From a virus (lineage: Duplodnaviria; Caudoviricetes), in the IMG/VR virus record IMGVR_UViG_3300031998_000008, positions 64,001 to 128,000 of that record: DNA of 64,000 bases; one strand, written 5' to 3'. Below the pieces are notes generated by a model. It searched no databases, was not told the DNA's origin, and worked only from the letters and a program-made list of their open reading frames with translations. How positions within the stretch are numbered: position 1 is the first letter of the stretch; every line of letters starts with the position of its first letter. This document shows, one piece after another, positions 1 to 64,000 of the stretch. Position numbers and translations under genes: made by a program.

Positions 1-276
1 ATTTGATGTTTCAACATTATCATTTTGATGATATAATCTACCAATAAAATCAGAATAAATTATTGGTTTTTCAAGTTTACCATCTTCAGAATATACATAA
101 GCATTTGTTGTCTTGATATTCGATTTATCAACCCTAAGAACATTACCTCCTTCAAAGTTGTTTGCCAAATTTGAACTTCTTAGGTCAAAACCATTAATAT
201 CAAAATGTGTAACTGTATATATACTAACACCTTTATCAATGCTTAATGATTGTGCATCTTGTACTAATTTTCCCAT
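1..276 (-). CDS. 5' part of a probable tail/baseplate protein, runs off window start
   Basis: Open frame MGKLVQDAQSLSIDKG... from ATG at 276 with no stop to base 1; follows tape measure gene; not in the ORF track. Confidence 0.6.
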   Translation of the reverse strand, partial: MGKLVQDAQSLSIDKGVSIYTVTHFDINGFDLRSSNLANNFEGGNVLRVDKSNIKTTNAYVYSEDGKLEKPIIYSDFIGRLYHQNDNVETSN

Positions 277-302
277 TTTAATTTTTATATCTGATTTTAT
301 TT

Positions 303-3179
303 TTACATTCTACCCATTGAGTTAACATCGGCTCTTCTTGTGCCATAGTTGTTATATCCTGTTTGCTCTATAATCTTATCAGTTAATTGTCTTACAAAGT
401 TTTGGTCTGAAAGCAATCCATCAGTTATGTCAACTTCCTGTCCATTTCCGCCAACCAATGTTATAGTTCCACTTATATTAATATCATATGCGCCTCTTCC
501 GTGATTATTTGTTCCTCCAAGTGGATTTGCCCTTTCAGCAACATTAACTGCTCTTCCAATTTCTGGAATTCCTGTAATTTTACCGATTTTTTCTGCACTT
601 CCTTTAATTAAAGAACCAGTCAATTCCATTGTTTTTTGAGTCATCTTTAATGGATTTAAGAAATCAAGACCTGAAAATCCACCACTTCCACCAAATTCAC
701 CATTAAAGTATGCATTTTTAACTGTGAATGTACCCTTTGCAATATTGGTTCCATTCTTTTCTTTTTCTTCCTTTTTCTTGTCAATAGCGGCCAAAATATC
801 CCAATCACCTTTCTTTTCGAGTTTTCTTCTCATTCTGTCTGAGATTTCACCGCTATCCAATGCCTTGTTGATGAGTTTATATGAACGAGCACCATAATCA
901 CCTTTTCTTTGGATACCCATTCTTTCAAGTTTTTCATCAACACGCATTTCACGTTTTACTTTTGCCATTTTAACAGCCCCAACAACAGCACCTCCAACAG
1001 CACCAACTGCTGTACCAATAGCAGTACCAATTCCTGGGAATGCACTACCAATCATAGCACCAAGTGCAGCACCTTCTAATGCAGTTGAGCCTATTTTCAT
1101 TGCTGTATGTGCGGTTCCACCTTTTTTGATTTTACCGCTATCAACTAACATGTCAGTTGCTATATTACCTGCTGCACCAACGATACCTGCAACACCACCT
1201 TTAGCAACACCTGCTGCCATCTTTGTACCTATCTTTGCTGCTGTTTTTGCTGCAATTCTCTTTCCTCCTTGTTTAGCAACACTAGACATACCATGCTTTA
1301 TTGCCTGTTTTTCAGCATGTCTTGAAACAGCACCACCTAATTTTGTATAACCTTTACTTGTTAATTTTGCCCCTATTTGGTCAACTCTTGTTATTGAACT
1401 TGCGCCAAATCTTCCTGCTTGCTGTCCTAATTGAGACTCACCAAATCTTGTTGCAAGTCTTCCACCGTATTTACTTCCACCACGTTTAACAGCAGTTTTT
1501 CCACCTTGTTCAGCACTACTGGTTAACAAGCTTTTACCACCATTAGACATACTATTTGCCGCATTAACACCTCTCCCTGTTAATCCACCACCACGGCTAA
1601 ACATACCTTTAATACCACGAACAGTATCAATAATTTGCATAGGTATGCTCATTAGCCCAAGAGCCATGCTCCCAATACTCTTTGCAAAACTACCTAATGC
1701 AATTATGGTTAATAACGTATTACTACGTCCAATTGCTTTATGTATGTCTTTTACTGTATCTCCAGTTCCACTTTTTTCAATAAGTCGTGCTTTATTTGCC
1801 TCATATTGCTTTTTAGTACCTTCTTCTACATCATAAAGACTTCTTAATGTTCTTGCAATATCTTTAATATCAGCTGCTTGGTCTTGTGTTTCTTTAATTA
1901 AATCCTTATAGTCTTTATTCTCTATTTCATCAAGAGTCTTAAATTGGCCATTTATAGAAATACCAGCCCTTCCTTCTTTATCAAATGTTGCTGAATTCTT
2001 AATTAATTCTTGTAAGTCTTTATTTAACCCACGTGCATTTGCTGATGAATTAATTTGTCTTGTAATTTCTTCACGTTTTTCATTTGCTGTAACACTCTCC
2101 ATTAATTGAGAGTAATCCATTCCCATTGCTTGTGCAGCAGCTTTAATACGTTGCTTGTTGAATGCAGAAACTTCAACTTCACCAGTTTGCTTATTGAATC
2201 TTCCAAGCCCACCAACCATCTTTATTACTCTGTCAGTTAAGCCTTCCATATCCATAAGGCCCTCTGATAACATTCCCAATGGGTCAGCAATAGAAGCAAA
2301 TTGTCCACCTAAAACTTGTAATTTTGATGCCACATCAATTGAGCCTTCAATTGTACTTACCTTATCAGCAAAAGATGCAACTTGAGCCATGTCAAGTTTT
2401 ATTGCTGTTGCTTTCTTTGCCATGCTTTCAAGGCCCTTTAACCCATTCTTAAATGTATAGTTTTGTGCTATCCTAATGTTTTTAGCAACATTATCTGAGT
2501 ATTTTTCAAATGATAATCCGTGCTTTGATGCTTCAGCAAACATTTTGCCTGCATGGTCGGCAGTGCCATTTAAACTAACACCAAAATTTTCAAATGCAAC
2601 AGCAAGTTCAGTACTTTTATCACCCATTACTGCTGTCATTGCAGCCAAACTTTCCTGTTGTGCGTTGTCAATTCTTAAACCTCTTCCAACACCTTGAACA
2701 TATTGTTGTTGGGCTTTTAAAAGTTCATCTGTTGAAATATTATAATTTATTCCAATTTTACCATTTACAACATTGTCTATTGTGTTTTTTCTAAGGCGCT
2801 TCATGCCTTCTTCTGTCATAGCCAATGTCTTAGCGTATTTAGATGCTGCTTCATCTGCCTTTGCCCATGGTTCTAACATATGGTTTAATTCACCATACAT
2901 TCCCTTTAGCGTATTTACTGTTTGGTTAAGAGCACCATTTATACCTTTAACAACTGCAAAAGCCTTACCAACCCCATTTGCAAATTTTCCCCATTTACCT
3001 GAAGCACCTGTAGAACTGCCACCACCAAATCCACTATCTCCGCCATCTCCCCCTGAATTATTTGATTGGTTGTTTCCACCAGAACTTGGCGTATTTTCTC
3101 CACCCATCAAATTAATAATTTTATCAAGTTGGTCGGCTACTTCGTTTTGGAATCCATTATAATCGTATCTATTTGCCAT
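303..3179 (-). CDS. tail tape measure protein
   Basis: 958 aa Ala/Lys/Gly-rich helical protein with Gly-rich hydrophobic segments (GAALGAMIGSAFPGIGTAIG); downstream of chaperone-like pair; late motif upstream. Confidence 0.75.
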   Translation of the reverse strand: MANRYDYNGFQNEVADQLDKIINLMGGENTPSSGGNNQSNNSGGDGGDSGFGGGSSTGASGKWGKFANGVGKAFAVVKGINGALNQTVNTLKGMYGELNHMLEPWAKADEAASKYAKTLAMTEEGMKRLRKNTIDNVVNGKIGINYNISTDELLKAQQQYVQGVGRGLRIDNAQQESLAAMTAVMGDKSTELAVAFENFGVSLNGTADHAGKMFAEASKHGLSFEKYSDNVAKNIRIAQNYTFKNGLKGLESMAKKATAIKLDMAQVASFADKVSTIEGSIDVASKLQVLGGQFASIADPLGMLSEGLMDMEGLTDRVIKMVGGLGRFNKQTGEVEVSAFNKQRIKAAAQAMGMDYSQLMESVTANEKREEITRQINSSANARGLNKDLQELIKNSATFDKEGRAGISINGQFKTLDEIENKDYKDLIKETQDQAADIKDIARTLRSLYDVEEGTKKQYEANKARLIEKSGTGDTVKDIHKAIGRSNTLLTIIALGSFAKSIGSMALGLMSIPMQIIDTVRGIKGMFSRGGGLTGRGVNAANSMSNGGKSLLTSSAEQGGKTAVKRGGSKYGGRLATRFGESQLGQQAGRFGASSITRVDQIGAKLTSKGYTKLGGAVSRHAEKQAIKHGMSSVAKQGGKRIAAKTAAKIGTKMAAGVAKGGVAGIVGAAGNIATDMLVDSGKIKKGGTAHTAMKIGSTALEGAALGAMIGSAFPGIGTAIGTAVGAVGGAVVGAVKMAKVKREMRVDEKLERMGIQRKGDYGARSYKLINKALDSGEISDRMRRKLEKKGDWDILAAIDKKKEEKEKNGTNIAKGTFTVKNAYFNGEFGGSGGFSGLDFLNPLKMTQKTMELTGSLIKGSAEKIGKITGIPEIGRAVNVAERANPLGGTNNHGRGAYDINISGTITLVGGNGQEVDITDGLLSDQNFVRQLTDKIIEQTGYNNYGTRRADVNSMGRM

Positions 3180-3208
3180 TTAATAATCAATTTTATAATA
3201 TTTCAAAT

Positions 3209-3216
3209 ATAAATAG
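3209..3216 (-). promoter_or_regulatory. putative late promoter CTATTTAT
   Basis: Recurrent octamer upstream of tape measure gene. Confidence 0.7.
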
Positions 3217-3238
3217 GTGATATTTAATTTATATAGAC

Positions 3239-3266
3239 AAAAAAAGCGGCATAATTACCGCTTTTT
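3239..3266 (-). terminator. intrinsic terminator
   Basis: A-tract GCGG-N8-CCGC T-tract. Confidence 0.55.
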
Positions 3267-3528
3267 GTTATTATTATTTGATTGTTCAAGTTTTGCAAAA
3301 GCATTAAGTTGTTCGCCCTCATATGTTCTAACATTACTACCATTTCCTTCATCCATTTCTTTGCTTATTGCATCTTGTTCAAGATTATGCTTATGGATTA
3401 GTGTACGTCTATCTTGTATTGGTAATCTCATAATCATATCCCATGACATTCCTATATGCTTGAAACACCCCCATTCTTCATCAAGAAGATTTTTAGCATA
3501 TTCATTCGGGGAGATTAAGAAATAGAAA
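3255..3528 (-). CDS. T4 gp51-like tail/baseplate assembly segment, probably translated by +1 frameshift from the upstream gene
   Basis: EYAKNLLDEEWGCFKHIGMSWDMIMRLPIQDRR resembles gp51/G-T chaperone C-termini; overlaps upstream ORF in +1 frame with no convincing start. Confidence 0.6.
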
Positions 3529-4797
3529 TTGGTCAAGTTGCAGAAAGGTAGTGAATGAGCCACCTCCAAGACTCTCAGGTCTTTCAACTGTGATATTGTA
3601 ATCAATACCAGGCTCATTCTTTTGCATATATTTTCTTAACGCTGAAGAATCTCTTACATTCATCTTCATAATGAAATCAGAAATGTAATTTTTATCAGTA
3701 ATACCATCAACAGCCATGATAAGTAAATTTAATCTATTTGTTAAAACATGATTAAATTTCAATGCTTCTTCTTCATCCATACCATCGGCCCATTTTTCCA
3801 ATGTTCTTATTGCCTTACGGATGTTTACTTTATCATCGTTACTCACTTCCTTGTCTGATTCAATAAATGTATCAAGAGTATTTACATAATCTTTGATAGC
3901 ATGCATTTTAAGTTTTGAATCTTCAGCCTTACTCATGTTTTCCAAAAGAACGGTGTCACGATGTGTTGGGAATCTAAACTTAACAACTTTACCGCTAACA
4001 GGAAGTTTAAACTCAAACCATCCATTTGAATCACCCTTTAGGTCAAATTCCTTATATTTAAGTTTTGACAAATCAACAATTGTATCGAATTCTTTTCCTG
4101 TTTGTTCGTCTGTTGCTGTAATTGGGTATTCATTACCATATCCACTTGCTCTAAGGAACAAAATGATAGCCTCTCTATCACCCTCAAGCAAATCCATTGG
4201 GTCAATTTCTTGGCTCAAAAGTTTTTCTTGAAGAATATAATCAAGAATCAAATTATCACGATAAAGGTTTGGTGAAACAATCATGTTTTCATCATATGCT
4301 GTCAAATATGCGACTGAAGCCTTTGAAATTTTATCCTTATATCCTTCACCCTTTGATGGCAACGGAATAACATCAAATGCAGCCTCAGGATTATAATTAC
4401 CCTTTTGAGGAATATACTCTTGTTCAAGTTTTTCTGATGTTGCATTTATTGCTGTATCAAGTTTTTTCTTTCTATCCTCTTCCATCTTATTCATCATATT
4501 GATGACATTTGAATTATCAATAGCATTAGTTTCTTTTTTCTTTGGTTGTGATTTTGATTTTAAATCTTCAGGATTTCCGCCGGCTTGAATGTATGCATTG
4601 ATAATATCTTGCTGTGAATCTGTAATCAAATCCAATTCCTTTTCAATATCTTCCTTTGTGTACTTCTTAGTTCCATCTTTATTGATGGCCTCTCTCATCC
4701 TTTTTTCTGTTGACTTCTTTGTGTTTTCATACATTTCAAAAGAAGTTCTCAACTGTTTAAGAACTTTTTCTTGTGTATATTCTACTGTATCTGCCAT
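3502..4797 (-). CDS. T4 gp26-like baseplate hub/tail assembly chaperone with N-terminal extension
   Basis: IPLPSKG..Y, YLTAYDENMI, LLEGDREAIILFLRASGYG, VKFRFPT motifs; upstream of tape measure; ATG 4797 preferred to TTG 4830. Confidence 0.65.
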   Translation of the reverse strand: MADTVEYTQEKVLKQLRTSFEMYENTKKSTEKRMREAINKDGTKKYTKEDIEKELDLITDSQQDIINAYIQAGGNPEDLKSKSQPKKKETNAIDNSNVINMMNKMEEDRKKKLDTAINATSEKLEQEYIPQKGNYNPEAAFDVIPLPSKGEGYKDKISKASVAYLTAYDENMIVSPNLYRDNLILDYILQEKLLSQEIDPMDLLEGDREAIILFLRASGYGNEYPITATDEQTGKEFDTIVDLSKLKYKEFDLKGDSNGWFEFKLPVSGKVVKFRFPTHRDTVLLENMSKAEDSKLKMHAIKDYVNTLDTFIESDKEVSNDDKVNIRKAIRTLEKWADGMDEEEALKFNHVLTNRLNLLIMAVDGITDKNYISDFIMKMNVRDSSALRKYMQKNEPGIDYNITVERPESLGGGSFTTFLQLDQFLFLNLPE

Positions 4798-4801
4798 ATT
4801 T

Positions 4802-5317
4802 TTAATGTCTTTTCTTTTTATTTTCGTCAATTATCATTTTCTGTGTTTTATCAATTATCCAATCAAGCAATGTCTGCATAACCTTTGTCGGATTGGTTCT
4901 TATATCATGCTCCCATATCCTAAGCAACGGTATTGAGTGTAAAGCGGCCCATCTGTCTTTAATTTCATCTACACGATGATTTTTTTTCTGCATTGGGTTC
5001 ATTTCCTCATAAACTTTTCCATATCCATGATAAAAGTCACCATCAACTTCAATTAGTATTCTTTGTTTAGGAAGGTAAAAGTCATAATATCTTTTTATAT
5101 CACTTGCCAAATATTGATATTGATATTCTATTCCAAGTTTATCAAGAAATTCTTTAGCAAATTTTTCTTCCAGCTTCGAGGTTCCATATTCCTGATGCTT
5201 CTTTTTGCTCCTTTCAGCAGCCTTTCTTATAACCTCTCTCTTCGTTGGCTTTACTTTCGGCTTTCTTTTTTTCTTCTTTGGAACCGATACTTTATTCTTT
5301 ACAGGTTGAGATGTCAT
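4802..5317 (-). CDS. DUF559/Vsr-like PD-(D/E)xK endonuclease
   Basis: YDFYLP, LIEVDGDFYHG, LLRIWEHDI motifs; basic N-terminus. Confidence 0.75.
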   Translation of the reverse strand: MTSQPVKNKVSVPKKKKRKPKVKPTKREVIRKAAERSKKKHQEYGTSKLEEKFAKEFLDKLGIEYQYQYLASDIKRYYDFYLPKQRILIEVDGDFYHGYGKVYEEMNPMQKKNHRVDEIKDRWAALHSIPLLRIWEHDIRTNPTKVMQTLLDWIIDKTQKMIIDENKKKRH

Positions 5318-5792
5318 GCTTACTACACTCCAATATTATCTTTACTGTTATATCTTTAACTTCATTTGTTAAAGGCTCTTTTTGAACGCCATCTAACTTT
5401 TCAATAGTATATGAATCCGTTCTTATTGCAAATCCTTCATTATTTAAATACTTAATAACAAAATTTTTATCAGTTATAACATCGAAATTAGTTTGAAAAT
5501 ATTTTTCAACACAAAACTCTTGCGATTCAAAAAATGTAATTGCAATTTTACGTTCTGATATAAACTCGATGCCTTTAAATAGTTCAGTTGGAATATCCAT
5601 AAATTCATAAATAACCAATGAAGATTTTAATCTTGTATAATTTTTTCCACCAAACATTGCACGTTTCATTTGAATTTTCTCAAACTCATTATACTCTTTT
5701 GGCGCAGGATACCCTAAAAATTCATGTTCAAATGAATGTGGGTTATAATGCCTTTTAATTGATTCAGGTATATCAAATACGTTATCACTCAT
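5292..5792 (-). CDS. hypothetical protein, possibly divergent tail-tube-fold paralogue
   Basis: 166 aa ORF; weak resemblance of C-half to the tube protein. Confidence 0.45.
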   Translation of the reverse strand: MSDNVFDIPESIKRHYNPHSFEHEFLGYPAPKEYNEFEKIQMKRAMFGGKNYTRLKSSLVIYEFMDIPTELFKGIEFISERKIAITFFESQEFCVEKYFQTNFDVITDKNFVIKYLNNEGFAIRTDSYTIEKLDGVQKEPLTNEVKDITVKIILECSKHDISTCKE

Positions 5793-6129
5793 AATCTATA
5801 TTGTTTTTGTTATATTTTTTATTGAAAAAATAATTTTCTTTAAGAGCATCAATATTTTTTTGCATTTTTTCACAAGTTTCCGTGAAATTAACAAGTTCTT
5901 CATGTGGTAATTCAAACCATTCACCCAATTGCCTATCCGCAAAATATTTAGTATGCAGCATTTTTTCCATGACAAACGGGTGACTTGTCTGATAACTATT
6001 TATAAGATATATCTCACCTGAGTTACCTGTTTGAAGTTTCTTTATCCTGTTTTCAACTTTACCTTTGGTAACTCCAATTTTATACATTCCTTCTTTACCA
6101 CTATCACCAAGCAAATATACTGTGCCCAC
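5785..6129 (-). CDS. GIY-YIG family (T5orf172/MUG113-like) protein
   Basis: GTVYL..MYKIGVT..RIKKLQTGN..EKMLH..GEWF. Confidence 0.8.
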   Translation of the reverse strand: MGTVYLLGDSGKEGMYKIGVTKGKVENRIKKLQTGNSGEIYLINSYQTSHPFVMEKMLHTKYFADRQLGEWFELPHEELVNFTETCEKMQKNIDALKENYFFNKKYNKNNIDYE

Positions 6130-6188
6130 TATTTTTTATTAAATATATAAGATATTGATATGTTAGTCAATAAAAATTAAAATTACCA

Positions 6189-6196
6189 CTATTTAT
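6189..6196 (+). promoter_or_regulatory. putative late promoter CTATTTAT
   Basis: Octamer upstream of 6219/tail tube operon. Confidence 0.7.
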
Positions 6197-6218
6197 AAAT
6201 GAAAATATTAATATTGAT

Positions 6219-6626
6219 ATGAAGAAAACTACAATAAACGAGAATATCAACAGCATGAAGAAAATGTCTTCAAAAATGCCTAAAACTATCAATGAAGCAA
6301 TTAACTTCAATGAAGATGGTATGAAAGACCAAGAAACTGAAATGATGGATGATGAAATGTTAGACGAACCTGAACAACACGAAGAACCACAAGAAAGTGG
6401 AATGGATGTTATGGCATTCGTTGACGATATTAGAAAGAAATCATTAAAGGGCATGGCTCAACTTGCAGATAATCCTGACGATGAAAGGTATCAATTATTG
6501 AAGAAGATTTGGCAAATATGCGATAAAAAACCTGAACAACAAACAGCATTCAGTAATCCTAACAATCAACAAGGAACAATGCAAGGCAATCCACAACAAA
6601 TGAATGGTGGAAGCCAAAGAATATAA
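6219..6626 (+). CDS. hypothetical acidic/Gln-rich late protein, possible head protein
   Basis: 135 aa; repeated INE sites; late motif upstream. Confidence 0.6.
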   Translation: MKKTTINENINSMKKMSSKMPKTINEAINFNEDGMKDQETEMMDDEMLDEPEQHEEPQESGMDVMAFVDDIRKKSLKGMAQLADNPDDERYQLLKKIWQICDKKPEQQTAFSNPNNQQGTMQGNPQQMNGGSQRI

Positions 6627-6655
6627 AATAAAATAAAAGAAAAAAACATACTAAA

Positions 6656-7144
6656 ATGAGTGACTTACTACTTAAAGTGCCTAATGTATATGAACCATTA
6701 AGGAAAAATAGATTTATATTCAGGTTCCCATCAGATTTAGGCATTCAAGAATGGACTGTAGAATCAGGAAAAAGACCTTCAATAAACCAAAATGCAACAA
6801 AGATTGACTTTTTGAATACATCAACTTGGGTTCTTGGCCGTTATGAATGGCAGGAAATGCAATTGACTTTCAGAGACCTTATTGGACCATCAACTGCACA
6901 AGCAATACAAGAATGGGTTAGACTTGGTTCAGAATCAATCACTGGTAGACAAGGTTATGCCGCAGGTTATAAGAGAGATGTTGAACTTGAAATGCTTGAC
7001 CCAACAGGTGCTGTAGCTCAAAAATGGATTCTTAAAGGCGTTTTCTTGACAAACGTTGATTACGGGGACCTTAACTATGGACAAGATGAGTTGGCAACAA
7101 TCACAGCAACTTTGAGACCTGACTACTGCATTTTATGCTATTAA
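6656..7144 (+). CDS. gp19: tail tube protein (T4 gp19-like)
   Basis: EPLRKNRF, W..M.LTFRD, YKRDVELEMLDPTG..KW.LKG.F.T.VDYGDL.Y motifs. Confidence 0.9.
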   Translation: MSDLLLKVPNVYEPLRKNRFIFRFPSDLGIQEWTVESGKRPSINQNATKIDFLNTSTWVLGRYEWQEMQLTFRDLIGPSTAQAIQEWVRLGSESITGRQGYAAGYKRDVELEMLDPTGAVAQKWILKGVFLTNVDYGDLNYGQDELATITATLRPDYCILCY

Positions 7145-7168
7145 TCATTTAATGCAGAAACAAAATAT

Positions 7169-7202
7169 AAAAGGCTGAATGTTAAGTTCAGCCTTTTTTT
7201 TT
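7169..7202. terminator. bidirectional intrinsic terminator
   Basis: AAAAGGCTGAA-loop-TTCAGCCTTTTTTT between convergent genes. Confidence 0.8.
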
Positions 7203-7998
7203 ACAATGTTTTTATTATGCCTATTGTTTGCCGCAATAGATTTGTTTCGTTTTCCAATCTGTATTTGTAATTCAAATCATAACTATATTCATTACCATCT
7301 CCACACATATCCCATGGAATCCTAAAGTTTATTGCCAATATGTTATTCCACTCATAAGCGCTTCCCTTTCTATAATTTTGGCTTTCAAATAAGGATAATT
7401 GCAACTCTATTGGTATAATCATATATGGCATTTGGCTTTTAAACAAGCATATACCCATTAGCAAATCCTCAGGAACGCCATGCCACATATATTTTGATGT
7501 TATTTGCTCACCGAATAAAAATTTATCAAATGGCGCATATTTATCATGTGCTTCTTTAAAATAGCAATAAATTCTCAAGAAAACATCAAAACTCATTAAC
7601 TTGAAATTACCATTTGGATAATTAAATATGCATGGATGTATAACATTTATTAAGCAAAAATATCCGCTATTAAATAAATTAATGTTATCCCATAACCATT
7701 TAATGTTTACGAGTGTTGAGTTATTTACAAACAGGATATAATCATACTTCTTATTGAACACTATATAATCCATTAGTTGGTAATATTTCCTATACACATT
7801 CCAATCTTCACATGCGCAATATATTGTATCGCCATCTTCATATACATAAGATGATTTCTCATCACTTGTAAAAGAATACAAATCAACATCCAGATTGTTC
7901 TCAAAAATAACACCATGGTAAAATTCCTTTAATACCTCAGTGTTATTCTTAAACAATTCTTGATTTGATGATTGTATGAAAATTCCTATTTTTCTCAT
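7201..7998 (-). CDS. putative glycosyltransferase (GT-A, GT31/Fringe-like)
   Basis: KYDYILFVNNSTLVN and PEDLLMGICL resemble GT31 motifs; DxD replaced by NNS. Confidence 0.5.
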   Translation of the reverse strand: MRKIGIFIQSSNQELFKNNTEVLKEFYHGVIFENNLDVDLYSFTSDEKSSYVYEDGDTIYCACEDWNVYRKYYQLMDYIVFNKKYDYILFVNNSTLVNIKWLWDNINLFNSGYFCLINVIHPCIFNYPNGNFKLMSFDVFLRIYCYFKEAHDKYAPFDKFLFGEQITSKYMWHGVPEDLLMGICLFKSQMPYMIIPIELQLSLFESQNYRKGSAYEWNNILAINFRIPWDMCGDGNEYSYDLNYKYRLENETNLLRQTIGIIKTL

Positions 7999-8008
7999 AA
8001 ATTAAAAG

Positions 8009-8788
8009 TTATAAAATCCATTCAGTCGGGTCCTTTTTTGTTCTTGACCACGGCTTTTTATCTAATTCTTCGTAAGGCTTTTGTACAAACTTACAATGCT
8101 TGCATATATTCGGTATTGCATTGTTAAAGAAATTGTCGAACTCTTCACCGTTACATTTTTTTAAATCTATGAAAGCATCTTCCTTACCAAAATTAAAATT
8201 AGCAATTCTTTTTAAATTGTCAATAAATGCCGCATAATGACATATGTAAAGTTTTCCGTCTATAAATTGAACACACTTGAACCTTTTTTCACAATTCAAA
8301 ATCAAATCAGTATTTGTGTTTGTTTCTTCGTATGATAAATGCTCACTTATGAATCCATGCTCATGCCTGAACGTATAGAAAGTTGCATTTGTAAATTCTT
8401 CTTTCAGTTTATCATAGTGTTCTCTATAATTTTTAATAAACGGATATTCTGTTATAACTAACTCTATCGCCAAATCAAGGTTTCTTTCTCTTAATTCATA
8501 TAAACAGCCCGTAATTGTCCCATTTGTTATCAATTTAACTCTACCAGGAAAATACTGCAAAGATAATTCAATTATTGGTAACAAATCAGGATTCAAACAA
8601 GCCTCACCACCAAGTATTGTGATTTTATCAAATTTATCATCAAAATTTTTAAGTAATTCAAAGTCATCTTTAGCCTTTGACAAAGTAATCATGTTTGGAT
8701 TTTCTGCCAATGGTGAATAATGATTGCAAGATGAACAATTCAAATTACATGTATCACATATATGATAATCAATATTATTTAACTTCAT
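8009..8788 (-). CDS. radical SAM protein with C-terminal Cys cluster
   Basis: CNLNCSSC, GGE, TNG motifs; C-terminal DGKLYIC...CKHC. Confidence 0.85.
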   Translation of the reverse strand: MKLNNIDYHICDTCNLNCSSCNHYSPLAENPNMITLSKAKDDFELLKNFDDKFDKITILGGEACLNPDLLPIIELSLQYFPGRVKLITNGTITGCLYELRERNLDLAIELVITEYPFIKNYREHYDKLKEEFTNATFYTFRHEHGFISEHLSYEETNTNTDLILNCEKRFKCVQFIDGKLYICHYAAFIDNLKRIANFNFGKEDAFIDLKKCNGEEFDNFFNNAIPNICKHCKFVQKPYEELDKKPWSRTKKDPTEWIL

Positions 8789-9750
8789 TACTTTTTACTA
8801 AATTCACTTATAACCCCATCATTCCTCATGCATTCAAAAAGAGAATCAATCCAATGTGGGATTTTTATACCAAATTCATTCTCAACTTTTGTTTTGTCAA
8901 GAACGCTATATTGCGGCCTTTTTGCTTTTGTTTTATACTTACTGCTTTGTGTCTGATTTATATATTTTTTTGTGTAATTTGTAAATTCAAATTTAATTTC
9001 AATTGGGTCCTTTCTCATTGGTTCATATGGCCCGAAATGTGAATAAAACATTTCAATTGCAGAAGCAAAGTCATACCAAGATGCCATTCCTTTATCAGTA
9101 TAATTGTATAGACCGTTTTTTTCAAGGATTTTCCTGTTTTTAATTAATTCATAAACAATGAAAAATGCCAAATCTTTTGCATATGTTGGTGTTCCTAACT
9201 GGTCACAAATAACATTTGTATCACGTTCAGACCTTATTCTTTCAAGCATTGTTTTATAGAAATTTTTCCCATATTCTGAGTATAGCCATGATGTTCTAAT
9301 AACAAGGCCCTTTTTATATTCCAAAGGATATACTTCACCAAGCATTTTAGTAATACCATACTGATTCAATGGGTGCATTTTGTCATCTTCAGAATACGGT
9401 GTTTTCTTTCTTCCGTCAAAAACATAATCTGTTGAAATATGTATTATATATGACCCAAATTCTTTACACGCTTTTACCAAGTTCTGTACACCCTCCACAT
9501 TTACAGAATAAGCGGCCCAATAATCATCTTCAGCATCATCAACCTTTGTATATGCTGCACAATTAATAACAACATCAGGTTTAAATTCGCTAAAATACTC
9601 ATAAACCCTTGTTTCGTTTATAATATTAAGTTCTTCACTTGTTGTAAAACGATAAATATTTTCTCCATCAAACAATTTAACAATATCTTTAATACATAAT
9701 GCTAATTGCCCGTTTCCACCTGTAACTAAAATGTTCATACCTTTTTTCAT
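8788..9750 (-). CDS. rfbD: dTDP-4-dehydrorhamnose reductase
   Basis: GGNGQL, NCAAYT.VD.AE, ISTDYVFDG, YG.TK, DQ.G.PT, RP.YS.LD motifs. Confidence 0.93.
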   Translation of the reverse strand: MKKGMNILVTGGNGQLALCIKDIVKLFDGENIYRFTTSEELNIINETRVYEYFSEFKPDVVINCAAYTKVDDAEDDYWAAYSVNVEGVQNLVKACKEFGSYIIHISTDYVFDGRKKTPYSEDDKMHPLNQYGITKMLGEVYPLEYKKGLVIRTSWLYSEYGKNFYKTMLERIRSERDTNVICDQLGTPTYAKDLAFFIVYELIKNRKILEKNGLYNYTDKGMASWYDFASAIEMFYSHFGPYEPMRKDPIEIKFEFTNYTKKYINQTQSSKYKTKAKRPQYSVLDKTKVENEFGIKIPHWIDSLFECMRNDGVISEFSKK

Positions 9751-9754
9751 AAAT

Positions 9755-10384
9755 TTAATCTATTACTGTCCAAACTTCAAGCAATTTGCCGAAACTATTA
9801 TAACTTATTTTTGTATATCCGTTTTCACAGAATTGTTTTCCCCAAGAATTTCTTATTATAAATCCTTCTTTGTCATATCCAACAATTGATATTGCATGGT
9901 ATCCTCTTAATGAGCATCCTTCCTTTTTATTCCAGAAATCACAATGTTCACCATAAACAGGTAAAGCGCCAAAACACGGGCCATTTGAAATTATGGCAAA
10001 CTTCAAATCATCTATGTTATCAATTTTTCCATAATGTCCAATTGTCATATTACCAACGGCAGAATCAACCCCATGATGCCTAAGGTATCTAAATGCAGCC
10101 TTAAATGACATTCCATCACCTTTGTTATCCCTACTATTATAAATGTCAAACAAAGCAATTGAATTATCATCGTTTGTTAATAGATTTAAATTTGCTTTCC
10201 AATTAAGGTAAGCAGACATTGAGCATGGGACGCATATTGATAATTTTCCCTGATTTATAACCTGAGGTAAAACATTTACATATGAATATTTTTCAGGCAT
10301 AACAGCGTCTTTCGGACACTCGAATAAAATTTCAGTACCGTCTATTACTGAAGGAATAAATCCTAAATTTTCAACGTTCATCAT
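9755..10384 (-). CDS. papain-like C1 cysteine peptidase
   Basis: NQG..IC, YHAISIVGY, RNSWG catalytic pattern. Confidence 0.85.
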   Translation of the reverse strand: MMNVENLGFIPSVIDGTEILFECPKDAVMPEKYSYVNVLPQVINQGKLSICVPCSMSAYLNWKANLNLLTNDDNSIALFDIYNSRDNKGDGMSFKAAFRYLRHHGVDSAVGNMTIGHYGKIDNIDDLKFAIISNGPCFGALPVYGEHCDFWNKKEGCSLRGYHAISIVGYDKEGFIIRNSWGKQFCENGYTKISYNSFGKLLEVWTVID

Positions 10385-10722
10385 TATTCAGCAATTCTTT
10401 TTGTTATTTTATAAGGCTCTTCTTCACCGATTAATATGTATATAATTTCTTCATATTCAGAACAAGCCTTTAAGTACATTCTTTTAACAAACACAGTATT
10501 TGTTTCATAATCTGTAAACCTTGCCTTTAACCATGAATCATAATAAGGTAAAGTGTCAGCTGTACAAATTGAATCAAGTTGGTATTGGTTTATGTCCATA
10601 GTGTATAAAACCATCATCGAAGAAGTACCAAACACTACTTCACCAGTTTCTTTTGTTGTACCACAAGAAACCATAAATAACATAGCAAATGCTATTAACA
10701 AATTTCTTAAAAATCTTTTCAT
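10384..10722 (-). CDS. lipoprotein
   Basis: MKRFLRNLLIAFAMLFMVSC-G signal peptide II with lipobox; ATG at 10722. Confidence 0.75.
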   Translation of the reverse strand: MKRFLRNLLIAFAMLFMVSCGTTKETGEVVFGTSSMMVLYTMDINQYQLDSICTADTLPYYDSWLKARFTDYETNTVFVKRMYLKACSEYEEIIYILIGEEEPYKITKRIAE

Positions 10723-10739
10723 AGTAATCCTTTTTTTCA

Positions 10740-10747
10740 ATAAATAG
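10740..10747 (-). promoter_or_regulatory. putative late promoter CTATTTAT
   Basis: Octamer 18 nt upstream of lipoprotein ATG. Confidence 0.65.
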
Positions 10748-10761
10748 ATTATGCATAAAAT

Positions 10762-10791
10762 AAAAAAAGCCGCATCCTAAGATACGGCTTT
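10762..10791 (-). terminator. terminator after tail sheath gene
   Basis: Minus strand AAGCCGTATC-TTAG-GATGCGGCTT followed by T-tract. Confidence 0.75.
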
Positions 10792-10821
10792 GAATAAGGG
10801 TCCTATTTGTTATATTATGAA

Positions 10822-13452
10822 TTACTCATCGAAAGCAACACTTTCAGGATATACAACGAATGTGATTGAAATGTATTCCAATGCAGGTGTTGGTTTAATC
10901 ATAATCTTAGCAGGTAAGATGTGTTGGTCTCTTGTCTCAGGTGTGACTTCTGTCTTAACCCTGTAATCGAAGATACCTCTATTTGACTTAACGTCTGCAA
11001 GGATAGGTTCAACCAAGCCTCTGAATTGTTTTTCAAGAGCATCGTCATATTGTTCAAATATCAAGTGTTTAGCTGCTGATGTGATAAGTTTCTTAACTCT
11101 AATCATAAGTCTTCTTACGTTGATTCTGTTAAGTGGGCTTTCAACATCGTATGCTGTCTTGTTACCCCAAACAATAACACCGTCTTTACCGAATGTCTTA
11201 ATTGGGTTGATTCTATTTTCATAAAGCATGTCTTCGTCATCAAGAGTTGTTTTGAATGCAGCCTTTTCGCAATCAACGATACCACGTGTTGTACCTGCCG
11301 GTGCGAACCATGGGAATGATGTGTTATCTGTTTCTGCAATGTTTCTTACAACATCTTTAGTTGGTGACAAATACAAGTATTGATTTCTAACAGTGTCTTT
11401 GTAAAGAATCCAAGGTGCATATGTGCAAGCATATGAAGAATTGATTTCAGTGTCAGCGAAAGCCATTGCTAATTCATCAGGGTCTTGAATTTCGTAAGGT
11501 GAATTCATGATGTACAAAGCATCACCGCCTCTACCATCTTCAGGGTCTTCAACAACTTCAATTGCTTCCTTTGTCAACAGTGTTTGATTAAACCAATCAA
11601 TACCTGGTGTTACAAAAACGTTAATATCAACATCTTGAGGGTTTGACAATACTTTGTAACCTGCAAGATATGCATAATAGTCACTTGTATTTACATATGA
11701 TGGCAATTTATATTCAACTGCATCTACAAATTTATCGTAACCAATTTCATTAGTACCATAGTTGTTTACATTGTAAGCATCTGTGTTAGTTCTGCTTTCA
11801 CGGTTAATATCCCATCCGTCAAAACCACCATAGAAGCAAACTGTGAACTTACGTAATTTCTCATTCTTGTAGATAGTTTCGTTGATATACTTGGCATCGT
11901 TTTCAAAACGTGCGTTTGTGATTCTTGGCTTATAAGTGTCTGCTGTAACTTTTTCACCTGATACACAATCAAATGTATATTTGTCTTCTTCAATACCGTC
12001 AATGTAAACATTCATGCATTCTTCTGAAGAGAATATACTATCCATATGGAAACCTTTTGTGTAGACAAGGCCAGTTGAAATAACCATGTCACCATTGTCG
12101 TTGTATTTTGGTGTCATTTCATCATCTTCGTAGAATTCTCTACCTTTAAATGTCAAAACATCAGTATCAACATTTGAAATACCAAAATATTGTTTTCTTT
12201 CTTTAATTTTTGGATTATAAACTGTTCTATAAGCAATTGATGGAGCAATTGATTTTCCATAATTTGGTGTTGGGTATCCTAAGAAACCACAAGGAACGCT
12301 ACCTGCCAAATCTTCATCAGTTGCAAGTTCAACTGTAATATACTTTGATTGATTACCATATAATCCATCACTTGTACCTATCTTATATCCGATAAATGAA
12401 GAATCACCTTTTTTCATTGAACATTTGGTGAATTTTTCAAGAACCACAATATTAGCGTCAGTATCATTGAAGTCTCTAACAACAACATCAAATGTACCAG
12501 TAAATGGGTCAATCTTTTCAATTGAAACCTTAACTTGGAAATTTGAAGCATCACCGTCAGAAATTGTCAAGAATCTGAAAAGTCTCTTGATTGAAACGGC
12601 TTGACATGTTGCATTTCCACCATCTCTTGTAAATGTAGTAGCTTCTGAAACAAGCCATGGTGTCAAAGCACATCTGTATTTTCCTCTATAATCAGCATAA
12701 TCTTCTGTATCTAATGCTGTAATAGTGTAATCCATTTTGATTGTATCGCCATCATCCAAAGCATTTTCATAAACTGCTTCAACATAAATGCTACTTAATT
12801 TGTTGTCTTGAGGATTTGAACTGATAACCTTATAAATGTAATCACCATCACGTGGGTCTAATGAAACATTGTAGTATTCAGGTTCGCCAACTGTTGTTTC
12901 AACCTTAATGCACAATTTCTTAGCAACATTCAAAGTTGAAGCTGTTGGTGCTGTTCCACCAGGACAGAATGTAGTATATGTAGTATTGCTATATGGTTTG
13001 ATGCTAACGCTTGTTACAAGTTCGCTAACTGAGTCATTTGATTCACAAATGTCACCACCAATTTGACCCATTACCTTCTTACCTCTAAGAACAATCAAAG
13101 GTTTTCCACCTGTTGTTTCAGCAACCCAACATTTACCTGCGTCATAACCTGAGAAACCAAGAACCCTAACAACATTAAGTCTCTTTGATTTTGTCAAATA
13201 ACTCTTTGCAATATAAGGAAGTTCATACTTTGGTAAGCCAGTGCCTTTGTAAAGTTCGCTTGAAGTACCACCAAAATAGTCAATGAAGTCATTCCAATCG
13301 CTTATTTCAATGTTTTCAAAAGCTGGACCATATAATGTTTCACCAACAAGTCCGAGACTTGTGATACCAAGGCTTTTTACTGAAAAAACAACATCTTTTT
13401 CTTCTGTATAAACGCCTGGAGAAACGTGTCTGCCTTTTGCATTACTTATCAT
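10822..13452 (-). CDS. gp18: tail sheath protein (T4 gp18-like)
   Basis: SPGVY.EE.D, PWFAPAG..RG, INPI, WG.KT, RINVRRL, KP..ALEYI motifs. Confidence 0.95.
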   Translation of the reverse strand: MISNAKGRHVSPGVYTEEKDVVFSVKSLGITSLGLVGETLYGPAFENIEISDWNDFIDYFGGTSSELYKGTGLPKYELPYIAKSYLTKSKRLNVVRVLGFSGYDAGKCWVAETTGGKPLIVLRGKKVMGQIGGDICESNDSVSELVTSVSIKPYSNTTYTTFCPGGTAPTASTLNVAKKLCIKVETTVGEPEYYNVSLDPRDGDYIYKVISSNPQDNKLSSIYVEAVYENALDDGDTIKMDYTITALDTEDYADYRGKYRCALTPWLVSEATTFTRDGGNATCQAVSIKRLFRFLTISDGDASNFQVKVSIEKIDPFTGTFDVVVRDFNDTDANIVVLEKFTKCSMKKGDSSFIGYKIGTSDGLYGNQSKYITVELATDEDLAGSVPCGFLGYPTPNYGKSIAPSIAYRTVYNPKIKERKQYFGISNVDTDVLTFKGREFYEDDEMTPKYNDNGDMVISTGLVYTKGFHMDSIFSSEECMNVYIDGIEEDKYTFDCVSGEKVTADTYKPRITNARFENDAKYINETIYKNEKLRKFTVCFYGGFDGWDINRESRTNTDAYNVNNYGTNEIGYDKFVDAVEYKLPSYVNTSDYYAYLAGYKVLSNPQDVDINVFVTPGIDWFNQTLLTKEAIEVVEDPEDGRGGDALYIMNSPYEIQDPDELAMAFADTEINSSYACTYAPWILYKDTVRNQYLYLSPTKDVVRNIAETDNTSFPWFAPAGTTRGIVDCEKAAFKTTLDDEDMLYENRINPIKTFGKDGVIVWGNKTAYDVESPLNRINVRRLMIRVKKLITSAAKHLIFEQYDDALEKQFRGLVEPILADVKSNRGIFDYRVKTEVTPETRDQHILPAKIMIKPTPALEYISITFVVYPESVAFDE

Positions 13453-13484
13453 ATTGTTTCTATTTTTACTTTATTATTTTCTTT

Positions 13485-13492
13485 ATAAATAG
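13485..13492 (-). promoter_or_regulatory. putative late promoter CTATTTAT
   Basis: Octamer upstream of sheath gene. Confidence 0.7.
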
Positions 13493-13534
13493 CATAAAAA
13501 ACACAAAAATATCTATTTATCTTATTTTTGGAAA

Positions 13535-14704
13535 TTATAATGTTTCTGTTTTTTCGACTACATTCGTGAAGTCTTTTCCTATAAGTTTTATTTCTGAATT
13601 TTCAAAAGTTTTGTATCTTGAAACATGGACAATTTTTATTGAATCATTGTCGTTTAGTTTGAATTGCTGTAACTCTTCATCAGTAAAATAATCACTTAGC
13701 ATTACAGTATATTCATCATAACATAAATCTTCATCATTCTTGAATATTCTACTTAAATCAATAATGTTTCCATTTATATATAAGTCAAAATATCTTACAT
13801 TCTTCATTGAAATTCCTGTAATTTCTGAATCACAGTCAATCTTGAACATGTGTTTTGACGTGTTTTCTGGAAATTCTGTTATTATTTCAATTGGCTGATA
13901 TTCATATGGATTATAATCTGCTTCACATTCAGTTTCTTCAACAATGGTTTTTGGCCTACTAACTGTTGCACCGTCAAAGCATTCCAATTTTAGCATTGGC
14001 TGTTCTATAACCCTGAAACTATCCTTTGGTATTATGTATGCCTTAACAGTAATCAAGTATGATTGTGAATAGTAACGTCTATCATCAATATTATATTCTG
14101 ATTCATCTGATATATCATCAAGCGTCATTGACATAAAATGTCCTTTTGGCCTTATATAACAGTCTATTGCAGCAAAATGCTTATTCATCAACAAGTTAAA
14201 ATCATTCAACAACTGATATTTGTTTGTGAAAATTGAAACTGTGTACTTCAAATCTATTGAAATAGGTTGTTTCATCCTATAATCAATATAATACCTGTTT
14301 CCATGTCTGTCCATTGAGAATACCCTGTTCATTAAGAAGTCAATATCACCAGGAATATTCCTGATTTCACCGACTATTGTACCTGCTTTTGGGTTATTTT
14401 CCCTTGTAATAGCCTTGAAATTAAGAATAAGGTTCTTTTTTTCATCCACATGTTGCCATGATTGTAGATACTCTGAAAATCTTTGATTTGAAAGCATTAA
14501 ATAAGTAGGCAATTTCTCATTTTCATAAGAAATATCCAAATCTTCACGAACCCATCTCTCAAATTCTTGGTCTATTTCCTCATATTCAACAGGATTTGGC
14601 AACGGAGTTGCATCTTGCAGGACCTCTTTCGCTAAATTTTCACGTCTTTCGTTCCCGACAACATTTCGTTTAAGTTTTATAATATTTTTGTAATTTCTGC
14701 TCAT
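13535..14704 (-). CDS. probable tail terminator/sheath stabiliser (gp15-like) with C-terminal extension
   Basis: Between gp14-like and sheath genes; P..IDL.Y.VSI and Y.ITVKAY motifs. Confidence 0.55.
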   Translation of the reverse strand: MSRNYKNIIKLKRNVVGNERRENLAKEVLQDATPLPNPVEYEEIDQEFERWVREDLDISYENEKLPTYLMLSNQRFSEYLQSWQHVDEKKNLILNFKAITRENNPKAGTIVGEIRNIPGDIDFLMNRVFSMDRHGNRYYIDYRMKQPISIDLKYTVSIFTNKYQLLNDFNLLMNKHFAAIDCYIRPKGHFMSMTLDDISDESEYNIDDRRYYSQSYLITVKAYIIPKDSFRVIEQPMLKLECFDGATVSRPKTIVEETECEADYNPYEYQPIEIITEFPENTSKHMFKIDCDSEITGISMKNVRYFDLYINGNIIDLSRIFKNDEDLCYDEYTVMLSDYFTDEELQQFKLNDNDSIKIVHVSRYKTFENSEIKLIGKDFTNVVEKTETL

Positions 14705-14706
14705 TT

Positions 14707-15252
14707 TTATCCGTTAAATTCACTTGCATCAATACTTGCGCATTGAATTGTGCGGGCGTATGGCTTTGTCCCGAACAATGTAAACTTATTTGATGTCATA
14801 TTTACTCTTCCATCGTCAACTACTGTAAAATATTCACGATGTTCAGTGTCTATTTGTATTCCAATGTAATCACCTCTTGAAATATCGCAATGGTTTTCTT
14901 CAAGTGTTGATAAAAGTACACTAAAAGTGAGTTTACCAGTCTTTGCATAGTAACCTGTTTGAATCTTATTGTTATAAGCCTTAGTTTCAGCGTCACTTAT
15001 TTCATAAATCACTGGAAGAACAATAGGTGTCTTGAATCTTATCGCATCTTTTGATGCCTCGTTATATGTATCATTCACTTTTGTCTTTTCCAAGTCAACT
15101 TGATACAATATAACTTCCTGATTTGCATCTTGTTCTATATATTCGGTGGCAAATCCAACTTCCAAGTCAAAATCCTCAGCGCCAAAGAACTTGTTGTTCC
15201 TTGTAATCGGTACTTTATTAGTGTTTTGTGTTTGATTAAATTGAAGTGCCAT
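14707..15252 (-). CDS. neck/head closure protein (gp14-like)
   Basis: VILY..D...T..ND.Y.E, GDYI..YF.VVDDG pattern; late motif upstream. Confidence 0.6.
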   Translation of the reverse strand: MALQFNQTQNTNKVPITRNNKFFGAEDFDLEVGFATEYIEQDANQEVILYQVDLEKTKVNDTYNEASKDAIRFKTPIVLPVIYEISDAETKAYNNKIQTGYYAKTGKLTFSVLLSTLEENHCDISRGDYIGIQIDTEHREYFTVVDDGRVNMTSNKFTLFGTKPYARTIQCASIDASEFNG

Positions 15253-15272
15253 TTATTATTTCCATTTTAAAG

Positions 15273-15280
15273 ATAAATAG
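15273..15280 (-). promoter_or_regulatory. putative late promoter CTATTTAT
   Basis: Octamer upstream of neck gene. Confidence 0.7.
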
Positions 15281-15320
15281 TTATTTTTATAATAAAAGTT
15301 ATAACTTTTGAGCGTTGAGC

Positions 15321-15408
15321 ACTAGTTCTATAAGCACTAGAATATTAATTTAAATATAAATTAATAATATTAAAATAATATATTAAAAAACTAGTTCTAT
15401 AAGCACTA
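15321..15408. repeat. 19-bp direct repeat ACTAGTTCTATAAGCACTA x2 flanking an A/T-only spacer
   Basis: Exact copies at 15321-15339 and 15390-15408; 15341-15389 only A/T. Confidence 0.9.
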
Positions 15409-15468
15409 ATATTTGTTTTTTTTGGAAAATTTTTGTAAATAATATATTAAGAAAAATTGTATAATTTA

Positions 15469-17511
15469 ATGTATGACACGATAAAAGGTAAAAATGAAGC
15501 CATAGACATATTAAACAATTATAACGGTGAGAATCCTTATTTGCTTAGGCTAAAGAGGGACATTGTTTTATGCCGTAAGACAAACTTGCTTACGGAATAT
15601 GTGATTGAGTACATAAAAAAGAACTGTAACAGGAAGCCTATACAAGTGAATAAGACCATACAAATTGCAGATTGGTATGGAGAGAAACTTAAAAATGATT
15701 ATGAAATTGAATTTATTCCTGAAAAATTAAGGATTTACACATTTTTCGGTGAAACATCAGTTTCTTTTCATTGTACTGTAAGATACAGGCAAAACATGGA
15801 AACTTTAGAACTTTTTTTACCAAAGAAAGCTGTATTAGGAAACTTCTTAATAGGTGATTACCATGAAGTTCAGGTTGATTTTGACCGTTATGATAATTTA
15901 TCAACAGCAAAAGACCCTAATAGAATGTTAAAGCCTCACCAAAAAGAGGCAGTTCAATTCCTTTTACATAGAAAAAAGTGCATTTTAGCTGATGATATGG
16001 GTCTTGGAAAAACTACAGAGTTAGCAGTTGCTTCAATTGAGGGCAATTTTGACTCTGTTTTGGTTATTTGTCCGTCTTCATTAAAGACCAATTGGAGAGA
16101 TGAATTGTTATGGTATGTCAAAGAGAAAGATATTTCTATAATTGATGGTGTTAATGATAAGACCAAGCCAGAATTAGAAAAAATGCTTGGATATGGCGTT
16201 GGAAAATCAGGATTAAAACGTGAACAATTGCTTGAAGAAGCAAAAAATCGTGGAAAATGGGAAGATAACAGATTTGTTATCGTCAATTTCGATATTCTTG
16301 ATGAATTTTATAAGATTCCAAGAACAAGGAGTGCTGAAAATATCAAGAAAGCATATGATGAGAGCCCTATGCTTAGGTATGCCATGAATAAAAAGACATT
16401 ACTTATAATTGATGAGGCACATAGGCTATCAAATTCTGATTCAGATAGATACAAAATAATAAATGACTTTATAAAAAGAGCGAATCCACATAGTATATAC
16501 CTTGCAACAGGTACACCCGTAACAAATAATCCTAAAAACCTTTATTGCTTATTGAAACTTATTGGCGATGACATCACCAATGATTGGCAATTTTATATGG
16601 ATAGGTATTGTGGTGCTATGAAAATTCCTGCAAAGGGAGAAAAAGAAAAATGGAGTAATTTCTTCTTTGAAAAGAAAAAAAGAGAGTATGAAAAAGAGGG
16701 AAAAGTTCCACCAACTACTTGGGGAGAACTTACTTCAAAGGAAAAAGATGAGTTAAAGGAATATATCAACACGAATGCAAGGAAAATCAACATCATCAAA
16801 GATGCAACTAACCTTGAAGAGTTGAAACTTAAACTTTCCCACATTTATTTAAGGCGTACAAAGGAAGATATTTCAGACGGATTGCCAAATAAGACAGTCC
16901 ATGAATTATTCTATGACTTTGACATGAAGCAAGAATTTGAATATGCACGTCTTTGGGAAGAATATGAGGCTGCACAACTTGAATTGGACCCAACAAAGGA
17001 AATCAATAAGGATTTGCTTGAGGGTGCTGTGTATCGTAAATATTGCTCAAATCAAATGATTCCAAATACCATAAAACTTGCTGATGAATTCATAAGCAAA
17101 GGTGAAAAGGTTATAATTGCCACTTGTTATGATGATGAATTGTATCAGTTAAGAGATTATTATGGTGATAAATGTGTTGTATTTAATGGTAAAATGACAC
17201 CAAAGCAAAAAGATGTTGCAAAAGAAGCATTCTTGACTAATCCTGATAAAATGGTCTTCATTGGACAATTGTTTGCGGCAGGTGTTGGACTTAATCTTGT
17301 TGTTTCCAATAAGTTAATATTCAATGACATTGATTATGTTCCAAGTTCTAATAAGCAAATGGAAGATAGAATTTATCGCATTGGGCAAATACATGATGTT
17401 GACATTTATTATCAAATATTTAGAGGAACACAATATGAAAAAATGTGGAATACAGTAATTAGAAAAGAACTAGTTATTAATCAAATTATAAAAAAAGAAA
17501 ACGAAAAATAA
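15469..17511 (+). CDS. SNF2/SMARCAL1-like helicase
   Basis: LADDMGLGKT, DEAH, TGTP, G.GLNL, Q.EDR.YRIGQ. Confidence 0.93.
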   Translation: MYDTIKGKNEAIDILNNYNGENPYLLRLKRDIVLCRKTNLLTEYVIEYIKKNCNRKPIQVNKTIQIADWYGEKLKNDYEIEFIPEKLRIYTFFGETSVSFHCTVRYRQNMETLELFLPKKAVLGNFLIGDYHEVQVDFDRYDNLSTAKDPNRMLKPHQKEAVQFLLHRKKCILADDMGLGKTTELAVASIEGNFDSVLVICPSSLKTNWRDELLWYVKEKDISIIDGVNDKTKPELEKMLGYGVGKSGLKREQLLEEAKNRGKWEDNRFVIVNFDILDEFYKIPRTRSAENIKKAYDESPMLRYAMNKKTLLIIDEAHRLSNSDSDRYKIINDFIKRANPHSIYLATGTPVTNNPKNLYCLLKLIGDDITNDWQFYMDRYCGAMKIPAKGEKEKWSNFFFEKKKREYEKEGKVPPTTWGELTSKEKDELKEYINTNARKINIIKDATNLEELKLKLSHIYLRRTKEDISDGLPNKTVHELFYDFDMKQEFEYARLWEEYEAAQLELDPTKEINKDLLEGAVYRKYCSNQMIPNTIKLADEFISKGEKVIIATCYDDELYQLRDYYGDKCVVFNGKMTPKQKDVAKEAFLTNPDKMVFIGQLFAAGVGLNLVVSNKLIFNDIDYVPSSNKQMEDRIYRIGQIHDVDIYYQIFRGTQYEKMWNTVIRKELVINQIIKKENEK

Positions 17512-17513
17512 TA

Positions 17514-17521
17514 CTATTTAT
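17514..17521 (+). promoter_or_regulatory. putative late promoter within a translation-masking hairpin
   Basis: CTATTTAT overlapping AATAATACT/AGTATTATT stem next to ATG 17540. Confidence 0.7.
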
Positions 17522-17539
17522 ATTAAAGACAGTATTATT

Positions 17540-18451
17540 ATGAAAAAAATAAGCTTAGATGAATTTATTAAAAGGTCAAAAAATGTGCATGGTGAAAAAT
17601 ATAGTTATGAAAAATCTGTGTATGTTAATTATGATACAAAATTAGAAATAATTTGTAAAAAACATGGTAGTTTTTGGCAAACACCAGGTAATCATTTAAA
17701 AGGAAAAGGATGTCCTTATTGTAATGGAAACGCTAAATCAAATACTGAAGAGTTTATAAAAAAAGCAAATGATAAATGGGGTGATAAATTTGATTATTCA
17801 TTAGTAAAATACAAAAATAATAATTCAAAAATTTGTATAATAGAAAGAAAAAGTGGTCGTAAATTTTGGCAAACGCCAGCTAATCATTTGCAAGGATATG
17901 ATTGTAGTAATGGTGGAAAACAAAATACTGAAAACTTCATAATAAAAGCATCAGAAATTCATAAATGTAAATATGATTATTCTAAAACTGAATATAAAAC
18001 AGCAAAGGATAAAATAAGTATAATATGTCCAATACATGGCGAATTTTACCAATTACCATATAATCATTTAAAAGGGCAAGGATGTCCAAAATGTATTCAA
18101 AAATCAATTTTAGAAAATAAAATAAAAGAAATACTTGAAAATAATAGAATTATTTTTGAAGAACAAAAAAGATTTAAGTGGCTTGGAAAAAAGAGTTTAG
18201 ATTTTTATTTATCAGATTATAATATTGCAATCGAATGTCAAGGAAAAGAACATTTATATGAAACTGGACAATGGGAACCTTTTGAAATTGTTTTAAAAAG
18301 AGATATAGAAAAATATAATATATGTAAAGAAAATTTTGTAAAAGTTATATATGTAATACCAAATAACGAAAACAAAATTCCTGAATTTTATGATAATAAA
18401 ATAACAATAAGGCTTAAAGATTTTGAAAATTATATAAAAAATGAAAAGTGA
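17540..18451 (+). mobile_element. free-standing putative homing endonuclease (3 Zn-binding-like repeats plus PD-(D/E)xK domain)
   Basis: Three YDYS..Y...K..IIC..HG.F.Q.P.NHL.G..C-like repeats then LDFYL...IAIECQG..H. Confidence 0.8.
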
Positions 18452-18824
18452 AAAAGTAGGAGAAATAGTAGAAAACAGAAGTGAAAAAGAAATAATTGAA
18501 ACATGGGATAAATTGGGCCTTCTTAAAGACCTTAATGATTCTGAGAAAAGACTTGCTGCAATCTATTATGAAAAGGCAGCATTGGCAATGATTAGTTGGG
18601 ATGAAATAAAGCATGAGTTTGATAACGCCGCATTTGCAATAATTTACAAATTAGCAAAGAGAGGATATAAGTTCGACCATTTCAATATAACAGAAATGTA
18701 TTCGGTTTATTGTAATGAGTATGAAAAAGTGGTTGACCCAAAATTTAAGGATACGGCAGCAAAGGCTGCAAAAGCGACTTGTGATTATTTTTCAAAGAAA
18801 GAAAATAAGCCAAAAATAAAATGA
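18441..18824 (+). CDS. hypothetical protein, paralogue family A (capsid-N-terminus-like)
   Basis: ETWDKLGLLKDL...AIYYE...FDNAAFAII; C-terminal ATCDYFSK shared with 19356/19776. Confidence 0.7.
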   Translation: MKSEKVGEIVENRSEKEIIETWDKLGLLKDLNDSEKRLAAIYYEKAALAMISWDEIKHEFDNAAFAIIYKLAKRGYKFDHFNITEMYSVYCNEYEKVVDPKFKDTAAKAAKATCDYFSKKENKPKIK

Positions 18825-19105
18825 AAAAGATAAAATATCACATAGTAAAGTTTGTATTTTCCGTAATTGGATGGTATAAAGCAACTTTTGTATTTAAGGA
18901 AGGCCATAAGTATCTTGGTGGAATGCAGAAGAATGCAGCATCCATATATCGTGGAAACAGGACTTTTTATGAATCATTCAATGCTGTTGAGTCGACATGG
19001 GGCGTATGTGTATTTACAACACGTAATAAAACCTATAAATACTGGGAACTTGGTATTTTTAAATGGATTGAAAATAATGAAATTGAAGAAGTTACGAAAG
19101 TATGA
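18821..19105 (+). CDS. hypothetical protein
   Basis: ATGA-coupled ORF in operon. Confidence 0.6.
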   Translation: MKKIKYHIVKFVFSVIGWYKATFVFKEGHKYLGGMQKNAASIYRGNRTFYESFNAVESTWGVCVFTTRNKTYKYWELGIFKWIENNEIEEVTKV

Positions 19106-19350
19106 CTGAAAAAGAAAAAAATGATTTCATTGATTCAATGATAAAAGTAACATATTGTTCAGATTCAGATGCTTTAGTACAATTAGAAATTAGATTGAAG
19201 CGTACAGCATATTCAATGTTTTTCGGTAGTAAAAGATTAAAAGCACTTGGAATAAACATAGAAGATGCATATGATTTTCGTGAAAAAAACAAGTGGCCAA
19301 ATATTAGCGGCAAGCATAGATTGATAAAAAATTATAACACTTTAAAGTAA
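19102..19350 (+). CDS. hypothetical protein
   Basis: ATGA-coupled ORF in operon. Confidence 0.6.
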   Translation: MTEKEKNDFIDSMIKVTYCSDSDALVQLEIRLKRTAYSMFFGSKRLKALGINIEDAYDFREKNKWPNISGKHRLIKNYNTLK

Positions 19351-19355
19351 CTTTT

Positions 19356-19769
19356 ATGAAAAAAATATCATGGATTGATTATTCAGAATATGAAAAGTTG
19401 CCTGAAAAGCATCATTTGGAATATTGGGATAAGATTTTACGTATAAGAAATTGCTTAGATGACAACGAAAATTCTGCTGAAATATTGGCAAAGTATTTTG
19501 ATATATGCAAAAAATATATTGAAGAACATGATTTAGAAAGTGACGAAGAATGTATATTATTACCGATTGTAACACGTGTTGTTAGATGTGATAAAAAATG
19601 GAAACATGGAGAATTTAACCCATCGAAAATTTTGTCTGTTTATAGAAACAAGAAAACAAAGGTTAAAAGCAAATTTTTCAATGAAATACAACTTCATCAA
19701 ATAGACTCTGAAGCACAGGCTGTACGTGAAACTGCTGATTTTTTTACGATTAATAAGGAAAAATATTGA
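19356..19769 (+). CDS. hypothetical protein, paralogue family A
   Basis: YW...KY.D.CK.YIEE.D...LLPIV.RV...DK.WK.GEF.P.KI.SV. Confidence 0.75.
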   Translation: MKKISWIDYSEYEKLPEKHHLEYWDKILRIRNCLDDNENSAEILAKYFDICKKYIEEHDLESDEECILLPIVTRVVRCDKKWKHGEFNPSKILSVYRNKKTKVKSKFFNEIQLHQIDSEAQAVRETADFFTINKEKY

Positions 19770-19775
19770 ATTGAT

Positions 19776-20183
19776 ATGTTAGTAAGAGATTTTTTTGACC
19801 AAACGGTCAATTTGTACAATGAATGCAAAGACAAATACCATATGGGATATTGGAAAGAAACCCATTTGACTGACGAAGAAGATGAAAAGATGGTTGAAGT
19901 CTATTCAAAGTACCTTGACAAGTGCAAGATATATATAGAAGAAAATGATATACAGGATGACAATTATAATGCTTTGTTGCCAATTGTGTATCGTGTTTTG
20001 AAGAAGGATAAAGAATGGAAAAGTGGGGAATTTGACCCAAAAAAAATAATTTCAGTGTTCACAGACCTTAGAAATCAATTAAATGAACAATTGAAAAAGA
20101 ATCCAATGAATATTGATGATGAATTGGTTGCTTGCGTTGAAACTGCAAGATATTTTACTAAGAGTGATGATATTTTTGATTGA
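19776..20183 (+). CDS. hypothetical protein, paralogue family A
   Basis: Clear paralogue of 19356. Confidence 0.75.
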   Translation: MLVRDFFDQTVNLYNECKDKYHMGYWKETHLTDEEDEKMVEVYSKYLDKCKIYIEENDIQDDNYNALLPIVYRVLKKDKEWKSGEFDPKKIISVFTDLRNQLNEQLKKNPMNIDDELVACVETARYFTKSDDIFD

Positions 20184-20578
20184 ATGATATGGAAAAATAT
20201 GATATAATAAAAGATTATTTTTTAGTTGAAACTTATAAAGAATATAATTTATCAAAAGAAAAGTTTCATTCAGATTATTGGCGTGAAGCCATTCCTGAAA
20301 TGTTAGATTGTAATAAAAAAGAAGACAAAGATTACATTAATAATGCATCAAGGCATCTTGATAAATGTAGAAGATTTATCTTAAATCACAATTACAAATA
20401 TGAAGAATCATATGCTTTATTAAGAGTTGTTGTTTGTCTTGTTAAAAATAACACATGGCTATATCATTTTAATCCGTATAGAATAATAAGCACATTTAAT
20501 GAAAAATGTAAAAATGAAAATATAAAAATAGATATTTTTGATGAAAATGTGTATTTTGAAGTTGCCAATAATTTATGA
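20180..20578 (+). CDS. hypothetical protein, paralogue family A
   Basis: HSDYW...LDKC...ALL.VV...FNP.RIIS.F. Confidence 0.7.
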   Translation: MNDMEKYDIIKDYFLVETYKEYNLSKEKFHSDYWREAIPEMLDCNKKEDKDYINNASRHLDKCRRFILNHNYKYEESYALLRVVVCLVKNNTWLYHFNPYRIISTFNEKCKNENIKIDIFDENVYFEVANNL

Positions 20579-20772
20579 ATTTTTTTGTAGATTATAGTTG
20601 CGGAATGCAAAGTATTATGTCAATATTTGGTGTTTCGTTTGCAATAATTGAAAGTGGTCCAAATATTAAGGGATATGTTGTTGAAAGGCGTGGCGAAATG
20701 AGAAGAAGACATAGAATTAAAAAGTACATCAACAATAATAATTTTGTAATAAAGTGTGTGAAGGTAGATTGA
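20575..20772 (+). CDS. hypothetical protein
   Basis: ATGA-coupled small ORF. Confidence 0.5.
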   Translation: MNFFVDYSCGMQSIMSIFGVSFAIIESGPNIKGYVVERRGEMRRRHRIKKYINNNNFVIKCVKVD

Positions 20773-20773
20773 T

Positions 20774-21253
20774 ATGGATGAATATTTGGCATTTGTTGAT
20801 TACATTGGAAGAACAATAGATGGGCAATATATATACAGATTTGACTTTACAGTTGATTCAGATAGTGTATGGGGAGATTATTTCAATGTTACACCAGCTG
20901 GTATAGTTCCGGATTTACAGCCTGACAGGAATTCACTATCCAAGACATGTAAGGTGAATTTTCCTAAAGAAATGCAAATAGCAAAAAAGAACTATTGCTT
21001 TTCAATGCAGGATTGTATAGATGGTATTATACCTGTTGTTTTTTCAGAAATATCTGAAAATTTGGTCGAATATAATGATGGCCCATTATTTTTTAGGTTT
21101 GGAGAGGATTATGAAACTGTGAAAAATACATTGAATTCAATTGGAATTGAAATGTATGACATGGAACTTGTTGAAAAGGGAGATGAAAGCGCAATTGATG
21201 CATTGATTGATAACATGGATTTAATAAATGACGAAGATGGTGGCGCTTTTTAG
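20774..21253 (+). CDS. conserved hypothetical protein, paralogue family B
   Basis: V.YIG...DG.Y.Y.F.F....VWG...P...C.SM....GI; paralogue of 21439. Confidence 0.75.
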   Translation: MDEYLAFVDYIGRTIDGQYIYRFDFTVDSDSVWGDYFNVTPAGIVPDLQPDRNSLSKTCKVNFPKEMQIAKKNYCFSMQDCIDGIIPVVFSEISENLVEYNDGPLFFRFGEDYETVKNTLNSIGIEMYDMELVEKGDESAIDALIDNMDLINDEDGGAF

Positions 21254-21437
21254 TGAAGGCGAATGTAGTGGAAGTGGACAAGGAACCGTATATAGTGGGC
21301 ATGGCTATTTTGAAAGGCATTCTCATGATGGATTCATGTTTAGAGAGCCAAGGCCATACATTGAGTATAAAAGAATGATAAAAAAGGGATTACGTAAATA
21401 TAGATTAGCCCCAAAAAGATTTAATTGGTATTTTTGA
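21237..21437 (+). CDS. hypothetical protein
   Basis: Fills the gap between family B genes; start uncertain. Confidence 0.4.
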   Translation: MVALFSEGECSGSGQGTVYSGHGYFERHSHDGFMFREPRPYIEYKRMIKKGLRKYRLAPKRFNWYF

Positions 21438-21438
21438 T

Positions 21439-21837
21439 ATGGAAAAAGAAGATATTTTGAAGTTGGTATATGTAAAATATATTGGTAAAAACACTGATGG
21501 GACATATGTGTATAATTTCTTTTTCAGCGAAACACCTGAATATGTGTGGGGACCTGCATGGGATGTTGATAATCCAAGCAATAATGGTGACATAACACCT
21601 GATTCAACTACATATTCTGTTGTTAAACAGGTTTATACAACACTTCCGTTAAAGACAGCAGAAGAAACTACATGTTATTCAATGGAGTATGCTACTTATG
21701 GAATTTTAGCATTATGTTGGATTGATATTGAAAATCTTGAAGTTTATCCTGAACATGGTAGATTAGCAATGCATTTCAACGATTCTTATTATGAAGTTGA
21801 GGATAAACTTAATCTTTATGGTTGGAATTTTAAATAA
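21439..21837 (+). CDS. conserved hypothetical protein, paralogue family B
   Basis: Paralogue of 20774. Confidence 0.75.
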   Translation: MEKEDILKLVYVKYIGKNTDGTYVYNFFFSETPEYVWGPAWDVDNPSNNGDITPDSTTYSVVKQVYTTLPLKTAEETTCYSMEYATYGILALCWIDIENLEVYPEHGRLAMHFNDSYYEVEDKLNLYGWNFK

Positions 21838-21857
21838 TTTTTTGTAAAATATAGAAA

Positions 21858-22172
21858 ATGGAAAAAATGTTAGATAAAGACAAACTTATTTTGGTATTTT
21901 ATATCAATGTTGCTGACATTGATAGAGCAGATGTTATTGAATATTTGAATGATGCAAGAAAAGGTCTTGCTGATTTTCTTGATGAATCAATACTTTCATA
22001 TTTTATTCCTGTTGAGGAAGAGGAAAGTCACCTTGAGTGTATCAATCCTGTAAAACTTGAAGGAACTGAATATGAAGAAGCATTAAAAAAACTTGACGAA
22101 GCAAACAAAAAATTTAGTGAAGTATTAGAAAATTTAACAAATAATAATTTTGACAATGAGTTACAACAATAA
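21858..22172 (+). CDS. hypothetical protein
   Basis: 104 aa ORF in operon. Confidence 0.65.
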   Translation: MEKMLDKDKLILVFYINVADIDRADVIEYLNDARKGLADFLDESILSYFIPVEEEESHLECINPVKLEGTEYEEALKKLDEANKKFSEVLENLTNNNFDNELQQ

Positions 22173-22668
22173 CAATGACGAATTTATAGTGTACGAAAAT
22201 CACGTTGCATTTTGGGGTTCTGAGTTTTCAAACTTCTACAAGTGCAATTTTACGTACTTAGGAATTAAGTTCAGTAGTTCCGAACAGGCTTTTATGTATG
22301 AAAAGGCTTTGTATTTCAAAGACAAAGAAACAGCCGCATTAATATTGGAAGCAAAAACTCCGAAAGAGGCAAAGAAACTTGGAAGACAAGTTCGTGGCTT
22401 TGATAGTGACGAATGGTCTGAGGTTTGTGAAGACATTATGTATAATGTTGTTTTGCACAAATTCATCCAAAATGACAAGTTACAAAAACTAATCACAAGA
22501 GAAGACCTTTTGGATAAAACATTCGTTGAGGGCTCTCCATATGACGGAATTTGGGGTGTCAAGATGGCATGGAACAATCCAAAAATTGATGATGAATCAA
22601 ATTGGGAAGGTGAAAATCTTTTGGGTAAGGTACTTGGAAGAGTTAGGGACTATTTATTAAGAGTATAA
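22156..22668 (+). CDS. NADAR family protein (YbiA/DUF1768)
   Basis: FSNFY, SSEQ.FM..KA..F.D, P.EAK.LGR.V, KF.QN..L, E.SP.D.IWG, G.NLLG..L. Confidence 0.92.
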   Translation: MSYNNNNDEFIVYENHVAFWGSEFSNFYKCNFTYLGIKFSSSEQAFMYEKALYFKDKETAALILEAKTPKEAKKLGRQVRGFDSDEWSEVCEDIMYNVVLHKFIQNDKLQKLITREDLLDKTFVEGSPYDGIWGVKMAWNNPKIDDESNWEGENLLGKVLGRVRDYLLRV

Positions 22669-22735
22669 AACTTTAATTTTTATCGCTAAAAATAACACGT
22701 AATAAGCATGCCAAGGGATTTGGCTTATATAATTA

Positions 22736-25700
22736 ATGTCAGAAAATTTGAAGAAAAAGGAAATTACTCCTGAAGTAATTAGTACCTTTTTAAATGGTCG
22801 TGATGAACAGACTGGTATAGTAAATCTTGATTACAAATATCAAAACGACTATATAACTGTTTATTATAGGAATGAAAATGATGATAAATGTGTGGCACAA
22901 GAGCCATTTATGCCATTTTTATGGGCAACTGAAAAAGCATGCCGAAAATTATGTGGCGGCGATAGAAATAAAGTAAAAGAACTACTTAAAAGATACAGAA
23001 TATGGGTTAAATCTCTTGATGTAACCAATTCAGAGGGTAAAGTTGTTGAAGAAATTAAAAACGGTTATACATACCTGTTCTATGCAACTACACCAATGAG
23101 TTATTCTGAATTCTTGGACTTTTTCAAAAAAGCAGGAAATGCGGTTTCAAGTAGGAAAAAGAAGGATGATAAGGGTGGTACACAGCAGAAAGACGAAAAA
23201 CAATATTTAACAGTAACACCTAAAGAACAATTCTTAATATCAACAGGAAAAAGATACTTCAAAGGATATGAAGATTATAATGATATTCTTAGGTTGATAT
23301 TCGACTTGGAAACAACAGGCCTTAATACCAAAAAGGATAGAATTGAACAGTTTGGTATTAGGTTCAACAGACAAGTTAAGTATAAAGGAAATTATATTGA
23401 TTTTAGAAAAATATTTACAACTGAAGGTAAAACAAAAGAAGAAAAAGATGCTTCAGAGTTGTATAATATTGTAACTTTCCTTAAAATCATTTATACATTT
23501 AGGCCCGATGTTATTACGGCACATAATGGTGAGGCATTCGACTGGAACATTATTATTGGTGCTTGTGAACGTTTGGGTACTTCTCTTGAAGAATTGTCAA
23601 AGAAATTTTTCGATGGCGAACCAATTAGAAAAGATGAGCGTGAATCAATTCTTAAATTGGGCGGAGAAATTGAAAAATACCAAAAGACAATTGTACCTAA
23701 AACAATTGTTACAGATTCATTACATGCGGTTAGAAGAGCACAGGCCCTTGATTCAAACATGCTTTTCTCAAATTTGAAATATGTAAGTAAGTATTCAGAT
23801 TTGATTAAAGAAGACCGTGTTTATATACCAGGTGATAAGATTTCAGAAATTTGGAATGATACAGTTCGCATGTTTGCAATTAACGATGAGACAGGCGATT
23901 GGTATGTATATGACGAAAACCATGTATGTGAGAGTGAAGAACTGCTACAAAAGAAAGGAAAAGACAATCCAACGTTTGTTCTTTACACAAAGAATAAACT
24001 TTTAGATGGATATAAACTTGTTGATGGCAAATACATTGGACAAAAGTATTTGCTTGATGACTTGTGGGAGTGTGATATGGTTGAACACCGTTATAACACT
24101 CCTAACTTCCTTATTTGTAAAATGATTCCTGTTCCATTTGACAAATGCTGTACTATGGGTACTGCTGGCCAGTGGAAATCAATTATGCTTGCATGGAGTT
24201 ATGAATATAACTTGGCAATTCCTCAATTTTCAGAAAGAAAAACATTTACAGGTGGTCTTTCAAGACTTTTGAAAGTTGGATTTGTTGATAATGTTGCAAA
24301 ATTCGACTACAATTCACTTTATCCTTCAATCATTCTTACTTGGGGTATTAGTGATGCAAAAGACTTGTTACATTCAATGCTTTACTTCTTGGAACACGTA
24401 CTTACTCAACGTGAAAAGTATAAAGGATTGAAGAAAAAGGCAGGTAAAGCAAAAGATAAGTACAAAGAAGAGTATGCTGCTTGCACAGACCCACATCTTA
24501 AAGATGAAATAAATAGGAAAATAATGGAGGCAGCACAGGAAGAATCAGCAAACGATAAGAAACAGTTGCCTTTGAAAATTTTCGGTAACTCATTCTTTGG
24601 GTCATATGGTGCTCCAAACGTATTCCCATGGGCTTCAATTGCTTGTGCTGAAAGAACAACATGCACAGGTAGAATGGCTCTTAGATTGATGATTTATTGG
24701 TTTACTAAGATTGGTTATCAGCCAATTGTTGGTGATACTGATGGTTTTAACTTCCAACTTCCTGATGACGATAAATTCAGATATACAAAGGAAAATCCAT
24801 ATATAAGCCCAGGTCTTTCAAGAGAAACAAAAGAAGGTGTTGAATATGTTGGGTTTAGGGCTGATGTTGCTGAGTTTAACGATTTATTCATGAAAGATTT
24901 CCATTATGGTCCAAACTGCGTTAATAAGATGGGCCTTGGTATTGATGAAGTTGTTGCCGCTACTATTAACTTTAGTAGAAAGAACTATGCTGACTATTTC
25001 CCTGATGAAGAATTTCCAAAGGATGTTAAGATGGTCGGTAATACAATCAAATCAAAGAAAATGCCTGAATATATTTCAAAATTCTTGGAAAGGGGTATTA
25101 GATTATTGCTTAGAAAAAAAGGACAAGAATTTATTGAATCATATTATGATTATATTGAAAAGATTTACAATTATCAGATACCGTTGAAGATGATTGCTTC
25201 AAAAGGTAAGATAAAGAAGTCAATAGAAGAATATATAGAAGACTGTAAGACAATCACAAAAGCAGGTAGGCCGAAATCAAGACAGGCATGGATGGAACTT
25301 GCAATCAAGGAAAATCTTACAGTCAACATGGGAGAAACCATATACTATATTAATATTGGTAAGACAAAATCACAAACAGACGCTAAGAAAGTCACACATT
25401 ATTATGTTGTTGATGGCTTGTTTGGTGATAAGTCTGACCATAGGGTTGCTCTTGAAAAAGAATGGAAAAAAGATAACATTGACGGTAAGTTGGCTCCAAA
25501 AGAACGTGCCTTGTCATTGAATGACTATGTTAAGAAACATCATCCTGACGTTATTATTGAGGATGAGGTTATACTTAACTGTAAGTTGGTCCCAAGAGAA
25601 ATTGTTGATTCTGAAGAAGACATAATGTGTAAAGAGGGTGAAGAATACAATGTACAGAAGTATATTGACCAATTCAACAAGAGAATTACACCTCTTTTGG

Positions 25701-26227
25701 TTTGCTTCAGGTCCGAAATTAGAAATAAAATTTTAATTACAAATCCTGATGACAGGCAGTATTTTACATATGACCAATGTGAATTGTGTAACGGTTTTCC
25801 GAATAAAGAATCAGACCAAGATACATACGAACAACTTATGACATTGGATGATAGGGAAATCCAGTTCTGGATGTCACATCCTGAATGGAAGGTTCCATAT
25901 CTTGAATATTGTGAAATGGATTGGGAAGAAATTCAACGTGATTATCTTGAAAGAATGGAAAAAGAAAAGCAACTTGGTATTGATAAGGTTAAGGCAAAGT
26001 TTGCTGAGATTGTGTTTAATATGACACTTGATGAAATTGAAGACTTTGAAGATGGTGATATGCCAAAGGCAATGCTTGAAATTGTTGATGTGGACCCGAT
26101 TACAGGCAAATTTATGTCAAAGGAATACAAAGATATTGTCATAGGTACAATACTTGATGTGCTTGATGCAAAAGAAGAAAAAATAAACGCACTCGAATTT
26201 GAAAACGAAGTTGAGGCTGAAGTATAA
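22736..26227 (+). CDS. family B DNA polymerase with 3'-5' exonuclease
   Basis: DLETTG, HNG..FD, Y..DD exonuclease motifs; DYNSLYPS, K...NSFFG, GDTDG polymerase motifs. Confidence 0.95.
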   Translation: MSENLKKKEITPEVISTFLNGRDEQTGIVNLDYKYQNDYITVYYRNENDDKCVAQEPFMPFLWATEKACRKLCGGDRNKVKELLKRYRIWVKSLDVTNSEGKVVEEIKNGYTYLFYATTPMSYSEFLDFFKKAGNAVSSRKKKDDKGGTQQKDEKQYLTVTPKEQFLISTGKRYFKGYEDYNDILRLIFDLETTGLNTKKDRIEQFGIRFNRQVKYKGNYIDFRKIFTTEGKTKEEKDASELYNIVTFLKIIYTFRPDVITAHNGEAFDWNIIIGACERLGTSLEELSKKFFDGEPIRKDERESILKLGGEIEKYQKTIVPKTIVTDSLHAVRRAQALDSNMLFSNLKYVSKYSDLIKEDRVYIPGDKISEIWNDTVRMFAINDETGDWYVYDENHVCESEELLQKKGKDNPTFVLYTKNKLLDGYKLVDGKYIGQKYLLDDLWECDMVEHRYNTPNFLICKMIPVPFDKCCTMGTAGQWKSIMLAWSYEYNLAIPQFSERKTFTGGLSRLLKVGFVDNVAKFDYNSLYPSIILTWGISDAKDLLHSMLYFLEHVLTQREKYKGLKKKAGKAKDKYKEEYAACTDPHLKDEINRKIMEAAQEESANDKKQLPLKIFGNSFFGSYGAPNVFPWASIACAERTTCTGRMALRLMIYWFTKIGYQPIVGDTDGFNFQLPDDDKFRYTKENPYISPGLSRETKEGVEYVGFRADVAEFNDLFMKDFHYGPNCVNKMGLGIDEVVAATINFSRKNYADYFPDEEFPKDVKMVGNTIKSKKMPEYISKFLERGIRLLLRKKGQEFIESYYDYIEKIYNYQIPLKMIASKGKIKKSIEEYIEDCKTITKAGRPKSRQAWMELAIKENLTVNMGETIYYINIGKTKSQTDAKKVTHYYVVDGLFGDKSDHRVALEKEWKKDNIDGKLAPKERALSLNDYVKKHHPDVIIEDEVILNCKLVPREIVDSEEDIMCKEGEEYNVQKYIDQFNKRITPLLVCFRSEIRNKILITNPDDRQYFTYDQCELCNGFPNKESDQDTYEQLMTLDDREIQFWMSHPEWKVPYLEYCEMDWEEIQRDYLERMEKEKQLGIDKVKAKFAEIVFNMTLDEIEDFEDGDMPKAMLEIVDVDPITGKFMSKEYKDIVIGTILDVLDAKEEKINALEFENEVEAEV

Positions 26228-26238
26228 AAATGTGAAAT

Positions 26239-27024
26239 ATGAAAGATATTAAATTAAGACTTGTTTATTATTTTTGGATACCAAAAAATGGGTTTAATGA
26301 AATGCATGAATTACATTTTAAATGTTTGGAAAAATATTCAAATTTATTTGATGAATCAATATTTTTTATTGCTGTTGATGATATTGACAATAAAGATATG
26401 TTAAATATTGTAAAAGATACAGAAAAAAGATTATTTAATTGTGGATTTATTAAAAATGTTACATTTAATGTAATATATAATAATGAAATGTATAGAGAAG
26501 GAAAAATTTTCAAAGAAGAAATAGTTGATAAATTTAGAGAGCGTGATGGACTTACATTTTTTGCACATACAAAAGGTGTGTCAACTTATAATATTAACAT
26601 TGAATCAAATAAGTTATGGGTTGCTGCGATGTATTATTTTAATTTGAATTTTATAAATGATGTAATTTTTTATTTAAATGGTACTACAATTAATTCATAC
26701 GGCTTTTTCAGGTGTTTTGATACAGAATTTAAACACATAAAAAATAGGTGGATGTATTGTGGAACATTTATGTGGCTTAATTGTCCTAAAATATATAATT
26801 ACATTATTTCAAACAATATTATTATTCCTGAATTATACGATAAAGGATATGCTGAAGATTTTCTTGGAAATATTATTCCGTGGACATTTTCATCTTCTAA
26901 AGGAAAATGGGTTACAAAAAATCAAGATATGTATAACAACTGTAAAAGTATTTTAAATTTTTTTGTAAATTCAGAAGATGAATTAAATGAATTTTATAAA
27001 TTTTATAATAATGTTTTATTATGA
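26239..27024 (+). CDS. putative glycosyltransferase-like protein (HTKG motif)
   Basis: YREG, FFAHTKGVS, G.F.W.N, AE.F.G; very AT-rich. Confidence 0.5.
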   Translation: MKDIKLRLVYYFWIPKNGFNEMHELHFKCLEKYSNLFDESIFFIAVDDIDNKDMLNIVKDTEKRLFNCGFIKNVTFNVIYNNEMYREGKIFKEEIVDKFRERDGLTFFAHTKGVSTYNINIESNKLWVAAMYYFNLNFINDVIFYLNGTTINSYGFFRCFDTEFKHIKNRWMYCGTFMWLNCPKIYNYIISNNIIIPELYDKGYAEDFLGNIIPWTFSSSKGKWVTKNQDMYNNCKSILNFFVNSEDELNEFYKFYNNVLL

Positions 27025-27926
27025 TTAATGATTTAATTTTAATTACTGCTTGCTTAAAAGTTGATAATTTGTTTAAGATAGCAAATTCAATAAAAGAAAA
27101 TTTAAATAAGACAAATCTTAATGTACTATGGGCAATAGTTATTGATGGATATAATGCTGATAATGAAAAAATACAGAAAATAGTTCCTGAATTAGAAGAA
27201 TTATTGGTTTCCTATTGTATAAATTATAAATTTTTCTTATCAGGAAAACCAAATCAGAAGAATTATGGCGGTGATATGTTTAATGGACCACTTACTGAAT
27301 TGAAAAATACAATGTTTTGGAATAAGAATGCATTTGTGTACATATTGGATGATGACAATATAATACATCCCTTTTTATTTGATAGATTGAATAAAATAGC
27401 AGAATATAATGGAGATTCTGATAAAATTTACGTATTAACATGTGTTGGTGAATATGGAGAGGTTTGTGATTCTTATAAAAACGTGTTCATGCGTGAAGTT
27501 CCTTTTAAGGATAAAATTTCTATTGTACCATATCAAATAGGATTGGACCCAAGTCAAGCAATACATACGCTTAATTTTATTATGAATTGGAAATATACAG
27601 CATCAAATGGTGAAAGAAAAGAAAATAAAATGTTTCCTCCGAATGCTATATATGATGTTGAACTATATTATTATTTATGTAAAGAAAATAGAGATGATTT
27701 CGTTTGTTATAATGAAATTGATAAAAATTTTAATTATTGTTATAGTGAACGTAATTCATTTCATAATGGACTTAGAACTGATGATGAAATTGATGAATAT
27801 ATTGAATCATTAGAAAATACGGATTTATCAAGTTCTTATATTGTTGTCCAAACAAAAGATAAAAAGCCGAAAATGTTTCCAATTAATAGTAATATAGCAA
27901 AAGAAGCATTAAAAAAATTAAAATAA
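27021..27926 (+). CDS. putative GT-A glycosyltransferase
   Basis: LILITA start; VYILDDDN.IHP DxD motif. Confidence 0.6.
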   Translation: MINDLILITACLKVDNLFKIANSIKENLNKTNLNVLWAIVIDGYNADNEKIQKIVPELEELLVSYCINYKFFLSGKPNQKNYGGDMFNGPLTELKNTMFWNKNAFVYILDDDNIIHPFLFDRLNKIAEYNGDSDKIYVLTCVGEYGEVCDSYKNVFMREVPFKDKISIVPYQIGLDPSQAIHTLNFIMNWKYTASNGERKENKMFPPNAIYDVELYYYLCKENRDDFVCYNEIDKNFNYCYSERNSFHNGLRTDDEIDEYIESLENTDLSSSYIVVQTKDKKPKMFPINSNIAKEALKKLK

Positions 27927-27940
27927 TAAAAATTTTTGCT

Positions 27941-28819
27941 ATGAAATTATATGGCGCAATTGTTGTTTATAATGAAGAACCTATAGTAAAATATGTTATG
28001 CCATATCTTATTCGATACGGTTTTGATAAATTATTTATATATAATGACGGTTCAACCGATAATACAATTGATTTGATAAAATCTTATAATTGTGATTTTA
28101 TTGAATTTAAAGATTTTTCTATATATAAAGATAAAGTCATTAAAGAATGTTTTGATTATGCAAAAGCATGTGTATTTGCTGATTTATTTTTAATGGGAAA
28201 AAATATTTCAAAGTCTTGTGGTGAAGATATATGGGTTTATCATTCTGACTTTGATGAGATACTTTTTAATGCAAGTGGGGATAGTATTAAGGAACATATT
28301 GCTCAATTAGATAATTTTGGATTTAATTATTTTGCTGGTAGAATGATAAATTTAGTAAAAGGAGATGATTCATTTGAAGAACTTCCGCATACATTTACTA
28401 ACACAAAATGTTTCTACTGGAATTATTACGGTCAAAAAAGTTTTTTATTGAAATGTAATGATTTTACTGAATATAATTATCTTTTCGGAAACGGAAATCA
28501 TGTTATTCAATTGCAACTTGAAGACGGAAAAGTATTGTCAAATCTTTATGAATTTGGAGAATTTTATTGTTTTCATTTAAAATATTTTACATATGATTAT
28601 TTTTTATATAAAAATATTAAAAATTATAAAAAAAATATAAATTATATTTTATATTCTGAAAATGAAAAAATAATAAAAGAAAAATATAAATGTGAAACAA
28701 GCCAAAAATTTCCAATTGAAATGTTTTATGCATTAAATGGATTTTTTATTAAAAACGATTTACCAATTTTAAAAGGCAAATTTCATATAGTTGGTAATAT
28801 TAATATTTATGAAAAATAA
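27941..28819 (+). CDS. GT2 family glycosyltransferase
   Basis: YNEE, NDGSTDNT, W...DFDE motifs. Confidence 0.8.
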   Translation: MKLYGAIVVYNEEPIVKYVMPYLIRYGFDKLFIYNDGSTDNTIDLIKSYNCDFIEFKDFSIYKDKVIKECFDYAKACVFADLFLMGKNISKSCGEDIWVYHSDFDEILFNASGDSIKEHIAQLDNFGFNYFAGRMINLVKGDDSFEELPHTFTNTKCFYWNYYGQKSFLLKCNDFTEYNYLFGNGNHVIQLQLEDGKVLSNLYEFGEFYCFHLKYFTYDYFLYKNIKNYKKNINYILYSENEKIIKEKYKCETSQKFPIEMFYALNGFFIKNDLPILKGKFHIVGNINIYEK

Positions 28820-28848
28820 AAAAAAGTCGGTCAAATGGCCGACTTTTT
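28818..28848. terminator. bidirectional terminator
   Basis: AAAAAGTCGGTC-AAAT-GGCCGACTTTTT. Confidence 0.8.
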
Positions 28849-28868
28849 ATTTAATATTAAGTACCACT

Positions 28869-29441
28869 TTATTTATTTGCATTTCCAAGTTTTTCAAGTT
28901 TAGCCGCATAAACGTTTCCTTTATTGTCAACAATCTTTATTGCGCCGGCTTTTAGTCCGATTGTGCTTATTGAATTGTTTTCGTTTAACGGCTGTTTTGA
29001 AAAATATTCATTAAGGCATTCGTTTACGATTGCTTTTATAATTGAATAGTCAATATTTCCTCCTTGAGGCTGTTGATATTGCTGTTGTTCTCTAATTTGC
29101 TGTTTTCTTTGTGGCTTTTGTTGAGGAATGTCAATATCAGCCAATGGATTTACATCAATAACTTCATTCAACATTGATTGCTTTATGTTTTCAGGCAATC
29201 TACTGTTTGCTGCTGTTGCTTGATTGTAGCGCATATCTTTTGCTTGCGGTGCTCTTCTTTGTTGTTGAGGAACCTCTTCTTCATTTAGATACATGCTATC
29301 AAAATCATTATAATCATCATATGATGATGGGTCTGGGTCATTATTGCTTTTATATGATTCTATGAGCCTATCGCCTTCAGGATTACATAAATCCCTTGCC
29401 TTACCCAATATTTGTGCTAATTGTTGTTTTGAAACTGCCAT
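28869..29441 (-). CDS. hypothetical Gln-rich late protein, probable head/internal protein
   Basis: Several (L/I)xE sites; internal IIKAIVNECLNE. Confidence 0.65.
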   Translation of the reverse strand: MAVSKQQLAQILGKARDLCNPEGDRLIESYKSNNDPDPSSYDDYNDFDSMYLNEEEVPQQQRRAPQAKDMRYNQATAANSRLPENIKQSMLNEVIDVNPLADIDIPQQKPQRKQQIREQQQYQQPQGGNIDYSIIKAIVNECLNEYFSKQPLNENNSISTIGLKAGAIKIVDNKGNVYAAKLEKLGNANK

Positions 29442-29443
29442 TT

Positions 29444-30295
29444 TTATTGTAAATTATCTTCATCATCTTCGTCTTCATCATTATAGAGATTATTCATTCT
29501 GTTCATCATATCCCTATATGAATTTGACAATTTATTATCAGGATTTATTTGAGGCTCAATATCTGACTTTGATACTGGTTCTGTTTCATCACCCGCATCT
29601 AATGGTGATTGTGATGCTTGCGTTTTTGTTTCTCCTGTATCTCCTGTGTCAATTTCTGATTTTGATACGGGTTCTGCATCAGGAGCCTCTACTTTATTTA
29701 TAAAAGTATTGTTTTTTGCTAAATTGTCAACAGGTTTTGAGACTGTTGTTTGTGGCTTTGGTTGAAAAGATGTGGTTGTTTTTGGCTCTTCTTCTCCCTT
29801 TGTTATGTCAGTTTTTGATATTGGGTTTGCATCTATTGGCTGATTTTGGTTTGCTAAATTTGCTCCGTTAAAATCTCTTGCTAATGGCGTTATTGAATAA
29901 ATGTCAGAGAAACCTTTATCACCTGCCGTATTAAAGCCCGTGCTTAAAAGTTGCTGTTCGTAATCATAATATTTTATTTTACCTAATTCAATTTGCCCAA
30001 TGTTGTCAAATAGAAATAGTTTGTATTTCGGCACACCTCTTTTTGTTGAACCGAATGTCTGAAAAGCCCTTATAGCTCTTTTCCCGTTTTTAGTTAAACC
30101 ATATACGAGTGGTAAAAGGTATCTTGTGTTCTTACCTTTACCTCCTTTTTTATCATCATAAGTGATTCTTATTCTACGGCAATTTTCAATTGCAAATTGC
30201 AATTTTTCTTCTTTATCCAATTGCCATGTTTCTTTACCAAATCTCTTACTTGATAATGATTTAGCCTCGTTAATATGTTTTAAGTTGAAATACAT
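29444..30295 (-). CDS. WYL-like domain protein with disordered acidic C-terminus
   Basis: AI...RRIRITY......R.L.P..YG....RA.Q...YKLF..D.I pattern. Confidence 0.6.
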   Translation of the reverse strand: MYFNLKHINEAKSLSSKRFGKETWQLDKEEKLQFAIENCRRIRITYDDKKGGKGKNTRYLLPLVYGLTKNGKRAIRAFQTFGSTKRGVPKYKLFLFDNIGQIELGKIKYYDYEQQLLSTGFNTAGDKGFSDIYSITPLARDFNGANLANQNQPIDANPISKTDITKGEEEPKTTTSFQPKPQTTVSKPVDNLAKNNTFINKVEAPDAEPVSKSEIDTGDTGETKTQASQSPLDAGDETEPVSKSDIEPQINPDNKLSNSYRDMMNRMNNLYNDEDEDDEDNLQ

Positions 30296-30672
30296 TATGC
30301 AGAAATAACAATTTGTCCGTCAGCAACATTTTCTGAAGTATCTATGTTGATACCACAGTAACTGTTTTCTTCGTTATAGACTGATATGTTTTGTGCAAAT
30401 ACTCTACCACCAACACCATTTCTTCCGTTGATGTCGTATTCACCACCTGCGTTGTTGCTTGTGTCGAAATTTGAATAATCAATTGTTGATGGCCTATTGC
30501 AATCCGGAACTGAATGTGTGTGACCACCATGGCCAGTACCTTTACCCTGTGGGTCGCCTGTTGCTAATGCGTCAGGGTGCGTTGCATTATACTCATCATT
30601 TCTTGTATAGTCATTTCTTGTTAACAAGCCGCTTCTTGATTGAATACCTTTTTTCTCTAAACAAGTTTGCAT
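30295..30672 (-). CDS. hypothetical virion-associated protein
   Basis: Gly/His/Asn-rich 125 aa in late operon. Confidence 0.6.
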   Translation of the reverse strand: MQTCLEKKGIQSRSGLLTRNDYTRNDEYNATHPDALATGDPQGKGTGHGGHTHSVPDCNRPSTIDYSNFDTSNNAGGEYDINGRNGVGGRVFAQNISVYNEENSYCGINIDTSENVADGQIVISA

Positions 30673-30689
30673 AATATTTTAGTTTTTTG

Positions 30690-31346
30690 TTAATTATTCA
30701 CTATTGGTGTTATAAATCCGTTTTTAACTGAGTGTGCTTTACCATTTCCTGTTTCTTTTGGTGCTGAAGCAATCTTTTTAGGTTTTAATTTTGATGCCAT
30801 TTTTGCGGGCTCAAATTGTTTTTTGGCTGTTGCATAACTTTTCCCATCATTTCCTTGAATTTTCTTCAATGAATTCAATCCTTTTGCTTTTTCTTCAGGT
30901 GTTGAACCATTTATCGCTTTTTTTGCCGCATTACGTTCTCTATATTCTTTTTGCTTTATCGCACCGTAAGAATATTGTTTGTCACCATCTCCGAAAATTC
31001 TGTTATTAAGGTCTTTATTTCCATGTTCCTGTTCTTCGTTGAATATGTATCTATTTTCCCAATCTTTCTTTGACATTTCACGAATGTTTGCAGGTGCATT
31101 TCCACTTCTACCAAATGACCTTGAATCTCTTGGCCAATCTTTTGACTGCATTATTGCGAAGTCATCTGTTGTCATTTCATCAGAATAACTTTCACCTTTT
31201 CCTGCTGAGCCTTCAGCACTTACTTCAGTTGAATATACATCACCCATATCAGGCTTGATACCTTCTTTGTCAAGGTATGCCATGTTTATGCCTGATGCAA
31301 TTTCTTTCAATTGTCTTTCAGTTAATATGAGTGTTCTTTTTTTCAT
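30690..31346 (-). CDS. hypothetical protein with N-terminal LTExQL tag
   Basis: MKKRTLILTERQLKEI; late motif upstream. Confidence 0.7.
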   Translation of the reverse strand: MKKRTLILTERQLKEIASGINMAYLDKEGIKPDMGDVYSTEVSAEGSAGKGESYSDEMTTDDFAIMQSKDWPRDSRSFGRSGNAPANIREMSKKDWENRYIFNEEQEHGNKDLNNRIFGDGDKQYSYGAIKQKEYRERNAAKKAINGSTPEEKAKGLNSLKKIQGNDGKSYATAKKQFEPAKMASKLKPKKIASAPKETGNGKAHSVKNGFITPIVNN

Positions 31347-31365
31347 AAAATTATAATTCTAACAT

Positions 31366-31373
31366 ATAAATAG
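31366..31373 (-). promoter_or_regulatory. putative late promoter CTATTTAT
   Basis: Octamer upstream of 31346. Confidence 0.7.
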
Positions 31374-31395
31374 TTGTCAATTTAACTTTTTCAGC

Positions 31396-31403
31396 CTATT
31401 TAT
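31396..31403 (+). promoter_or_regulatory. putative late promoter CTATTTAT (divergent partner)
   Basis: Octamer upstream of vWA gene 31421. Confidence 0.55.
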
Positions 31404-31420
31404 GTTAAAAGAAAAATATT

Positions 31421-32125
31421 ATGAATTTAGAAAATGTAAACGTATGTTTTTTAGTTGATAAAAGTGGAAGTATGACACCTTTTGAACAATCAAATTACAA
31501 CGGATTATATAATTTTATTGGGATTTTAAGAAATTCTAAAATAAAAATAAGTTATTTTAAATATCAATCAGAAAAAACAATACCTTGTGTTGTTTTTGGC
31601 AATATTTCAGAAGTTTTTCCACCAAAAATAGACAATTTTTATGAGGTTCCAAATATGTGTACAAAGATAAATGAACATATATGTGAAAGTATTAACATCT
31701 TATTTGATTATTATAAAAAACTATCAACATTAAACCAAATTCCTGAATTAACTGTATTTGTTATTATAAGTGATGGACAGCAAGATGTTGGTAATCCACT
31801 TATTCAAGCAAGCGAATGTTTAACTCGTTTTTCACAAACATATAATTCAATTGTTTTATATTTTGGACTAGAAGAAGAAAATAATATCCATGCTATTAAT
31901 GATTTTGGCGCTATATTAAGTTGTTATACATGGAAACACACAACAGACGTATGTTATCGTATATTGGGCCATTGTATTAATAGTTATTTACCAATAAGCC
32001 TTGAACGTTTTCTTAAAGAGTTGGAAAGTGGTTTCAGTGATTGTAATAATAATTATGCTAATGTAAATGGATATAATCCTCAAGATTTTGTGCTTTCTTC
32101 TACTCAAAAAGATGATAATGAATAA
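31421..32125 (+). CDS. vWA domain protein (divergent)
   Basis: FLVDKSGSM MIDAS motif; VIISDG. Confidence 0.75.
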   Translation: MNLENVNVCFLVDKSGSMTPFEQSNYNGLYNFIGILRNSKIKISYFKYQSEKTIPCVVFGNISEVFPPKIDNFYEVPNMCTKINEHICESINILFDYYKKLSTLNQIPELTVFVIISDGQQDVGNPLIQASECLTRFSQTYNSIVLYFGLEEENNIHAINDFGAILSCYTWKHTTDVCYRILGHCINSYLPISLERFLKELESGFSDCNNNYANVNGYNPQDFVLSSTQKDDNE

Positions 32126-32150
32126 ATATAGGCCAATTTTAAGTATAAAT

Positions 32151-32183
32151 GAACGCATCTTTATCATAAGGTGCGTTTTTTTT
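32151..32183 (+). terminator. intrinsic terminator
   Basis: AACGCATCTT-loop-AAGGTGCGTT T-tract. Confidence 0.75.
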
Positions 32184-32246
32184 ATTTACATTTTTAAAAA
32201 AGTTGTTAAACTCATGTAAACAAATAATTTTAAAAAAGAGTTAAAA

Positions 32247-32939
32247 ATGAAATCAAATTATGTACATGTTTGCTTTGTAATAGACGAAAGCGGTAGTATG
32301 TCAGGAACTGAATCAGATGTTATCGGAGGATTCAAGAGAGTTGTTGACGAACAAAGAGAAAACAAGGAAGGAACTTGTTCAGTGTCTTATTATAAGTTTA
32401 ATAGCAAGGTAACTGAGGTTTACAAGGGACGTGATGTAAATGACGTTGAATATATTGATAACGATTATAGACCAGGCGGATGCACAGCATTGTTTGATGC
32501 GGTTGGTACTGCAATTGATGAAATTGGAAAGTGGATTGATGCAATGGATGAAAGCGAAAAGCCTGAAAAGAACATCATTGTTGTTATGACAGATGGTATG
32601 GAAAATTCATCAGTTGAATACAAGTCAGACAAGGTTAAGGAAATGATTAAGGAACAAGAGGAAAAATATAATTGGAGTTTTGTTTACATGGGTAGTGATG
32701 TTAGAGATGCAAATGACGCAAATTCAATGGGATTTGGAACAAAACTTTATGCTTCAAAGGCAAAATATACAGCAAATTACGATGTTATCAACGCATCTGT
32801 TTCAGCATACAGATGCTGCACAGGTACGGCATTGCAAAAGGATTTGGCATTTACATCAACATTGAATGAAAACTGTGATGAAATAACAAGAGAGTATGCA
32901 GAAGAAAACGGATTGAATGCTGATGATTTATTGTCTTAA
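32247..32939 (+). CDS. vWA domain protein
   Basis: DESGSM, T.L.DA.G, MTDG.ENSS.EY, W.F.Y.G. Confidence 0.88.
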   Translation: MKSNYVHVCFVIDESGSMSGTESDVIGGFKRVVDEQRENKEGTCSVSYYKFNSKVTEVYKGRDVNDVEYIDNDYRPGGCTALFDAVGTAIDEIGKWIDAMDESEKPEKNIIVVMTDGMENSSVEYKSDKVKEMIKEQEEKYNWSFVYMGSDVRDANDANSMGFGTKLYASKAKYTANYDVINASVSAYRCCTGTALQKDLAFTSTLNENCDEITREYAEENGLNADDLLS

Positions 32940-32964
32940 TAACGAAACAAATTTAATGTAAATA

Positions 32965-34200
32965 ATGAGTGATAATAAAATAAAAGTACTTGTTGTACCA
33001 AGTGATACATTTGGCGTTGGGCATTTTAGGTCAGTAAGCCCACATACATGGCTTGATAAGATGTATGGCGATGAATTTGATGTTGAAATAGACTATCATC
33101 CTGATTGGGCTGATTTATCACGTTTCGACAAGTACCATATAGTACATGTACACAAGGGTCTTTTCAATAGAATGGAAACATTCTGGAATGCTCTTGATTA
33201 TTTTAAGGAAAACAACATTGTAAGCATTTTGGACATTGACGATAATTGGGAGGTTGGCCCTAATCACCCACTTTATGCACAAAACAAGTCAATGCATATT
33301 ACAGAAAAGATTCTTGAAAACTTAAAGAGGGTTGATTTTGTAACAACAACTACTGAATTGTTTGCTTCAAGAATTAAGAAATACAATAAAAATGTTTTCA
33401 TTTTCCAAAATGCTGTTGACCCTGAAGACCCACAATATAGTCCTGAAAAGGAAGAAAGTGATAGGATTAGATTTGGGTTCTTAATGGGTTCATCACACGA
33501 AAAGGATTTGGAACAATTCCAAGGTTTGGTGTCAAAATTGCCTAAGGATATTCTTGATAAAATCCAAATTGTCATGTGTGGATTTGACTTGAGGGGTACA
33601 ATGACATTATTGAATCCTGATGGAAGCATTCAAGGAAGAAGGCCAATTAAGCCTACCGAATCTGTTTGGTATTCATATGAGAAGATAATGACAAACAACT
33701 ATTCAATATGTAGCCCATTATATAAAGATTTCTTGCTTAAATTCTTGAGAAACGTTCAATGGCCTGATGTTGATAAAGAGCCATACAGAAGAGAATGGAC
33801 AAAGAATATTTCAAATTACGGAGAACTTTATAGGTACATTGATGTGTTGTTTGCACCGTTGGATTGCAATAACTTTAATGAAGTGAAATCAGAACTTAAA
33901 TTCATTGAGGGCGGATTCACAAGAACTGCTGTTATTGCGACTGATTTCGGGCCATATAAGATTGGTAGTAAATCAATTTTCAAGAAAGGTGGAGAAATTG
34001 ATGAAACTGGAAACTGTATTTTAATTGAACCTGAGAAAAAGCATAAGGCTTGGGAACAGGCAATTAAAAAGATTGTTGCTCATCCTGAATATATCAAGAT
34101 GATGACTGACAATATGTATGAAACAGTGAAAGATAAATATGATATAAGAAACGTTACTGAGGCACGTGCCGAATGGTATAAGTCTATTGTAAAGAAGTAA
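32965..34200 (+). CDS. GT-B (GT4-like) glycosyltransferase
   Basis: G.G.FR...P, DIDDNW, H..DL, APL...FN..KS.LK.IE. Confidence 0.8.
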   Translation: MSDNKIKVLVVPSDTFGVGHFRSVSPHTWLDKMYGDEFDVEIDYHPDWADLSRFDKYHIVHVHKGLFNRMETFWNALDYFKENNIVSILDIDDNWEVGPNHPLYAQNKSMHITEKILENLKRVDFVTTTTELFASRIKKYNKNVFIFQNAVDPEDPQYSPEKEESDRIRFGFLMGSSHEKDLEQFQGLVSKLPKDILDKIQIVMCGFDLRGTMTLLNPDGSIQGRRPIKPTESVWYSYEKIMTNNYSICSPLYKDFLLKFLRNVQWPDVDKEPYRREWTKNISNYGELYRYIDVLFAPLDCNNFNEVKSELKFIEGGFTRTAVIATDFGPYKIGSKSIFKKGGEIDETGNCILIEPEKKHKAWEQAIKKIVAHPEYIKMMTDNMYETVKDKYDIRNVTEARAEWYKSIVKK

Positions 34201-34222
34201 TGTCATAATGTTTTTAGTTTTT

Positions 34223-34254
34223 GCCTCACAGTTGAAAAATTGTGAGGTTTTTTT
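34223..34254 (+). terminator. intrinsic terminator
   Basis: GCCTCACAGTT-loop-AATTGTGAGGT T-tract. Confidence 0.75.
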
Positions 34255-34285
34255 GTTTTATAAATAAAGTTTTTGTATCTTTACA
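34252..34285 (+). promoter_or_regulatory. Bacteroidota-type early promoter candidate
   Basis: TTTG ... TATCTTTA resembles -33 TTTG / -7 TAnnTTTG; similar at about 37852-37880. Confidence 0.45.
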
Positions 34286-34303
34286 CAAAAGAAAATTTTA
34301 ATT

Positions 34304-34894
34304 ATGAAGACATTGACACAGGAACAAGCCTATACCGAATGGGTAAAATTTTATGGAGTATTTGAAAAACTTGGTCTTACGAAGAACTATGACATGGAAA
34401 AATTGAAAGGTGAACTTCTTTCTTCTCCATGTGCAATCAGTGAAGAAATGGGCACTGCATACAAAGGTGCTTTGCTCATGCATATTAATATGACTATGGC
34501 ACTTGCACAAAGAGTTGCCAAAATGATTTCAGGAACTTTTGAAATCAATGAAGATTCTCTTTTGAAATGTATTGCAATCATGCATCTATCAAAGAGACTT
34601 GTTTATGTTGAGAACGATAACGATTGGGAAGTTAAGAATCGTGGAATGTTGTTCAAATTCTCAAAGAATATTGAGGGCTGTTTGAAAGGTGGAGAAAGAA
34701 GCGCACTTGAGGCCCTTAATAATGGAGTTAAACTTACTCCAATTGAATTTGAAACAATTACTTGTCTTGATGAAGATGTTGAGTCTTCAAAGAAAGCGTT
34801 CCAATCAATCTATACAACAGTTGTAAGGCAAGCAAATGAACTTGCTTATGCAATTGAAAAAGAAAGATATAATAAACTAAAAAACGCTAAATAA
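34304..34894 (+). CDS. degenerate HD-domain (YhaM-like) protein
   Basis: AYKGALLMH and IAIMHLSK (HD to HL), W....G..FK, GERS, G..L...E. Confidence 0.6.
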   Translation: MKTLTQEQAYTEWVKFYGVFEKLGLTKNYDMEKLKGELLSSPCAISEEMGTAYKGALLMHINMTMALAQRVAKMISGTFEINEDSLLKCIAIMHLSKRLVYVENDNDWEVKNRGMLFKFSKNIEGCLKGGERSALEALNNGVKLTPIEFETITCLDEDVESSKKAFQSIYTTVVRQANELAYAIEKERYNKLKNAK

Positions 34895-35062
34895 ATGAAA
34901 AATAGTGACCCATGTGCGCCATGGAATAGTGGTCCTGAAAAATATAATCCATTTGCTCCATGGAATGCTGAGGAAACAAAAGATGACCCGCTTGCTCCTT
35001 GGAATAATGAAGAAGGAAAAGATTGGAGTGGCGGAAGATATAATAATTTAAAAAGTTGGTAA
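34895..35062 (+). CDS. 55-aa peptide with three (D/N)PxAPWN repeats
   Basis: MKNSDPCAPWNSGPEKYNPFAPWNAEETKDDPLAPWNNEEGKDWSGGRYNNLKSW*; ATG immediately after upstream TAA; below ORF-track cutoff. Confidence 0.75.
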   Translation: MKNSDPCAPWNSGPEKYNPFAPWNAEETKDDPLAPWNNEEGKDWSGGRYNNLKSW

Positions 35063-35078
35063 ATAATTAAATACACTT

Positions 35079-35121
35079 GGTATTTTAGATAAAAAAAAAT
35101 ATTTATTCTAAAATACCTTTT
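35079..35121 (+). terminator. terminator-like hairpin
   Basis: GGTATTTTAGA...TCTAAAATACC followed by TTTT. Confidence 0.5.
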
Positions 35122-35133
35122 CTATTTTCAATA

Positions 35134-35141
35134 CTATTTAT
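35134..35141 (+). promoter_or_regulatory. putative late promoter within a translation-masking hairpin
   Basis: CTATTTAT in TACTATTT/AAATAGTG stem before ATG 35157. Confidence 0.7.
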
Positions 35142-35156
35142 TGTAAAAATAGTGAT

Positions 35157-35855
35157 ATGAAAATAGAAGTAAAATGCGCTTATTGTGGAAGAGTTGAGTA
35201 TGTTAATCCTTCAAGGGCAAAAAAATATAAATGCTGTTCTGTTGATTGCTTAGGAAAATACAATAGTATTAGATATAGTAAAAAAATAACATTAACTTGC
35301 CCTATTTGTGGAAAAGAATATGAATGTAAACAAAGTAAAATTCATCAGCATAGAACTTGTGGGGATAAAAATTGTAGACATGAATGGCTTAGTAAAACAA
35401 GAATAGGAAATGGAAATAGCAATTATAAAACAGTAAATTCTATATTAAAAGAAAACAATTGCAAGAATATCCATGATAAATCAAAGACAATTTATATGCA
35501 TGTTGTAAAAGAAAATTTTAATATTAGTTCTGTTAAAAATTTGCCAAAAGGATATGTTATTCATCATAAAGATGGAAATCATGAAAATAATGCTCCTGAG
35601 AATTTGATTTTAATTGATAAATCAACACATTCTTTGATTCATAGATATTTTGGAAATGTTTTAATTAATGCATTACACACTAATAAAATTTCAAGAGAAT
35701 TTTTCTTTTCTTTATGCAATGATTCACAAAAAGAATTTTATCTAAATATAATTGATATTAATATAACAAATCAAATATTAACAAACGATTTTAAAAAGAC
35801 AATAAATAATAATAAATACATATATTATGATGAAGGTAAACTTAAAAAAAGTTAA
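35157..35855 (+). mobile_element. free-standing HNH homing endonuclease with Zn-finger repeats
   Basis: CxxCG..CS..C repeats; VIHHKDGNHENNAPENL...H...H. Confidence 0.85.
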
Positions 35856-36333
35856 TGATGAAGCAAAGTTACCAAAGCAATCAAAAGAAGGTGATTTTTG
35901 TTATGATGTATGGGCTGTTGATGAAGAAGAAATAAGCCCAAATGTATGGGGATATAAACTTGGCTTTAAATATGAAATAGATAGAAATAGTTTTAGTGCA
36001 AAATTTTCAGGATGTAATTCTGGCGGACCAATTATAAGTTATGATTTACTTGATAATTTCAGCTTGTCAATTGATTTAAGGCCAAGAAGCGGAATATATA
36101 AAACAGGTATGGTACTTGCTAATTCAGAAGGAACATTAGATGAATTTTTCAGGGGTGAAGCAAGGGCCATATTTTACCATGTAATACCTACATTACCAAG
36201 ATATAAAAAAGGAGATAGAGTTGGTCAAATTAAACTTGGAATTAGTATTCCTTTAGAATTTGAATTTGTTGATGAAATAAATGAAAACACAGAACGTGGA
36301 GAAGGTGGATTTGGGCATACAGGAACAAAGTGA
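35827..36333 (+). CDS. dut: dUTPase (trimeric type)
   Basis: RPRSG, G.LD..FRGE, GDRVGQ, RGEGGFGHTG. Confidence 0.92.
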   Translation: MMKVNLKKVNDEAKLPKQSKEGDFCYDVWAVDEEEISPNVWGYKLGFKYEIDRNSFSAKFSGCNSGGPIISYDLLDNFSLSIDLRPRSGIYKTGMVLANSEGTLDEFFRGEARAIFYHVIPTLPRYKKGDRVGQIKLGISIPLEFEFVDEINENTERGEGGFGHTGTK

Positions 36334-36523
36334 GTTGTATTATAGCGATGAGTTGAGAAAAAAACTTGATATGTATTTTAACGAAAAGTTAAAAGACAAA
36401 AATTCAAATTTCAATTCATATTATAGTAAAAAAGATGAAACTTTGTATTTAAATTTTAATATTTATATGTCTGGCATGATTTTTGATAGTATTGATATTG
36501 TTTTTAAAATTAATGAAAAATGA
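36281..36523 (+). CDS. hypothetical protein (start uncertain)
   Basis: Fills gap; stop overlaps next ATG. Confidence 0.4.
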   Translation: MKTQNVEKVDLGIQEQSELYYSDELRKKLDMYFNEKLKDKNSNFNSYYSKKDETLYLNFNIYMSGMIFDSIDIVFKINEK

Positions 36524-36777
36524 TTAGTACAATTATTTCGTGGTACATTATCGGCGTATTTATTTCAGCAGCAGGAATCTTTGCATACGAGTATTTTTAC
36601 CTTTATGACAAAGAAATTGAATACATTTCAACTGAAGAAATCATTGAAGATGTATTGTTAAGCCTTTTATCTTGGCTAATGGTTTTGTGGCTAATCATAA
36701 GCGTTGGCCTTGATTGTTACATGGGTTGGCCATCTAAAGGTTATGATTTGAATAGGCATAAAAAAAGTCAGTCTTAA
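36520..36777 (+). CDS. small membrane protein
   Basis: Two hydrophobic segments. Confidence 0.65.
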   Translation: MISTIISWYIIGVFISAAGIFAYEYFYLYDKEIEYISTEEIIEDVLLSLLSWLMVLWLIISVGLDCYMGWPSKGYDLNRHKKSQS

Positions 36778-36792
36778 AGGCTGACTTTTTTT
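36759..36792. terminator. bidirectional terminator
   Basis: AAAAAAGTCAGTC-TTAAA-GGCTGACTTTTTT. Confidence 0.8.
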
Positions 36793-36811
36793 GTTTAACA
36801 TGTTGAACAAA

Positions 36812-37330
36812 TTATTCTTCTGCGAAACCTGCATATGGGTTGGTGTTCATTGCTGTACGTCTTCCTTGATATGCTTGATTTCTTGCTTGGTCAAGTGATT
36901 GTTTCTTTCCTTGGTATTTATCCCATTGTTTTTGTGTCTTACCCTTTGCCTTTGCAATTTCTTGTTGTCTTTGTGCTTCCAATGCTTGGATTTTTTGGTC
37001 GTATTTTGCATTGATTTGGTCAATTGCTGCTTGTGAGTTTTGGTTTACGTATTGAGTGCTATTTTGTCCATTTTGAACGCCATATTTTCCTTTAAGGTTT
37101 TCAATATCACCACGTGCTCTTTGTAATTGACGGTTATTGAAGTGTGCATTGTAGTTGCCACCTTTTGTGAAAGTGTCTTTTACAGCACCGAGTTTGTCTT
37201 TCATATTTCCAAAGAATCCTTCTTCCAATTCTTCATCACCGAAAGCGCCTTCAGCTAAAATTCTTTTAACTGATTCTGTAACTATTTGTTCAAGCTGAGA
37301 TTCGTTGAGATGTATGATTTCTTTTCCCAT
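36812..37330 (-). CDS. putative internal head protein with LTExQL tag
   Basis: IHLNESQLEQIVTESVKRILAEG...LEEGFF; Gln-rich coiled coil. Confidence 0.7.
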   Translation of the reverse strand: MGKEIIHLNESQLEQIVTESVKRILAEGAFGDEELEEGFFGNMKDKLGAVKDTFTKGGNYNAHFNNRQLQRARGDIENLKGKYGVQNGQNSTQYVNQNSQAAIDQINAKYDQKIQALEAQRQQEIAKAKGKTQKQWDKYQGKKQSLDQARNQAYQGRRTAMNTNPYAGFAEE

Positions 37331-37353
37331 AATATTGTTATATTGCTACTTTA

Positions 37354-37800
37354 TTATTTTTTTACTTGTCTTGGTTTTCTTGTTGTTGTTCTTTTTTGTA
37401 CAGGCTTTTGTGGCTGTTGTGTAGTATCCTGTGTTTGCTGCGGCGTATTTTGTGGCTGCTGTTGTTGAGTGGCCTGTGGTTGTTGTTGTGTACTTCCGCC
37501 TTCCATTGCTGAAATTTGTTGTTTTATTTGGTTAATTTCTGTTTGCAATTTTTCCAATGTTTGTGTTTGTCCTGTATTTACATTACCACCGTTATTTCCT
37601 GTTTGGCCATCAAGTCTTCTATATTCATTACCATCATAGCCTTGTCCTTTTAAACCTCTCCTGAAATTATAATCAAAATCACGTAATCCTTGCTTAAAAT
37701 TAGACCACCATCCTTCAGTTTCCAAGGATTCGGCTAATATTTTATTTGTACTTTCAGCAATTATTTTTGATAATTGTTCTTCTGTTATCTTATATTTCAT
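37354..37800 (-). CDS. putative internal head protein with LTExQL tag
   Basis: KITEEQLSKIIAESTNKILAES.ETEGWW; Gln/Pro-rich tail. Confidence 0.7.
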   Translation of the reverse strand: MKYKITEEQLSKIIAESTNKILAESLETEGWWSNFKQGLRDFDYNFRRGLKGQGYDGNEYRRLDGQTGNNGGNVNTGQTQTLEKLQTEINQIKQQISAMEGGSTQQQPQATQQQQPQNTPQQTQDTTQQPQKPVQKRTTTRKPRQVKK

Positions 37801-37822
37801 TCTAAGGTATTATATTTTAACA

Positions 37823-37830
37823 ATAAATAG
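37823..37830 (-). promoter_or_regulatory. putative late promoter CTATTTAT
   Basis: Octamer upstream of 37800. Confidence 0.7.
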
Positions 37831-37891
37831 TTCAATAATAGTAAAATTATTTGACTTTATTTGTTAATAGCTTACTTTTAAAATAAAAAAT

Positions 37892-38119
37892 ATGACTAAA
37901 GAAAAATTAAGTAACTACACGTTAGCAGCGTTATTAGAACTTGAAAAAGCAGCAAGAATTGTTTGTATGAAATATGAAAGTGCATCAAAAAGTTATGATG
38001 GCTCAATTATAAACAACGAGCAATATTCCATGTTTAGCAAATACAATATGTTTAGAAATAGGGTAATTGAAGAAATGGAAAAACAATTAAATGAAGAAAT
38101 TAAGTATTTAGATGACTAA
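37892..38119 (+). CDS. hypothetical protein
   Basis: First ORF of + operon. Confidence 0.65.
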   Translation: MTKEKLSNYTLAALLELEKAARIVCMKYESASKSYDGSIINNEQYSMFSKYNMFRNRVIEEMEKQLNEEIKYLDD

Positions 38120-39113
38120 GAAAAAAAACATATTAAGAAATTTTTTGATTTGGGTTAAATTGGCGTGGTATTCATTGTTTTATGGCATGGAGTCTGCAAA
38201 TAAAATGATGTTTGGTCAGGATGGCGATATGTCTAATAACGGAATACATCAAAATGTTTCTAAGGGTGGAGTGATGAATGACTTGCTTGAGCAAAAAGTA
38301 ACAAAGGAAGTCGAAGAATTGCGTGAGAAGCATTATAGGATTATTAAAGAGGCTGATAAATACGATACATCTACAATTCAAATGTCTTTTGATGCTGATG
38401 GGAATCCTATTTTTTCAAATACTGACCATGTAATGAAGAAAACTTATGCTGATTTTATGAAGCATCCGCCGGTGTATGAAACGGAAGACACGAAGTTAAA
38501 GACAATCCAAGACAATAAGGTTTTTGAGAAGGAAACTTCAATTGGTAACATACATGTTCCAAATGGACTTTATGATTATGATACAACATTAACCGTAAAG
38601 CGTGGAATGTATGAACCAAGAATACAAATAGATAAGTTTGTGACAAAGATGGTTGTTAGGGACCGTGTAAATCCTGAGCGTGTCTTTGTTGATTTTTATT
38701 TACCGACAACAGCAAGCCAATTTGGTAAAATTGATGCCATATTGGTTTCAAATCTTTATACCATGTTTGAGACAAAGAACTATCGTTCTGACTTGACTGA
38801 ATTTGAAGAAATTGAATGGTATTCAGATAAGGCTTGGAATTCTGATGATATGTGTTTGTTTAAGTATAATGATGTGAAGTTGGTTGATATAAATGTGTTT
38901 GATGGTAGTTTTGTATTCACATTCGACTGTAATATTATTTCAAATGGTGAATCTGTGGTTGAGAAGTATATGACAGAGGAAATGGATGAAAAATACAAGA
39001 CACTTCAGCCAAAGAACAATACTCTTGATTTAATGACTGGTAAAGGTGCATTGGAAAGAAGAGAGGAAAAACTAAAAGAAATAAATTTAGAAAACACAAC
39101 AATTAAATTATGA
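38112..39113 (+). CDS. hypothetical protein
   Basis: 333 aa ORF. Confidence 0.75.
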   Translation: MTKKKNILRNFLIWVKLAWYSLFYGMESANKMMFGQDGDMSNNGIHQNVSKGGVMNDLLEQKVTKEVEELREKHYRIIKEADKYDTSTIQMSFDADGNPIFSNTDHVMKKTYADFMKHPPVYETEDTKLKTIQDNKVFEKETSIGNIHVPNGLYDYDTTLTVKRGMYEPRIQIDKFVTKMVVRDRVNPERVFVDFYLPTTASQFGKIDAILVSNLYTMFETKNYRSDLTEFEEIEWYSDKAWNSDDMCLFKYNDVKLVDINVFDGSFVFTFDCNIISNGESVVEKYMTEEMDEKYKTLQPKNNTLDLMTGKGALERREEKLKEINLENTTIKL

Positions 39114-39712
39114 AAATAGCAATTGATTTAAATGATGTAATAAGGGATTTTTCAAATAATTTCTTGAGATATTACATTGAAAGATATAATCATGAGTTTG
39201 ATTTAGATGAATTTGAATTTTGGACAAATAGGCTTGGTGATATTTTCCCATTCAACAGCGAAGCTGCATATCATAATTTCTTGTATAATGACTTTGCTTT
39301 TGAATTGTTTGGAAAATGCGGCGTATGCTCAAGAAATTTGGAAGCAGAGTTGAATACATGGACAGAAAAAACAATTAAAGACCTTGATTTGGATAATGAA
39401 ATTGAATTGATGTTTGTTTCTCCAATGGAATATGGGTTGTCAATTGGTAATACATATTTCTTTTTGTCAAAGTTGGGTACTAAGATTCGTGAAGTGTATT
39501 TCCCTAAGAATTCAGTTGATATTTGGGAAAAATGTGATGTTCTTATTACTGCAAATCCAGATTTATTGGAATGTAAGCCTGAAGGAAAAACATCAGTTAA
39601 GATAAAGATGGATTATAATAAAGATGTTAATTCAGATTATGAATATCCAAGTTTTAGTTCATTTTTAATTGACCCTGATAACACTAAAAAATTAGTAAAT
39701 CATGAAGTTTAA
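39110..39712 (+). CDS. HAD-like 5'(3')-deoxyribonucleotidase family protein
   Basis: MKIAIDLNDVIRDF (DxD variant); C-terminal YN motif. Confidence 0.65.
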   Translation: MKIAIDLNDVIRDFSNNFLRYYIERYNHEFDLDEFEFWTNRLGDIFPFNSEAAYHNFLYNDFAFELFGKCGVCSRNLEAELNTWTEKTIKDLDLDNEIELMFVSPMEYGLSIGNTYFFLSKLGTKIREVYFPKNSVDIWEKCDVLITANPDLLECKPEGKTSVKIKMDYNKDVNSDYEYPSFSSFLIDPDNTKKLVNHEV

Positions 39713-40061
39713 AGGTAAGTATTTTGAGTTTAACGGAAAAAAGTATGCATTTGACCTTGATAGGCTTAAAGAAGTTTGTTTGACATCATCAAAGGATGGT
39801 GTAAATAAAGAAGTTGAAATTTCACAGGCATACGAAACAAACGAAGACGGGGATTTAACGTTATCAAATAAGGTGGAGCATGAAACAAAGATTTTCGGAA
39901 ACCAACAAAATGACATGATAATCTATGATGTTGTAAAAGTTTTGGTTATAGCGTTGCTTGAAAATAGTCAAGATGAAGCAAACTTTACAATGGATTTTGG
40001 TACATGTTTAACCATGAATACGTTAATTCTTTGGGGAATTTTAATTGAAGTGAAAGAATAA
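39702..40061 (+). CDS. hypothetical protein
   Basis: 119 aa ORF in operon. Confidence 0.7.
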   Translation: MKFKGKYFEFNGKKYAFDLDRLKEVCLTSSKDGVNKEVEISQAYETNEDGDLTLSNKVEHETKIFGNQQNDMIIYDVVKVLVIALLENSQDEANFTMDFGTCLTMNTLILWGILIEVKE

Positions 40062-40080
40062 TAAAAAATAATATATAGTA

Positions 40081-41187
40081 ATGGCAGAAATGACAAAAAG
40101 CGAAATGCTTAGAATAACTAATGAGAGCATTTCAAAATTGAAAGAAAAGAGTTTTAAAGTATTCTTTTTTGTACTTGATACTAAAGGAAATCCATCAGGT
40201 TCACTTGAGTATATCTACCAGACTGCTTTGACATTGAAGAAACTTGGTTATGATGTAGCAATGTTGCATCAAGAAAAGGAATTCATTGGTGTTGGAGACT
40301 GGCTTGGTGAGGAATATGCTGCATTACCACATTTTAATGTTGAAAAGAAAAACGTTGAAATCGGACCATGTGATTTCTTGTTTATACCTGAAATATTTGC
40401 AAATGTTATGATGCAAACTAAGAAGTTGCCATGTAAGAGAGTGATTATAATTCAAAATTACACACATATTTGTGAGTTTATGCCACCTCATCAAACGCCA
40501 ACAAGCTTGGGTATAAATGATGCAATTATAACAACAAATGCACAGGTTGAAAAACTTTCTGTTTATTTCCCTGATTTGAGATACCATGTCGTATCACCAT
40601 CAATTAGAAAGATGTTCAGAAATAATGATGCCCCAAGAAAACTTGTTGTTAATGTTTTGACAAAGGACCAATCAAAGTTCAATCAAATAATGAAATTCTT
40701 CTATTGGAAGAATCCTATGTATAAGTGGGTTTCATTTAGAGATTTACGTGGTTTGGCACAAGAAACATTCTGTGAGGCTTTGAGAGAGTCAGCAATTACA
40801 ATTTGGATGGATGATGAAACACAATTTGGTTACACTTTGTTGGAATCAATGAGATGTGGAAACCTTGTTCTTGCTAAGACACCTACACATCTTTCTGATT
40901 GGATGAAAGATGAAAATGGTGAAATCACTGATTCAGTTTTATGGTTTGAAGATATTGAAGATATTCCAAACATCTTAGCATCAGTTGTTAGAAGTTGGAC
41001 CCTTGACATGATACCTAATGATATTTTCGAAGGTCAGGAAAAACTATCAGGTCTTTATACTGAAGAACAACAAGAAGAGGAAATAGTCAAAGAATATGTT
41101 GACGGTATCTTCAAGAAACGTTTAACCGACTTTGAAGAGGTATTGGTTGATATTGAGAATAATGTGTTTAAAACAAAGGATGAATAA
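40081..41187 (+). CDS. GT-B fold glycosyltransferase-like protein
   Basis: P.G....Y..A..L..LGY.V, IPE, FG...LESM.CG. Confidence 0.7.
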   Translation: MAEMTKSEMLRITNESISKLKEKSFKVFFFVLDTKGNPSGSLEYIYQTALTLKKLGYDVAMLHQEKEFIGVGDWLGEEYAALPHFNVEKKNVEIGPCDFLFIPEIFANVMMQTKKLPCKRVIIIQNYTHICEFMPPHQTPTSLGINDAIITTNAQVEKLSVYFPDLRYHVVSPSIRKMFRNNDAPRKLVVNVLTKDQSKFNQIMKFFYWKNPMYKWVSFRDLRGLAQETFCEALRESAITIWMDDETQFGYTLLESMRCGNLVLAKTPTHLSDWMKDENGEITDSVLWFEDIEDIPNILASVVRSWTLDMIPNDIFEGQEKLSGLYTEEQQEEEIVKEYVDGIFKKRLTDFEEVLVDIENNVFKTKDE

Positions 41188-41972
41188 TGAAAGATTTGAC
41201 TATTATTATACCTGTAAAGGAATATGAGCCATCAATGGATAAACTCATTAACCGTGCGGTTGAAAGTTGTGCAGACAATAAGATAATTTTGGTTGGCAAA
41301 GGCGTTGAAAAATACAAATTCCAAACAGATGACGAAATGGCTGTTCAACCATCATTGACATATCTTGAAAACACTTCAGATAATTTAACATATCAACATA
41401 ATGTTAATATTGCAGTTGACACCGTTGAAACCAAATATTTTTCAGTTCTTGAATATGATGATTTTTATTCAGAAATTTGGTTCGACAATGTTGAAAAGAA
41501 CATTGAATATGATGTTGATGATACTTCAGTGTTTTTGCCATTGACAGAAGTTGTGGAGTATGATGAAGATGACACAAAGCCACATAATACGATTGGCTAT
41601 TCAAATGAAGCATTTTGGGCTTCATCATTCTCAGATGAAATCGGATGCCTTGACATGGAATCATTGCAAAACTATTTGAGTTTTAATGTTTCAGGTGCAA
41701 TTTTCAAGACAAGTGACTTTGTTTCTCTTGGAAAATTGAAAGAATCAATAAAACTTGTGTTTTGGCTTGAATACTTGTTAAGGGCATTACACGAAGAAAA
41801 GAGAATGTATGTTATTCCAAAGGTTGGATGCTATCATTTTATTGGTAGAAAAGATAGTATGATGAGTGAATACGAATCAACAATGTCAGAAAAAGAAGCC
41901 GATTGGTGGGTTGATTTGGCTAAGAAAGAATTCTTCTTTAAAAAGGATAGAAATAAAGTGTACGAAGGATAA
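41187..41972 (+). CDS. GT2-like glycosyltransferase
   Basis: LTIIIPV, N.A...V.TKYF..LEYDD. Confidence 0.75.
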   Translation: MKDLTIIIPVKEYEPSMDKLINRAVESCADNKIILVGKGVEKYKFQTDDEMAVQPSLTYLENTSDNLTYQHNVNIAVDTVETKYFSVLEYDDFYSEIWFDNVEKNIEYDVDDTSVFLPLTEVVEYDEDDTKPHNTIGYSNEAFWASSFSDEIGCLDMESLQNYLSFNVSGAIFKTSDFVSLGKLKESIKLVFWLEYLLRALHEEKRMYVIPKVGCYHFIGRKDSMMSEYESTMSEKEADWWVDLAKKEFFFKKDRNKVYEG

Positions 41973-41991
41973 TAATTAACGATGCAAGCAT

Positions 41992-42126
41992 AAATGGGGT
42001 ACAAGTACATATGTGCCCCATTTTAAAACATCATCGGTAAGGTCCTTGAAGGAATATGATTAGAGAAAGTACATTTTAAATGTAGAGTGGATGTTTTGCT
42101 GAGTTTTTAAAAGAAATTTAGCAGAA
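41992..42126 (+). promoter_or_regulatory. structured leader of late sigma gene
   Basis: Five hand-identified stems in a 154-nt intergenic gap. Confidence 0.5.
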
Positions 42127-43017
42127 ATGGCAAAAAGAGGAAGAAAACCAAAGGAAAGAAAAGGCTATTTTTATGATACAGAAGAGGCCGCTATAGTACA
42201 ATATATTAACGAAGACAACATATTAGAAAAAAACAAGATATTCAACACGATTCTATATCCTGCTTTGACAAAGATGATAGAATCCATAATCAGGAGATAC
42301 AAATTGTTTGTTCCTGATGAAGAGTTTGAACAGAATTTTAGTGATACAATATCATATTTGCTAACAAAAATTAACCATTTTAAGCCTGAAATTTATTGTT
42401 ATGACCCGTATAGTGGAGATACAGAAAACATTGAATTGGTTGAAGTTAGTGAAAGTGAATACAGAGAAAAGGTAAAATGTGCCGAAGAAACTGACCCTGA
42501 GTTCATTCATGTTGATTTTGAGGATGATGAAGAAAAGAATGGTAATTTCAAAAAGACACTTCACAAATATAAAGCATATTCTTATTGTGGTACGGTTTGT
42601 AGAAACTACCTAATGTATAAATGTTCTCAATACACAAAGAAAAAACTTAGAAATTCGTCATATGAAGATGTCTATGAGGATATTAATAATGATGAAAGAT
42701 TTTCAACATATGATGACAGTTTTGCAACCCATGCAGAGAATTTAATTAAAAATGTTTCTTCTGAAATAGAAAAAACAATTGAGGAAAGAGATTTGAATTC
42801 TTTAACTGATGATGAGGTTAAGGTTGGAAAGTCTCTTATAAATCTTTTGAGAAACTGGGAAGATGTTTTACCGAATGAGGGAAGCAAAAAATTACAGAAA
42901 TCTTCAATACTATATTATTTGAGGGAAGATACCATGATGACCACAAAGGCATTGAGGGATAACATGAAGAAATACAAGTGTATGTATCAATTCCTTAAAA
43001 AGAAAGAACTTGAATAG
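42127..43017 (+). CDS. phage late-transcription sigma factor (T4 gp55-like)
   Basis: KMIESIIRRY..ISYLLTKINHFKPE..KAYSYCGTVCRNYL resembles gp55/sigma region 2. Confidence 0.7.
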   Translation: MAKRGRKPKERKGYFYDTEEAAIVQYINEDNILEKNKIFNTILYPALTKMIESIIRRYKLFVPDEEFEQNFSDTISYLLTKINHFKPEIYCYDPYSGDTENIELVEVSESEYREKVKCAEETDPEFIHVDFEDDEEKNGNFKKTLHKYKAYSYCGTVCRNYLMYKCSQYTKKKLRNSSYEDVYEDINNDERFSTYDDSFATHAENLIKNVSSEIEKTIEERDLNSLTDDEVKVGKSLINLLRNWEDVLPNEGSKKLQKSSILYYLREDTMMTTKALRDNMKKYKCMYQFLKKKELE

Positions 43018-43031
43018 ATTTTTGGTCCTTA

Positions 43032-43039
43032 CTATTTAT
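43032..43039 (+). promoter_or_regulatory. putative late promoter CTATTTAT
   Basis: Octamer upstream of 43059 operon. Confidence 0.7.
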
Positions 43040-43058
43040 TGATATATATTAAGAAATT

Positions 43059-43466
43059 ATGGAAGTAAAGAGATATAAGGTAAGATTAAATTCTGTTGAA
43101 AAGATTGAAGAATTGCTTCAAGAGATATACGACCAAGCATGTAGGCAAATTACAGAAATACAGAATGAAATAAATAAGCTCGTAAATTCAACCAATATGG
43201 CTGAAGAGGGCTTTTCTATTGATGCAAAGGCAACATATGCAAAGTCAATTCATGATTTTATTGGCGATAAGCAAAAAGCAATTGCCGCAAAGTTTGAAGT
43301 TGCCAAATTCATGGGTGAAATATTGAAGCATAATGGCGATGCAGCCGCAACAGTTAACGATAAGAACTTTAAAAAGAGAACATCACTCAACCTTAATGAA
43401 ATCAAGAATATGCTTGATGAGGATAATAGTGATGGTCCCGTTACTTATGACATCAAAAAAAATTAA
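43059..43466 (+). CDS. hypothetical late protein (coiled coil)
   Basis: 135 aa ORF. Confidence 0.7.
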   Translation: MEVKRYKVRLNSVEKIEELLQEIYDQACRQITEIQNEINKLVNSTNMAEEGFSIDAKATYAKSIHDFIGDKQKAIAAKFEVAKFMGEILKHNGDAAATVNDKNFKKRTSLNLNEIKNMLDEDNSDGPVTYDIKKN

Positions 43467-43472
43467 TGATAA

Positions 43473-46049
43473 ATGACTCAAACTGATAGGATATTAAGCA
43501 ATATTGGCGCAATAAGAACATTGCTTGAGAATTTTCCCATGGGATTGTTCGATAGAAATGGGAAAACATATACCTCATCTTTTGAGTTTATAATGGATGT
43601 TCTTAGGTGCTGTGGTATTAATGACCAAGAACTTATTTCATATATTATTGGTAAGATATATGGATTTGAGGGAAAACCTGGCTATACGATAAATGGGTTA
43701 TATGAAAAAATAAAGCGTGGCGACATTAATGTTGACATGCAAAACCCATTTATTTCTGGTCTTGAAACTGCTATAAAGGCTATTTTAATGGCTTTGTTTA
43801 CAAGTATATACACATGTTCAGCACTGCCAATTTTACCAAATAAGGTATTTGATTATGACAGTCTTTCATATTTAATGACAAACAATGCTGCCATTATTTC
43901 AAGAAGGAGCCAAACTAACGATAGAGATTATAAAGTAAAAATACCAGTATCAACAATTGATATTATGGGTATGTTGTCAATATCACCAACAACAAGTGAT
44001 GGCTCTTTGTATTATTTGACTGACGGTCATGATGTTTATTATCATAAGGAATATATAGATAGTTCTTGGACAATTACACAAAGTAGGCTTGTAAATGCAG
44101 GCGAATCATATTCAGGTCATGAAAAAACGTATGATAGTGAATATTTGATATATTTTGGATATGAATTTCCGAATGGCTTTTTTACTGTAAAAAAATATGA
44201 CATAACACATGGTACTACTAATGTTGCACCTGCACCTACCGATTTATTAGTTAATATTGATTATTTAGAGGCTAATACTGATGCTGCAAAAACAAAATCT
44301 GTTTTGATACCAAGAGGTGAAAGTAGTGTTGACTTATTCACATTACAAAATTGTGTAAGAGTCGGAGATGATTTTTACCCAACAAAAATACTTGGTATGA
44401 CAATTAATGGGAATACACAAGGATGTGAAGTCGGCAATTCAGATGATGGGCTATCTTGGGCCTATTTAACAACAACAAATGGTGATGTTGGTAGGTGGGA
44501 AACAAATGGTGCTCCAATAGATATAGACATGTTTGGTCATTCTAAATCAGGTGAAACAAGTGTTAAGGTTTTAGTTGCTGATGTTACCGATAATTACATG
44601 TGTGAAGTTGAACAATCAGCAACAATAATAACATATAAGTCTGTTGAGAGTGGAGTAAATAAAGATGTTGCAATTAGATATACCTATGTTCCTGAATATG
44701 TATATGAAGAAGACCCTGATGATATTGTTTGTTATGAGGGTATGAATCCTAATCTTGTGTATAGGGCATATGATATGAATGCCTTTATTTGGTATTGCTA
44801 TAATAGGTTTAATATTGCAAATCAAGAAGAGGAAAACCATTTAATGTGGGATAGTAGAATATCAGCAAGTAAAAATGGTATTATAAGGTCAAGCGGTACT
44901 GAATGGAATAGATGGTATTCTTCAAAAAGTGCTGAAGGTGAAGAATTTGAATATATTTCAAATCCAGATTCCGAAGTGTTATATCCAATTATTCAAGTTG
45001 AACGATATAACGACAGTGAACTTTTGGTGAGAATACCTGCACAAAGATATTATGCACCAAGAAAGAGAGAACAAATTTATGATGGCACATATGATGGAAC
45101 TGGCCATTATTTTAATGCAAGTATTTACAGGTTCGATTGGGAGTATCTTAAAAATATACAAATACTTAATCCAAAACTTTTATTGGTTAGGTTAATTGAA
45201 CATTTAATTGGGCTTTCTTTAGATGCTGCTTCAAGTTTAAAATTCAATGTAACACAAAAAAGAATAGAGGCTGTTTTATCAAAGGCTGTTAAGTCTATTA
45301 TTACGGCAAACGACATGGAAGTTGAAGATTGTTGGAAATCGTTTTCAAATGAAGATTATAACGATTTACTTGAAGAAATGCTTCTAAGTAGATATACCGC
45401 AAGTAGCACAAATGGTGAATCAAACAGAATTAGAACATATGACATAAATGATTATGTTAATCAGTTGGACCAAATAAGTCAAAATGTAACATCACAAGGT
45501 ACTACAACGATGATTACAAAGACCGTAACAAACGTTATGATGACAGATGGCTCTGAAGAATCAACTGAATATGGTTTTGAATATGGGTTTGATTCAAATA
45601 TGCTTAGTAAATTGATTTGGGCTGTTGTTATGCCAATTGTCGAATCATTGTTTACACCACAAGTTATGCTTTTGATGATGATTAACTTCCAATTATTGGG
45701 GGTTGTTAATATTGATAATGCATTTGGGAATGATTTTACAAAGATTTTGAATTTGCTTATTAACAAATTGCTTGGACTTGTTAAATCAATTGTTCTTTAT
45801 ATAAAAGATAAGATAATAGCATTATTGCTTGAACTATTCAATAAGATAATAACACCTATTTTAACGAATATGGCTTTAATGCTTTATCTTGAAATGATTA
45901 CTGATTGGCTTGTCATATTACTTAATGCTGTTAAATGTATTCCTATGTTGTTTGGCGGTCTTAATAAGCCAATTGGGTATATTGAAGATGTTGATTATGC
46001 TGATATAGTCAATGAACAGAATGTACCAGAAAGTGCTTCTGAGTGTTAA
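43473..46049 (+). CDS. large putative virion/baseplate-associated protein with hydrophobic C-terminus
   Basis: 858 aa in late operon with spike gene. Confidence 0.65.
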   Translation: MTQTDRILSNIGAIRTLLENFPMGLFDRNGKTYTSSFEFIMDVLRCCGINDQELISYIIGKIYGFEGKPGYTINGLYEKIKRGDINVDMQNPFISGLETAIKAILMALFTSIYTCSALPILPNKVFDYDSLSYLMTNNAAIISRRSQTNDRDYKVKIPVSTIDIMGMLSISPTTSDGSLYYLTDGHDVYYHKEYIDSSWTITQSRLVNAGESYSGHEKTYDSEYLIYFGYEFPNGFFTVKKYDITHGTTNVAPAPTDLLVNIDYLEANTDAAKTKSVLIPRGESSVDLFTLQNCVRVGDDFYPTKILGMTINGNTQGCEVGNSDDGLSWAYLTTTNGDVGRWETNGAPIDIDMFGHSKSGETSVKVLVADVTDNYMCEVEQSATIITYKSVESGVNKDVAIRYTYVPEYVYEEDPDDIVCYEGMNPNLVYRAYDMNAFIWYCYNRFNIANQEEENHLMWDSRISASKNGIIRSSGTEWNRWYSSKSAEGEEFEYISNPDSEVLYPIIQVERYNDSELLVRIPAQRYYAPRKREQIYDGTYDGTGHYFNASIYRFDWEYLKNIQILNPKLLLVRLIEHLIGLSLDAASSLKFNVTQKRIEAVLSKAVKSIITANDMEVEDCWKSFSNEDYNDLLEEMLLSRYTASSTNGESNRIRTYDINDYVNQLDQISQNVTSQGTTTMITKTVTNVMMTDGSEESTEYGFEYGFDSNMLSKLIWAVVMPIVESLFTPQVMLLMMINFQLLGVVNIDNAFGNDFTKILNLLINKLLGLVKSIVLYIKDKIIALLLELFNKIITPILTNMALMLYLEMITDWLVILLNAVKCIPMLFGGLNKPIGYIEDVDYADIVNEQNVPESASEC

Positions 46050-46071
46050 TAATTTGTTAATTTTAATTGAA

Positions 46072-46464
46072 ATGAATATATCAAGTATAGTAGATGCAAT
46101 AACAAAGACAATGGAGAGTGCAAAAACACCGGTTAATATTTTACCGCCGATGTTATTAAAGTGTACTTCTTTACTTAGAAGTGGGCTTTCCGCATATAAG
46201 ATAACGGCAAAGATAATACAGAACAACAAAAATATAGGTATCCCAACAGAAGAAAATCCTGATGGAACAACAAATCTTATAAATGCATACACATATAATG
46301 TTGTTAGGGAGATGGTTGATGCTATTAAGAATGATGCGTCTGTACAAGTTGCTGTTCCTGCAAGCAGTTTGCTTATTCAGGCTAATGGGGGAAATGCTGG
46401 TGGACCTATTGTTGTAACAGGTACAAATTTGTTGGATTCAACGGCAACAGGAATAATGCAATAA
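46072..46464 (+). CDS. hypothetical virion protein
   Basis: GGNAGGPIVV.G C-terminus; ATG 46072 preferred. Confidence 0.6.
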   Translation: MNISSIVDAITKTMESAKTPVNILPPMLLKCTSLLRSGLSAYKITAKIIQNNKNIGIPTEENPDGTTNLINAYTYNVVREMVDAIKNDASVQVAVPASSLLIQANGGNAGGPIVVTGTNLLDSTATGIMQ

Positions 46465-46475
46465 AATTTAAACAT

Positions 46476-46658
46476 ATGGATAGAACTGACTATAATAATA
46501 TGACAAATACAGAGTTAAAACTTTGTGCTGAAACAACTTTGAATGAATTCTACGCAAAAAAAGCCGAATTAATAGAATTGTGTAAAGAAATAGAAAAAAT
46601 TCAAAATAGGTATAACGCCATAGAAACCGAAATAAGTCTTAGAAAAAATATATTTTAA
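46476..46658 (+). CDS. small coiled-coil protein
   Basis: 60 aa ORF in operon. Confidence 0.55.
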   Translation: MDRTDYNNMTNTELKLCAETTLNEFYAKKAELIELCKEIEKIQNRYNAIETEISLRKNIF

Positions 46659-46660
46659 TC

Positions 46661-47656
46661 ATGGGTTATATAAAGGGTGTTAGATATTGTAGAGTTATTG
46701 ACACAAATGAACAATTTAGTGCATCTGGCGAAACAGATATGGATTTGGTTAAAGTAAGAATATCACCTGAAGATGATGGTATTAGTGATAGTCAAATACC
46801 ATGGGCTTTTCCTTTGTTGCCTAAGATGCTTCATGTTAAACCGAAATTTGGCGAGGGTGTTTTTGTTATTTTAACTGAACTTGATAATGCAATGAGTCAG
46901 AGATATTATATTGGCCCTGTGATTTCTCAAGACCATAGAATATTCAAGGATGATTATACTTATGCAACATCTTTCATGCGTGGTGGTGCGTTCAAGCCTG
47001 ATATTGCTCCAAGTACTAAGCCTGAATTTAATGGGTTAATGCCAAACGATGATGATGTTATTCTTCGTGGTAGAAAAAATGCAGACTTACAAATAACGAA
47101 TGATGATGTTAGAATCAAAGCGGGTGTTAAAGTTGTAAATGAAACAAACAGATATGAAATGCATTTTAATGAGCAAGACCCTGCTTATGTTAAAGTTAAA
47201 TATCATCCTGGTGGATTGATTCAACAGAAAGAATATGGCATTGCAACTGGAGCCACAAGAAATGAAAATGGAACATACAGGATGGAAGGGTCACGTGGTT
47301 CAAAAAGAAGTTTAAAACAAGGCGAAACGGAAGTTATGAGTACCGTTACTCTTGTTGGTGATAAAATTAATCTAATTCAAAATCATTCAAAGGAAAAGGA
47401 GTTTGTTACAACAGATAGAAATGATTTAATTACGGATGATGAATTATACAAGGCATTAAACGAGGCTTACAAACTACCTTATGGCGAGAAGTTGGTTGAA
47501 ATCTTGTCAATATTCATTGATGCATTTATAAAACATACACATCCATTTATGATGAAACCTCCGTGTGAAGCAAATGGAATACCAGATTTAAAGGATAAAA
47601 AAACAGAGTATCTTGATAATGGAAAACTGTTATCAGATACTGTTAGGATAAACTAA
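46661..47656 (+). CDS. baseplate central spike (gp5/VgrG OB-fold-like)
   Basis: RV.D...VKVRI....IPW..P.....PK.GE.V.V; C-terminal HTHP. Confidence 0.7.
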   Translation: MGYIKGVRYCRVIDTNEQFSASGETDMDLVKVRISPEDDGISDSQIPWAFPLLPKMLHVKPKFGEGVFVILTELDNAMSQRYYIGPVISQDHRIFKDDYTYATSFMRGGAFKPDIAPSTKPEFNGLMPNDDDVILRGRKNADLQITNDDVRIKAGVKVVNETNRYEMHFNEQDPAYVKVKYHPGGLIQQKEYGIATGATRNENGTYRMEGSRGSKRSLKQGETEVMSTVTLVGDKINLIQNHSKEKEFVTTDRNDLITDDELYKALNEAYKLPYGEKLVEILSIFIDAFIKHTHPFMMKPPCEANGIPDLKDKKTEYLDNGKLLSDTVRIN

Positions 47657-47659
47657 AAG

Positions 47660-47687
47660 AAAAGGCCGCTTTAAAACGGCCTTTTTT
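47660..47687. terminator. bidirectional terminator
   Basis: AAAAGGCCG-loop-CGGCCTTTTTT. Confidence 0.8.
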
Positions 47688-47688
47688 G

Positions 47689-49341
47689 TTATTCATAACG
47701 TTCAGTAACATCACTTACTATTTCAAACGATAACACATTTTCAAAGAATCGTGTTTCCCTACCATCACTTACCTTAATATCTATGTGATATTTGTGTGGT
47801 ATGAAGTCTTGTGTGTGTATTTTGAAGAAGTTATTCAAAAACCCCTTTTCTATCTTTGTATATGGGATAATTTCAATTTGTCTTGGGCCATCATATACAT
47901 ATATTCTGTATTCACAGCTTGAAATAAGCATTCTTTTGTCTGTTGAGTACTTTTCTCTAAAATCAACAACAACTTCACGTTCTTGGCCACGTTTAAGCCT
48001 TTCGTTGTCATTAATTCCGTATAAAGAAGGAACTAATGAGTTCTTTGAATATGAGTTTTCACCAATCATTAGTTTGTTTGATAATGGCTTTGTTGAAAAT
48101 TCCAATTCAACGTCATCGTTTTTAACGCCATTTAAAGCGATTTTAGACCATTTATCATAATAGATAGCACCAACTTCCATTTCAGATGTTAAATTGCCTA
48201 CAGAGGCACGATAAACGCCTTTTGTGACCTGTTTAACGTTAACTTCACTTCCGTTTATAGTGCATTTTGGGGTTTTGTCAAGGTTTGTTGGTGTTCCGTC
48301 ATCAAAAACATACAAATATAGGTTATTGTTTTTTCCGAGTGTGAATGATTCTCTATCATCCATGATATATTCGTCATAATTTGCTTCGATATACGGGTGG
48401 AAGAATGTATTTGTGTTATCAGTGAAGAATCCAACATAAAATTCTTGAATATAAGAACCTATTTTCTCTGTTTCTGGAACAAATGCAAGGCATAATCCGT
48501 AATTGTCAATGCATTTCTTCTCATAATCTTCAAGAGTTTCATCCATTTCGTCACGTAATTCATCCATGACATATTTTGTTATGTCAATTGAAAGGTTTTC
48601 ACTTCCGAAATCGAAATGTTGTGTGCCTATAATGATTGATTCTTCACCATTCAAATATTTTTCATATTCTTCTGCCAATGTTTCATTTGAATACACACCG
48701 CCATGTAATGCTTCGTTGTTTAATGAATATGAATCGGCCATTTCAATAAGGTCTTTCTTTGCCTTTTCCCAATCTTTATCATCTGAATAGTCGCTTGCTA
48801 TATTGTATATTTCCTGTGATATTTCATCTGACCTTTTTCTGTCATAATATCTTTTCTTTCTGATATTCAATGGTTTTGTATCAAGGTTAAATTTATCTTT
48901 TTCATATTTCCATGGGATAAATTTTTTTGAGAAGTACCAGTTTGAGCCATCTTCTGCATATGCAAGCCTGTTTTGGATGTAGAAATCGTTTTTATAGTCG
49001 AATCCACGTCCTGCATCAAAATCCATTGGCAATTTGAATAGCATTAAATCAAATGAAGATGCTCTTTCAAATTCAAAATCAGGTGAGATGTGTATTGGCT
49101 TGTCGTATGGAACTGTGTCAACTGAAAAACAATTTGTCATCTTGAGCGTGAAAGTTAATTTACTTGGGTCGGCAAACGTTTTGTCGTTTATCAAGTTTTT
49201 AATCTCTGAAATGTCAAAATGAAGCAAACCTCTCATCAAAAATTGTCCATACCCAACACCTAAAATTGGATTTAAACCCAAATTTTGGAGTGAATTTTCC
49301 AATATTGTATTAGTTTTGTCTAAGAAAAAATGTCTAATCAT
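47689..49341 (-). CDS. putative virion structural protein (DNRLRE-like beta domain)
   Basis: N.G..., R.LL.FD, IDIT..V, NYG..L, P.IE..Y pattern; late motif. Confidence 0.55.
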   Translation of the reverse strand: MIRHFFLDKTNTILENSLQNLGLNPILGVGYGQFLMRGLLHFDISEIKNLINDKTFADPSKLTFTLKMTNCFSVDTVPYDKPIHISPDFEFERASSFDLMLFKLPMDFDAGRGFDYKNDFYIQNRLAYAEDGSNWYFSKKFIPWKYEKDKFNLDTKPLNIRKKRYYDRKRSDEISQEIYNIASDYSDDKDWEKAKKDLIEMADSYSLNNEALHGGVYSNETLAEEYEKYLNGEESIIIGTQHFDFGSENLSIDITKYVMDELRDEMDETLEDYEKKCIDNYGLCLAFVPETEKIGSYIQEFYVGFFTDNTNTFFHPYIEANYDEYIMDDRESFTLGKNNNLYLYVFDDGTPTNLDKTPKCTINGSEVNVKQVTKGVYRASVGNLTSEMEVGAIYYDKWSKIALNGVKNDDVELEFSTKPLSNKLMIGENSYSKNSLVPSLYGINDNERLKRGQEREVVVDFREKYSTDKRMLISSCEYRIYVYDGPRQIEIIPYTKIEKGFLNNFFKIHTQDFIPHKYHIDIKVSDGRETRFFENVLSFEIVSDVTERYE

Positions 49342-49361
49342 TTCAGTAATATTTCTTTATG

Positions 49362-49369
49362 ATAAATAG
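49362..49369 (-). promoter_or_regulatory. putative late promoter CTATTTAT
   Basis: Octamer upstream of 49341. Confidence 0.7.
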
Positions 49370-49423
49370 TACAAATGGACGAATATTTTTTCTTCAAAAA
49401 TTGGTAAAATAAGTATAGAAAGA

Positions 49424-49431
49424 CTATTTAT
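49424..49431 (+). promoter_or_regulatory. putative late promoter CTATTTAT driving a non-coding transcript
   Basis: Octamer followed by structured non-coding segment. Confidence 0.6.
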
Positions 49432-49437
49432 AGTAAA

Positions 49438-49549
49438 AGAAGATTGGGAAATATGTTAATGGATTGAAATACTGGCACTGCCCAAATCTCCTATGGAGGT
49501 CACAAGGTTAGCCATAAAAGGAGCCCATGCGCAGGACTCCTATTTTTTT
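49438..49549 (+). ncRNA. candidate ~110-nt structured small RNA
   Basis: GC-richer island between late motif and AGGAG/CTCCT hairpin + T7; three stems; only 4-codon and ~23-codon ATG frames. Confidence 0.55.
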
Positions 49550-49600
49550 CCACGGATTTGACTTTTTTTTAAAAAATATTATATTTTTTAAAAACTAAAA

Positions 49601-50047
49601 ATGAAGAAGATAAAAAGCGAATCCAAATTTCAAGACGAAAGTTTCAAAATTAAGATAGGGACCATGGATAAAAAGAATCCAGAGGTCATTTATATTGAAT
49701 TGGGGTCATACATATCTCCAATTGAAGAAAAGAAATCATACAAGCCTAATATTTCAAACATAGAAAGGGAAACAAAGTCGGTTGTTAGTGCGATTCTTCA
49801 AGAAAGCGGGTTATGTAAGAGTGATTTCATTTTTGTTTCCGATATAGCAGATGAACGAATTGCAAAGGATAAAAAATCATACTTGGAAATGCAATTGTTT
49901 GTCAAACCGTTAGATTCCGTCAGGGAATCCGGAAAGTTCTCAGAACTTAGCGAAAAATTCAATGAAGAGTGCGTTTCAAAGATAGTTCCATGTGTAAAAC
50001 AATACATTACAGAGAATGGCTTTGAATACTATAAATCAAGAAAGTAA
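49601..50047 (+). CDS. hypothetical protein
   Basis: 148 aa ORF with own early-type promoter candidate. Confidence 0.7.
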   Translation: MKKIKSESKFQDESFKIKIGTMDKKNPEVIYIELGSYISPIEEKKSYKPNISNIERETKSVVSAILQESGLCKSDFIFVSDIADERIAKDKKSYLEMQLFVKPLDSVRESGKFSELSEKFNEECVSKIVPCVKQYITENGFEYYKSRK

Positions 50048-50048
50048 A

Positions 50049-50056
50049 CTATTTAT
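50049..50056 (+). promoter_or_regulatory. putative late promoter CTATTTAT
   Basis: Octamer upstream of 50072. Confidence 0.7.
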
Positions 50057-50071
50057 AGGAAAAACTATAAA

Positions 50072-50461
50072 ATGCAAGAATTTTACATAAGACAATATTC
50101 CGTTAATCCTGTTTTGGAAATGGAATTGATAAACGATGGAAGATATGATTTCCAAAAATCATTGATAAACGAGGCATTGCAAGATAGTGTTGTAACATTT
50201 AGCATGAAAGATGAAGAAACTGGCTTGCTAAAGGTTGCAAAGGCTGAGGCTAATATAGTTCTTGCAAACGATGAGACTTGTAATGAAAAATATATACTTC
50301 AATACAAATGGAAAGAACGTGATGTCGCCAAAAAGGGTGTATTCAATGGTTGGTTTGAGATAAATTTCAACGGTGATTTGACAAATGGCGATGGTACTGT
50401 ATATCCTGAAGGAAATTTGATAGTTCCTGTTGAAGAAGAATTAAGAATATTTGTAAAATGA
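50072..50461 (+). CDS. BppU-like Ig-fold virion protein
   Basis: FYI.Q....P.L.M.L, V.F.M, Y.W...D....G.F.G.F.I. Confidence 0.65.
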   Translation: MQEFYIRQYSVNPVLEMELINDGRYDFQKSLINEALQDSVVTFSMKDEETGLLKVAKAEANIVLANDETCNEKYILQYKWKERDVAKKGVFNGWFEINFNGDLTNGDGTVYPEGNLIVPVEEELRIFVK

Positions 50462-51426
50462 GTAAAATAATAGATAATACATTGGTCATGTCACAAGAAG
50501 AAACCTTTAATGAAATGACAAAGTTTCTTTCTGAAAATCAAGCGCCTGATGTTGATAGAAAATTGATTAAAGAGCAAATTGATAACATAATAAATGAGGA
50601 ATTGGGAATTGCTGATGAGGTTCTTAAACTTAGCGATTTAATAGAAAAGAAAATATACCAATTACTTAATAATGGTACGTGGGAAGGGGTTTTCAATGTT
50701 AAAACAGACTTGTCAGAAGTAAATGTTGATTTTGCGTACAATGATTTTGCAACAACAAGTGACGCTATTATGTGGATTAAATATAATAGGGGAAATGATG
50801 GCTATTCATATAAAACAAATACAATATATATAACGTTAGTTTCAGTTAACGGGTATATGAATGACTATGATTTGGCTGATACAATTCAACATGAATGCAC
50901 ACATTATTGGGAGTTGAAGAATCGTGGTGAAGATACATATAATTCTGTATATGAAAAAGTTGTACAAGGTGTTAATAGTAGAAATCCTGTTCTTGAACTT
51001 ATGTGTTCCATTCTATATTATTCAAACAAGAGTGAACTTAATGCTTTTGTGAATGGTACTTATGCAAGTGCCATGAAAAAGAAGACAAAGTATGAAAGTT
51101 ACAATGAATTTATAGCCGACAATCAAGTAAATGATATTTATGAAGTTCTTAAAGATGCAAAATCATTAATTGAAGAGAAAAATCAACCACTTATTTTCTC
51201 AGCATCTTTTTGGATTGTCAGTAATGGAATACTTAATTGTGAAATAGATGATGTTCCAAACAAAATAATTAAAATTGCAAATAATAGTTTTAATTATCTA
51301 ATGAAGAAGATAGGACGTGCTTATGCATTCTATTGTAAAAAACTTGAAGAGTATGAGGAACAGATGATGCACCAACGAATTAAGAATATATTTAGAAAAT
51401 GTGGAATAAAAAATGGCGATGTTTAA
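50458..51426 (+). CDS. putative zinc metallopeptidase-motif head protein
   Basis: HECTH with downstream ELNAF; N-terminal LSE/LIKE/IINEE sites. Confidence 0.55.
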   Translation: MSKIIDNTLVMSQEETFNEMTKFLSENQAPDVDRKLIKEQIDNIINEELGIADEVLKLSDLIEKKIYQLLNNGTWEGVFNVKTDLSEVNVDFAYNDFATTSDAIMWIKYNRGNDGYSYKTNTIYITLVSVNGYMNDYDLADTIQHECTHYWELKNRGEDTYNSVYEKVVQGVNSRNPVLELMCSILYYSNKSELNAFVNGTYASAMKKKTKYESYNEFIADNQVNDIYEVLKDAKSLIEEKNQPLIFSASFWIVSNGILNCEIDDVPNKIIKIANNSFNYLMKKIGRAYAFYCKKLEEYEEQMMHQRIKNIFRKCGIKNGDV

Positions 51427-51440
51427 GCACCGCCATTTTT
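51408..51440. terminator. bidirectional terminator over convergent stops
   Basis: AAAAATGGCG...CGCCATTTTT. Confidence 0.65.
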
Positions 51441-51728
51441 ATTTGCTATTTTTGAAAATTCGCTTGAAAATTCAGCTCTCATGTCTTTGTTTTTGTAGAG
51501 TTCCATGATTTTTCTACAACATTCCATTATAATGCTTCCGACTCCACGAATACTTATGTTTTGGTATTCTTTACCTATATTTAATTTTGCACCAAAATTG
51601 TACAATTTCATAACTACTGTTTCCAAGCTACTACCATCTTCAAAACCTTCGCTGATAACTCGTTTTGTCGCTTCAGTTACCAAATATTGTAAATCTTGTT
51701 CCGTTAATGTCATTTTTTCGTTTTTCAT
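51423..51728 (-). CDS. small protein with LTExQL tag
   Basis: MTLTEQDLQYLVTEATKRVISEG. Confidence 0.7.
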   Translation of the reverse strand: MKNEKMTLTEQDLQYLVTEATKRVISEGFEDGSSLETVVMKLYNFGAKLNIGKEYQNISIRGVGSIIMECCRKIMELYKNKDMRAEFSSEFSKIANKNGGA

Positions 51729-52456
51729 TGGTTTAATATTGGGTACATTCTTATTATTCTATTCATTATGCTCCTAACTTGTGATTCATAGTTTTCACGT
51801 TTAGCATATCTGTGGCCGTTCATGTTTACAAATGACTTAGGACTTAATAAATCATCCAAAGTTTTTGTGTTGTTTTGTAAGTAATCATTTTTGATTAGAT
51901 TTATAAATGGTACTATACTTTCATCTGGATTTGAATATGTGCAAACATTTTTACCATTATCATATGAGCCAACTGAAAATACACTGTTTGTTCTTTTTGC
52001 TCTTGGTGTTTGTCCAAAGCATGATTCCAAATTTGCGATTGCCATTGTAAATGCAAGATTGAAATTGTTTTCTTCGCAAGCAGTAACCAATGCCTCAGGC
52101 GTTAAATCTGTTGTTGACCAATCATATCCTTGGTTTTTCATTGCCCATTCCATATAATCTTTACATGCTTGTACTTTTTGGTCATGTATTGTATCTTCCT
52201 GTGGCATTGTATCTTCCGATGCTTCTGTTTGTACCATTTGCTTTAATTCGTTTTTCTCATTATTACTAATATCCAATCGTGCAACCGCACTTAAAATTGC
52301 TGCAACGGTTACACCTGCAAGCAAAGCCTTTTTTATTTTAGACTTTAGAACTTGCATATTTATGGATTCATTTAGTTCACAAAGAAGCAAATCCTCATAT
52401 TGTTCATGTATAAGGATTTGTTTTAATTGTGATTCTGTGAGAACGACTTTTTTCAT
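51725..52456 (-). CDS. glucosaminidase/lysozyme-like peptidoglycan hydrolase with LTExQL tag
   Basis: MAIANLESCFG, N.VF.VG, RYA....YE GH73-like motifs; N-terminal VLTESQLKQI. Confidence 0.7.
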   Translation of the reverse strand: MKKVVLTESQLKQILIHEQYEDLLLCELNESINMQVLKSKIKKALLAGVTVAAILSAVARLDISNNEKNELKQMVQTEASEDTMPQEDTIHDQKVQACKDYMEWAMKNQGYDWSTTDLTPEALVTACEENNFNLAFTMAIANLESCFGQTPRAKRTNSVFSVGSYDNGKNVCTYSNPDESIVPFINLIKNDYLQNNTKTLDDLLSPKSFVNMNGHRYAKRENYESQVRSIMNRIIRMYPILNQ

Positions 52457-53361
52457 TACTCAAATATATTTGAAAGTTCTATCAAGTTGCAAATATCCTC
52501 ACCGATTGTATCCAATGAGAATTTCTTGTTATTTACTTGTTCAAGTACTGATGATAATCTTTGGCTTGAATTTTTGTCACCTTTTTCGTCAAAATTGGTT
52601 TTTGCTTTAGAAATGCTTTCAGCACATAATGATTTATATTTGTTGAATATTTCTTCTCTGTTTTCGCTTGATGCTATTTCTTTAAGAACCCTTGCCTCTT
52701 CTTCGTTTAGTGAATCTGAGTATTTTTTATTGAATTCATTTAAAAGTTCATTTGCCAATTCATCAAGATTCTTTGCCTCGAAAATATTTTCAGCGTTTTC
52801 ATTGTTTTCGATGCTTTCTCTAATGATTTTAACAGCATCGCTGTATTCTGACATGTTATTCAATGAATATTTGTTTTCAACAATGTAGTCAATTGCTGAG
52901 TACAACTTTTTGTTTTCATTCGGAACTAATTCATTTGCTTTTTCTCCAACTGTCAAATAACCTTCAGCCAATACCATACCAAGAGACTTAACGTCTTCTT
53001 TTAGTGTTGCTTTGTTGATATTAAGGTCCTTTTCTGAAAGTTTGTTTATGAAGAAATTAACGTCAGTGTTCTTACCTGATTTTCTAATTCCCTCACAAAT
53101 AGTCTGCATTGTTGAAAGGTTCTTGTTTGAATTAACCAATGAAATATATTTGTTCAATATTCCTTTTCCTTCACGTGTCTTGAAAAGTTCAGGTGATAAT
53201 GACTCAAAGCATTCTTTGATATAGCCAAAACTCTTGTTTGACAAATCATCAGCCTTTGCGACCAATTTTATGAATTTAATCCTTGAATTGCATTCTTCAT
53301 TTAATTTGGCCCTATAGTCTTCTACTTCTTTGATTGTATTAAAAGATTTTATTTTGTCCAT
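52456..53361 (-). CDS. helical acidic late protein downstream of portal (prohead core/scaffold-like)
   Basis: 301 aa, E/K/N-rich; position and late motif. Confidence 0.55.
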   Translation of the reverse strand: MDKIKSFNTIKEVEDYRAKLNEECNSRIKFIKLVAKADDLSNKSFGYIKECFESLSPELFKTREGKGILNKYISLVNSNKNLSTMQTICEGIRKSGKNTDVNFFINKLSEKDLNINKATLKEDVKSLGMVLAEGYLTVGEKANELVPNENKKLYSAIDYIVENKYSLNNMSEYSDAVKIIRESIENNENAENIFEAKNLDELANELLNEFNKKYSDSLNEEEARVLKEIASSENREEIFNKYKSLCAESISKAKTNFDEKGDKNSSQRLSSVLEQVNNKKFSLDTIGEDICNLIELSNIFE

Positions 53362-53375
53362 TTTTAATTTTTCTT

Positions 53376-53383
53376 ATAAATAG
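53376..53383 (-). promoter_or_regulatory. putative late promoter CTATTTAT
   Basis: Octamer upstream of 53361. Confidence 0.7.
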
Positions 53384-53389
53384 TTTATT

Positions 53390-55540
53390 TTAATCATTAA
53401 TTGTATCACCTGAGATACCATTTAAGTCGGAAATTGCTTCATTGATTAAAGTCTCACGATTTAATTCATCCTCATCAATCAATGTATCAATTTTATCACA
53501 AATATTTTTGATATTTTCTTGCAATGTTGCGTTCTTTATGTCGTAATCAATTACTTCTTCAACTCCATCGTTTTGCTTTTGGTTTTCTGAAAGCAAATCC
53601 ATGTATTCTTCAAATGATGATTTACGGCCTTTAGGGTATGCAATTTCTGCAAGCATATCAAAGTATTTGCTTGTAAATGTCTTTGCTATTCCTGATTTTC
53701 CATTTTCTCTTAAAATTTTCTTGTTAATTCTACGTGATTCCATCGGCATACCACTATCTGCATCAGGTGCTCCACCCATATCGGTTTCACCTGCTTCTCC
53801 ATTCATATCACCTTCCATGTCGGCTCCTGGTTCTCCAATATCCAATCCTTCATCACCCATATCACCGCCAATTGGTGCTCCGCCGAGGCCACCGCCTCCG
53901 CCACCCATTCCATCATCTTCTCCTTGTTGTGGCTGTTGTTGATTTGGATTGTGCATTGCGGCATAATCTCCGTAGATTCTATCTGTTATATCAAACATTC
54001 CTGTGTGCTTAATGATATTTGCTGTTGCTGCAAGTTCAGCAGCCATTGCTTTTTCAAGCCTTATTTCATTAAACATATCTTTGATTTCCGAATCGCTCAT
54101 CTTCATAATTTTCTTCAATGCTCTGTGCATTGACATCATAGGCATACCTGTTCCTGGGTCTGCAAGTGCTGTTTGCATTGCTGTTAAACGTTTTTGAAGG
54201 TCATCAAGTTCTTGCGATTCGATAAGAGTTGTAGGACTGTTCAATGTAAGCGAAAAATTGCCAATTTCATCTGCAAGGCCCATAATATACAAGTGAATCA
54301 TAGCAATCTTGTTAAGTTCCATCAACAAGAATTGTTGTATTCTATTAATCATTCTTGCAAATCTAATATCCATGAATGAAAGATTTTGTCCTTTACCTTG
54401 TGCTTCTTGGAAATTCAAGAAAGTCTTAGGGACTCTCATTGCAGCAAAAATCTTGTTTTGCATGTATTCAATATCTTCCATTTGGACTTGGCTATTAGCC
54501 GCTTGAAGAGTTTCGATTGGGTTTGGCGCATCTTCCCTTCTAACAGGGATGAAGTAGTCACTTGAAACATCCAAGAAATTCTTTCTCAAATCAACCTGGC
54601 CAGTCATTGGGTCAATGATTTGTGTTCTTTTGAAGTTGTTTGCAATCTCATTGATATATGCAGGAACGTCAGCATCATCAATAGCACCAACATAAACCTT
54701 ATAAACACGTCTCTCAATTGCTTTATCCAATCTCCAAATAAGCATTGCATCTTCCATCATTGACCACATTCTCCATGCTCTACGTGCTTTATGCAACATT
54801 GAAACACCATAAGGTAAGAAGAATGAGTCGTTTAACAATCTGAAGTGTGCAACCTGCCAATTAAAGTATGGATTATCTCCGTTGTGTCCTTTCCATACGA
54901 ACCTAATGTCATCAGGCTTAATTTCACTTGTTTGCTGAACAACTGTTTGTGTATATGTTGAGCCATATCCATTTTCTTCACGGTCAACTTCGTAAACAGG
55001 CATCATCATCCAACCCATGACACCGTTTGATTTGTCAATGTTCAATAACATGAATGTATTTCCATATTTTGTAACATGACGTGCAATCATGGGCAATTCT
55101 GTATAAATATGAAGCCTATTCACAAACAAATCTTCCAATATTGATTTTGTCCTTTGTGATTTTGAATATATATTAAGCATCATACCCTCTGAATTAATTG
55201 GGCATGCTTCCTCAGATATAATATCCAATGCAGAACCAATTTCACAAGTTCCATCCATTAAATCAGCATCACGGTACATCAATTTAACAGCGTTGTAACC
55301 CGCCAAACTTTCCATGGCGTTGTCAGCACCTGCTTTTTTCCATTGATATGCCAAATACTTTTGCTGCTTGAAAGTTTCTAACTTTCTTTCATATTCAGCC
55401 CTGTCGTTTGTGCTGAAAAGAACTTCGTTTCTTTCTTCATAGTTCTTTGATGTCACAACTGACTGAGGAACTTGGTTATTTGAAGGGCCCCTGAACACGT
55501 CAGTAAGCCTTTGAAATATAGTTTGATTGTTATTTGCCAT
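53390..55540 (-). CDS. gp20: portal protein (T4 gp20-like)
   Basis: MMEDAMLIWR...ERRVYKV.VG, DYFIP.R, IETL, EDIEY...K.F.A..VP, RFAR.I.R.Q. Confidence 0.95.
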   Translation of the reverse strand: MANNNQTIFQRLTDVFRGPSNNQVPQSVVTSKNYEERNEVLFSTNDRAEYERKLETFKQQKYLAYQWKKAGADNAMESLAGYNAVKLMYRDADLMDGTCEIGSALDIISEEACPINSEGMMLNIYSKSQRTKSILEDLFVNRLHIYTELPMIARHVTKYGNTFMLLNIDKSNGVMGWMMMPVYEVDREENGYGSTYTQTVVQQTSEIKPDDIRFVWKGHNGDNPYFNWQVAHFRLLNDSFFLPYGVSMLHKARRAWRMWSMMEDAMLIWRLDKAIERRVYKVYVGAIDDADVPAYINEIANNFKRTQIIDPMTGQVDLRKNFLDVSSDYFIPVRREDAPNPIETLQAANSQVQMEDIEYMQNKIFAAMRVPKTFLNFQEAQGKGQNLSFMDIRFARMINRIQQFLLMELNKIAMIHLYIMGLADEIGNFSLTLNSPTTLIESQELDDLQKRLTAMQTALADPGTGMPMMSMHRALKKIMKMSDSEIKDMFNEIRLEKAMAAELAATANIIKHTGMFDITDRIYGDYAAMHNPNQQQPQQGEDDGMGGGGGGLGGAPIGGDMGDEGLDIGEPGADMEGDMNGEAGETDMGGAPDADSGMPMESRRINKKILRENGKSGIAKTFTSKYFDMLAEIAYPKGRKSSFEEYMDLLSENQKQNDGVEEVIDYDIKNATLQENIKNICDKIDTLIDEDELNRETLINEAISDLNGISGDTIND

Positions 55541-55578
55541 ATATATTGTTAATTATTAATTAATATAAGTTTATTTCA

Positions 55579-56676
55579 TTATAAGTAAACATTCTTTAAG
55601 TCATCAAAATTTGATACTCCGAACTTTTTAAGCACATATGCACCTAATTCCATTATTTTTGTTGAATCATTGTCATCTGGATATTCAATTGAATTTAATT
55701 TTCTTATTGGTGCGTTTGTTGTTGATGTTAATAACTCACAGCTTTCTTGAAAACTTGTCCCGTAAGAATGTCTAATTTGATTTATTAAATCACCTTTATA
55801 TTGTTCAAGGCCAAATTGTTTTAAAACACTTGAAATTGTATCAAATGCTTCTTTATCTTTCTTGTAAATCTTTCCGTGTGTTAAAATATTAAATAAATGC
55901 TCTAATATCGTGACATATGTGTTTGTTTTTCTGAATCCATTAAGAACTTTATATCTTTCTGAATTTGTATAACTATTGTCAATGTACGGCTGTGAACCGC
56001 TATTATATTCATTTTCAATTTCAGCGTTTATGTTCTTTTCTGACATTGAGTTAAACGCATTTAAGTCGTTATACACAAATACGTTTATCTTTAAGCGCCT
56101 ACCTAACATGTAAATCGTTGTGGCCATTTCTCTTTCACGTTCAATTGTGCTTTCTCTTGAAGAATCCAAGTAAACATCAATTCGTGTTATATATTTATTA
56201 GCATTTTTGATTACTGGCTTGTATGAAAACACCCTATCTTCCATTTCGAAATCCTGATGTTCTCTTCTTGATGTTGTAAATCCTTTTCCAAACACATCAT
56301 TATATTCAGGGTCATAGTATTTTTGCTTATATTGCCAATAATCCATTGGTTTTCCTTTGTAATTATGTCCTAATGCATCACCATCTAATTGTATTCTTAC
56401 GCAACTTCCAAATTTTCTTGCATATGATATGCTTTTACTTCTACTTCTTTGCGTTGATAAATAAAAAAATCGTTTGTTATCTTGTGCATCTGCTTTATTT
56501 GATGACATTGTTAGGTGAAATTCATTCTTCCCTAATATCTTTACACAAGAATCCAATGAAGCAAAATGATACGTAAGTTTACTCATGCTTTCTGAAATGA
56601 TTTTTTTGACACATTCAGAAACCATTTGTTTTATTTCGGAAATACCTAATTTATATGTGTTATTTTGTTCTATCAT
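55579..56676 (-). CDS. tagged putative head protein with ADP-ribosyltransferase-like motifs
   Basis: LGISEIKQMVSECVKKIISES then TYHF, YLSTQRS, EMEDR. Confidence 0.5.
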   Translation of the reverse strand: MIEQNNTYKLGISEIKQMVSECVKKIISESMSKLTYHFASLDSCVKILGKNEFHLTMSSNKADAQDNKRFFYLSTQRSRSKSISYARKFGSCVRIQLDGDALGHNYKGKPMDYWQYKQKYYDPEYNDVFGKGFTTSRREHQDFEMEDRVFSYKPVIKNANKYITRIDVYLDSSRESTIEREREMATTIYMLGRRLKINVFVYNDLNAFNSMSEKNINAEIENEYNSGSQPYIDNSYTNSERYKVLNGFRKTNTYVTILEHLFNILTHGKIYKKDKEAFDTISSVLKQFGLEQYKGDLINQIRHSYGTSFQESCELLTSTTNAPIRKLNSIEYPDDNDSTKIMELGAYVLKKFGVSNFDDLKNVYL

Positions 56677-56699
56677 TCTTATAGTACATTAATCCACTT

Positions 56700-56707
56700 A
56701 TAAATAG
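56700..56707 (-). promoter_or_regulatory. putative late promoter CTATTTAT
   Basis: Octamer upstream of 56676/portal operon. Confidence 0.7.
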
Positions 56708-56769
56708 TTTGTTGCTTTCATTTGATTATTAATTAAAATTTTTGTATATATATATGTAAAAAGCAGATT

Positions 56770-57018
56770 ATGGAAACATTTGAAGAAAGAGTTGAAAGAT
56801 ACATGAAATGTGACAAAAGAACGCTTGCAGAATTGCTTGCGATGAAGGAATTGGTTGGTGAAAATAAGCCACAAATTCCTTATATTGATGATTTGAGGCC
56901 AATTGGACCTTATTATGATAATCAGTTAGACCCAAATGTTGTAAGGCCATCTAAAACCGCTCCGTTTACATTTCCACCAAATTACGGGGATTGGGTTGTA
57001 ACTTGCTCAACAAATTAA
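56770..57018 (+). CDS. hypothetical protein
   Basis: 82 aa ORF. Confidence 0.65.
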   Translation: METFEERVERYMKCDKRTLAELLAMKELVGENKPQIPYIDDLRPIGPYYDNQLDPNVVRPSKTAPFTFPPNYGDWVVTCSTN

Positions 57019-57027
57019 AATTGAATT

Positions 57028-57360
57028 ATGAAATTGTTTAGAAGAAAAAAGAAAATCAAGCCGCTTAATTTCAGTGTATTAAACGCATATCGTTGCGAAG
57101 CTTTATCAAGGCTTCGATTTTTTGGAAGATGGAGTGGATATTGGGAAACTACAATAGATGAAGTTAGATATAGAAGTGAAATTGTGAGTGGATTTAAATA
57201 CATTAGTGGTGATTATGGAAATTTTATAAGGGATTCTATATTGGATAGGGTTAGACTTCGTAAAGACAAGAAAAACAAAGAAATAATATCCAATATGATT
57301 AGGTATGGAAATGAGCGTTTCGTTGATAACGAAGGAAATGCTGAATGGTGGAATTTTTAA
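57028..57360 (+). CDS. hypothetical protein
   Basis: 110 aa ORF ending at terminator. Confidence 0.6.
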   Translation: MKLFRRKKKIKPLNFSVLNAYRCEALSRLRFFGRWSGYWETTIDEVRYRSEIVSGFKYISGDYGNFIRDSILDRVRLRKDKKNKEIISNMIRYGNERFVDNEGNAEWWNF

Positions 57361-57386
57361 AAAAAAAGCGGTCAAATGGCCGCTTT
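57359..57386. terminator. bidirectional terminator
   Basis: AAAAGCGGTC-AAAT-GGCCGCTTTT. Confidence 0.75.
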
Positions 57387-57390
57387 TCTT

Positions 57391-58530
57391 TTATATTGCA
57401 TATATTCCTAATGGCGTATATTGCTGCAACTTAACGTTGCTTTCCATTAGTTCTGCTTGCTCTTTCATCATATTTGCAGGTCTCATTCTTTCAAGACGTT
57501 TTATTAATGCTTCCATGGCAGCATCGTATTCTTCTTTACCTTGTTGGATTAACATTTGGTAATCCATTGTCATTTCTGCTTGAGGAATACTTACCTTTCC
57601 TGAGAATTTACCTCTAATAAGACCAAGAGTTTGTTTTGCTTTTGCTATGAGCAATTGACGAACAATAACTTTTGCAGGTTCATTCAAGAAATCATATTGC
57701 ATGCTTTCCATTGGAACTTGGTCGGGGCTTAAAATAACGTCATCGGCGTGGTATAACATACACTCATCTTCACTTCCGTCTGATGTGTCATAATAAGTGT
57801 ACCATACTTCACATCCTATAAGTCCGATTCCACCTGTTGCTGTTGCACCTGCAAATCCAAATGATAATTTACTTCCTGGTGTTGACATTAAGTGCAATAA
57901 ATGTGTTCCGTCAGGACCTGCTGTTACCTTATAAGTTAAGTCGCCTCTGAATAATCTACTCTTGAAGTTCAAGTCTGCTGCCATATAAGCAACATCCATT
58001 GCTTGTGTTGTGTAGAATCCGCCAAGTCCGCCACCATATCCATATCCTGCTCCAACTTGACCAAGACCTGGCATGAATCCAACACCGCCGCCCATGTAGT
58101 TTGCAAATAAAGCGGTATCAGTCATAGGTGGGTTTACGTACATAACCTTATTAATTGTTCTTCCAGATGGTATTACATAAACTTGCTTACCTGCTTCAAT
58201 TGTTACGAAATCCTTTTTAAGTTCCCATGGACCTTCTTGTTGCAATCCAACTTGTTTTGAAAACCAATATGAGTATTGTTTTGTTAAATCAAGGTTTCTC
58301 ATCATAAAACCATACATTAACTCTTTTGCATTACTCATATTTTTTCCATAGAATCCCATCCATTGGTTCGCAATTATTTCATTTTGAACCCTTTCTGAAT
58401 AGTCTTGTATTGCAATTTGCAAAAGGTCACATAATTGTTCATCAGTCAATTCGACACTTCTAACAGGAGCACCGAGTGCTGAACGAACAAGTCTGAATAA
58501 ATATTCTATATCTTTTGTTATTTTAGTCAT
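57391..58530 (-). CDS. gp13: neck protein (T4 gp13-like)
   Basis: LGAPV..VELTDEQL.D....A...Y; A.AK..LG..R.KF....P...G.EE. Confidence 0.85.
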   Translation of the reverse strand: MTKITKDIEYLFRLVRSALGAPVRSVELTDEQLCDLLQIAIQDYSERVQNEIIANQWMGFYGKNMSNAKELMYGFMMRNLDLTKQYSYWFSKQVGLQQEGPWELKKDFVTIEAGKQVYVIPSGRTINKVMYVNPPMTDTALFANYMGGGVGFMPGLGQVGAGYGYGGGLGGFYTTQAMDVAYMAADLNFKSRLFRGDLTYKVTAGPDGTHLLHLMSTPGSKLSFGFAGATATGGIGLIGCEVWYTYYDTSDGSEDECMLYHADDVILSPDQVPMESMQYDFLNEPAKVIVRQLLIAKAKQTLGLIRGKFSGKVSIPQAEMTMDYQMLIQQGKEEYDAAMEALIKRLERMRPANMMKEQAELMESNVKLQQYTPLGIYAI

Positions 58531-58549
58531 TGCAAATAATTACTTTACT

Positions 58550-58557
58550 ATAAATAG
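58550..58557 (-). promoter_or_regulatory. putative late promoter CTATTTAT
   Basis: Octamer upstream of neck gene. Confidence 0.7.
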
Positions 58558-58562
58558 TTTGT

Positions 58563-60455
58563 TTAGACAATAAGCCATCTATATGGGCTAAATTTATCTT
58601 GTTTAAGGTCTTTATTTGTATAGAACGGCATTCTAAAGTCTTTCTTAGGTTCAATTGTCATTTCTGTTCTATAAGTTATATTGTGCGTCAATGTTTGTGC
58701 TGTTAATGTTGCTGATGCAGTCCAAGCCTTTAACATCGCTTTATCCTTTTCCTTTGCTGCAATGAATTTCTTCATTGAGAAGTTTATAACGAATGTTGTC
58801 ATTGCTAAGCATGTCAAAGTATCATCATGACAACCGTCTTGGTGGTCAATCTTAGCACTTGGGCCTTTGTAAATCCAAGTGTCAAGTTCACCGATAACAC
58901 GTTTAGACCTAATTTTAATTTGGTTAGTTTTAACCATGTTTGCAAAAGCAGTAAGCATTTGGAAACGAACAGCATTACTATGGAATCCTGGCAATTTACC
59001 ATCTTCAGTTGGCTTCAATGATGAAGCGTCACGTTGCATTGTATATTTATTCAAATCAGCATCATCATAGTAAAGATTTGGATATTTAAGTCTCAAAAGC
59101 ATTAAAACTGTAGCGTCACCGACACCACCTATACATTCAACAACACAGAACGCATCTCCATACATTTTACCATATCTATATGCGAGTTCACCAACATCGT
59201 CACCTGTCATTTTTCCATGGTATTCAAGAACTTGTTCAAGGCATGGCGTTCCATCATCATCAATACCATCCAAATCAAGAATTTCTATTGCAGTTCTATC
59301 TGCTGCATCACCTCTTGAGTTATCTATTCCCATTACATATCTATGCCCTGGTATTGGCTCTTTCCATATCCATGTATCATCAATTAACGGGTCCACATAC
59401 AATGGGTCTTTAACATTAAGTTTTTCCTGCATTTCAATAAATTCAGGTTCAACAACGTTTGATGCTGACCCCAAGAATGAAACATCCAACTCTTGTGCAA
59501 TTTTTTGTGAGTCGTTGTTGAATTGCTGACACATTTTTATGTACCAAGGTGAACGTGGGAGCCAACCGTCATTAATCATTTGGTCCCAATGTTCTTGGTC
59601 ATATTTTATATTACCCTCTTTATCAAGTAATGGCTCTTTTTCAATTAAAACTTCTCCTGTTTCTTCATCTTTTTTGGTCCATTCCAAGAACTTATTATAT
59701 CTTGGGTCTTGATACCATTTCATTTCAACAAGTTCAAAAGCGTTCCAATCTTTTGTTCCTTTTAATTTTGCTTTTCTACAAGTTTCATAGTAAAGCATAT
59801 CTTTACCGTTAGGGGTTGAAATCATGATAATGTGACCACCTGTTGAAACTGTAGGAAGTGCTGATGCGTAAACGTCTTTACCGTTTTCAATAAATGCAGC
59901 CTCATCGAATATAAGCCAGTTAACACCACCGACACCTCTAGATGCGTCAGGACCTGATGAACGTGCTACAACTTTACATCCGTTTTTAAGTTTAAGTTCC
60001 TTTGAGTTACATATTTCAAATATAACATTTTTGTTAGGCGGTGGAAGCAATGGGTCATATCCAATATCCATGTATTCATCACCCCACATCCATAACGGGA
60101 ATTGTAGTAAGAAGTATCTGATTTTAAACAACATTTGTTGTGCAAGGTCCAAAGTATTACCAATTGCCAAAACGGTTTGTGGTGAATCTTTGTCAGCAAG
60201 AACCATTTCACAGGCGATAAAAGCACCTGCCGTTGTTGTTATACCTGCCTGTCTTGGCTTTGTTGTAACAACGTTGTTTGCATTACCCAATACTTTACAC
60301 AAATCTTGCTGTCTTGGGAATAATTTGAATTGAACATCCCTTTTCTTTGTGTTATCGTATGTTTTAAGGAAGTGCTGTATCATATAGACACGGCTCTTAT
60401 CCTTATAACACTTTGTGTATTCTAACGCTAAATAATCATAATCTATTATCTGCAT
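58563..60455 (-). CDS. gp17: terminase large subunit (T4 gp17-like)
   Basis: KPRQAGITT Walker A, IFDEAAF Walker B, ISTPNG, QE....F, YVMGID, HDD. Confidence 0.95.
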   Translation of the reverse strand: MQIIDYDYLALEYTKCYKDKSRVYMIQHFLKTYDNTKKRDVQFKLFPRQQDLCKVLGNANNVVTTKPRQAGITTTAGAFIACEMVLADKDSPQTVLAIGNTLDLAQQMLFKIRYFLLQFPLWMWGDEYMDIGYDPLLPPPNKNVIFEICNSKELKLKNGCKVVARSSGPDASRGVGGVNWLIFDEAAFIENGKDVYASALPTVSTGGHIIMISTPNGKDMLYYETCRKAKLKGTKDWNAFELVEMKWYQDPRYNKFLEWTKKDEETGEVLIEKEPLLDKEGNIKYDQEHWDQMINDGWLPRSPWYIKMCQQFNNDSQKIAQELDVSFLGSASNVVEPEFIEMQEKLNVKDPLYVDPLIDDTWIWKEPIPGHRYVMGIDNSRGDAADRTAIEILDLDGIDDDGTPCLEQVLEYHGKMTGDDVGELAYRYGKMYGDAFCVVECIGGVGDATVLMLLRLKYPNLYYDDADLNKYTMQRDASSLKPTEDGKLPGFHSNAVRFQMLTAFANMVKTNQIKIRSKRVIGELDTWIYKGPSAKIDHQDGCHDDTLTCLAMTTFVINFSMKKFIAAKEKDKAMLKAWTASATLTAQTLTHNITYRTEMTIEPKKDFRMPFYTNKDLKQDKFSPYRWLIV

Positions 60456-60482
60456 GGTATATTCTCCTTATAAATAAATATG

Positions 60483-60490
60483 ATAAATAG
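60483..60490 (-). promoter_or_regulatory. putative late promoter CTATTTAT
   Basis: Octamer upstream of terminase. Confidence 0.7.
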
Positions 60491-60565
60491 CATAAAAATT
60501 GTTTTTTTACTAAATAATTTGATTGGTAAGAAAATATTTTGTATAATAATAAAAATATTGATTTT

Positions 60566-60976
60566 ATGTTTGATTACGAGATTTATTCTAAGAAATCTTA
60601 TAGCGAGTTAGTTACTGAACAAAATAGGCTTGAAGAAAAATATGAGCAAGTGGAAACAGAATGTCTTAATGATAATTTGACATTTGCTGAGTTCTGTAAC
60701 AAGGTCCATGATGTTAAGGAACGTTTATTCATGGTTGATAAGTTTATGAGATTGAAAAGAGACCCCATTTTAACATATGGTAAAGAGTGGTCTGGACATT
60801 TATACGAAATAAATAATTTTAAGGAAATGTGTGAACATGAAATGTTTACTGATGATGATGGCATTGGATATTATGCAACTGAAACAGCAAAAAGTGACAT
60901 AATTATAAGACCATCTGATTTTGACCAAAAAATGGTTAGAGAAGATTTCACACACGTTCTTTGGTTTAATAAATAA
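60566..60976 (+). CDS. conserved phage hypothetical protein
   Basis: FTDDDG.GYYA...THVLWFNK C-terminus; ATG 60566 preferred. Confidence 0.65.
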   Translation: MFDYEIYSKKSYSELVTEQNRLEEKYEQVETECLNDNLTFAEFCNKVHDVKERLFMVDKFMRLKRDPILTYGKEWSGHLYEINNFKEMCEHEMFTDDDGIGYYATETAKSDIIIRPSDFDQKMVREDFTHVLWFNK

Positions 60977-60982
60977 TTTAAA

Positions 60983-61177
60983 ATGGAAGTAGTACTTAAA
61001 GTTTTGGGCATTATTGCCTTGATTGTTGTTTTAGCAATTTTGTTTTCATTTCCAACAATGTGGCTTTGGAATTGGTTAATGCCAACGTTGTTTGGGCTAA
61101 CAAAAATAACTTGGGTTCAAGCCCTTGGAATAAATGTCTTGAGTGGTATTTTGTTTAGACCATCTTCAGGAAAATAA
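60983..61177 (+). CDS. small membrane protein
   Basis: WLWNWLMP.LFGL..IT..QALG hydrophobic peptide. Confidence 0.7.
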   Translation: MEVVLKVLGIIALIVVLAILFSFPTMWLWNWLMPTLFGLTKITWVQALGINVLSGILFRPSSGK

Positions 61178-61192
61178 AAATTTTTAATTATT

Positions 61193-61909
61193 ATGAATTT
61201 TGGTGAAGCAATTGAAGCCTTAAAGAAAGGTAAAAGAGTTACAAGAAAAGGTTGGAACGGCAAGAATATGTTCCTTTGGCTGTTACCTGCATCAATGGTT
61301 AAAGCTGAATGGTGCAAAGATGAATATTTAAAGGGCCTTGCAGAAGCAAATGGTGGTGAAGTCGAATGTCTTGGCGCTATACGTATGAAAACTGCTGACA
61401 ATAAAGTTTTGACGGGTTGGTTGGCAAGCCAAACAGATATGTTGTCTGAGGATTGGGAACTTTATGGAGAAAGTGAAAATTCTACAACCGATGATTGGAA
61501 TTGTCGTGGTGTTAGATTCTTCCGTGCAGATGTTTGTCCAATATCATTTGAGGATGCTGAAGTCAATGGCGAAGATGATGATGAGGATGAGCCAAATATT
61601 CCATGTTATGAAGATGGAAGATGGAATATTCTTATTGACATTAAGACCGGTAAAGTTTTAAATTGGAAACAAGGTGTTGAGGCACGTGTCTATTATAAAG
61701 TTGTTGATGAGGGTGTATATACCATGTACGACAATTCTATGAGAAAAGTTGATGAATATGAAGGATATGTTCCTGATTTAATGTCTCTTGATGATGAAGG
61801 TTATGGCGATTATATGAATCTAACAATCAATGAAGATGGTTTCATTGAAGATTGGCCAGACAATGAAGATATTAGTTCATATATTGACGAAGTTTTTGAC
61901 GAATGCTAA
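61193..61909 (+). CDS. DUF2829/Tad2-like anti-defence domain fused to acidic C-terminal domain
   Basis: MNFGEAIEALKKGKRV.RKGWNGK.MF...GW.ASQTDML.EDW; about 145 extra aa. Confidence 0.8.
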   Translation: MNFGEAIEALKKGKRVTRKGWNGKNMFLWLLPASMVKAEWCKDEYLKGLAEANGGEVECLGAIRMKTADNKVLTGWLASQTDMLSEDWELYGESENSTTDDWNCRGVRFFRADVCPISFEDAEVNGEDDDEDEPNIPCYEDGRWNILIDIKTGKVLNWKQGVEARVYYKVVDEGVYTMYDNSMRKVDEYEGYVPDLMSLDDEGYGDYMNLTINEDGFIEDWPDNEDISSYIDEVFDEC

Positions 61910-61928
61910 ATAATGAATTGCGTGTATT

Positions 61929-61962
61929 AAAAAAGCCAATTAATAATAGTTGGCTTTTTTTT
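61929..61962. terminator. bidirectional terminator
   Basis: AAAAAAGCCAA-loop-TTGGCTTTTTT. Confidence 0.8.
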
Positions 61963-61969
61963 GTTTTAA

Positions 61970-62116
61970 TTAATTATTATAAAGTAATATATTTTTCAGT
62001 AAAATTTCATTATATAATTCTTCTTTTGGTAATTGTACCCAATTGTTATCAATTTTCTTATAAAAATAATTCGCCTTAATATATTCTGATTCTTTTTTGA
62101 TGTAAATATCTTTCAT
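61970..62116 (-). CDS. 48-aa hypothetical protein (tail-fibre-associated-like)
   Basis: MKDIYIKKESEYIKANYFYKKIDNNWVQLPKEELYNEILLKNILLYNN*; below ORF-track cutoff. Confidence 0.5.
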   Translation of the reverse strand: MKDIYIKKESEYIKANYFYKKIDNNWVQLPKEELYNEILLKNILLYNN

Positions 62117-62139
62117 ATTTTTAATTTTATGAAAAATTA

Positions 62140-62511
62140 TTAACTTTGTAAGTATATATCACCATTTGTTCCAATTGAATTATTTGGTGTTTCATTACCG
62201 TAATAAACTGTAATCGGAGTAACTAAAGCAAATTTTCCATTAACTACTTGTATAATTTTACCATTATCAATTGATGTTACTTGTGGTAAGTGTAGCGCTG
62301 AATTTTCTGTATGTGCTGAAAGTTTAGCATCTCTTATCTCATCGCAAGAAAATGTTGTAATTCCACTTTCGCTATTTAGTGTAGAAATTGTTTCAAATCC
62401 TTTTGCAAAATTAATTTCAATTTCTCCGTGTAATAATTCTTCTGATAATGGTAATTTAGGATTATTGTTGACAACATTTAAAGTGTTTTTGTGTATTATT
62501 TTTCTACTCAT
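62140..62511 (-). CDS. short tail-fibre/decoration-like protein
   Basis: L.HGEI.IN, LP.VT..DNGK...VVNG, G.NGDIY.Q. Confidence 0.55.
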   Translation of the reverse strand: MSRKIIHKNTLNVVNNNPKLPLSEELLHGEIEINFAKGFETISTLNSESGITTFSCDEIRDAKLSAHTENSALHLPQVTSIDNGKIIQVVNGKFALVTPITVYYGNETPNNSIGTNGDIYLQS

Positions 62512-62533
62512 TACAATATTTATTATACGTTTA

Positions 62534-62956
62534 TTAAATTAAATTTAGTTCTTTTTTAGCCAAATTGAATGACTTTGCTCTTTGTATGAAAGATAGAACT
62601 TCTTGCTTATTTTTGAATTTTCTTGGAAATGAATTATCAAATACTTCCCAATGTCCATTTCTGTATATAACGGCGTTTACTTCCCATCCTAAGTAATTCC
62701 AATATTTGTTATACCAACCGTTTGCGGGATTCATATTGTCAGGGTGTTCGTACCTTTTATATGCGCTTAACCTGATGCCGCAATCATCTGAACATATTAC
62801 GATTGATTTTGGGGTGCTCTCAAGCACTCTTTCACCATTTTCATAGTCCAAGTATTCCCATTTCTTTCGATTGATTAGGATTGATTTTTCCTCGCTTAAA
62901 ATGGATTTTATTGAGTTGTATATTAATTGAGATAATTTATTTTCTGATATAACCAT
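62534..62956 (-). CDS. hypothetical protein with LTExQL-type tag
   Basis: MVISENKLSQLIYNSIKSILSEE. Confidence 0.7.
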   Translation of the reverse strand: MVISENKLSQLIYNSIKSILSEEKSILINRKKWEYLDYENGERVLESTPKSIVICSDDCGIRLSAYKRYEHPDNMNPANGWYNKYWNYLGWEVNAVIYRNGHWEVFDNSFPRKFKNKQEVLSFIQRAKSFNLAKKELNLI

Positions 62957-62976
62957 TATTAGTGGTGTTTTTCTAT

Positions 62977-62984
62977 ATAAATAG
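62977..62984 (-). promoter_or_regulatory. putative late promoter CTATTTAT
   Basis: Octamer upstream of 62956. Confidence 0.7.
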
Positions 62985-62996
62985 TCAAAAGGGCAT

Positions 62997-63030
62997 AAAA
63001 AAAGGAGAGATTTGAGGTCTCTCCTTTTTT
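62997..63030 (-). terminator. terminator after major capsid gene
   Basis: AAAAAAGGAGAGA-loop-TCTCTCCTTTTTT. Confidence 0.85.
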
Positions 63031-63046
63031 ATTATTAGATGTTAGA

Positions 63047-64000
63047 TTATCTAATTTCTTGTGGGTCCCATTGTACAAGACCATCAACTTTAACAGCTCC
63101 GTAGAATCTGTTGTTAACGCACTTCTTAGCGTATCTTGTCATGATACCCTTAACAGGTGCAAAGTTTTCAGGGTTGTAGATGGTTGGGGTCAATTGCATT
63201 GGGATATAAGGTGCATAGATGTAACCTGTATCCAATAATGATTTACCCTTATGACCGATAATTATTGACCATGCTGGTGAATATGGGTCTCTATAAACTT
63301 GGTATCTGTTTTGAAGAGCACCGATTCTTTCAATACCCATATTGTATTGGTCTGATTCAGCGTTAGCGTCTGAAACGTGGAAGTATTCCAAGTTATCGAA
63401 GACTGCTGAGATTTCTGATGACACAACGATGAAGTTAGCGCCACCTCTAAGAGTTGTCTTGTGGATTTGAGCTGAAACTTGGTTAATCTTAGTCATTAAC
63501 TCTTGGTTCCAGTCCTTTTGAGTATAGTTGGTTGAGAAACCAGCTTGTCTTCTCCATCCGTTGACATCCCATCTTGCTTGCCATGGAGCAAACTTTCTAA
63601 GGTCTCTAAGGATTTCACGGTCAATTTCAGCAGCGATTTGTTCTGACAAAAGTGCTGTCAATTCTGCTTCAGCGTCAATGTTATGGAAAGCACTAACGTC
63701 TTGTGCAAGTTCTGGTGACCATGTTGCTCTAAGTTTTCTTTCTTCAACTGCAACTGTTACGCTGTCAAGTTTGAAAGAAACTTCACCGATTTCAGTTTCA
63801 AGTTCTAATGAGTCGTATTGTGACCAAGCGACTGCGAACATTGATGGGTCAATTGTTTCAGTGTAGTCAATACCTTTGTAACCGTCTAATGAGTCACCTT
63901 GTTTCTTAACTGGTTTTGCCAAGTCAAGGTCAATAAGGATTGAACCGTCAGGTGTGCAGACGTTGTTGTATTCAACCATACCTTTACCGTATTTTTGTGA
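63047..64000 (-). CDS. gp23: major capsid protein (T4 gp17-type phage gp23-like), 3' part; start outside window
   Basis: RKLRA.WS.ELAQD..A.H.IDAE.EL...L..EIDREI; G..YAPY.P; F.P..G..TRY. Confidence 0.96.
   Translation of the reverse strand, partial: SQKYGKGMVEYNNVCTPDGSILIDLDLAKPVKKQGDSLDGYKGIDYTETIDPSMFAVAWSQYDSLELETEIGEVSFKLDSVTVAVEERKLRATWSPELAQDVSAFHNIDAEAELTALLSEQIAAEIDREILRDLRKFAPWQARWDVNGWRRQAGFSTNYTQKDWNQELMTKINQVSAQIHKTTLRGGANFIVVSSEISAVFDNLEYFHVSDANAESDQYNMGIERIGALQNRYQVYRDPYSPAWSIIIGHKGKSLLDTGYIYAPYIPMQLTPTIYNPENFAPVKGIMTRYAKKCVNNRFYGAVKVDGLVQWDPQEIR

Follow-up and report, generated by a model that had tools for sequence, protein, structure and literature searches.

The window analyzed here is a stretch of 64,000 nucleotides (G000:C1:64001-128000) from an uncultivated-virus record of 207,929 bp with a GC content of 33%. 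The record is estimated to be 56% complete, and its relatives reach 300-390 kb. The genome encodes a tail sheath, a portal, a large terminase and a family-B DNA polymerase, and is therefore that of a contractile-tailed jumbo phage. The locus of interest lies within a 259-nt spacer with divergent genes for proteins of 550 and 148 amino acids on either side. Neither these two proteins nor their neighbours of 129, 322 and 331 aa could be assigned to an informative family in Pfam or PHROGs. AlphaFold produced a confident model of the 148-aa protein (pLDDT 93). A Foldseek search of the PDB with this model returned nothing at E <=0.001 and no RNA-binding or other clear fold match; the best same-sized matches were ~145-aa chains of the YbjN/AmyR family, with TM scores of 0.41-0.46.

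The 148-aa gene has a promoter of its own, as the earlier note on this DNA had proposed for the next gene, and this promoter is kept in all of the loci studied, those without the RNA included. It can also be read as TTTG-N19-TATATTTT, which we take to fit the Bacteroidetes -33/-7 promoter consensus. The phage genes here lack Shine-Dalgarno sequences, and one homologue of the RNA (L093) is found on a contig that was binned into a Bacteroidales MAG. On the basis of these features a host in the Bacteroidales appears likely. The features of the spacer are summarized in Table 1.

Table 1. Features of the RNA locus and its flanks (positions refer to the window unless a locus is named)
Feature	Position	Strand	Remarks
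550-aa gene	47689-49341	-	ATG at 49341
Promoter motif CTATTTAT of the 550-aa gene (divergent)	49362-49369	-	20 nt between motif and ATG
Phage promoter motif CTATTTAT, RNA gene	49424-49431	+	extended form ACTATTTATAG
Conserved 5' tail AGAUUGGGAAAUAUGUUA	49441-49458	+	AGAUUGGGAAAUAUGUUG; shows the strongest conservation in the family (alignments A3 and A5)
Variable AU-rich segment	49459-49472	+	weak hairpin A, or alternative UGUUR/YRRCR pairing to the P2 5' strand
Irregular hairpin P2-P2a-P3	49473-49514	+	covariation
P2	49473-76/49511-14	+	compensatory changes in 4/4 pairs
P2a	49480-82/49506-08	+	G.U pair in 20/22
3x5 asymmetric internal loop	49483-85/49501-05	+	CAA vs CACAA
P3	49486-91/49495-500	+	loop UAU; 5/6 pairs compensated, 97% paired
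Intrinsic terminator	49519-49549	+	stem 49519-25/49534-41, then A + U7 (49543-49549)
Separate promoter of the 148-aa gene	49557-49587	+	TTGACT-N16-TATATT at 49558-49585; outside the RNA
148-aa gene	49601-50047	+	ATG at 49601
phoH-carrying loci	L056:2463-3400, L057:2532-3420, L064:2504-3420, L070:2533-3430	-

The CTATTTAT motif is a genuine signal in this phage. The exact 8-mer occurs at 47 sites in the 208-kb record and 38 of these are non-coding, although only ~10% of the record is non-coding DNA. For thirty-one sites, a gene on the same strand starts no more than 40 nt after the motif, typically at 14-23 nt. When one mismatch is allowed, the 10-mer form of the motif is found 21 times in the window, against an expectation of 6.9. 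The motif precedes the genes for the sheath, the large terminase and the head-tail adaptor as well as the portal operon, and the copy in front of the 550-aa gene is retained across all related loci. Just two intergenic sites are followed by a terminator and no gene: the site at 49424 and a site upstream of a phoH-like gene. The RNA is probably made late, a reading that we adopt solely because CTATTTAT is otherwise found before virion genes. As a candidate for a gp55-like late sigma factor, the protein encoded at 42127-43017 had no match in Pfam and none in a sequence search of the PDB, and PHROGs gave only a marginal match of unknown function; the sigma reading is thus unsupported by these sequence methods. 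An imperfect inverted repeat of 23 nt with 78% complementarity is made up of the two CTATTTAT promoters, which diverge, together with the bases transcribed first from each (49348-49370 and 49423-49445), and the two transcripts would therefore have similar initial sequences, TAAAGAAATATT and TAAAAGAAGATT.

From the motif-to-ATG spacings of 14-23 nt at other CTATTTAT promoters, we infer a start at ~49435-49441 for a transcript of ~106-112 nt that would end at 49543-49549. This agrees with the earlier note, which had described a GC-richer segment of ~110 nt at this place: the GC content of the RNA segment is 43%, compared with 33% for the genome. The sequence strings on which that note had built its three stems are all present, with CTATTTAT at 49424-49431, AGATTGGG at 49441-48 and CCCAAATCT at 49481-89, followed by TATGG (49492-96), CCATA (49512-16), AGGAG (49519-23), CTCCT (49537-41) and A + T7 (49542-49549). 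Its statement that the RNA is neither a tRNA nor a member of a family that it recognised also holds. ARAGORN finds no tRNA or tmRNA in the window, and a search of the whole window with Rfam 15 gave nothing at the gathering score; the local matches (E >=2.5) are at chance level and far below threshold.

Homologues of the RNA were collected by three routes: with the 550-aa protein as a handle among viral contigs, through an alignment of the relatives of this protein in metagenome contigs, and by DNA-pattern scans of viral and genome contigs. Copies of the element were recovered with nhmmer and with the covariance model R1. This gave 23 distinct homologues, all of them on related jumbo-phage contigs and with one copy per genome. 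In the pattern scan of viral contigs, L031 was the only true copy not seen before, and it hardly differs from L005; the other matches were five records that the protein scan had already given and five chance matches, and the scan of genome contigs gave one true copy, on the Bacteroidales-MAG contig, and nine chance matches. A single relative was found when viral contigs were queried with the 148-aa protein; blastn searches of annotated phage genomes with the spacer and with its 2.8-kb neighbourhood produced no match. CTATTTAT sits 4-10 nt before AGATT in 23/23 homologues, and a GC-rich hairpin with a U-run closes the element in every one. In distant relatives the RNA is still alignable while the rest of the spacer is not. 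All ORF-less RNA loci that were included in a quick, midpoint-rooted tree of the 550-aa protein group in one 22-row clade (aLRT 96). This RNA-bearing clade spans ~50% identity in the 550-aa protein, and hence the RNA has been retained over a long divergence.

The genes around the cassette vary, with at least five arrangements. In the window and in most loci it lies between the 550-aa and 148-aa genes. An extra 600-aa gene separates it from the 550-aa gene in L004 and L033; in L040 its neighbours are a 240-aa gene on one side and, on the other, a 133-aa gene with a separate CTATTTAT; it follows a 207-aa gene in L039 and is placed beside a rearranged 128-aa gene in L041. The 600-aa genes (L004:1157-2959 and L033:1494-3299) are inserts present in some close relatives, so the spacer is a hotspot of gene gain and loss. 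The RNA cassette is gained or lost as a unit: in the RNA-less loci L010, L011, L016 and L017 the RNA promoter is gone too, while the 148-aa gene and its own promoter are kept. No copy of the RNA exists in two complete related genomes (361 and 393 kb). Given this absence and the variety of gene contexts, the element is best described as an autonomous accessory RNA gene, with a promoter and an intrinsic terminator of its own that are kept together and independently of its neighbours. What the comparison shows is that these RNAs form a family with a defined fold and strand, occur once per genome and do not depend on a particular neighbouring gene.

The fold was assessed in two alignments, a structure-blind MAFFT alignment (A3) and a covariance-model-based alignment (A5). 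In A3, 86.2% of the cells are paired and 13 of 19 pairs show compensatory changes, whereas slid controls are 29-55% paired; the covariation score is 0.400, against a shuffle mean of 0.218, and none of 500 shuffles matches it. A5 gave much the same picture, with 87.4% of cells paired (33-55% in slid controls), compensation in 15 of 24 pairs and a score of 0.364 against a shuffle mean of 0.203, again matched by 0/500 shuffles. P2 takes the forms UGGC/GCCA, GCGGC/GCCGC, GCAAC/GUUGC, ACGGC/GCCGU, UGAC/GUCA and AUGGA/UCCAU, and the closing pair of P3 is A-U, G-C or U-A. All six pairs of the terminator stem show compensatory changes in A5. The bases of the internal loop and P2a are nearly invariant, while the helices that flank them covary. 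The minimum-free-energy fold of the core alone has the P2-P2a-P3 architecture in 20/22 sequences. With the 5' tail removed the architecture appears in 22 of 23 folds; in the 23rd (L041) the cut took away one strand of P2. The functional strand is the plus strand, since the G.U pair of P2a and the U.G pair of P3, the latter present in 17/22, would be A.C mismatches on the other strand. Folding of the single sequence was no better than that of dinucleotide shuffles (z -0.70 on the plus strand and -0.52 on the minus strand), and nothing can therefore be concluded from the window copy alone. Overall, we consider it highly probable that this is a genuine structured RNA gene under selection. The earlier note had named a lack of structural conservation as one of two results that would speak against its proposal; the homologue search and the covariation reveal such conservation.

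The fold that emerges differs from that of the note, of whose three stems only the terminator is conserved. The stem that it had drawn at the 3' end is this terminator, now with covariation. Its second stem, TATGG/CCATA, was rejected because just 53% of cells are paired across 22 homologues and because it overlaps with P2 and P3. The first stem, AGATTGGG/CCCAAATCT, is compatible with 85% of cells and essentially uncompensated, and it clashes with the covarying P2a and P3. Since its 5' strand is nearly invariant, almost no compensation could be visible; in L060 and L040 the stem is weakened and P3 is kept. The inner pairing of this stem, UGUUA/UGGCA, is of more interest. It uses the 5' strand of P2, is compatible in 85% of the sequences and is a suggestive alternative only.

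The 5' tail of ~18 nt is probably single-stranded. In the AU-rich segment that follows, and which L041 lacks, 81% of cells are paired for hairpin A, none of whose pairs shows compensation. For the alternative helix 49454-58/49473-77 the figure is 85%, and there is one switch from A-U to G-C. The 5' strand of P2 is always Y-R-R-C-R, with no strand flips, unlike P3. These patterns are only suggestive of an alternative or co-transcriptional UGUUR/YRRCR pairing that may mask part of the tail. Tertiary covariation such as a pseudoknot was not detected. A candidate anti-terminator, in which the 5' arm of P3 pairs with the 5' arm of the terminator, is equalled by 141 of 500 shuffles. Inspection of the homologues revealed no conserved ORF in the RNA segment: of the micro-ORFs considered, that from the ATG at 49453 reads MLMD-stop and that from the ATG at 49493 has 22 codons, and neither length, frame nor presence is conserved. 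The RNA has no tandem repeats, its direct repeats being short chance pairs only. An RNA anti-CRISPR would mimic the CRISPR repeat of the host in sequence and structure; the sole word that might resemble such a repeat (AUUGAAAU/C) varies in position among the homologues and is not kept across the family. The several gene contexts, the persistence of the 148-aa promoter in RNA-less loci and the lack of an anti-terminator, repeats or an ORF argue for a free-standing RNA gene, and against a leader, a riboswitch, a type III antitoxin or a micro-protein.

A variant of the element is associated with phoH. In L056, L057, L064 and L070 the spacer contains, in this order, CTATTTAT, AGTTGAAGGAAT, a perfect hairpin, a PhoH-family gene (243-250 aa; PF02562, E 5e-42), a 3' domain and a terminator. 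Starting at the phoH stop codon, the 3' domain reads GCN-(Y)AA-P3-CAnAA-RGY-UAUGUAUUNG, with the terminator after it. Model R1 has its best or near-best match at this domain in all four loci, with 25.1, 16.8, 16.7 and 10.9 bits; half of the model finds no counterpart there. For the 5' leader of the variant (tail and hairpin), homology to the RNA is only suggestive. In this clade the hairpin domain apparently lies in the 3' UTR of phoH, and the RNA is therefore not stand-alone everywhere. The central claim of the earlier note, a stand-alone structured RNA with its own promoter and terminator, is supported by the 23 homologues, which keep the motif, the compensated fold and the terminator. The phoH-carrying loci fall outside the 22-row ORF-less clade in the quick, midpoint-rooted tree. 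It is possible that the small RNA was born from the untranslated regions of a phoH unit, or else that phoH was inserted into an RNA gene. The present genome has its phoH elsewhere, at G000:47692-48369. Near it, outside the window (G000:C1 ~48505-48606, minus strand; L078 ~2310-2410, minus strand), is a second orphan motif, ACTATTTAT, followed by two hairpins and a GC-rich hairpin with U6. The distance from this unit to the downstream ATG of the phoH-like gene is ~35 nt, and no further promoter is evident there; the unit might be either a leader that attenuates phoH or another late small RNA.

We propose that the phage-specific CTATTTAT promoter would start a transcript of ~106-112 nt near 49435-49441 late in infection, that the intrinsic terminator would end it at 49543-49549, and that the RNA would act in trans as a riboregulator with its 5' tail as the interaction surface. 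The base-pairing partner of the tail would be a transcript of the host or, with lower probability, of the phage; the irregular hairpin would be a protein-binding or stabilising module, and the alternative UGUUR/YRRCR pairing could transiently mask the tail. The late timing and the action in trans are what we infer, and taken as a whole, an autonomous late small RNA that acts in trans through its tail has in our view an even chance of being correct. Several observations count against parts of this mechanism. When the tail was compared with the translation-initiation regions of this phage, the best interaction (-12.5 kcal/mol) was no better than those of 30 shuffled tails (-11.4 to -16.7 kcal/mol). 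The invariant bases of the internal loop point to recognition by a protein or ligand rather than to base-pairing, the layout of the phoH variant fits cis-acting mRNA modules at least as well as it fits a tail that serves as a seed, and the single-sequence folding energy is unremarkable. A pairing of the tail with codons 7-10 of the 148-aa gene, noticed by eye, is broken by a synonymous change in L005 and was discarded. The 'gene starts' of the target scan included GC-rich, tRNA-like stretches at G000:C1 ~170000-200000, outside the window, which suggests a tRNA cluster there.

Other explanations place the function elsewhere. The hairpin, with its invariant CAA/CACAA loop and G.U-closed P2a, could be the recognition site of a host or phage protein, with the RNA serving as a sponge, decoy or scaffold that would titrate or deliver this protein late; the partner might be a PhoH-type ATPase of the phage itself, or else an RNA-binding defence or RNase component. 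Such a role would fit the near-invariance of the loop and P2a amid covarying helices, the retention of the hairpin domain alone downstream of phoH in a separate clade, the second promoter-hairpin-terminator unit directly upstream of phoH in this genome and the lack of a base-pairing target in the translation-initiation regions of the phage. However, the strongly conserved 5' tail would be left unexplained, the link to phoH is positional only, and the confident model of the adjacent 148-aa protein (pLDDT 93) has no RNA-binding or other clear fold match; on balance this role is somewhat unlikely. We regard as unlikely the further view that the element is a cis-acting attenuator, riboswitch or insulator leader, in which transcription from CTATTTAT is stopped or conditionally passed at the terminator before the 148-aa gene. 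The order of promoter, structured leader, terminator and gene would suit it, in most loci the gene that follows is the 148-aa gene, and the unit that precedes phoH, whose ATG has no other promoter in front of it, resembles a leader and terminator. Yet the 148-aa gene has its own conserved promoter that persists where the cassette is absent, the neighbours in L040 and L039 differ from those in the window and the next gene in L040 has its own CTATTTAT, no anti-terminator covaries (141/500 shuffles equal the candidate), no riboswitch family matches in Rfam, and the hairpin domain and terminator do not overlap.

The phoH loci also raise the question of origin. The cassette could be a functionless by-product, the collapsed 5' and 3' UTRs of a late phoH unit whose ORF moved or was lost. 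Versions that contain phoH, have a possibly related leader and share the 3' hairpin and terminator do exist, they fall outside the ORF-less clade in the quick midpoint-rooted tree, and phoH is located elsewhere in this genome. But compensatory substitutions and retention across lineages at ~50% protein identity indicate purifying selection on an ORF-less RNA, which argues against a relic, and promoter and terminator are intact in 23/23 copies; moreover, an origin from UTRs explains the source of the RNA and not an absence of function. We find this very unlikely. A compact conserved fold with invariant unpaired bases that matches none of the known classes in Rfam might also bring to mind an orphan aptamer or a new ribozyme of the self-cleaving kind. 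Against this, the RNA folds into no more than a bulged hairpin, no pseudoknot-type tertiary covariation was detected, and metabolic or transporter genes are not associated with it; a catalytic or ligand-binding class is very unlikely as well. A more ambitious synthesis, which we hold to be quite improbable, would place the RNA in a new class of late riboregulators or decoys of Bacteroidales jumbo phages, derived from the UTRs of a phoH unit, with its hairpin recognised by a PhoH-type RNA-dependent ATPase or by a host RNA-targeting defence or RNase factor; the phoH genes of phages, long unexplained, would thereby gain an RNA partner.

As an autonomous small RNA, the element can be compared with the trans-acting sRNAs of phages and prophages that have their own promoter and intrinsic terminator, such as DicF, IsrK and the Pas sRNAs (PMC12197685): like them it is a non-coding phage accessory gene of ~100 nt with its own promoter, a structured body, a Rho-independent terminator and a conserved, probably single-stranded 5' region. 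It differs in that it matches none of them by sequence or model (Rfam), in its location in the structural region of a lytic-type jumbo phage and in its phage-specific promoter motif of the type found at virion genes. A further difference from those sRNAs is that we know of no Hfq-type chaperones in the Bacteroidales, the probable host group. The family may be one of the 8,495 unnamed candidate structured RNAs without functional annotation that were reported from IMG/VR intergenic regions (the DNAVirus_X set, PMC10690425); these too are covarying intergenic motifs from uncultivated phage contigs, and many of the set have a terminator. The phoH clade, with its hairpin domain and terminator after the phoH stop codon, recalls small RNAs derived from 3' UTRs and suggests an evolutionary link between mRNA UTRs and the free small RNA, although the RNA of the window has its own promoter and no ORF. 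Unlike the antitoxin RNAs of type III toxin-antitoxin systems (ToxI-like), which consist of tandem direct repeats upstream of a toxin gene, it contains no tandem repeats; unlike a terminator-type riboswitch or attenuator, it has a downstream gene that varies and has its own promoter, and no covarying anti-terminator. In the lambda PR'-tR' '6S' RNA and similar late leaders, an efficient promoter-proximal terminator ~110-200 nt further on gives rise to a short RNA. The element resembles these in its late-type promoter and in a terminator within that distance. Unlike PR'-tR', however, the cassette is missing from some relatives and turns up in varying gene contexts; the gene after it is served by a separate host-type promoter, and structural selection acts on the body of the RNA. 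The packaging RNA of phi29-like podophages is 120-174 nt long and binds the connector through intermolecular loop-loop pairing; the present phage is of a different type, a contractile-tail jumbo phage with a sheath gene, and the Rfam search gave no match.

The RNA gene matches no catalogued family (Rfam 15) and no sRNA of the review cited above (PMC12197685). The family offers a compact RNA of ~105 nt with a fold backed by covariation and a clear promoter and terminator; the complete RNA-less relatives are natural knock-outs, and the loci with phoH in the cassette are a natural variant. To our knowledge, small RNAs of lytic phages have rarely been characterised, and none in Bacteroidales jumbo phages. 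There are few cultured models of these phages, and the family could provide a tractable entry point to late-stage RNA-based control or counter-defence in this group. It also bears on the birth of small RNAs from the untranslated regions of mRNAs. Should the positional link to phoH prove functional, it would also be relevant to the question of what the phoH genes of phages are for.

At the far end of the 550-aa gene, where it converges with the 331-aa gene, there is an 11-bp GC-rich hairpin (47658-47687) with A/T runs on both sides, a probable bidirectional terminator.
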